From positions 1 through 27,804 of IMG/VR virus record IMGVR_UViG_3300049172_000092: a stretch of DNA of 27,804 nt, one strand, 5' to 3'. Position numbers and translations under genes: made by a program. This stretch comes from a virus. Taxonomy: Duplodnaviria; Caudoviricetes. A model generated the notes under the pieces. That model searched no databases, had not been told where the DNA came from, and saw only the letters and a program-made list of their open reading frames with translations. Below are positions 1-27,804 of this stretch, one piece after another (positions within the stretch are counted from its first letter, which is position 1; each line of letters opens with the position of its first letter).

Positions 1-99
1 ATCTCCGGCGTCGTCACCGGCAAGGGCAAGTTCACGGCGAAGGCCGTGACTTACACGGACGGCTTCTTCGGCGACTCGATCCGCGCCGACGTGTCCTGA
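1..99 (+). CDS. 3' end of an upstream hypothetical protein (partial)
   Basis: Frame 1 is open from base 1 (ISGVVTGKGKFTAKAVTYTDGFFGDSIRADVS) to TGA at 97-99, with GC-rich third positions, and is followed by a hairpin. Confidence 0.7.
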   Translation: MSGVVTGKGKFTAKAVTYTDGFFGDSIRADVS

Positions 100-113
100 C
101 CCACCCCGCTCCT

Positions 114-143
114 GGCCCGGCCATCCCCGTGGATGGCCGGGCC
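114..143 (+). terminator. GC-rich stem-loop, likely terminator
   Basis: Perfect 13-bp inverted repeat GGCCCGGCCATCC-ccgt-GGATGGCCGGGCC starting 15 nt after a stop codon. No U-tract, which is common in Streptomyces. Confidence 0.65.
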
Positions 144-229
144 TCGCCATGTACGGCGCCCCCGGTTGTCAACCCCTCGGTGCACCATTGACTCAGCGTC
201 ACCAGCAGCCCCAGCACCGAGGAGCCGCC

Positions 230-889
230 GTGCACGACCAGCCCCTAGCCGACTACGCGTGGCCGACCTGCGGGTGCGGCCGGCAACTCCGCCAAGACGA
301 ACTCGACCGGGTCGCCTGCCGGCTGTGCCAGGGACACGTCGACCAGGCCCTTCGGCAACTCCCCGGCTCGAACGGTCTGTACGCCCAGCTGGCCACACGC
401 CTGATGCCCGGCCGTGGCGGCGACGGGCTCGTCGTCTCCTCCTCCCGCACAGCGCCCCTCCCGCTGCGACTCGAACCGCTCAACCTCATGGCTCGCGGGG
501 GAGTGGTCACCGTTCTGCAGGAATGGCTCGTTGCCTGGCACGAACACTTCGGCTGGCGACACCCCCGCTGGAAAGGCGACCTCCAGCAGCAGCTCGCCGA
601 CGTCGTGAGCGCACTACGCGTGAACCTAGAAGGCGCAGCCACACACCCCGCGTTCGGCGACTTCGTCCAAGAAGTCACCGCCCTCGTCAGGCAGTGCGAA
701 CGGCAGATCACCGGGGAACGGAAGGAACGGCCCATCGCCGTCGCCTGTCCGTGCGGCGGGATACTCCGCGTCACCATCTCCACCCCAGGCACCCGCTGCC
801 GAGGCTGCGACACCCAGTACGCGCGGACGGAAGTTCTCGACCTGCCGCTGGCATCCAGGACGGCTGGGCAAACAGGAGCTGCAGCATGA
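230..889 (+). CDS. Cys-rich (two putative Zn sites) phage protein, candidate late-gene regulator
   Basis: GTG at 230 with RBS GAGGAG at 219-224 (ORF track starts at 149). 219 aa with CGC..CRLC near the N-terminus and CPC..CRGC near the C-terminus. Regulatory role is inferred from position only. Confidence 0.75.
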   Translation: MHDQPLADYAWPTCGCGRQLRQDELDRVACRLCQGHVDQALRQLPGSNGLYAQLATRLMPGRGGDGLVVSSSRTAPLPLRLEPLNLMARGGVVTVLQEWLVAWHEHFGWRHPRWKGDLQQQLADVVSALRVNLEGAATHPAFGDFVQEVTALVRQCERQITGERKERPIAVACPCGGILRVTISTPGTRCRGCDTQYARTEVLDLPLASRTAGQTGAAA

Positions 890-1425
890 GCGAGATCGCC
901 GACTTCTTGCGGGCCCGCATAACCGAACGGCGCGCACTCGCTGACAGCATCCACAGTCGAGACTGCGAGTCGGTGCCCGACATCCTGTACCCGGACCGGG
1001 AGACGGGTGCGTGCGACTGCGGCGAACCGGCGACCGTCATTGCCGACTGCGACGCCAAGCTCGCTCTCATCAACGAGATCGAACCGGCCCTGGATGAGAA
1101 CCTGGAGCCAGCAACCGACGCCGAACTGCACGCGCTGGAATCCCACTCTGCCTACGAGTACCGCACCACAAGCGGGCCTCGGAAGCAGTGGGATGACGTC
1201 GACATGCCGCCCTGCGACGACAATGGCGACCCCGAACCCGGATGGGAGCGCAACACCGACGCAGGCCGCGACGGCTGGGAACGCTTCGACTACACCGAAG
1301 AGTCCTACTGGCGGCGCCTGCGCCCCGACGGGCCGCGTTCCGTGCACCTTCCCCGCACGCTCCGCATCCTCGCCCAGCCATACGCTGGGCACCCAGACCA
1401 CAGCGGCGACGAGTGGGCGCTCTGA
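886..1425 (+). CDS. DUF6221-like phage protein
   Basis: ATG at 886 overlaps the upstream TGA; RBS AGGAG. N-terminal IADFLRARITE and C-terminal LRILAQPYAGHPDH..EW match the DUF6221 pattern as I recall it. 179 aa. Confidence 0.75.
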   Translation: MSEIADFLRARITERRALADSIHSRDCESVPDILYPDRETGACDCGEPATVIADCDAKLALINEIEPALDENLEPATDAELHALESHSAYEYRTTSGPRKQWDDVDMPPCDDNGDPEPGWERNTDAGRDGWERFDYTEESYWRRLRPDGPRSVHLPRTLRILAQPYAGHPDHSGDEWAL

Positions 1426-1461
1426 TCGGGCAGCCTGAACCCCGAAACCCTCAACCACAAC

Positions 1462-1491
1462 TTGACAGTTCACCTGCACCGAAGTCATGAT
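1462..1491 (+). promoter_or_regulatory. sigma70/HrdB-type promoter, candidate late promoter
   Basis: Perfect -35 TTGACA (1462-1467), 18-nt spacer, -10-like CATGAT (1486-1491), intergenic and at the head of a ~25 kb co-directional gene run. Confidence 0.6.
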
Positions 1492-1516
1492 CTGCTCAAC
1501 TAGCCTTCGTGCGCTT

Positions 1517-1544
1517 TGAGGCCCACCCCAACCGGTGGGCCTCA
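1517..1544 (+). terminator. Promoter-proximal stem-loop (terminator or attenuator candidate)
   Basis: 11-bp perfect stem TGAGGCCCACC-ccaacc-GGTGGGCCTCA between the promoter and the first downstream RBS. Confidence 0.55.
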
Positions 1545-1567
1545 GCCATATCCCAAGGGGTGAACCG

Positions 1568-1783
1568 ATGCCCCTCGCACTCGTCAGCGCCCAAGACGCC
1601 GCCTGGTACACAGGCCGGCCCGTCGGAACCATCTGGCGGTGGGCATCCGAAGGGCGCATCACCAGCCACGAGGGCCGATACGACGTCCGCGAACTCCCCG
1701 GGAAGACCGTCGACGAGGTCACCGGGGAAGTCCACCTCGGCGACCCGCCACCGCTTCCCCAGCACACGGCCCGCGCCGCCTAG
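1568..1783 (+). CDS. Small helix-turn-helix DNA-binding protein (MerR/excisionase-like HTH)
   Basis: ATG 1568 with RBS AAGGGG. 71 aa with SAQDAAWYTGRPVGTIWRWASEGRIT..RYDVREL, a typical HTH-plus-wing pattern. Confidence 0.8.
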   Translation: MPLALVSAQDAAWYTGRPVGTIWRWASEGRITSHEGRYDVRELPGKTVDEVTGEVHLGDPPPLPQHTARAA

Positions 1784-1786
1784 TTC

Positions 1787-1828
1787 GTCCCGCCGTCCGA
1801 ACAATCCCCCCGTCACGGACGGCGGGAC
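1787..1828 (+). terminator. Stem-loop after the HTH gene
   Basis: 13-bp inverted repeat GTCCCGCCGTCCG (1787-1799) / CGGACGGCGGGAC (1816-1828) with a 16-nt loop, 3 nt after the stop. Confidence 0.55.
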
Positions 1829-1870
1829 TCCACCTTGCGCCACGCGGCGCCCATCCCGTAGGAGACCGCC

Positions 1871-2317
1871 GTGGCCAACATCGTGTTCAACGTCGCACTC
1901 GGCAAGGTCAAGTACTACGCCGAGCTGCCCGCCGCGAACGACGCCCTGATTGCAGTGCCGATCGAAACGACAGGCATTGCCTCCGACGCCACCATGCGCG
2001 ACTACGACGACCTCGCCGCGCTACTGGCCGGCGCGTCCAACGAGCAGACGACTGCTGGCCGCAAGACCCTCACCGGCGTCACCGTCACCGTCGACGACAC
2101 CAACGACCGGGTGGCCGTCGACAGCGCGGACATCACTTGGACCGCCGCCACGGGCAACGCGATCTCGGCCCTCGTCATCTGCTACGACCCCGACACTACG
2201 ACGGGCACCGACACCGACCTGATCCCCCTCGTCAAGCTCGACTTCGCCATCACGCCAGACGGCAGTGACGTCACCGCCACCGTCGCCGACCTCTACCGCG
2301 CCACCTCCGCGGCATAG
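1871..2317 (+). CDS. Putative virion structural protein (minor tail or fibre-associated)
   Basis: GTG with RBS AGGAG. 148 aa, Thr/Ala/Asp/Val-rich, beta-strand pattern (TLTGVTVTVDDTNDRVAVDSADITWT). Structural role is inferred from composition. Confidence 0.7.
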   Translation: MANIVFNVALGKVKYYAELPAANDALIAVPIETTGIASDATMRDYDDLAALLAGASNEQTTAGRKTLTGVTVTVDDTNDRVAVDSADITWTAATGNAISALVICYDPDTTTGTDTDLIPLVKLDFAITPDGSDVTATVADLYRATSAA

Positions 2318-2328
2318 GAAGGTGAGCC

Positions 2329-3273
2329 GTGGCCCTCCTCGGCACCCTCAAAGATGGCTTTGACGACGGCAGCATCAACACCAGCCTGTGGACCGGGAAC
2401 TACGGCGACCTCATCGAATCCGGCGGCCGAATCCGCATTCCCTGCACCACCGGATACGCGGGACTCAAATCGGCCAGCACCTACACCCTGACCGGCTCTC
2501 AGATCCTGCTGCGCGCCTATCCGCCCGCCGCAGGTGGTGCCACAAGCGCCGCAGCATCCATCCTCGTTCTGTCCTCGACAGGCGGAACCGACGCCGGATT
2601 CATTGTCGACCGAGCTCAAAACGCCATCGGCCTCTACAGCCGGGTCGGATACGCCGACGGCAGCGCCGTGTTCCTCACCTACTCGGCCACCGACCACGCC
2701 TGGCTGCGCCTCCGCGAAACCGGTGGCACCCTCTTCTGGGACACCAGTGCCGACGGCGTCAGCTGGACCAACCGCCGAACTGCAAGCACCCCGGCCTGGG
2801 CGGGCGACGCCAACCTTGCGTTCCTCATCGAAGCCCACCGCGACGCCGGCACCGACGACTACGCCGAAGCCGACTACGTCAACCTGCCGCCGGTCAACGT
2901 CGCGCTCGGCGCCGCCAGCGAAACCAGCACTGCGCAGACGGCCACCCGAAGTAAGACGAGGGCCGCGGGCTTCGCCAGCGAAACCGCCACCGTGATCGGG
3001 CCTGGACGAGTCAAAGCCCGGACGATGACCGCAGCGGCGAGCAGCGAGACGGCACAACCCCTCGGCCGGACCAAAGCGCTCGCCCTCGGCCCGGCATCCA
3101 GCACGGAAGACGCCATCGCTTTCGGACGCCGCAAGACCCGCAGCGTCACCGCGGCAGCCGAGGCGGACACCGTGCAACCTGTCGGCGTCAGCGTCACATC
3201 CGTCGACCACGCCTACACCGTTGGTGCACCGCGCAGCCTGTGGGATGCCGCGATCGGAGAACCGGGAGGGTGA
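2329..3273 (+). CDS. Putative fibre protein: N-terminal lectin/ConA-like beta-sandwich plus C-terminal 20-aa repeats
   Basis: GTG with RBS GGAAGGTGA. DGFDDGSINTSLW start and WLRLRETGGTLFWDTSADGVSWT are typical of ConA-like sandwiches. Repeats at 2908-3207. Confidence 0.7.
   Translation: MALLGTLKDGFDDGSINTSLWTGNYGDLIESGGRIRIPCTTGYAGLKSASTYTLTGSQILLRAYPPAAGGATSAAASILVLSSTGGTDAGFIVDRAQNAIGLYSRVGYADGSAVFLTYSATDHAWLRLRETGGTLFWDTSADGVSWTNRRTASTPAWAGDANLAFLIEAHRDAGTDDYAEADYVNLPPVNVALGAASETSTAQTATRSKTRAAGFASETATVIGPGRVKARTMTAAASSETAQPLGRTKALALGPASSTEDAIAFGRRKTRSVTAAAEADTVQPVGVSVTSVDHAYTVGAPRSLWDAAIGEPGG
2908..3207 (+). repeat. Five degenerate in-frame 60-bp (20-aa) repeats
   Basis: GAASETSTAQTATRSKTRAA / GFASETATVIGPGRVKARTM / TAAASSETAQPLGRTKALAL / GPASSTEDAIAFGRRKTRSV / TAAAEADTVQPVGVSVTSVD; conserved A at position 3 and R-x-K at 14-16 in the first four. 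Confidence 0.75.
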
Positions 3274-3277
3274 CGCC

Positions 3278-3565
3278 ATGCAACACGCGGCCAGCGACAC
3301 CCGCTATCTCCGCATCCCCGTCACCCCACCGGCAGGCGTCGACCTGTCCACCGCCCCGGTGAAGATCGCCGTCGTCTCTCACCGCACCAACCCCACCGCA
3401 GCGGAATGGCATCCCGCCGTGTGGGACTCGGGTAACGCCCGCATCCTCATCGGACCAGGCGGAGCGGTAGCCCCAACGCGAGGCGACTGGCGAGTGTGGA
3501 TCACGTTCGACCCGCCCGGCGCCGAGAACATCGTCGAACTCGCCGGCTACCTCAGCGTCATCTAG
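3278..3565 (+). CDS. Small beta-rich (Ig-like/BppU-like) putative structural protein
   Basis: ATG 3278 with RBS GGGAGG. 95 aa, pattern ARILIGPGG..RGDWRVWITF..ENIVELAGYLSV. Confidence 0.7.
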   Translation: MQHAASDTRYLRIPVTPPAGVDLSTAPVKIAVVSHRTNPTAAEWHPAVWDSGNARILIGPGGAVAPTRGDWRVWITFDPPGAENIVELAGYLSVI

Positions 3566-3753
3566 CTGCGGTCACGCCACGGCCGATCGCGTCCGTGGTC
3601 CCGATCCACCCGCATCTGCCGGCCGTAGCCCACGAACACGACGATCATCGCCACGACCGACAGCAGCATCAGCACTGGCTGGCCCCACACCCAGCCGACC
3701 ACCAGCACGCACAACGCTGCCACCAGAACTCCGGCAGCTACATTCCCCTGCAC
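3562..3753 (-). CDS. Small two-TM membrane protein, antisense to the late operon
   Basis: GTG at 3753 preceded by GGGGGTGGTGAC. 63 aa with two hydrophobic segments (VAAGVLVAALCVLVVGWVW, PVLMLLSVVAMIVVFVGY) and a charged tail. Fills the gap between + genes; its stop overlaps the stop at 3563-3565. Confidence 0.65.
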   Translation of the reverse strand: MQGNVAAGVLVAALCVLVVGWVWGQPVLMLLSVVAMIVVFVGYGRQMRVDRDHGRDRPWRDRS

Positions 3754-3796
3754 GTCACCACCCCCAAGCTGCACACGGTACGGAGAGGAAAGCGCG

Positions 3797-4045
3797 ATGG
3801 CTACCTCTGGTGACGGCCTGGCCTTCAGCGGATCGATGGATGCCTTTACCGTCGCGCCCCCCACGCCACCCCGCATCATCATCTCCTCTGAAAATGGGAC
3901 GCCTCTCGTCACCATTCACCCCAACGGCACACTGGAGTACGGACCCGGCTACAGCCCAGACGAGGCGGCCCGCCGCTTCTGGGATGCGATGCGCGTCTAC
4001 ATGCCGACGCGGTGCGGTCACGTGCCAGGCCAGCAGGTGGACTGA
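3797..4045 (+). CDS. Hypothetical phage protein
   Basis: ATG with RBS AGAGGA. 82 aa; stop overlaps the HNH start (TGATG). Confidence 0.7.
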   Translation: MATSGDGLAFSGSMDAFTVAPPTPPRIIISSENGTPLVTIHPNGTLEYGPGYSPDEAARRFWDAMRVYMPTRCGHVPGQQVD

Positions 4046-4431
4046 TGCCCAGACGCGGGGGATACCGGGTGTGCACCGTACCCGGGTGCCCGGCCTACAC
4101 CCGGGGTGGCGGTCGCTGCGACGAGCATCGGAGTGAGGCGGAGCAGAGGCGAGGCACGGCAAGACAGCGAGGCTACGGACGAGGGCATGAGACCCGCTTC
4201 CGCCCAGCCGTCCTCGCCCGCAACCCAACGTGCGTGTGCACCGACGAGGAGCATGGCCACGGCTCACCGTGCGGGCAACGGTCCGTGCACGCAGACCACT
4301 GGCCGCTCAGCCGGCGCGACCTCGTGGCCCAAGGCCTCGACCCCAACGATCCGAAGCACGGCCGCGGACTGTGCGGTCCATGCCACAGCAGGAGCACGGC
4401 ACGCGAGCAGCCAGGAGGCTGGAACCGATGA
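4045..4431 (+). CDS. Terminase-associated HNH endonuclease (HK97 gp74-like)
   Basis: 128 aa. N-terminal C-x4-C..C-xx-H, RGTARQRGY, then C..C..HADH..LCGPCHSRST. Located just upstream of the terminase genes. Confidence 0.85.
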   Translation: MPRRGGYRVCTVPGCPAYTRGGGRCDEHRSEAEQRRGTARQRGYGRGHETRFRPAVLARNPTCVCTDEEHGHGSPCGQRSVHADHWPLSRRDLVAQGLDPNDPKHGRGLCGPCHSRSTAREQPGGWNR

Positions 4432-4652
4432 CCATGAAGGCCAAGGCGAAGGACGACGAGGGCGAGACGACAGAGGCGACGGAAGAGGTGGTGAGGGTCG
4501 AGGAGGTGCCGTTGTGCGGCGCCCCGCACTACCTGCCCATGCTCGCCCACCTGACCTGCACCCAGCCGGCCGCCGACCCGGACCTGCCGCCCGGCACTCC
4601 GGAGCACGAGCATCGGCACCAGGACGGGGACGCGATCTACGTCTGGCGGTGA
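4428..4652 (+). CDS. Small acidic hypothetical protein with Cys/His cluster
   Basis: ATGA overlap with the HNH stop; RBS AGGAGG. 74 aa, LCGAPH..LTC..HEHRH. Confidence 0.7.
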   Translation: MTMKAKAKDDEGETTEATEEVVRVEEVPLCGAPHYLPMLAHLTCTQPAADPDLPPGTPEHEHRHQDGDAIYVWR

Positions 4653-4703
4653 CCACCCAGGGTGTCATCGCAGGCCCCGGCCGGCGGATTTCCGTCACGG
4701 AGA

Positions 4704-4816
4704 GTCATGATCACCTGGGGGGAGACCCCATGATCAAGATTCGACAGGGACCGCCGGGGAGGTGGCTCCCCCTCTGTACGGATCTGGAAGGTCCGTGATC
4801 GCGGGTTGATCATGAC
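4704..4816. other. Candidate cos / packaging initiation region
   Basis: Non-coding gap between the HNH cluster and terS. Inverted 10-mers GTCATGATCA (4704-4713) and TGATCATGAC (4807-4816) are centred on 4760, at ACCGCCGGGGAGG. Cos assignment is inferred from position. Confidence 0.5.
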
Positions 4817-4830
4817 GCAGCGTTACCCAA

Positions 4831-4871
4831 CGCCGGCCGCAACGGCGGGCGCTGACGTGCCGCAACGGCAC
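4831..4871 (+). promoter_or_regulatory. Tandem CAA-loop hairpin pair upstream of terS
   Basis: CGCC-g-GCCG-caa-CGGC-g-GGCG (4831-4851), 5-nt linker, GTGCCG-caa-CGGCAC (4857-4871), then SD GGAG at 4874-4877. Confidence 0.55.
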
Positions 4872-4887
4872 TTGGAGTTGATCAGTC

Positions 4888-5505
4888 ATGGCAGGTATGG
4901 GACCTCCCCCCAAGCCGGCCGGGGAGCGGCGCAGGCGCAACGCCACTGTCGCGATGACCCGACTGCCGGCGGGCGGCCGACAGGGCGATCCGCCCAAGTG
5001 GCCGCTGATTGCTGACGTGGTGGCCACGACTCACCGGGACATGGCCCGACGACAGGCCGACGAGTACGAGTTGCAGCTGCTGGAGCCTGATCTGCAAGGC
5101 CGTCAGCGGGCTGCGGTGCAGCGGAAGTTGGACGGCGCGCAGTCGGCGGCGACGGTGCTGGACAAGCAGATCGAGGCCACGGCCGCCCTGGAGGCGGAGC
5201 TGTGGCGGGATCTGTGGGCGACTCCGCAGGCGGTGGCCTGGGAGCGGCTGGGCTGGACCCGGGAGGTCGCCCAGTACGTCCGCTGGAAGGTGAAGGCGGA
5301 ACTCGGTGACCTGGACGCCTCGAAGGAGGCCCGACAGTTGGGTGACCGGCTGGGGCTGACGCCGTTGGCGCTGCTGCGGCTGCGCTGGGAGATCGCGCCG
5401 GACGAGGTGGCCGAGCAGCGGCAGGAGCGCACCACGCAGGCGCGCAAGAAGACGGCACGGCAGCGGCTGAGAGTGGTCGACTCGGATGCCGTGGCGGGGT
5501 CCTGA
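4888..5505 (+). CDS. terS: Terminase small subunit
   Basis: MAGMGPPPKP..RRRRN start, PPKWPL..LWRDLWATPQAVAW, DRLGLTPLALLRLRWEI; typical actinophage TerS; overlaps terL. Confidence 0.9.
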   Translation: MAGMGPPPKPAGERRRRNATVAMTRLPAGGRQGDPPKWPLIADVVATTHRDMARRQADEYELQLLEPDLQGRQRAAVQRKLDGAQSAATVLDKQIEATAALEAELWRDLWATPQAVAWERLGWTREVAQYVRWKVKAELGDLDASKEARQLGDRLGLTPLALLRLRWEIAPDEVAEQRQERTTQARKKTARQRLRVVDSDAVAGS

Positions 5506-7057
5506 GCATCCGGGCGAGTTCCCCACGCTGGGCTGGCTGGTCGGGGAGTGGATTGAATCCCACTGCGTCATCCCGGACGGCGATGACATTGGTGAGCCGT
5601 ACCTGCTCACGGACGAGATGTGGACGTTCCTCGCCTGGCACTACCGGCTTCGAGCGGACGCGACTGAGGATGGCTGGCGGTCTGCGTGGCACTACCGTCG
5701 TAGCCAGCTGGTTCGCCCTCAGAAGTGGGGCAAGGGCCCGCTGACGTGCGCGATGGTGTGCGCGGAGGCGGACGGCCCGGTCCGGTTCGCTGGCTGGGAT
5801 GCGAGTGGCGAGCCGGTGGGGCGCCGGTGGGAGACGCCGTGGATTCAGATCGCCGCGACGTCCGAGGACCAGACGGACAACGTCTACCGCGCTCTCGTTC
5901 CGATGATCAACGAAGGCCCGCTGGCGGACATCATCCCGGATACGGGGGAGACCCGCATCAACGTTCCGGGCGGTGGGCGTATCGAGCCGGTCACCTCGTC
6001 GGGCCGGGCTCGCCTCGGTCAGCGGATCACGTTCGCGGTGCAGGACGAGACGCACAGCTGGGTGGAGGCGAACGGCGGTTGGAAGCTCGCCGAGACCCAG
6101 CGAAGGAACCTCTCGGGGACCGGCGGCCGGGCGGTGGAGACGACGAACGCGTGGGATCCGTCCGAGCAGAGCGTGGCGCAGCGGACCGCGGAGGCGTCCG
6201 TGAAGGACGTGTACCGCGATCACCGGGTTCCGGCGCCGGCGTCGCTGGCGAACAAGCGGGAGCGGCACAAGGCGCTGCGGCACGCCTACGGCGATTCCTC
6301 CGTTCTCGTCGGCGGCTGGGTTGATCTGGACCGCATCGACGGCGAGATGGTCGAGATCGCGGAGAAGGACCCGGCGCAGGCCGAGCGCTTCTACCTGAAC
6401 CGGATCGTCGCTGGCACGGGCGCGTTTATCGACGGAGACCGCTGGGATCTGCGCAGCCAGCCGCAGGAGGTCGGCCCGCAGGCCCTGGTGACGCTGGGAT
6501 TCGACGGCTCGGACATCGACGACTGGACCGGGATCCGCCTGGAGACTCTGGACGGCTACCAGTTCACTCCGGTGTACGGGCCAGATCGGCGGCCGACGGT
6601 CTGGAATCCGGCGGAGTGGGGCGGTCAGGTGCCGCGCCTGGAGGTCATGGCCGCGTTCGACGAGATCTTCGCCGTGTTCTCCGTCGTGCGCGCCTATCTG
6701 GACCCGCCGTACTGGGAGTCGGAGTGCGACACGCTCGCCGAGAAGTACGGAGAGAAGGTCGTCACCCGCTGGTACACGAACCGGATCGCCCAGATGCACG
6801 GCGCTGCCGAGCGGCTGGCGACGGACGTGACGAAGAAGGACTCGACGTTCCGTCATGACGGCTGCCAGTGGGCTGGCCAGCACATCCGCAACATGCGCAA
6901 GGGGGCCCGGCCCGCAGGCCGCTACGTGCTGAAGAAGGCCTCCGAGAGCCAGAAGATCGACATCGGGATGTGCTCGATCCTCACGCACGAGGCGGCCGGC
7001 GATGCGATCGCCGCCGGCCTGGCACGCACCAAGAAGCGCAAGGCGCGCGGATTCTGA
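5486..7057 (+). CDS. terL: Terminase large subunit
   Basis: 523 aa. Walker A-like RPQKWGKG, Walker B FAVQDETH, coupling motif TTNA, nuclease motifs LGFDGS..DDWT and KID. Confidence 0.95.
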   Translation: MPWRGPEHPGEFPTLGWLVGEWIESHCVIPDGDDIGEPYLLTDEMWTFLAWHYRLRADATEDGWRSAWHYRRSQLVRPQKWGKGPLTCAMVCAEADGPVRFAGWDASGEPVGRRWETPWIQIAATSEDQTDNVYRALVPMINEGPLADIIPDTGETRINVPGGGRIEPVTSSGRARLGQRITFAVQDETHSWVEANGGWKLAETQRRNLSGTGGRAVETTNAWDPSEQSVAQRTAEASVKDVYRDHRVPAPASLANKRERHKALRHAYGDSSVLVGGWVDLDRIDGEMVEIAEKDPAQAERFYLNRIVAGTGAFIDGDRWDLRSQPQEVGPQALVTLGFDGSDIDDWTGIRLETLDGYQFTPVYGPDRRPTVWNPAEWGGQVPRLEVMAAFDEIFAVFSVVRAYLDPPYWESECDTLAEKYGEKVVTRWYTNRIAQMHGAAERLATDVTKKDSTFRHDGCQWAGQHIRNMRKGARPAGRYVLKKASESQKIDIGMCSILTHEAAGDAIAAGLARTKKRKARGF

Positions 7058-7072
7058 CCGAGAGGGGGCCGG

Positions 7073-8452
7073 ATGCCTCAGCCTGCAGTCCAGTCCCCGG
7101 AGTGGTGGCGTGACCGCCTGTACGAGAAGCTGTGCAAGCGGTCCGCGGAGACGAAGGTCTTCGACGACTACTACGAGTGCGAGCACCCGCTGCCGTTCCT
7201 GCACGAGAAGGCCCGGGATCCCTTCCGGCGCCTGCTGAAGATGTCCCGGGCGAACTACATGGAGCTCGTCGTCGACGCCCTGGTGGGCCGCCTGGAGGTC
7301 GCCGGCTTTCAGTCCGACGCCGAAGGCGAGTCGGACAAGGCCGCGTGGGCGCTGTGGCAGGACAACAATCTCGACGGCGGCTCGTCCCTTGCGTTCCTGG
7401 AGGCGGCGATCCGCGGCAACTCCTACCTCCTGGTGTCGCCGGACAAGCGGCTCGACTTCCGGATCACCCCGGAGCATCCGACGCAGGTCATCACCGAGGA
7501 GAAGCCGGGCGAGCCGGGCGAGCTGGCTGCTGCGTTGAAGCTGTGGCTGGACGACTGGACGGCAAGGCTGTGCTGCACGCTCTATCTGCCGGGCAACGTC
7601 TACAAGTTCGACGCCCCGGAGCCGAAGACGGGAAGCAAGCCGCGCTGGGAGCGCCGAGAAGTTGCAGGCGAGGAGTGGGGCGGTAAGAACGTCCTGGGCG
7701 AAGTGCCGTTCGGGGAACTCACGAACCGGCCGCGCATGCTGAAGCCGGGCGCCTCGGAACTGCGGTCGGTCACAGGGATCCAGGACCGGATCAACAAGAC
7801 GATCGCGGACCGGATGATGACCCAGGAAGCGGCGGCTTTCCCGCAGAAGTGGGCCACAGGCCTGGAGATCCCTGTCGATGAGAACGGGCAGGAGATCGAG
7901 CCGTTCAACGTCGCCGTCAACAAGATCCTCATCGCCGAGGATGGCGGCGCCAAGTTCGGCCAGTTCGCCGCCGCGGACCTGACCGGCTACCTGAAGGGCA
8001 AGGAAGCCGACGTCCACGACATCGCCGCGATCACGTCGACCCCTCCCCACTACCTGCTCGGCTCGATGGTCAACCTCAGCGCGGAGGCGTTGAAGGCCGC
8101 CGAGGCGGGCCTGATCCACAAGATCTACCAGCGGCGCCGGTTCCTGGAGGAGGGCCTGGAGCGCACGATGCGCCTCGCCGGGTTCGCATCCTCGCAGGCG
8201 CGCATCGTGTGGAAGTCCCCGGAGTGGCGGACCGAGGGCGAACTCGTCGACGCACTGGTCAAGATGGGCACTCTCGGGGTCCCCCGTGAGGTGCTGTGGG
8301 AGCGCTGGGGTGCGACGCCGCAGGAGATCGAGCGGTGGCGCAAGCTCAGCGAGGACGCCCTGGACCGGGCGCTCGCCGGAGACATCGCCGCCGAGTACGG
8401 GCCGAAGCCGACCGCCACGGACGACCCCGCGGCGGTTGCGGCCGAGGAGTAG
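7073..8452 (+). CDS. Portal protein (SPP1 gp6-like)
   Basis: 459 aa directly after terL. YY.CEH, NYMELVVDA..RL, WQDN, AFPQKWATG, NLSAEALKAAEAGL motifs. Confidence 0.93.
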   Translation: MPQPAVQSPEWWRDRLYEKLCKRSAETKVFDDYYECEHPLPFLHEKARDPFRRLLKMSRANYMELVVDALVGRLEVAGFQSDAEGESDKAAWALWQDNNLDGGSSLAFLEAAIRGNSYLLVSPDKRLDFRITPEHPTQVITEEKPGEPGELAAALKLWLDDWTARLCCTLYLPGNVYKFDAPEPKTGSKPRWERREVAGEEWGGKNVLGEVPFGELTNRPRMLKPGASELRSVTGIQDRINKTIADRMMTQEAAAFPQKWATGLEIPVDENGQEIEPFNVAVNKILIAEDGGAKFGQFAAADLTGYLKGKEADVHDIAAITSTPPHYLLGSMVNLSAEALKAAEAGLIHKIYQRRRFLEEGLERTMRLAGFASSQARIVWKSPEWRTEGELVDALVKMGTLGVPREVLWERWGATPQEIERWRKLSEDALDRALAGDIAAEYGPKPTATDDPAAVAAEE

Positions 8453-8455
8453 GTG

Positions 8456-9514
8456 ATGGCGACGGCTCGGCAGCTCGCGCTGCGCCACTACCGCCGCCAG
8501 CAGCGCATCGCCCGCCTCACCACCAATCAGATCCAGGAACTGTGGCGACTCCTCGACGTCAGCGATCTGACCGGCTCCTGGAAGGCGGGGATCGGCCGCC
8601 GGATGACGCAGGTCGTCACCGCCGGACAGCTGGCGTCAGCCGGCCTCGCCGACGCCTACGTCGACGAGATAGTGGACGTTGAGGGCGGGGATCCTGAGCG
8701 CGCCGGGTCGGTTCGATCGGCCGCGTTTGCGGGGCTCGCCGCGGACGGGCGGGCGCTGGACTCGCTGCTGTACCTGTCCGTGATCACGACGAAACAGGGG
8801 ATTGGCGGCGGGCTCGATACGCAGGATGCCCTGATGCGCGGCCTGCGTCGGGCTTTGACGATGTCATCGTCGGAGGTGACTCAGGCTGGCCGGGGAGCTG
8901 TCGGCGCGTCGATGGCGGGGAAACGGACGATCCAGGGCTACGTGAGGGTCGTGCAACCGCCGGCCTGCGCCCGCTGCATCGTCCTGGCGGGCAAGGAGTA
9001 CGGCTGGAACACCGGCTTCCAGCGGCACCCCAAGTGCGACTGCATCCACTTGCCGACGACGCTGATCGCACGGAGTCAGCGCCGAGGCCGCGTGGACTCG
9101 GACAGCTTCACGCCGACCACCCGGCCGGGCCGTGGTGGCGCCGGCTTCATTGACCCAAGCGCCTACTTCAATGGTTTGTCGCGTGCCGAGCAGGACCGCA
9201 TCTTCACTGCCGCGGGTGCTCGGGCGATCCGCGAGGGCGCCGATATAGGCCAGGTCGTGAACGCCCGCCGCGGCATGTACACCTCGACCGCCTACGGCCG
9301 GACACTGCGTGCGACTCGTGAGGGCACGACGACGCGGGGTTCCTTCTACCGGCAGGAGCGGGCGCGGGACATCGCCCGTGGTCGCGTGCCGGCCAACATC
9401 GGCCGCCAGTACCGGCTGACGTCACCCCGCCTGATGCCGGAAGAGATCTTCGAGCTTGCCGAGAGCCGCGATGAGGCGATCTCCATGCTGCGCCGCTTCG
9501 GCTATCTGACCTGA
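8456..9514 (+). CDS. MuF-like head morphogenesis / minor capsid protein
   Basis: Between portal and scaffold. GYVRVV..PACARCIVLA..FQRHPKCDC motif. RBS GAGGAG favours ATG 8456. Confidence 0.8.
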   Translation: MATARQLALRHYRRQQRIARLTTNQIQELWRLLDVSDLTGSWKAGIGRRMTQVVTAGQLASAGLADAYVDEIVDVEGGDPERAGSVRSAAFAGLAADGRALDSLLYLSVITTKQGIGGGLDTQDALMRGLRRALTMSSSEVTQAGRGAVGASMAGKRTIQGYVRVVQPPACARCIVLAGKEYGWNTGFQRHPKCDCIHLPTTLIARSQRRGRVDSDSFTPTTRPGRGGAGFIDPSAYFNGLSRAEQDRIFTAAGARAIREGADIGQVVNARRGMYTSTAYGRTLRATREGTTTRGSFYRQERARDIARGRVPANIGRQYRLTSPRLMPEEIFELAESRDEAISMLRRFGYLT

Positions 9515-9549
9515 CCGTGCGCAATGCGCGGCCTTATCCCGCAACGGGA
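9515..9549 (+). promoter_or_regulatory. Tandem CAA-loop hairpin pair upstream of the scaffold gene
   Basis: CCGTGCG-caa-TGCGCGG (9515-9531, two G-U pairs), 5-nt linker, TCCCG-caa-CGGGA (9537-9549) overlapping SD GGGAG at 9546-9550. Confidence 0.55.
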
Positions 9550-9556
9550 GTTCCGC

Positions 9557-10111
9557 ATGTCCGAATCCGCAACCGAACCGACCGCGCCGGAAGGCGGCGA
9601 GCCCTCCGGGCAGCCGGCCGAGCCGAGCACTACGAGCGCCCCGGCAGGAGACGCCCCCCTGGGGCCCGCCGGCGAGAAGGCGCTGAACGAGTGGAAGCAG
9701 CGCGCCAAGGCCGCCGAGAAAGCGAGCCGGGAGCAGGCTGCCCGACTCCAGGAGATCGACGACAGAGACAAGTCCGAACTGCAGAAGGCCAACGACCGGC
9801 TCACCAAGGCAGAGCAGCGTGCCGCCGCAATGGTGGAACGCACCGCCCGTGCCGAAGTGCGGGCCCTCGCCGCCGGCACGTTCGCCGACCCTTCTGACGC
9901 CGCGGCCTTCCTGAACGTGGCCGACTTCGTCGACGACGAAGGCGACATCGACAGCAAGGGCATCGAGAAAGCCCTCGCCGATCTGCTGAAGCGCAAACCG
10001 CACCTCGGCAAAGAGGCGGCCCCGCCCTCCTTCGATGGCGGCGCCCGCACCACCGCGGCGAAACCGCAATCCATGAACGAGCTCATCCGCCAGCAGGCGG
10101 GCGCGAGCTAA
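9557..10111 (+). CDS. Capsid scaffolding protein
   Basis: ATG 9557 after GGGAG. 184 aa with disordered N-terminus, LGPAGEKAL, coiled coil with DKSELQK, FADPSDA, KPHL and MNELIR; directly before the capsid gene. Confidence 0.88.
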   Translation: MSESATEPTAPEGGEPSGQPAEPSTTSAPAGDAPLGPAGEKALNEWKQRAKAAEKASREQAARLQEIDDRDKSELQKANDRLTKAEQRAAAMVERTARAEVRALAAGTFADPSDAAAFLNVADFVDDEGDIDSKGIEKALADLLKRKPHLGKEAAPPSFDGGARTTAAKPQSMNELIRQQAGAS

Positions 10112-10168
10112 CACCGTCCGGCCCGGCTCGAACCGGCCGGCCATTCTCACGAAAGGCAGGCAGAAGCC

Positions 10169-11131
10169 GTGGCCTACAACAACCTGACGAGCCGCACCGA
10201 CGCCGCGGCTCTCATCCCCGAAGACGTGTCCAAGGAGATGCTGGGCAAGGCCGTGGAAGACTCCGCGGCCCTGAAGATGTTCAAGCGGATCCCGGTGGCG
10301 CGCGGCCAGCTGCGCCTGCCGATCCTGTCGGCCCTGCCGGTCGCCTACTGGGTGAGCGGCGACACCGGCCTGAAGCAGACCACCGAGGTCAACTGGGCAA
10401 ACAAGTTCCTGAACGTCGAGGAGATGGCGACGATCGTCCCCTTCCCCGACAACGTCCTCGCCGACACGGACGCCGACCTGTGGGACGAGGCGGAGCCGCT
10501 GGTGCGAGAGGCGTTCGGCCGCCTGCTCGACTCGACGATCTTCTTCGGCACGAACGCGCCGTCGAGCTTCCCGACGAACATCCTGTCGGCCGCAACGGCC
10601 GCAGGGAACAGCGTCAACGAGGGCTCCACCGCTGCGAACGGCGGCTTCTTCGGTGACATCGACAACGTCTACGAGAAGGTCGAGGCCGACGGCTTCGAGG
10701 TGAATGGCTGGGTGGCCGCCACGTCCGCCAAGTCGAAGCTGCGTCGCGCGAGGGACACCCAGGGCCGCAAGCTCGACGAGAACCGCGTCCCCGGCGACAT
10801 GCGCACCCTCGACGGCTACCCGATCGAGTACGCCATGAAGGGCCTCTTCCCCCTCGCGGGCGGAGTCGGCGTCGACGGCGTGCGACTGTTCGGCGGCGAC
10901 TTCGACGAGTTCGTCATCGGCGTCCGCTCCGACATCACGATGAAGATCCTCGACCAGGCGGTCATCCAGGACAACACCGGGGCGATCATCTACAACTTGG
11001 CCCAACAGGACATGACGGCAGTCAGGTTGACGTTCCGCGTCGGCTGGCAGGTCAGTAACCGAATCAACAACGAGCAGCCGACCGAGGCATCCCGCTACCC
11101 CGTCGCCGTCCTCAAGACCGTCGGCGCCTGA
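10169..11131 (+). CDS. Major capsid protein (HK97 fold)
   Basis: 320 aa. LIPE..S.E, AYWV.G, RDTQGR, GDF, NLAQQDMTAVRLTFRVGW motifs; position after scaffold. Confidence 0.93.
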   Translation: MAYNNLTSRTDAAALIPEDVSKEMLGKAVEDSAALKMFKRIPVARGQLRLPILSALPVAYWVSGDTGLKQTTEVNWANKFLNVEEMATIVPFPDNVLADTDADLWDEAEPLVREAFGRLLDSTIFFGTNAPSSFPTNILSAATAAGNSVNEGSTAANGGFFGDIDNVYEKVEADGFEVNGWVAATSAKSKLRRARDTQGRKLDENRVPGDMRTLDGYPIEYAMKGLFPLAGGVGVDGVRLFGGDFDEFVIGVRSDITMKILDQAVIQDNTGAIIYNLAQQDMTAVRLTFRVGWQVSNRINNEQPTEASRYPVAVLKTVGA

Positions 11132-11156
11132 CCCGAACCCCACGAAGGAGACAGAC

Positions 11157-11564
11157 ATGGCCGACACCGCCCCCTACGTGCGGGTCATCGAAGCCGACGT
11201 CCCGGCCGTCTCGACGGCCGGCAACGACGACGACAGCGTGATCGCCCAGGCTCCGTTCGACTGCACGGTGACTTCCGTGGAGTACGTCCCGGAGGCCGCC
11301 ATCACCGGCGCCGACACCAACAGCCGCACCGTCAGCCTCGTCAACAAGGGCGCGGCAGGCTCGGGCAGCACGACCGTCGCCTCACTGGCGCTCACCAGCG
11401 GCGTCAACGCCACGGCGAACAACGAGAAGACCATCACCCTGTCCGGCACTGCAGCCAACCTGGTCCTCGCGGCCGGGGACACCCTGCAGTGGCGATCCAT
11501 TCACGTCGGCACGGGCATCGCCGACCCGGGCGGCCTCGTCCGGATCACCGTCTCCCGGAACTGA
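11157..11564 (+). CDS. Putative capsid decoration protein
   Basis: RBS AAGGAG. 135 aa, Thr/Ala/Val/Ser-rich beta protein right after the capsid gene. Confidence 0.65.
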   Translation: MADTAPYVRVIEADVPAVSTAGNDDDSVIAQAPFDCTVTSVEYVPEAAITGADTNSRTVSLVNKGAAGSGSTTVASLALTSGVNATANNEKTITLSGTAANLVLAAGDTLQWRSIHVGTGIADPGGLVRITVSRN

Positions 11565-11575
11565 GGAGCAGACCC

Positions 11576-11836
11576 ATGGCTGCAACGCGACCCAGCAAGC
11601 CGGCCGGAGAGCCGCAGAACCAGCCCGTCCCGGCCGGGGACGAGGTGGCCAAGGCGGTTCAGCGGGCCACCGACAAGGCGCAGGAACAGGGCTTCTACGG
11701 AGTCGAAACCGACCCCACGCCGAACGAGCACTACTCGGTGGCCGGCGTCGTCGAGGGCAAGCCCACCCCGGAGACTGACCCGGACCACGCCCGCGACGTC
11801 CGGCAGAAGCTCGACGACTCCGCACGCCAGAGCTGA
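11576..11836 (+). CDS. Hypothetical head-associated protein
   Basis: ATG 11576 with RBS GAGGAG. 86 aa, GFYGVETDPTPNEHYSVAGV. Confidence 0.75.
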   Translation: MAATRPSKPAGEPQNQPVPAGDEVAKAVQRATDKAQEQGFYGVETDPTPNEHYSVAGVVEGKPTPETDPDHARDVRQKLDDSARQS

Positions 11837-11850
11837 GAGGGGAGGTCGCC

Positions 11851-12420
11851 GTGGCCCTCCCTCCGTTCGCTACGGCGGCCGAGCTGGCCGCAACGATGCA
11901 GACGCCGGTCGATGCGGCAGCGGCCGATCTGGCGCTGGCGTCTGCATCGGCAGTGATCCGCCGTTGGACTCGGCAGACCATCACCCGTGTCACGGACGAT
12001 GAGGTGCAACTGCGGGTCATCGACTGCGCCGAACTGGTGCTACCGCAGCGCCCGGTCGTTTCGGTGTCCGAGGTGAAGGTCAACGCTCTGGTCCTCAACG
12101 ACTGGGTGCTGTCCGGGGATCGGCTGCTGCGCACGGGCGGCTGGCGCTATCTGCCAGGCACGTCGACCTACCCCGATCCGGGCATTGTGCAGGTGACGTA
12201 CACGCACGGCTGGGAGGACATCCCCGACGAGGTGCGGGCCGTGTGCCTGGACCTGGCGGCGTCGACGGTCTCCAACCCGGGGATGCTCCGGCAGGAGTCG
12301 ATCGACGACTACAGCCGCACACTCGCCGCCGAATCCCTCGGGCTCGGCGCCCTGTCCGAGACCCACAAGTCGCTGCTGGGCGACTTCCGGCGCCGCATCG
12401 GCACGGTGGGGCTGCGATGA
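11851..12420 (+). CDS. Head-to-tail adaptor
   Basis: 189 aa. FATAAEL..ASAVIRRW, LPQRPVVSV, VTYTHG..IP.EV, NP..QESIDDYS. Confidence 0.85.
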   Translation: MALPPFATAAELAATMQTPVDAAAADLALASASAVIRRWTRQTITRVTDDEVQLRVIDCAELVLPQRPVVSVSEVKVNALVLNDWVLSGDRLLRTGGWRYLPGTSTYPDPGIVQVTYTHGWEDIPDEVRAVCLDLAASTVSNPGMLRQESIDDYSRTLAAESLGLGALSETHKSLLGDFRRRIGTVGLR

Positions 12421-12830
12421 GCTCCCTGGACACGCTGCTTACTGCCGGCCGCCATGCAGCCGAAGCCCGCATGAGGGACACGGTCCGCCTGTACTCACAG
12501 GCCCCTGACGGCTTCGACCGGACGAACGGCACTTCCACCCCGGGCGCCCAGACGACGCTGTACACGGGCAAGGCCCGCGTGAAGGCCATCGCGGCCTCGA
12601 CCGGCGAGGAAGCGGAGGCCGGTGAGCGCGAGCTGGTGCTGCGCGAGTACGAGGTGTCCCTGCCCTGGTCGACGAGCCTGCCTGGCGGCACACGGGTGCT
12701 GCCGGGGATGCGGGTCGAGGTGACGGCCTCACCGGATGCCCGCATGGTCGGCCTTGTTCTGTGGGTGACGGGCGCCGCGTTCTCGGATCAGGCGACGGCC
12801 TGGCGGATCAGGACGGAGGACCGCTCGTGA
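12417..12830 (+). CDS. Head-to-tail stopper (DUF6093-like)
   Basis: ATGA overlap. 137 aa, GRHAAEARMRDTV..LYTGKARVK..QATAWR. Confidence 0.8.
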   Translation: MSSLDTLLTAGRHAAEARMRDTVRLYSQAPDGFDRTNGTSTPGAQTTLYTGKARVKAIAASTGEEAEAGERELVLREYEVSLPWSTSLPGGTRVLPGMRVEVTASPDARMVGLVLWVTGAAFSDQATAWRIRTEDRS

Positions 12831-13225
12831 ATGCCCGCTTCAACATGACCGATGTCCGCCGCCTGGAACGCCACCTGGCCCGCGCGATCCCACGGGCCCG
12901 CCGTGATGCGCGGGCGGTGACCGTGCGGGGCGCAATGAACATCAAGCGGGACTGGCGGGCCAACGCCCGCGCCTCGTCCGGGCGGCACGCCCCGCACTAC
13001 CCCCGCACCATCGGCTACGACATCGCCGCCTACGGCCCGGACATCACCATGGCGACGATCGGCCCAGACAAGGGCGGACCCCAGGGTGCGCTCGGCAACA
13101 TCCTGGAATACGGGTCGGTGAAGAACCCGCCGCACCGGGACGGCGGCAGGGCGCTCGACGCTGAGGAGCCGCGGTTCCAGGCGCAGATGGCGATCATCGT
13201 CGCGCGCGGCCTGGCCTGGTGGTGA
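12827..13225 (+). CDS. Neck / tail completion protein (HK97 gp10-like)
   Basis: GTGA overlap with RBS GGAGG. 132 aa, basic, IGPDKG..LGNILEYGS..NPP motif. Confidence 0.8.
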   Translation: MNARFNMTDVRRLERHLARAIPRARRDARAVTVRGAMNIKRDWRANARASSGRHAPHYPRTIGYDIAAYGPDITMATIGPDKGGPQGALGNILEYGSVKNPPHRDGGRALDAEEPRFQAQMAIIVARGLAWW

Positions 13226-13229
13226 TCCG

Positions 13230-13643
13230 GTGACCACTCCCACGGTTCTGCCACACGTCGATGCGGTGCAGGCGGCGCTGGAGACCATCCCTGCGCTGAC
13301 CGTCTATCTCGGCGGCGTCCCTGCGTCATCGGGCTGGGTGCCGCCGGACAAGTACTGCGTGCTCTACCCGGAGCCCGGGGAAGCGGTCAGGGAATCGCTG
13401 GCGGACCAGCGCACCGACTTCATGACCACCTTCCAAGTGACCTGCGTGGGCGGCTCCCTTGAGCGCTGTCTGTGGGTGGCCGACAAGGTGCGGCAGGCGC
13501 TGAGCGGCCCTCTGTCGGTGGAGGGCCGCTCAGCATGGCGGCCGGAGGATCTGGGCGGGCCTCCGGTGCAGCGCGACGACGACACCAACCCGCCTTCCTG
13601 GTTCGTGCCGGTGCAGTACCGGCTGAAGTCCATTCCCGCCTGA
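13230..13643 (+). CDS. Tail terminator protein
   Basis: 137 aa. YCVLYP, FQVTCVG, ADKVRQAL, VQRDDD..P motifs; position before tail genes. Confidence 0.8.
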   Translation: MTTPTVLPHVDAVQAALETIPALTVYLGGVPASSGWVPPDKYCVLYPEPGEAVRESLADQRTDFMTTFQVTCVGGSLERCLWVADKVRQALSGPLSVEGRSAWRPEDLGGPPVQRDDDTNPPSWFVPVQYRLKSIPA

Positions 13644-13656
13644 CAGGAGTCCTCTC

Positions 13657-13989
13657 ATGGCGCTTCTCGCGCAGCAGGTCGTCGCCCTGAGCGGCCTGAC
13701 CCCCACGTACTCGGCTGCCGCCGCCTCCACCACGGTGACGTGTGGTGAGCGGTCGTTCCTGCACGTCAAGAACACCAACGGTTCGTCGATGACCGTCACC
13801 ATCACAGCAACGGGGAAGATCCGCGGCCAGGGTGTCGCCGACCTCGTCGTGACGGTGCCTGCGACGACCGGAGACAAGATGATCGGCCCGATCACCCCGG
13901 ACCTGTTCGCATCAGCCGCCGACGGACAGACCGCCGCGATCACCTACTCGTCGACGACCTCGGTCACGGTCGCCAGCCTCGTCATCTGA
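13657..13989 (+). CDS. Small Thr/Ser/Ala-rich structural protein (possible decoration protein)
   Basis: RBS AGGAG. 110 aa, FLHVKN..TVTI..DLVVTVPA..MIGP beta-sandwich pattern. Confidence 0.7.
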   Translation: MALLAQQVVALSGLTPTYSAAAASTTVTCGERSFLHVKNTNGSSMTVTITATGKIRGQGVADLVVTVPATTGDKMIGPITPDLFASAADGQTAAITYSSTTSVTVASLVI

Positions 13990-14009
13990 CGCCCAACCCC
14001 GTCCTGTTC

Positions 14010-14032
14010 GCCCCGTCGACCGGGGCTTTTTT
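14010..14032 (+). terminator. Intrinsic terminator upstream of the major tail gene
   Basis: GCCCCG-tcgac-CGGGGC followed by TTTTTT. Confidence 0.75.
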
Positions 14033-14051
14033 CATGCCCTGAGGAGGGTCC

Positions 14052-14531
14052 ATGTCTGACCTGATCAACGACGGAATGACCAAGGTGGTCTGGGCGTCGT
14101 CCATCTCGAACATCAACGCGCCGACCACGACCGAGCTGAACGCAGGTTCGGACTTCACCGCCCGCGTCACCCCGGACGGCCTGAAGATCGACCCGTCGAC
14201 GGCGGACGTCGACACCTCGTCGCTGGCCTCCACCTTCGACACCAAGACCGTCGGCCGTGTCGGCTACGACACGGAGGTGACGTTCAAGCGTGGCACCACG
14301 GGCGGCGAGGACCTGCCGTACACGACCCTCAAGTACGGGGTGTCCGGCTACCTCGTTGTGCGTCGCGGCGTCGCCTACGCCACGGCGTGGGCGGCCTCCC
14401 AGAAGTGCGAGGTCTACCCGGTCACCGCGGGCGAGCCGCAGAATGTCAGCCCGGCGGCCAACGAGGTCATGAAGTTCGTCAGCCCGCTCAAGGTCACGGG
14501 CCCGCCCGCGACCGCCGCCACGGTGGCCTGA
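14052..14531 (+). CDS. Major tail (tube) protein
   Basis: RBS GAGGAGG. 159 aa, DG.TKVVW..I.NI.APT..EL.AG, GYLVVRRG, EVYPV..GE motifs of actinophage tail tube proteins. Confidence 0.88.
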   Translation: MSDLINDGMTKVVWASSISNINAPTTTELNAGSDFTARVTPDGLKIDPSTADVDTSSLASTFDTKTVGRVGYDTEVTFKRGTTGGEDLPYTTLKYGVSGYLVVRRGVAYATAWAASQKCEVYPVTAGEPQNVSPAANEVMKFVSPLKVTGPPATAATVA

Positions 14532-15049
14532 TGGCGAGCATCGAAGACATCCTCGCGAAGGCGAAGCCCCGCGAGCGCACCGTCCGGGTGTGCATCGCGG
14601 GGGACGTCGCCGGTGAACTGGACAGGCTGCAGGACGAGTTGTCGCGGGTGTCGTCGGACTGGGAGCCGCAGGACCTCACCGACGTACACCCAGGCCGGGC
14701 ACTCGCCGAGCAGATGAAGGCCCTGCGCGAGCAGGCCCGCGCGGCCGAAGTGCCGTTCCTGCTGCGCTACATCGGCGACAAGGCGTACTCGGATCTGATG
14801 GCCGCCCATCCTGCCAAGGACGACAGCCAGGCTTTCGATTCGGAGACGTTCCCGCGCGCCCTGATCGCCGCCTCCTGCGTAGATCCGGTGATGACCGAGG
14901 ATCAGGCCGTCGAGCTGTTCGAGGTCATCAACGAGGGTGAGATCAAGAAGCTGTTCGACGCGGCCTGGGACGTGCACAACGCCTCGGACATCGTCCCTTT
15001 CTCGCTGGCCGCCTCCGCGCTCCTGGCGGCCCTTGGAGACGAGAGCTAG
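14531..15049 (+). CDS. Tail assembly chaperone (lambda gpG equivalent)
   Basis: TGATG overlap. 172 aa between major tail and tape measure; contains a slippery heptamer near its 3' end. Confidence 0.85.
   Translation: MASIEDILAKAKPRERTVRVCIAGDVAGELDRLQDELSRVSSDWEPQDLTDVHPGRALAEQMKALREQARAAEVPFLLRYIGDKAYSDLMAAHPAKDDSQAFDSETFPRALIAASCVDPVMTEDQAVELFEVINEGEIKKLFDAAWDVHNASDIVPFSLAASALLAALGDES
14995..15001 (+). promoter_or_regulatory. -1 programmed ribosomal frameshift site C-CCT-TTC
   Basis: XXXYYYZ heptamer in the correct phase (GTC CCT TTC = V-P-F). The -1 frame is open from here to TGA at 15352-15354. Confidence 0.8.
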
Positions 15050-15354
15050 AGACCGCCCGAGCCTGGGGGGTTCCTCGCTCTGTCTTCATGGGCCGCGTCG
15101 TCGCTGATGGCGAACCGCTGTGGCTGTCCGAGGACCGGGCTTGGGCGCTCGCCCTGGCCGAAGTCGAGGCCGACGCATGCCCCGAATGCGGCCAGCCCTG
15201 GAGCGAGGCCACCGACCCGGACAGCGAGTTCGCCTACAAAGCCCACCTGGTGAAGTGCCACGCCTGCGGCACCTCCGCCAAGACGGTAAAGGCTCACCAG
15301 GACAACCACGGCGACACGGACGGTCTGCACGTCCACATCGAACGGCGCACATGA
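15001..15354 (+). CDS. Frameshift extension of the tail assembly chaperone (gpGT equivalent, about 274 aa fused)
   Basis: -1 frame reads LAGRLRAPGGPWRRELETARAWGVPRSVFMGR..WLSEDRAWALA..CPECG..CHAC; no clear RBS before ATG 15088. Confidence 0.8.
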   Translation, partial: LAGRLRAPGGPWRRELETARAWGVPRSVFMGRVVADGEPLWLSEDRAWALALAEVEADACPECGQPWSEATDPDSEFAYKAHLVKCHACGTSAKTVKAHQDNHGDTDGLHVHIERRT

Positions 15355-15374
15355 GACGGGGACGGGGGTGAGTC

Positions 15375-18300
15375 GTGGCCACCCGTACCGTCACCGTCCG
15401 GCTCGTCGCGGACGTCAACCAGTACACCCGCGGCATGCGCCGCGCCGCACGCGACACGTCGCAACTTGCCGGCGCGGGCGCGGCAGTGGGTACTGCGATG
15501 GTCGCCGGGTTTGCGGTTGCCGCAGCCTCAGCCGCCAGGTTCGACAAGGCCCTCAGCAACGTGCGCGCGGTGACGGGCGCATCCGCGCAGGACATGGCCA
15601 AGCTGCGGGCGGCGGCTCTGGAGGCCGGTAAGACCACCTCGTACACGGCGACCGAGGCCGCCAACGCCGAGGCGGAGCTGGCCCGCGCTGGCGTGAAGGT
15701 CGCCGACATCACCGGCGGCGCGCTGAAGGGTGCGTTGGCGCTGGCCGCCTCCGGCCAGGTGGACCTGACGGAGGCGGCGGTCGTCTCCGCGCAGGCGATG
15801 AACACGTTCGGGCTGGCGGGCAAGGACGTGACCCACGTGGCTGACCTGCTGGCTGCGGGCGCCAACAAGTCTGCGGCGGATGTGCACGGGCTGGGCATGT
15901 CGTTGCGCATGGGCGGCCTGCTCGCTCACCAGACGGGCCTGTCCATCGAGGACACGGTGGGCACGCTGGCCGCGTTCGCCGACCACGCGCTGATCGGCTC
16001 GGACGCCGGTACGTCGCTGAAGGTGATGCTGCAGCGGCTGGTCCCGCAGTCCAAAGAGGCCTCGCAGATGATGGCCCAGATCGGATTCAGCGCTTACGAC
16101 TCCACCGGCAAGTTCGTCGGCCTGACCGAGCTCGCTGCCCGGATGAAGACGTCCTTCAGCAAGCTGACGCCTGAGGCCCGCAACGCGGCCATGGCCACCA
16201 TTTTCGGTGCGGACGCCGTCCGCTCCGCCACGATCATGTACGAGCTCGGTGCCGAGGGCATCAACCGGTACGTCAAGAGCGTCAACGATCAGGGTGCGGC
16301 CGGGCGGATGGCCTCCATCCAGACCGACAACCTGATCGGTGACCTGGAGCGCCTGCGCGGCGCGATCGAGGTCGCGCTCATTGAGGGTGGGTCTGCGGCG
16401 AATGGCTCGCTGCGCACGATGACGCAGTGGATCACCAGACTGGTCAACGCCTACAGCAGCATGCCGCCGGAACTGCAGCACGCGATCACCCTGTTTACGG
16501 GCTTTGGCGGAGCGGCAGCGATCGTCGCTGCGGGCATCCTCTTGCTCATCCCGCGCATCCACGCCACGACCGCAGCCCTGTCGGCCATGGGTGTCACTGC
16601 TGCGCGCGTGCGGGCCGTGATGCTGGGCCTGGGCCGTCTGAGCATTGTGGTGGCCGGAATCACCGCCATGACGTGGGGCATCGACAAGCTGACCGAGAGC
16701 TTCAAGGATGCCCCTCCGAACGTCACCAAGATGACCAACGCTATGGTCGACTTCGGCCGCAGGGGCAAGGTCAGCGGCGAACTGGCGAAGACCTTCGGCA
16801 AGGATCTCGACGGCCTGGGCGAGGCCGTCGCCCGCATCGCCCACCCGGGCGTAGGCGACCGCATCGAGGACTTCTTCGGCACCCTCGACCCGGGCACCGA
16901 GCATGGCGGCCCCGGCCTGGACAAGGCCGTCACGCGGATCAAGGCCCTTGACGAGGCACTGGCGTCGCTGGTGCAGGCCGGGGCCGCCGATGCGGCGGCC
17001 GAGAACTTCAGGGTGTACGCGGCGGAAGCCGAGCGCGGCGGCACGTCGACCGAGAAGTTCCGCACCTTGCTGCCCGGCTACACCGAAGCGTTGATGACCG
17101 CGGACACTCAGACGAAGCTGTCTGCCGGATCTCAGGCCAAGCTGGCGAAAGAGGCAGGGCTGACTGCCGACGAGCTGCAGGATCAGCGCACTGAGGCAGA
17201 GAAGCTCTCGGACGCCCTGAACACGCTCAACGGTGTGGCGATCTCCGCGGCCGAGCGTGAGATCAGCTTCCGTCAGTCCCTGGCCGACCTCAACGAGGCA
17301 GTGAAGGAGAACGGCCACTCGCTGGACGTCACCTCCGATAAGGGCCGCAAGGTCAAGTCTGCTTTCCTCGAAGCGGCAAGCGCGGCGATGGAGCACGCCG
17401 AGGCCATCGCAGAGCAGAAGAACAGTCAAGAGGCCGGGCAGAGGGTCCTGGAGAAGGACATCGCCCTCCTCAAGGAGGACATGCTCGCGAAGGGCTTCTC
17501 GAAGGATGCGGTCGACAAGCTGGCCGCCGCCTACCTGAGGCTGCCGGCTTCGAAGGTCACGAAGGTCGACGCTAAGACCGAGAGTGCCATCAGGGATCTC
17601 GAAGCGGTCAAGGCGAAGGTCGCAAACACCAACGGCAAGACGATCACGATGCGGGCGCCCACCGCGGAGGCCCGCAAGCAGCTAGAAGCGCTGGGCTTCA
17701 AGATCAAGGACACGAAGGGCAAGAACGTCACCATTTCGGTCCCCACCGGCGGACCGATCGGCTCGGTGAGGGCAATCCAGGGCGCCATCAACAGCCTGCG
17801 CGGCAAGACCGTCACCAACTACGTGTCGACGATCGACAGCGGAACCTTCTACAAGGGCAAGCCGCTGATGAAGCCGGAAGCCGACGGCGGCATCCTGAAG
17901 TTCTTTGCCGGCGGCGGCATGCACGAGAACCACGTGGCCCAGATCGCCCGCAAGGGCACGTGGCGCGTATGGGCGGAGGACGAGGCAGGGGACGAGGCCT
18001 ACATCCCTCTAAACCCGGCAAAGCGCCCACGCTCCCGGCAGATTGCCGCCGAGACCGTGAAGCGGCTCGGCGGCCAGGTGGCCTGGTTCGCCAACGGCGG
18101 CATCTCGGGCTTCACCTACACGCCGACGGGCATGGCGGTCCTCGGCGGCCCGTCGGACGCCAAGCAGCGCTACGACCAGGAAATCGAAGACCTGAAGAAA
18201 GCCTGGTCCGACCTCAACAAGGCGCTGGCCGACCAGAGGAAGGCGGCCGACAAGCTCAAGGACGCCGAGAAGGACCTGGCCAAAGTCCGTAAGCGCAAGC

Positions 18301-19412
18301 ACACCAAGAAGCAGTTGGGAGACGCCCAGGAGCGGGTGGGCAAGGCCCGGTCGGAGAAGAAGAAGGCCGACTCGACCGTCTCCAAGGAGCGCAAGGATCT
18401 CGCCGCGGCGAACAAGGAGCTCGGGTTCGGCAAGTCTGCGAAGGTGCCGAAGGCGTTCAGTCTGAAGGCCTACGAGACGCAGCTCAACGAGTCCGTCGCC
18501 GACACCGAGAAGTGGCGCAAGAACCTCGCTCGGATCGGCCAGCGCGGCGGCAAAGAGCTGAAGGCCATGCTCGAAGGCATGGGGGAGGAGGGCTACGCCC
18601 TCGTCAACTCTCTCGCCGGCGCGAGCGACCGGCAGTTCAAGTCGATCGTTGCCAAGCTCCAGAAGACCGGCGATCTGGCCAAGGCGACCCTGGCGGACTT
18701 CAACAAGCAGCTCGGCGCGTCAACCAAGGAGAACCAGCAGTTCGCGGCGGACCTGCAAAAGCTCGCATCCCAGGGGTTCGGTGACCTCGCCCAGGCGCTC
18801 GCCGCGCAGGGCGACTCGGCGGCCATGACGCTCGCCCATGAGGCGGCAGGCAACAGTAAGAGCGCAGCCGCGGCGAACAAGAGCGTCGGTGCCGCACAGA
18901 ACACCCTCACGGGTGAGGACTTGGCCAACAGCCTGATCCTGCTGTCGACATTGCGGGGCGGCACCGGCCGCGGGTACGCGGATCTGATTGCGGCCGGCCT
19001 GGATCCGGCGACCATCAAGGCCCTCGTGCCGAAGATGACCAAACAGATCGGCAGCCTGCCTGCGGCGAACAAGGCGACCTTCGTGCGCCAGTGGGTCGCC
19101 CAAGGGGGCGCGGCGATGGCGGCCGGCGGCATCCTCAGCCGGCCCACCATGGTCCTCGGCGGCGAAGCAGGGGTCCGGGAGTCGTGGATTCCTTGGACCA
19201 GCAGTGCGCGTTCCAAGGCGCTCCTGGCCAAGACCGCCTCCGCCATGGGCTACCAGCTGGTGCCTGCCGGCCGGTACAGCAGGGGCGGCACCTCCACTGC
19301 GGCCATCGCCCGCGAGGTGTCCAAGCAGATCACGGTCAACCTTTACGGCGCCAAGCAGACGGCAGCCGAGCAGGCGCACGATCTCGCCCGCGTCATCTCG
19401 TTCGTCGGCTGA
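15375..19412 (+). CDS. Tape measure protein
   Basis: 1345 aa, Ala-rich and helical. N-terminal PhageMin_Tail/TP901-type core (FDKALSNVRAVTGA..G.TT.YTATEAA..GSDAGTSLK); follows the chaperones. Confidence 0.96.
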   Translation: MATRTVTVRLVADVNQYTRGMRRAARDTSQLAGAGAAVGTAMVAGFAVAAASAARFDKALSNVRAVTGASAQDMAKLRAAALEAGKTTSYTATEAANAEAELARAGVKVADITGGALKGALALAASGQVDLTEAAVVSAQAMNTFGLAGKDVTHVADLLAAGANKSAADVHGLGMSLRMGGLLAHQTGLSIEDTVGTLAAFADHALIGSDAGTSLKVMLQRLVPQSKEASQMMAQIGFSAYDSTGKFVGLTELAARMKTSFSKLTPEARNAAMATIFGADAVRSATIMYELGAEGINRYVKSVNDQGAAGRMASIQTDNLIGDLERLRGAIEVALIEGGSAANGSLRTMTQWITRLVNAYSSMPPELQHAITLFTGFGGAAAIVAAGILLLIPRIHATTAALSAMGVTAARVRAVMLGLGRLSIVVAGITAMTWGIDKLTESFKDAPPNVTKMTNAMVDFGRRGKVSGELAKTFGKDLDGLGEAVARIAHPGVGDRIEDFFGTLDPGTEHGGPGLDKAVTRIKALDEALASLVQAGAADAAAENFRVYAAEAERGGTSTEKFRTLLPGYTEALMTADTQTKLSAGSQAKLAKEAGLTADELQDQRTEAEKLSDALNTLNGVAISAAEREISFRQSLADLNEAVKENGHSLDVTSDKGRKVKSAFLEAASAAMEHAEAIAEQKNSQEAGQRVLEKDIALLKEDMLAKGFSKDAVDKLAAAYLRLPASKVTKVDAKTESAIRDLEAVKAKVANTNGKTITMRAPTAEARKQLEALGFKIKDTKGKNVTISVPTGGPIGSVRAIQGAINSLRGKTVTNYVSTIDSGTFYKGKPLMKPEADGGILKFFAGGGMHENHVAQIARKGTWRVWAEDEAGDEAYIPLNPAKRPRSRQIAAETVKRLGGQVAWFANGGISGFTYTPTGMAVLGGPSDAKQRYDQEIEDLKKAWSDLNKALADQRKAADKLKDAEKDLAKVRKRKHTKKQLGDAQERVGKARSEKKKADSTVSKERKDLAAANKELGFGKSAKVPKAFSLKAYETQLNESVADTEKWRKNLARIGQRGGKELKAMLEGMGEEGYALVNSLAGASDRQFKSIVAKLQKTGDLAKATLADFNKQLGASTKENQQFAADLQKLASQGFGDLAQALAAQGDSAAMTLAHEAAGNSKSAAAANKSVGAAQNTLTGEDLANSLILLSTLRGGTGRGYADLIAAGLDPATIKALVPKMTKQIGSLPAANKATFVRQWVAQGGAAMAAGGILSRPTMVLGGEAGVRESWIPWTSSARSKALLAKTASAMGYQLVPAGRYSRGGTSTAAIAREVSKQITVNLYGAKQTAAEQAHDLARVISFVG

Positions 19413-19424
19413 GAGGGGGCTCGG

Positions 19425-20294
19425 GTGGCCTACACCCCAAGTACAGACCTTGACGGGAGGCAGGCCACCCTCGGCACGCTCCGCCTTGGAGCGGTCGACA
19501 GCGCGGGGGTGGCCTGGTTCCTCCAGACCCTGGAGGGCTGGGACAGCCCAGAGGTGCGGGCCGAGTTCCAGGAGCGGGAGGCGGATCACGGCGCCTGGGC
19601 GTCGCCGGTCTATCTCGGATCGCGGCCGGTCACCCTGGCCGGAACGGTCGAGGCCCCGGACCGGGCGTCTCTGGATACCGCGCTCGACCAGCTGTTCGTT
19701 GCCGCAGCGCTGGCGGACACCACGCTGACGGTGTGGGAGTCGACACCCAAGCAGGCGACCGTGAGGCGGTCGGGGAAGCTGCTCGCGCAGCACGTCACCG
19801 ACCGCATCGCAACCTGGTCGGTCATGGTCACGGCCGCGGACCCGCGCCGCTACGGCACCACCCTGCAGACCGGAACGACCGGTCTGCCCACCACCAGCGG
19901 GGGCTTGACCTTTCCGGTCACATTCCCGGTCACGTTCTCGGCGACGACGGTGTCCGGGCAGATCAACGCAGTCAACGCCGGGACGCTGGACACCCGGCCC
20001 GTCATCACGATCACCGGGCCCGTCGTCGCGCCCACGGTGTCCGCCCTCTACCCGGACGGCTCGGTGCGACAGCTCATCTACTCCCAGGATCTCGCCACCG
20101 GTGACGTCCTCGTCATCGACACCGACGCACACACCGTCGTCCTCAATTCGGTCGTGTCCCGCCGCCGGTTCATGACGGTGTCCGGAGGCTGGCCAACCAT
20201 CCCGGCCGGCGGCTCCGCCAACTACCAGTTCCAGTCCGGCACCTACAACGCGACCGCGACGCTGACCGCCACGTGGCGCTCGGCATGGATGTGA
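19425..20294 (+). CDS. Distal tail protein (Dit-like)
   Basis: First gene after the tape measure. EGWDSP, A.DPRRY, GGLTFPVTFP, NAGT..TRPVITITGPV, WRSAW. Confidence 0.85.
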   Translation: MAYTPSTDLDGRQATLGTLRLGAVDSAGVAWFLQTLEGWDSPEVRAEFQEREADHGAWASPVYLGSRPVTLAGTVEAPDRASLDTALDQLFVAAALADTTLTVWESTPKQATVRRSGKLLAQHVTDRIATWSVMVTAADPRRYGTTLQTGTTGLPTTSGGLTFPVTFPVTFSATTVSGQINAVNAGTLDTRPVITITGPVVAPTVSALYPDGSVRQLIYSQDLATGDVLVIDTDAHTVVLNSVVSRRRFMTVSGGWPTIPAGGSANYQFQSGTYNATATLTATWRSAWM

Positions 20295-20304
20295 GGAGGC
20301 CCAA

Positions 20305-21336
20305 GTGCCGGTAGACGTCTGGGCCATCGACAGCCTCGCCTTCACAGGTCTTGAGGCCCGCAACGTCGAGGCCATGCAGATCATGTCCGACGGGACCGCG
20401 ATGGGGTCCCGCTCCGGGGTCCGGCCCGGGGACCTCGGGCTGACGGTCACGCTCGCGGGCACGACCATCAACTGTTCCGCCGGCGTGGCCGCCATCGGTT
20501 ACCCCGGACAGGGCGTGTACCGGGTCGCGTTCCCCTCCTCGGTGTCGCCCGGCGTGTACACGGCGGCGCACGCCACCTTGAACCGTATCGACCTCGTCTA
20601 CCTGCGGGTCTGGGACAACTCGGTCGACGCGTCCGGTCTGAACAAGGGTGACATCGTCTACCTGGCCGGGACTCCGGCCGCGTCGCCGGTCGCTCCGACT
20701 CCGGCGGGCACGCAGATCTACATGCCGCTCGCCACGATCTCTGTGCTGTCCGTATCGAACGGCGGCACGGCCTCTGTGTCGCAGGCGATTCGGCCCAACA
20801 CCGTGGCGCCCGGCGGAATCCTTCCGTCGGCAACGGCACCCTCTAGCCCTTATGCGGGGCAGGCCTACCACAACGGCACCGACCTGCTGGCCTGGAACGG
20901 GTCCTCCTGGGACACCTACTACAAGGTGCCGGGCGCCTGGGTGGACTACACCCCGACGTGGACGAGCTCCGGGAGCAGCCCGTCCCTGGGCAACGGGACG
21001 CTCGTCGGGAAGTACAGCAAGATCGGACGACAGGTCACGATCCACATCAACCTGATCCCCGGCTCGACCACCACCTACGGCAGCGGCAACTACAGCTGGG
21101 CACTCCCGTTCACCGCCGCCAACACGGGCTGCTCCTACATCCTGAACGCGCACCTCCTCGGCACCGACCGATGGATGGGGCAGATGGTCATCTCGCCCGC
21201 TGCAGTGACGACGAGCGCGTTCTTCAACCTGTCGACAACGAACAGCCGAATCGACTTCATGACGCCGACCCGGCCTGAGACGTTCGCGAACGGATCCCAG
21301 CTCCGCATCACCGGCACCTACGAGTCGGCCAGCTGA
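20305..21336 (+). CDS. Minor tail / baseplate protein with C-terminal receptor-binding-like domain
   Basis: 343 aa. RIDLVYLRVWD..GTPAASPVAP..PLATISV N-terminal module, then WVDYTPTWT..LGNGTLVGKY..G beta-rich domain. Confidence 0.8.
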   Translation: MPVDVWAIDSLAFTGLEARNVEAMQIMSDGTAMGSRSGVRPGDLGLTVTLAGTTINCSAGVAAIGYPGQGVYRVAFPSSVSPGVYTAAHATLNRIDLVYLRVWDNSVDASGLNKGDIVYLAGTPAASPVAPTPAGTQIYMPLATISVLSVSNGGTASVSQAIRPNTVAPGGILPSATAPSSPYAGQAYHNGTDLLAWNGSSWDTYYKVPGAWVDYTPTWTSSGSSPSLGNGTLVGKYSKIGRQVTIHINLIPGSTTTYGSGNYSWALPFTAANTGCSYILNAHLLGTDRWMGQMVISPAAVTTSAFFNLSTTNSRIDFMTPTRPETFANGSQLRITGTYESAS

Positions 21337-22415
21337 TGGGAACGCCCTACCAGCTCGCCTGGTACGGCTGCGACATGCGCACGGGCGGCATCATCGAAGA
21401 CCTGCCCTCCCTGAAGCCGACAGGCTCCCTGGGGCGGAAGCTGGGCGACGCCACGACCCTGCAAGTCGAGCTCACCCTGTCAGGCGCCGCGCCGAACTGG
21501 GACGAGGCTACGACCCCGGGCGCAACCATGCTGGTCGCCGTCGACACCGCCACCGATACCCCGATCTGGGCGGGGGCGGTCCTGCCCCGGGAGGGTGGCA
21601 GCCACACGACCGTCCAACTCGGTGCGGCCACCCTGGAGCGCTACCTCGACAGCCGCTTCCCCGGAACGCAGACCCTCGTCGGCGCCGACCAGGCCGCCGT
21701 CATCAGCGCCCTCGCCACACCGGCACTCACCGACGGGCCACCGATTGTCATCGATGCCCCGAACACCGGCGCCGTCATGGACTACTACACGCAGGACGGC
21801 GACGACAAAAGCATCCTGTCCTGCCTGCAAGAGATCATGGGCCTGGACGGCGGCCCGGAATGGACCATCGACGTCGCATGGAACGCCAGCCATTCAGGCT
21901 TCGAGTTCCCGCTGCGGGTCCGCCCCAAGATCGGCGTACAGGGAGCCACCTCGGTCGTCTTCGACTTCCCGGGCTGTGTCGCCTCGTACACCCTCTCCGA
22001 GTCCTACGAAGCAGGGAAAGGCGCCACAGTCGTCATCGCCCGCGGTGAAGGCGAAGGCTCCTCGCGGCTCACCTCCATTCCCTACGAGGCGACGGCGCTC
22101 CTCGCGGCCGGCTGGCCCCGCTGGGAGTACCGCTACTCCCCGGCGACCGGACTCACCGACCCGGACCAGCTCAACTCGCACGCCGCCCGGTCCGTTGGCC
22201 TCATGGCGCGCGGCGGCCAGGTGTGGAGCTTCGAGGCCGTCGCTTCCGTCTCCCCACGCTTGGGGCAGTCCTGGGCGCTCGGCGACAGCATCCACGTCGC
22301 CATCGAGACCTCGCCGCGACATCCGCAGGGCGCCGACACGGTGGCCCGCTGCTGGGCGTGGGAGCTCGAGCCGGGCGCCGACCGCATCCGCCCCATCCTT
22401 GTGGAGGAGAACTGA
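21336..22415 (+). CDS. Minor tail protein (baseplate hub / Tal-like)
   Basis: 359 aa. D.RTG.II.DLP, PIWAG, DGGPEWTID, FDFPG, WALGD motifs; TGATG coupling on both sides. Confidence 0.8.
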   Translation: MGTPYQLAWYGCDMRTGGIIEDLPSLKPTGSLGRKLGDATTLQVELTLSGAAPNWDEATTPGATMLVAVDTATDTPIWAGAVLPREGGSHTTVQLGAATLERYLDSRFPGTQTLVGADQAAVISALATPALTDGPPIVIDAPNTGAVMDYYTQDGDDKSILSCLQEIMGLDGGPEWTIDVAWNASHSGFEFPLRVRPKIGVQGATSVVFDFPGCVASYTLSESYEAGKGATVVIARGEGEGSSRLTSIPYEATALLAAGWPRWEYRYSPATGLTDPDQLNSHAARSVGLMARGGQVWSFEAVASVSPRLGQSWALGDSIHVAIETSPRHPQGADTVARCWAWELEPGADRIRPILVEEN

Positions 22416-23161
22416 TGCCGCGGCAGCTCGATCAACTGCCGCCGGACGCCACCTCGCTGGCCCGGCGGGTCCAGTCGCTGGAAACACAGGTACGCGAACT
22501 GCGGGCCGCCCGCCGCATGACGTCCGCCACCGTCGGCACCCTCCGCGTGTACTCCGAAGACGGCGAGACGCTCCTCGCGGAGCTGGGGCCGCAGACCACG
22601 GGCGACGGCGGTGGCGGCCTGTGGACCAGAGGCCGCCAGGACCCGATTAACTTCTCCGCGTACTTGTCGTCAGGGGTGCTGCAGTTCCGGCCCGTCGAGA
22701 ACGACCGTGTCGCCGTCCCTGCAGGCGTCACCTACGACTCTGACGCCTACCAGTACACCAACCTCACCCTCACATCCGGGAACGTGGCCCCCAGCGCACA
22801 TCGGGCCCTGGTCATCCTGGAGTCGACGTTCGAAGGCGGCTCCCCCTACGTCTACGTGCAGGGCGAGAACTCCAACCAATGCAACATGGACGTCCTCGGG
22901 GTCTTCACCTCGTCGAACATCGCTTACGGGCAGGTGACGATCAACCCGTCCGCAGCTAACACCCCGACATCGGTCAACGTGACCGGCCTCAGCCTGAAAG
23001 GCTCGACGTTCCTCCCCTACGTCTCCGCCGCCACGACCGTGCCTGGCTCGCAGGTCACCGGCGTCGGCGCCACATCCCCGTCGGCATCAGGGCTGACGGT
23101 GTGGGCCACCCGCACCAATACCACCGCAACCATCGTGAACTGGCTGGTGATGGGCATATGA
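22415..23161 (+). CDS. Minor tail protein (N-terminal coiled coil, C-terminal fibre-tip-like domain)
   Basis: ATG 22415 with RBS GGAGG. 248 aa, LARRVQSLETQVRELRAARR then beta-rich body ending VNWLVMG. Confidence 0.78.
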   Translation: MPRQLDQLPPDATSLARRVQSLETQVRELRAARRMTSATVGTLRVYSEDGETLLAELGPQTTGDGGGGLWTRGRQDPINFSAYLSSGVLQFRPVENDRVAVPAGVTYDSDAYQYTNLTLTSGNVAPSAHRALVILESTFEGGSPYVYVQGENSNQCNMDVLGVFTSSNIAYGQVTINPSAANTPTSVNVTGLSLKGSTFLPYVSAATTVPGSQVTGVGATSPSASGLTVWATRTNTTATIVNWLVMGI

Positions 23162-23367
23162 GCGTCGCGTTCGAGCCCGCCCTCTGGTATGCGGTTACCG
23201 CCCGGGATGACAATGGGGCCTGCCAGAACAGCACGGACGGCCAGACGTTCGAGGTCAATCCCTGCTACTCCAACGGCGGGAAGGTGGTCATTGACTGCGG
23301 CCTCTGCCATGAGCCGATGACGATCCTCTCGGCCACGCTACTCAACCCGCAGCCCGAGATGGCGTGA
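23158..23367 (+). CDS. Small four-Cys protein, possible tail-tip accessory or chaperone
   Basis: ATGA overlap. 69 aa with C..C..CGLC. Confidence 0.7.
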   Translation: MSVAFEPALWYAVTARDDNGACQNSTDGQTFEVNPCYSNGGKVVIDCGLCHEPMTILSATLLNPQPEMA

Positions 23368-23377
23368 AGGGCGGCGC

Positions 23378-24688
23378 ATGACGACCTTCAACGACCTGCC
23401 CCACGTCTTCTACTCCGCGCACCGAGGAGGAGCCGGCGAGGCGCCCGAGAACACGATCGAAGCGCTTCGTGCCGGCGCCCGGTGGGCGGAAGTTCTCGAC
23501 CTGGACACGCAGATCCTCGGCGACGGGACGCCGGTCCTGATGCATGACGAGACCGTCGAGCGCACCACCAGCGGAACCGGACCAACCTCCGCCTTCGGGA
23601 TCGCCCAGTGGGAGATGCTCCGCAGCGACCCGGGCACCTGGTTCGCCGCCGGGGCGCCAACGCTCGCAGTGCCCACCGTTGAGCAAGCCCTGGACGCCTT
23701 TGGTGGGCGCCGAGTGATGACGGTCGAGGCCAAGAACGCGGACGGGGTGGCCGAGCTGGCCACCCTCATCCGGGACCGGAGCCTGGCCGAGTCCGTGCTC
23801 ATCAACACCAACGACCCCGGCACGGTCTCCACGATCCGAGCAGCGGGCTGCCGTGCCCATCTATGGCGCTCTGCCGCACAGATGACCAGCGACGACTTCG
23901 GAGCCTTCGTTGACGGTGGCGCGGACGTCCTCGACGTCGACATCGCCGCACCCGACGCGCTCATCGCCGCCGCCATCGGCGCCGGCCCGCCGCTGGGGGT
24001 GTGGGCCCACACTCTGACTCGCCGCTCACAGCAGGCCCGCGCGGTAGCGCTGGGCTGCCGTGGCGTCGTCACCGACTACCCGGGCTATGTGAGCGGGCGC
24101 GCCCCGTCCCGCCGCAGTGACAGCCTCACCTCGGGCTGGGGCTACGGATACGTCCCTTCGGGCACTGGCGCCCGCCCCAAGCTGCTGCCTGGGGGAGTAC
24201 TGCATTTCACCTCGACCGCCGACACGCAGGTGGTACTTCTCGGCGAGCTGTCCCCGATCACATCCGGCAGTTTCACCGTCGAGGTCAGGTTTTCCCTGTC
24301 CGCCGCCACCTCCCGCCCCTGGTTCGGCGTGCATCTCGGAATGGATGACGCGAGTACCGTCCTCAAGTCCAGCGCAGTCGTCCATAACGGCTACACCTGC
24401 CAGTTCACCGGTGGCGGCAGCCTGGCCATCTATCGCGACGACGGCACAGCGAAGACATCATCGAGCCTTGCTTCGAGCGCCGCGGGCGGCACGTTCTCCG
24501 CAGACACCGCGTACACGCTGCGGGTCACGGTCACGCCGACGCAATTGCGCGCGTCCGTCCCTGAACTGTCGACCGTGACAGCCGTCGCAAACGACGCCAC
24601 CTACCGCGGTCCGATGTACCTGTACCTCGGCCGAGCCGCCTCCGCCGGCGGCGTCACTGCCAAGGCTTGGGACATCACCGCCACCTGA
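23378..24688 (+). CDS. Glycerophosphodiester phosphodiesterase (GDPD) fused to a C-terminal beta-sandwich
   Basis: AHRG..APENT, LDLDT, DG.PVLMHD.TV.RTT, VPTVEQAL, VEAK and GVVTDYP cover the GDPD TIM barrel (about aa 10-236); about 200 aa beta-rich C-terminus. Confidence 0.9.
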   Translation: MTTFNDLPHVFYSAHRGGAGEAPENTIEALRAGARWAEVLDLDTQILGDGTPVLMHDETVERTTSGTGPTSAFGIAQWEMLRSDPGTWFAAGAPTLAVPTVEQALDAFGGRRVMTVEAKNADGVAELATLIRDRSLAESVLINTNDPGTVSTIRAAGCRAHLWRSAAQMTSDDFGAFVDGGADVLDVDIAAPDALIAAAIGAGPPLGVWAHTLTRRSQQARAVALGCRGVVTDYPGYVSGRAPSRRSDSLTSGWGYGYVPSGTGARPKLLPGGVLHFTSTADTQVVLLGELSPITSGSFTVEVRFSLSAATSRPWFGVHLGMDDASTVLKSSAVVHNGYTCQFTGGGSLAIYRDDGTAKTSSSLASSAAGGTFSADTAYTLRVTVTPTQLRASVPELSTVTAVANDATYRGPMYLYLGRAASAGGVTAKAWDITAT

Positions 24689-24703
24689 CCCCCACGCCCT
24701 GTC

Positions 24704-24732
24704 ACCCCGAGCCCGCAGGCCGGGGTCGCTTT
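24704..24732 (+). terminator. Stem-loop between GDPD and endolysin
   Basis: ACCCCG-a-GCC-cgca-GGC-CGGGGT followed by CGCTTT. Confidence 0.5.
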
Positions 24733-24754
24733 CATGCCCAGAAAGGGGCCCACC

Positions 24755-25678
24755 TTGAAGCTCGTCACGCGAGCCCAACTGGGCTGGCCCGCATCCGCCG
24801 CGCCAACGCAGACCACCGCCAAGGGCGTGAAGGTCCACTACGAGGGCACGGCCGTGAGCACCCGGCTGCTCACCGACCACAACGCGTGCATCGCCGAGTG
24901 GAAGGCCATCCGCGCCTCGCACCTCGCGAACACCGCCGAGAACTACAGCGACGTCGCCTACAACTACGCCGCCTGCCCCCACGGCTACCTCCTCGAAGGC
25001 CGCGGCCTGCGCAAGCGCACCGGCGCCAACGGCAACCAGACGTTGAACATCGCGCACTACGCGATCGTCGGCCTCGTCGGCTCCTCCGGACTGACCAAGC
25101 CGACCGACGCCATGCTCGGCGCGATCCGCGACGGCATCGAGCTGCTTCGGAAGAACGGCGCCGGCACTGAGATCAAGGGCCACCGCGACGGCTACGCCAC
25201 CGCCTGCCCCGGGCCCGAGCTCTACGCCTGGGTCCAGAAGGGCGCGCCCCGGCCCACCACGACCACCCCGCCCCAGGAGGACGACGCCATGCCCACCGCC
25301 GCCGAGATCGCCGAAGCGGTCGTAGCCAAGCTGCTCGCCGGGGGAGGGGTGCTGGAGAACAGCGACCTCGACCGGCTGTTCAGCCGGGACGCCATCCCCG
25401 CCGCGCGCCCCCCGTACAACAACCCGGACTACTTCGGCGCCGACGGCAAGACCGTCGCCAACGACTCGTGGACGTTCAAGTACGCGGTACAGACGGCCGT
25501 CGAGAACGCCCGCGAGGCCGTCGCCCGCATCAAGAACCTCGAAGGCACTGTCGGTGCCGTCGAGTTGACCGACGCGCAGGTCGCCAGCCTCGCCACCGCC
25601 GTCGTCTCCAACCCCGCGTTCGCCGAGGAGATCGCCGAACGAGTCGCCGTCAAGCTCGCCGAACGCCTCGCCGACTGA
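24755..25678 (+). CDS. Endolysin, N-acetylmuramoyl-L-alanine amidase (Amidase_2/PGRP-like)
   Basis: TTG 24755 with RBS AAAGGGG. VKVHY, DVAYNY, EGRG, GHRD..ATACPG Zn-amidase motifs; Pro/Thr linker; helical C-terminal domain. Confidence 0.92.
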   Translation: MKLVTRAQLGWPASAAPTQTTAKGVKVHYEGTAVSTRLLTDHNACIAEWKAIRASHLANTAENYSDVAYNYAACPHGYLLEGRGLRKRTGANGNQTLNIAHYAIVGLVGSSGLTKPTDAMLGAIRDGIELLRKNGAGTEIKGHRDGYATACPGPELYAWVQKGAPRPTTTTPPQEDDAMPTAAEIAEAVVAKLLAGGGVLENSDLDRLFSRDAIPAARPPYNNPDYFGADGKTVANDSWTFKYAVQTAVENAREAVARIKNLEGTVGAVELTDAQVASLATAVVSNPAFAEEIAERVAVKLAERLAD

Positions 25679-25702
25679 ACACCCAGAGAATCGAGAACCC
25701 TC

Positions 25703-26065
25703 ATGCTGCTCGGAAGAGAACCTGCCCTGCTCCTCGGTTTCATCGCCGCCGGCGTCAAGCTCCTCGGCTACGAGCTCAACGTGTCCGACGGCGTCCAGAC
25801 CGCCATCAACGCGATCGCCGCGGGCGTCGTCGCCATCATCATCGCGTTCGTCGCGAAGGACGGAGCCTGGGCTGCAGCGATCCTCCAGACCGCGCAGGCG
25901 GTCATGTCGCTGTTCGTCGGCCTCGGCCTCGACTGGTCCGCCGACCGGCAGGCCCTTTGGATGGGATCCATCGCCGCCCTCCTCGCTGTCGTCGAGCGGT
26001 TCATCGTGACGCCGCCAGTGTCCACGACCCGACTCGAACAGGTCAGCCCGATCAAGGCGGCCTGA
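25703..26065 (+). CDS. Holin-like membrane protein
   Basis: 120 aa directly after the lysin; GREPA start, about four hydrophobic segments, ER..VTP end. Confidence 0.75.
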   Translation: MLLGREPALLLGFIAAGVKLLGYELNVSDGVQTAINAIAAGVVAIIIAFVAKDGAWAAAILQTAQAVMSLFVGLGLDWSADRQALWMGSIAALLAVVERFIVTPPVSTTRLEQVSPIKAA

Positions 26066-26491
26066 GTGCCGCGCCGTGTGGCCCGGCGGCTCGGGCGGAT
26101 GCTGGGCCGCCGCGGCGCGATCCTCCTCTGCTACGGCGTCGTGTGGGCCATCATCGGCTACGGGCAAATCACCTCACCCGCACCCGACCTGCGTGGCCTG
26201 CGCCTGCTGCTGCAGACAATGCCGCTCGACGTGTGGGGCTGGATCTGGGTCACCTCAGGGCTCATCGCGATCGCCTCGGCGTGGCTGCCGCAAGGGAGGG
26301 ACTGGCCGGGGTTTCTGGCGCTGCCGCTGATGGTCCTGCCGTGGGCGGTGTCCTACCTCCTCGCATGGATCATCGGGGACTACCCCCGCGGCTGGGTCGC
26401 GGCAGTGGTGTGGGGGGCGATCGCCGCACCGGTTCTGGTTGTCGCCGGATGGCGGGAACCCGTCCGGCCCAAGAGACTTGAGAGCGTCTAA
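26066..26491 (+). CDS. Four-TM membrane protein in the lysis cassette
   Basis: 141 aa; basic N-terminus (LGRRGAILL) then about four Trp-rich hydrophobic helices. Start codon uncertain. Confidence 0.75.
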   Translation: MPRRVARRLGRMLGRRGAILLCYGVVWAIIGYGQITSPAPDLRGLRLLLQTMPLDVWGWIWVTSGLIAIASAWLPQGRDWPGFLALPLMVLPWAVSYLLAWIIGDYPRGWVAAVVWGAIAAPVLVVAGWREPVRPKRLESV

Positions 26492-26841
26492 TGATGGACA
26501 CCTGGATCCAGGCGGGGATGACGGTGATCGCCGCGGCTGGCGGTGTCGTGTCCGCACGGGCCGCACGCAGAACGAAGCGCCAGGAGCGGCGCGATGACTT
26601 CACTGCGGTAACGGCGCAACAGGGTCAGCAGATCGAGCGCCTGGAAAAGCGGGTTGCACTGCGCGAACAGGAAGCCGAACGACTCGGCCAGCGCCTCACC
26701 GACCAGGACGAGGCGATCCACTGGCTCCGGACGCGACTGCGGGACTTGGTCGGCGCCTTCCGGATCCGAGGGGAAGAGCCGCCCCCGGCACGGCCCATCC
26801 CGGAGCGTGCGGCCCGCATCCTCAACGGCTTCGACGTGTGA
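26491..26841 (+). CDS. Membrane-anchored coiled-coil protein in the lysis cassette
   Basis: 116 aa; N-terminal hydrophobic stretch, then heptad-like IERLEKRVALREQEAERLGQRL, Pro-rich end. Confidence 0.75.
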   Translation: MMDTWIQAGMTVIAAAGGVVSARAARRTKRQERRDDFTAVTAQQGQQIERLEKRVALREQEAERLGQRLTDQDEAIHWLRTRLRDLVGAFRIRGEEPPPARPIPERAARILNGFDV

Positions 26842-26856
26842 GAACTGGAGTGCGAT

Positions 26857-27015
26857 ATGCCGGAGCCGATCCCGCGGTCACCGCGCCGCGACGACACAGC
26901 CGCCGACGCACGCAGCCTTGAACAACTCGGGCGCATCGAACCCCAGCCCATACCGGCGCCGGCCATCGACCCATTCCAGGCGCCGGACTGGCCGCCGGAA
27001 GACGAACCCGCGTGA
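26857..27015 (+). CDS. Small Pro/Asp/Glu-rich protein (52 aa, below the ORF-track cutoff)
   Basis: RBS TGGAG at 26846-26850, ATG 26857, MPEPIPRSPRRDDTAADARSLEQLGRIEPQPIPAPAIDPFQAPDWPPEDEPA, stop immediately before the terminator. Confidence 0.6.
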   Translation: MPEPIPRSPRRDDTAADARSLEQLGRIEPQPIPAPAIDPFQAPDWPPEDEPA

Positions 27016-27055
27016 ACGACAACGCCCCCTCCTTCGGGAGGGGGCGTTTCGTCGT
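27016..27055. terminator. Bidirectional terminator ending the late operon
   Basis: 12-bp stem AACGCCCCCTCC-ttcg-GGAGGGGGCGTT with a C(UUCG)G loop, extendable by ACGAC/GTCGT, between convergent genes. Confidence 0.85.
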
Positions 27056-27057
27056 GC

Positions 27058-27337
27058 TCAGAACGGTGCTTCGCCGCTGCCCAGGGATCTGCATGATGAA
27101 CGGGCTGCCGTTGTTGATGGTCCAGTCGTTGCGGTCGGGGCGGATGAACTCGCCCGGCCGGCCGTCGACGAGGACGTGGCCTTCGTCGGCATTCAGCAGC
27201 ACCGGGAAGAGGGACTCGTCGTGGAAGGTGAGCGTCCCGCGCCAGGACCCTCGTGCGTCCTTGGCGAGGTCGGCTGTGGTGTCGAACTGGCGGCCGTCGT
27301 CGAGGAGGAGAACGGCCGGGCCGTTGTACGTGGTCAT
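27058..27337 (-). pseudogene. DUF4873-like small protein with an apparent 1-bp insertion near the 3' end
   Basis: MTTYNGPAVLLLDDG..SWRGTL start. Removing one base of GGG at 27084-27086 gives a 92-aa product ending ILGSGEAPF-stop at 27058-27060, next to the terminator. Confidence 0.6.
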
Positions 27338-27433
27338 GCTCGGAGGCTAGCGGCGCCGTCAAGTCGCGCATCGCGGTCCGCAGTTGAGTACGTGGGCTCT
27401 CGATAACCCACACATATCAACGACCGTCGGGCG

Positions 27434-27439
27434 TATGCT
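27434..27439 (+). promoter_or_regulatory. -10-like element upstream of the recombinase
   Basis: TATGCT in an AT-richer intergenic stretch about 35 nt upstream of the start; no clear -35. Confidence 0.35.
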
Positions 27440-27472
27440 AGTTCTACACAAACCCCCATAAAGGAGCCGAAC

Positions 27473-27804
27473 TTGGCGAGTGAACTCGAACCGGTGGAAG
27501 TGGAGTTCGTCCCGGCCGCACAGCCGACAGCTGCCAGGGATCGCCACATCTCAGGCGAGACCGCAGAAGACCTCAAGCGCGCCACTGCGGCCAACACGGA
27601 ACGCGCCTACGCGCGCTGGTGGAACATGGCCCTCGCCTGGTGCGAGCGAGAGGGGCGCACTCCGCTGCCGATGACCGCCGAGACGATCGCCGAGTTCATC
27701 GGATACCTCATGCGCTCCACGTCCAAGGCGACCGGCAAGCCGTATTCGCCAGCTAGTCTGGATCAGGCCCTCTCTGCGGTCCGGACCGCGCACTTCCGTG
27801 CAGG
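27473..27804 (+). CDS. Tyrosine recombinase, Cre-like N-terminal core-binding domain (partial, runs off the window)
   Basis: RBS AAGGAG 27461-27466, TTG 27473. Reads MASELEPVEVEF..AANTERAYARWW..WCEREGRTPLPMTAETIAEFIGYL..YSPASLDQALSAVRTAH; absent from the ORF track because no stop lies in the window. Confidence 0.85.
   Translation, partial: MASELEPVEVEFVPAAQPTAARDRHISGETAEDLKRATAANTERAYARWWNMALAWCEREGRTPLPMTAETIAEFIGYLMRSTSKATGKPYSPASLDQALSAVRTAHFRA

Follow-up and report, generated by a model that had tools for sequence, protein, structure and literature searches.

Why should two different head-assembly genes of one phage be preceded by the same arrangement of hairpins, and what could be reading it? 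The question was raised by an earlier note on a Streptomyces-type temperate phage contig, of which the whole 27.8-kb stretch that was analysed is referred to here as the window: a pair of hairpins had been described at 4831-4871, before the terminase small subunit gene (terS), and another of the same architecture at 9515-9549, before the head scaffolding protein gene. Both pairs are indeed there (Table 1), and the window contains no further tandem pair; the distal hairpin of the scaffold leader begins immediately 3' of the stop codon of the MuF-like gene. The linker, described in the note as exactly 5 nt long, has that length at both window sites but not in relatives, where the spacing between loops, measured in 101 scaffold leaders, ranged from 17 to 37 nt and peaked at 20-22 and at 29-31 nt.

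Table 1. Positions of the hairpin pairs, their target genes and associated features in the window
Feature	Position	Strand	Remarks
Likely cos overhang	4752..4760	+	outside the motif, shown for context; about 70 nt separate it from the terS pair downstream
terS leader, distal hairpin	4831..4851	+	pentaloop GCAAC 4839-4843, C-G closed; one G-G mismatch; covariation in 21 leaders
terS leader, linker	4852-4856	+	
terS leader, proximal hairpin	4857..4871	+	pentaloop GCAAC 4862-4866; SD 2 nt further downstream
terS SD and start codon	4874..4890	+	GGAG 4874-4877; ATG 4888
Terminase small subunit gene	4888..5505	+	PF25673 Terminase_7 E 1.1e-4 (below cut-off); phrog_226; directly upstream of terL
Scaffold leader, distal hairpin	9515..9531	+	pentaloop GCAAU 9521-9525; two G-U pairs
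Scaffold leader, linker	9532-9536	+	
Scaffold leader, proximal hairpin	9537..9550	+	pentaloop GCAAC 9541-9545; stem to 9549; 3' arm is the SD GGGAG (9546-9550)
Head scaffolding protein gene (184 aa)	9557..10111	+	start codon ATG at 9557; phrog_4708 E 5.7e-23; PF06810 E 4.4e-5 (below cut-off)
Scaffold codons 46-54 (WKQRAKAAE)	9692..9718	+	start of basic helix; residues co-vary with loop position 3
Possible third hairpin (tentative)	9822..9836	+	inside the scaffold gene; loop GCAAU contains the in-frame Met92 codon

In order-4 Markov simulations of the window, at least one tandem pair arose in 11 of 300 runs and two pairs in none of 300. Folding energies of the two leaders were not unusual in comparison with shuffles (z -0.43 and -0.54), and the case for the motif rests therefore on comparison with relatives. 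Chance hairpins in GC-rich DNA would agree with these ordinary energies and with the occurrence of single hairpins of the same kind in coding sequence, but positional specificity, covariation, agreement between the two sites and the residue match presented below all stand against such an explanation; its probability is negligible, and we take the comparative data to have refuted it already, unless artefacts of locus selection were involved. It should be added that at the tentative third hairpin the GCA codon was present in 17 of 17 close relatives, which are not independent of one another, versus 84 of 650 other Ala codons, and that a further hairpin within terS (4934-4944) was set aside as a by-product of conserved RRNA codons.

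Forty-one related loci, taken together with the window (504 kb), contained 61 tandem pairs on the sense strand, all of them before terS or scaffold genes, versus none on the antisense strand of the same loci. A scan performed without any protein query returned 119 single-hairpin matches. A partner hairpin lay upstream of 35 of them, and a scaffold (19) or a terS (11) gene followed in 30 of these 35 cases. Of 163 non-redundant scaffold loci, 101 have the pair superimposed on the SD or the AUG, and other leader families occur in many of the remaining ones; the pair is more frequent at the scaffold gene than at terS, where it was missing from 27 of 73 leaders, so that the terS arm is optional. 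The proximal hairpin always contains or adjoins the SD or has the AUG in its loop (in 28 of the 101 scaffold leaders the second loop contains the AUG in place of the SD), and some distal hairpins are situated 35-50 nt from the start codon. Among named phages, Kromp, AGM1, Dubu, phiSASD1, Hades and Aminay fit the pattern; both pairs are present in Kromp (host Streptomyces lividans), and a variant in Hades, a mycobacteriophage of the cluster F type (M. smegmatis).

The loop is a 5-nt G-N-N-A-N closed by C-G, with C, U, G or A as the fifth base; A occupied this place in 9 of 470 loops, whereas the conserved A is the fourth base, and L050 and L051 have 4-nt loops. The CAA apex emphasised by the earlier note is thus correct for the letters of the window, but a G-CAA-Y pair is not required by the general rule. 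The hairpin filter required C-G closure, G1, A4 and at least three pairs, G1 and A4 having been imposed after they were noticed, which hides other loop forms and inflates the pairing statistics. Of the stem cells 95.2% were paired, and covariation was 0.657, versus 0.225 in shuffled and at most 0.195 in slid alignments. In the leader alignment the proximal helix of the terS leader was paired in 100% of cells, with both-side changes in three of its five pairs, and among 282 stem cells G-U exceeded A-C by 12 to 3. The stems hence differ and keep pairing, as the note had it, and the strand asymmetry together with the G-U excess agrees with its preference for RNA over DNA structure.

An element acting as DNA has to be weighed at this point: palindromes or cruciforms in the neighbourhood of cos to which TerS would bind in the manner of cosB, or the scaffold during packaging. 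The left end of the isolated phage Kromp aligns to 4761 and the 9-mer preceding it is identical in four of five other rows, which makes this 9-mer the likely cos overhang and places the terS pair 70-110 nt from the likely left end of the genome; moreover, the antisense strand folds about equally well. Nevertheless, many terS genes lack the pair, and it occurs more often at the scaffold gene, which is 4.7 kb away from cos; the hairpin moves together with the SD or AUG, G-U is favoured over A-C and the loop class does not follow TerS. Unlike cosB-type TerS sites, the motif is neither confined to the packaging end nor co-varying with TerS, and we consider a DNA element very improbable.

Database searches contributed little. 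The scaffold-leader covariance model gave one strong match per genome in five genomes (a known prophage site) and weak matches elsewhere (E at least 0.01). Searching 301 Streptomyces genomes by pattern proved too loose to be of use, since 36 genomes matched and the reversed control did so no less often; 30 loci from this search included four with a partner hairpin, two at scaffold genes fitting the rule given below and two unrelated. With Rfam cmscan, run on the entire window and reporting matches to E 5, five weak matches were obtained elsewhere and none at 4831-4871 or 9515-9550, in line with the note's remark that it recognised no named family, and literature searches returned no description of the motif. 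Covariation, strand asymmetry and relatives with the AUG in the loop together support what had been proposed from a single sequence, an unannotated RNA motif that acts in cis where head-assembly genes start and is putatively read by a protein.

The identity of this reader was approached through the loop. Its third base is A, G or C. The two loops of a leader had the same base at this position in 100/101 and 46/46 leaders, and the terS and scaffold leaders of one phage agreed in 37/37, 13/14 and 8/8 cases in three sets, whereas positions 2 and 5 vary; in L460, where the terS call is doubtful, the loop class was discordant between the sites. A residue of the N-terminal basic helix of the scaffold tracks this base, Lys or Asn/Gln occurring with A, Arg with G and His with C: helices of the GxxGxKAL type use Lys-A and Arg-G, and those of the W-K-x-x-A/S-R type Asn/Gln-A and His-C, Trp at helix position +6 being ambiguous, as it was found with both A and C loops. 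Lys47 of the window scaffold agrees with the A-class loops of the same phage. In pooled sets the match was complete (K-A 44/44, R-G 33/33, H-C 52/52, N/Q-A 44/44); position +6 separated A from C at 0.99, compared with 0.79 for the next best position, and four identical 6-residue contexts were seen with both N and H, each time with the matching loop. Furthermore, the rule, written down beforehand, held in 106 of 106 informative scaffolds from blind sets of 125 chosen by DNA pattern alone, the others having Trp (5) or being unclassified (14).

These associations were also counted on trees, calculated with FastTree on short alignments and with 64 of 144 forks open. On a scaffold tree built without the helix the class changed at least 34 times, and independent pairs gave six in the same and none in the opposite direction for G-R (p 0.03), and eight and none for C-H (p 0.008). 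On the TerS tree the loop class changed at least 12 times, following the scaffold, and six of six independent pairs agreed (p 0.03), those available after splitting being too few (G-R four, p 0.125; C-H three, p 0.25). The scaffold leader lies only about 140 nt from the helix codons, so part of the match could be linkage. Only the single-residue contexts and the terS leader are free of this reservation; the latter is 4-5 kb away from the codons of the helix and matched the helix in 61 of the 62 phages that could be classified. Mimicry of loop DNA by His or Asn codons was set aside, Gln codons (CAG/CAA) pairing with A loops in 21 cases and the invariant C-G closure being absent there.

Could the binder be another phage protein (MuF-like, portal, TerS or a small unannotated ORF) or a host factor, with the helix match reflecting a hitch-hiking module of leader plus N-terminus? 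The adjacency of leader and helix codons would allow for it, as would the recombination observed between the N- and C-halves of the scaffold. Nearest-neighbour prediction from whole proteins was no better for the scaffold than for TerS and portal (39 of 46 each), and the comparison covered head-module genes. By single columns, the best predictor of loop class was in the scaffold helix, with a balanced accuracy of 0.82 versus 0.73 for portal, 0.65 for MuF-like, 0.61 for TerS and 0.56 for capsid. Besides the distant terS leader and the single-residue alternatives within identical contexts, it speaks against this module that TerS, terL, portal, MuF-like and capsid proteins each have pairs of close homologs differing in loop class. 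Among mosaic loci, the TerS of L045 and L258 is of the window type (83% and 78%), and there the loops belong to the G class and the scaffold to the Arg type; L246-L253 have a foreign portal (28-29%) and have kept A-class loops. The class of a host factor, in turn, would not change among phages of one genus. We therefore hold a different binder to be decidedly unlikely; the co-variation points to the scaffold protein itself as the candidate.

The scaffold scored 24 bits against PF06810 (cut-off 35), which we take to be the former Phage_GP20 family, and its look-alike cluster in the Atlas is 11% PF06810. The AlphaFold2 model (mean pLDDT 82.5) has a predicted disordered N-terminus, a long helix (37-105), a small helical domain and a C-terminal helix (173-180); homodimer prediction for residues 30-155 scored 0.09 against a mark of 0.42 and counts neither for nor against a dimer. 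No scaffold relative was found among PDB sequence matches to E 1 or Foldseek matches, a weak negative for coiled coils. Relatives of the terS protein also match phrog_1897 terS. The scaffold gene would be the primary target, its product the putative binder and terS a second, facultative target. No sigma-70-like promoter was found in 3500-11300, and transcription of the terS leader is thus assumed from gene order. A look-up of 4000-11200 listed no RNA record containing this stretch, a negative that has no bearing on expression.

Dimeric proteins that block initiation by binding loops which contain or flank the SD or AUG are known from the MS2/R17 coat-protein operator and from CsrA/RsmA; unlike those (ANYA and GGA, respectively), the present case involves unrelated proteins and loop sequences. 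Autoregulation of scaffold gene 8 of phage P22 is said to have been described in 1985 by Casjens and Adams and by Wyckoff and Casjens. In P22, post-transcriptional control is attributed to the scaffold itself, following a logic of free versus procapsid-bound protein. As with P22 gp8, the cis site here lies in the translation-initiation region of the scaffold gene (101 of 163 loci); unlike it, the phage group is another one, no sequence or fold match to a solved scaffold was detected, and there are a defined tandem pentaloop, a second target in terS and a residue-to-base code in natural variation.

The fifth loop base of lambda boxB is A, and in the motif the A is fourth. The fifth base is A also in the P22 boxB loop GACAA, whose looped-out C is in contact with the N peptide at His7 and Arg11 (PMC12550061). 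With the lambdoid boxB/N systems (lambda, P22, phi21) the motif shares a short GNRA-like pentaloop hairpin, phage-specific loop variants and a basic helix as the putative reader, and its sequence fits the n5-n6 insertion variant of GNRA in the A and G classes, C at position 3 violating the R rule (PMC12550061). This resemblance, GNRA-like pentaloops with a basic helix reader being the very definition of lambdoid boxB (PMC12550061), and the position of the first copy at the head of the late gene block could suggest nut/put-like antitermination signals for a long late operon. However, boxB serves transcription antitermination, whereas the present hairpins are tandem, both copies overlap translation starts, the scaffold copy directly following the stop codon of the preceding gene, positions 3500-11300 yielded no terminator-like site on the sense strand and the co-varying protein, the putative reader, is a capsid scaffold. 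Such a function appears scarcely credible.

Structured leaders of GP20 genes are comparable in position. Rfam GP20-a (RF02991) and GP20-b (RF03003) as well as six csRNAs were reported upstream of GP20 genes and presumed to be cis-regulatory, and section 2.5 of that source calls GP20 a gene of unknown function, names no binder, mentions no terS copy and lists hosts other than Actinobacteria (PMC10690425). The window motif, too, is a leader with structure and lies immediately before a scaffold gene, one of putative GP20/PF06810 type (the PF06810 match being below cut-off), but is without match to the RF02991 or RF03003 models at E up to 5. The tables of that paper list four Streptomyces-associated candidates, e.g. 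DNAVirus_1060 and DNAVirus_1362, one of which may overlap the motif (PMC10690425).

Taking sequence comparisons as the basis, we consider it probable that both window sites are copies of one tandem-hairpin element which the scaffold binds as RNA, repressing translation of scaffold and terS. Binding, dimer use and repression are what we infer for the scaffold: two helices of its coiled-coil dimer would each read one loop, and binding would stabilise the SD- or AUG-containing stem or block the adjacent 30S footprint. Scaffold held in procapsids could not bind, so that free scaffold would be a measure of unfinished assembly and would cap its own synthesis. Where the terS copy exists, terminase would be held down until the scaffold is taken up into heads or, alternatively, would be limited again as scaffold is released during packaging.

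The scaffold might instead read the loops and activate translation, stabilise late mRNA or stay on the scaffold/terS message and nucleate head assembly there as translation proceeds. Co-variation reveals a matched reader and not the sign of its effect, sequence does not fix the direction, and distal hairpins at 35-50 nt are beyond a strict 30S footprint; on the other hand, binding of a proximal hairpin that is invariably at the SD or AUG would block initiation. Scaffold control in P22 is reported to be negative. A non-repressor role is on the whole unlikely, if still to be reckoned with. Repression by the scaffold, extended to the family, leads to a broader proposal to which we give somewhat better than even chances: GP20/DUF4355-type scaffolds of actinobacterial phages would be sequence-specific RNA-binding repressors, their coiled coil beginning with a short basic helix that reads pentaloop operators in tandem through a one-residue-to-one-base code (Lys or Asn/Gln-A, Arg-G, His-C) switched dozens of times, the operator having been copied to terS and occasionally to other late genes and linking the supply of terminase with head assembly. 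Helices of other types accompany other leader families in two cases.

Structured leaders before scaffold genes have already been catalogued without a binder, as the GP20 motifs exemplify, and the element described here offers a candidate binder, an RNA site and specificity-setting residues, a mechanism testable by single reciprocal swaps in phages that are cultured on laboratory hosts. If the proposal is true, orphan GP20-type leader RNAs would gain a common binder, a very common capsid scaffold family would acquire an RNA-binding role, and feedback from head assembly to DNA packaging would be demonstrated. Moreover, the motif would help to correct mis-called start codons, and its natural orthogonal peptide-RNA pairs would offer small peptide-hairpin modules for translational control in high-GC bacteria.

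Comparison of related loci establishes a two-hairpin element placed on translation starts, a loop identity shared within each phage, and a residue-to-base match between the loops and a helix of the scaffold protein. Both hairpin pairs that the earlier note had described at the terS (4831-4871) and scaffold (9515-9549) starts were confirmed in the window sequence, and they are the only tandem pairs there. Their folding energies are ordinary, as would be expected of chance hairpins; two pairs were, however, obtained in 0/300 simulated windows, and a chance origin is hardly credible. An Rfam scan of the window gave no match at either pair. A possible third hairpin, C[GCAAU]G, lies inside the scaffold gene (9822-9836), its loop containing the in-frame AUG of Met92; 17/17 close relatives retain the rare GCA codon for Ala that forms this loop, and the hairpin might serve as an additional site for binding or as a regulated internal start.

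The window spans a complete virus contig of 27.8 kb and carries late genes of a temperate phage of siphovirus type; prophages in Streptomyces genomes are its closest named relatives (portal identity 78-89%). As judged from isolated phage Kromp, whose left end aligns to 4761, cos is probably situated at 4752-4760, likely with a 9-nt overhang, and is followed by a conserved block (~4773-4787). A tail-like/unknown gene block (1871-3565; phrog_26662, phrog_14065) stands upstream of HNH/terS, separate from the main tail module. In the leader of the capsid gene (10112-10168), a conserved GC-rich structure of another kind, lacking the pentaloop, is present and falls into two sequence types across relatives. 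Between tail genes and lysin, there is a 436-aa ORF (23378-24688), which by eye we take to resemble a glycerophosphodiester phosphodiesterase fused to a beta-rich domain.

Genes surrounding the two hairpin pairs and the databases used for their assignment
Gene	Position	Assignment
HNH	4012-4431	PHROGs + Pfam
terS	4888-5505	PHROGs + Pfam
terL	5486-7057	PHROGs + Pfam
portal	7073-8452	PHROGs + Pfam
MuF/VG15-like	8453-9514	PHROGs + Pfam
scaffold	9557-10111	PHROGs + Pfam
major capsid	10169-11131	PHROGs + Pfam

In the window taken together with 41 portal-related loci (504 kb altogether; loci related and partly redundant), 61 tandem pairs were found on the sense strand vs 0 on the antisense, all 61 directly before terS or scaffold. 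Across a set of 21 distinct terS leaders, pairing held in 95.2% of stem cells, with a covariation score of 0.657 vs 0.225 after shuffling and no more than 0.195 when the structure was slid, figures that lean high due to the hairpin filter, which demanded three pairs. Scaffold leaders of close relatives were less variable, with two-sided changes in 2/9 pairs. With more distant loci included, the consensus becomes a wider stem-C[G N N A N]G-stem unit that occurs twice, at a spacing of 17-37 nt. Of the two copies, the one at scaffold is constant (101/163 non-redundant loci of this gene, with other leader families in many of the remainder), and the one at terS is optional (46/73). Scanning of viral contigs with the proximal hairpin alone, the one nearer the start codon, returned 119 distinct matches; 35 had an upstream partner, 30 of them before scaffold (19) or terS (11) and 5 without gene assignment. 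Pattern scans with two loop-specific patterns gave estimates of ~310 and ~320 stored stretches.

Among the 101 scaffold leaders, 28 have the AUG within the second loop plus the G that closes it, and in the remaining ones the Shine-Dalgarno (SD) sequence lies within or beside the stem; because the signal shifts between SD and AUG, its placement points to a role in translation initiation. G-U outnumbered A-C in the stems (12 vs 3 in 282 cells), and the element would act at the RNA level. DNA-level or antitermination roles, the latter suggested by the boxB-like logic discussed below, are jointly regarded as highly improbable.

The third base of the pentaloop, or loop class, was equal in both hairpins of a leader in 100/101 scaffold and 46/46 terS cases, and between the two leaders of a phage in 37/37 (29 A, 5 G, 3 C), with 13/14 and 8/8 in later sets; positions 2 and 5 vary, unlike position 3. 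This sharing implies that a trans factor specific to each phage reads the loops.

Mosaic phages speak against TerS, TerL, capsid protein and portal as this reader. Whole-protein similarity did not single out scaffold (39/46, equal to TerS and portal), a tie that would suit some other binder; in a column-wise search, the best columns for loop class were scaffold residues 46-53 (balanced accuracy 0.82), followed by portal (0.73), MuF-like (0.65), TerS (0.61) and capsid (0.56), and a factor other than scaffold is very unlikely. Residues 46-53 open a long predicted helix (37-105), found in two types. In the GxxGxKAL type, which includes the window phage, Lys at position 47 accompanies A loops and Arg G loops; in the W-K-x-x-A/S-R type, A loops go with Asn/Gln, and C loops with His, at the residue six positions on (+6).

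This rule was written down before loci chosen by DNA pattern alone were examined. These comprised two sets (248 and 120), with a scaffold match in 102 and 73, a called pair in 86 and 65, and 70 and 55 left once known and redundant loci were set aside. Read by alignment column, C loops went with His in 47/56 and Trp in 9/56, G loops with Arg in 13/14, and A loops with His and Arg in 0/55 each; with fixed patterns written afterwards, the rule fits 106/106 informative scaffolds, 5 others having Trp and 14 being unclassified. Pooled over all sets, the agreement was 44/44 (Lys-A), 33/33 (Arg-G), 52/52 (His-C) and 44/44 (Asn/Gln-A). Position +6 alone gives a near-perfect division of A from C (0.99, vs 0.79 for the next position), and four six-residue contexts are found unchanged around Asn as well as around His, the loop matching each time. 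A scaffold tree built without the helix (147 rows, from 227 minus 34 short and 46 near-identical) has at least 34 loop-class changes, and 137 rows obey the rule; independent pairs favoured the rule by 6 to 0 (G-Arg, p 0.03) and by 8 to 0 (C-His, p 0.008).

Because the scaffold leader and the helix codons stand close, linkage could contribute to their match, and the terS leader, 4-5 kb from these codons, served as control. The loop class of this leader agrees with the scaffold helix in 61/62 classifiable phages (6/68 were left unclassified, and the single exception comes from a doubtful call). On the TerS tree, it switches at least 12 times and tracks the helix in 6/6 independent pairs (p 0.03), each sub-rule alone having too few pairs.

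Two further leader families occur on related scaffolds, each paired with its own helix type, which fits the same principle as judged from these pairings. The second has a core GCCGACGG, then TTAC/TAAAC (loci L042, L047, L061, L064, L067, L070, L076, L078, L081 and L089), and its scaffolds carry an F/L-x-R-I-I-x-x-R-L-x-R-E-R-type helix or close variant; the terS pair was absent from 3/3 such loci with a called terS. The third, with CCCAGGAGG/CCCAAGGAGG hairpins, was seen in Bernal13 (L121), Elezi (L670) and locus L055; an AW-x-L-x-QNLR helix is common to Bernal13 and Elezi, and Bernal13 has a copy upstream of gene 1. Scaffold leaders of loci L050 and L051 have four-base loops (GCAC, GCAU), with Trp at position +6.

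The element stands at both genes in Streptomyces phage Kromp and Brevibacterium phage AGM1, as a variant at both in mycobacteriophage Hades, at scaffold in mycobacteriophage Aminay, and at scaffold only in Streptomyces phages Dubu and phiSASD1, the latter with three consecutive GCAAC hairpins upstream of the gene (L243:4546-4636). The motif marks start codons unlike the GenBank calls in Kromp (L119:134-200) and Hades (L668:4381-4441): by its position, the Kromp terS start is likely 134, not 200, and that of the Hades scaffold likely lies 19 codons downstream of the annotated one. Pairs also precede a 57-codon ORF upstream of terS (L242, minus strand) and a 147-aa gene lying 2.1 kb 3' of the scaffold start (L590:3573-3610).

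Arg-guanine and Asn/Gln-adenine are textbook recognition pairs. Scaffold gene autoregulation is reportedly described in P22 gene 8 studies; the element would work alike, as a putative variant of it. In the GACAA loop of P22 boxB, the C is looped out and makes contact with His7 and Arg11 of the N peptide (PMC12550061); the loop-helix logic of boxB-N is similar, whereas loop register and role differ in the element. Rfam GP20-a/b motifs and six further candidates occupy the same site relative to the gene, according to PMC10690425, but the GP20 models give no match to the window pairs; the second leader family may be kin of these motifs. The literature covered, which includes PMC10690425, PMC5737381, PMC6316719 and PMC12550061 and few subscription papers, contains no description of the motif, the scaffold-terS link or the residue-base code; the bare motif may be among the candidates of the PMC10690425 alignments or the PMC5737381 supplement.

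The element is real and widespread, a putative RNA operator apparently undescribed within that literature. Scaffold would bind the hairpins directly, the two helices of a coiled-coil dimer serving the two loops, and this binding would repress; free vs procapsid-bound scaffold would be sensed, and terminase supply would be coupled to head assembly. We consider this full model fairly probable, and scaffold binding with an outcome other than repression, equally compatible with the helix-loop match and less akin to P22 gene 8, unlikely. The unusually clean co-evolution signal points to scaffold as the candidate binder, testable by single swaps.
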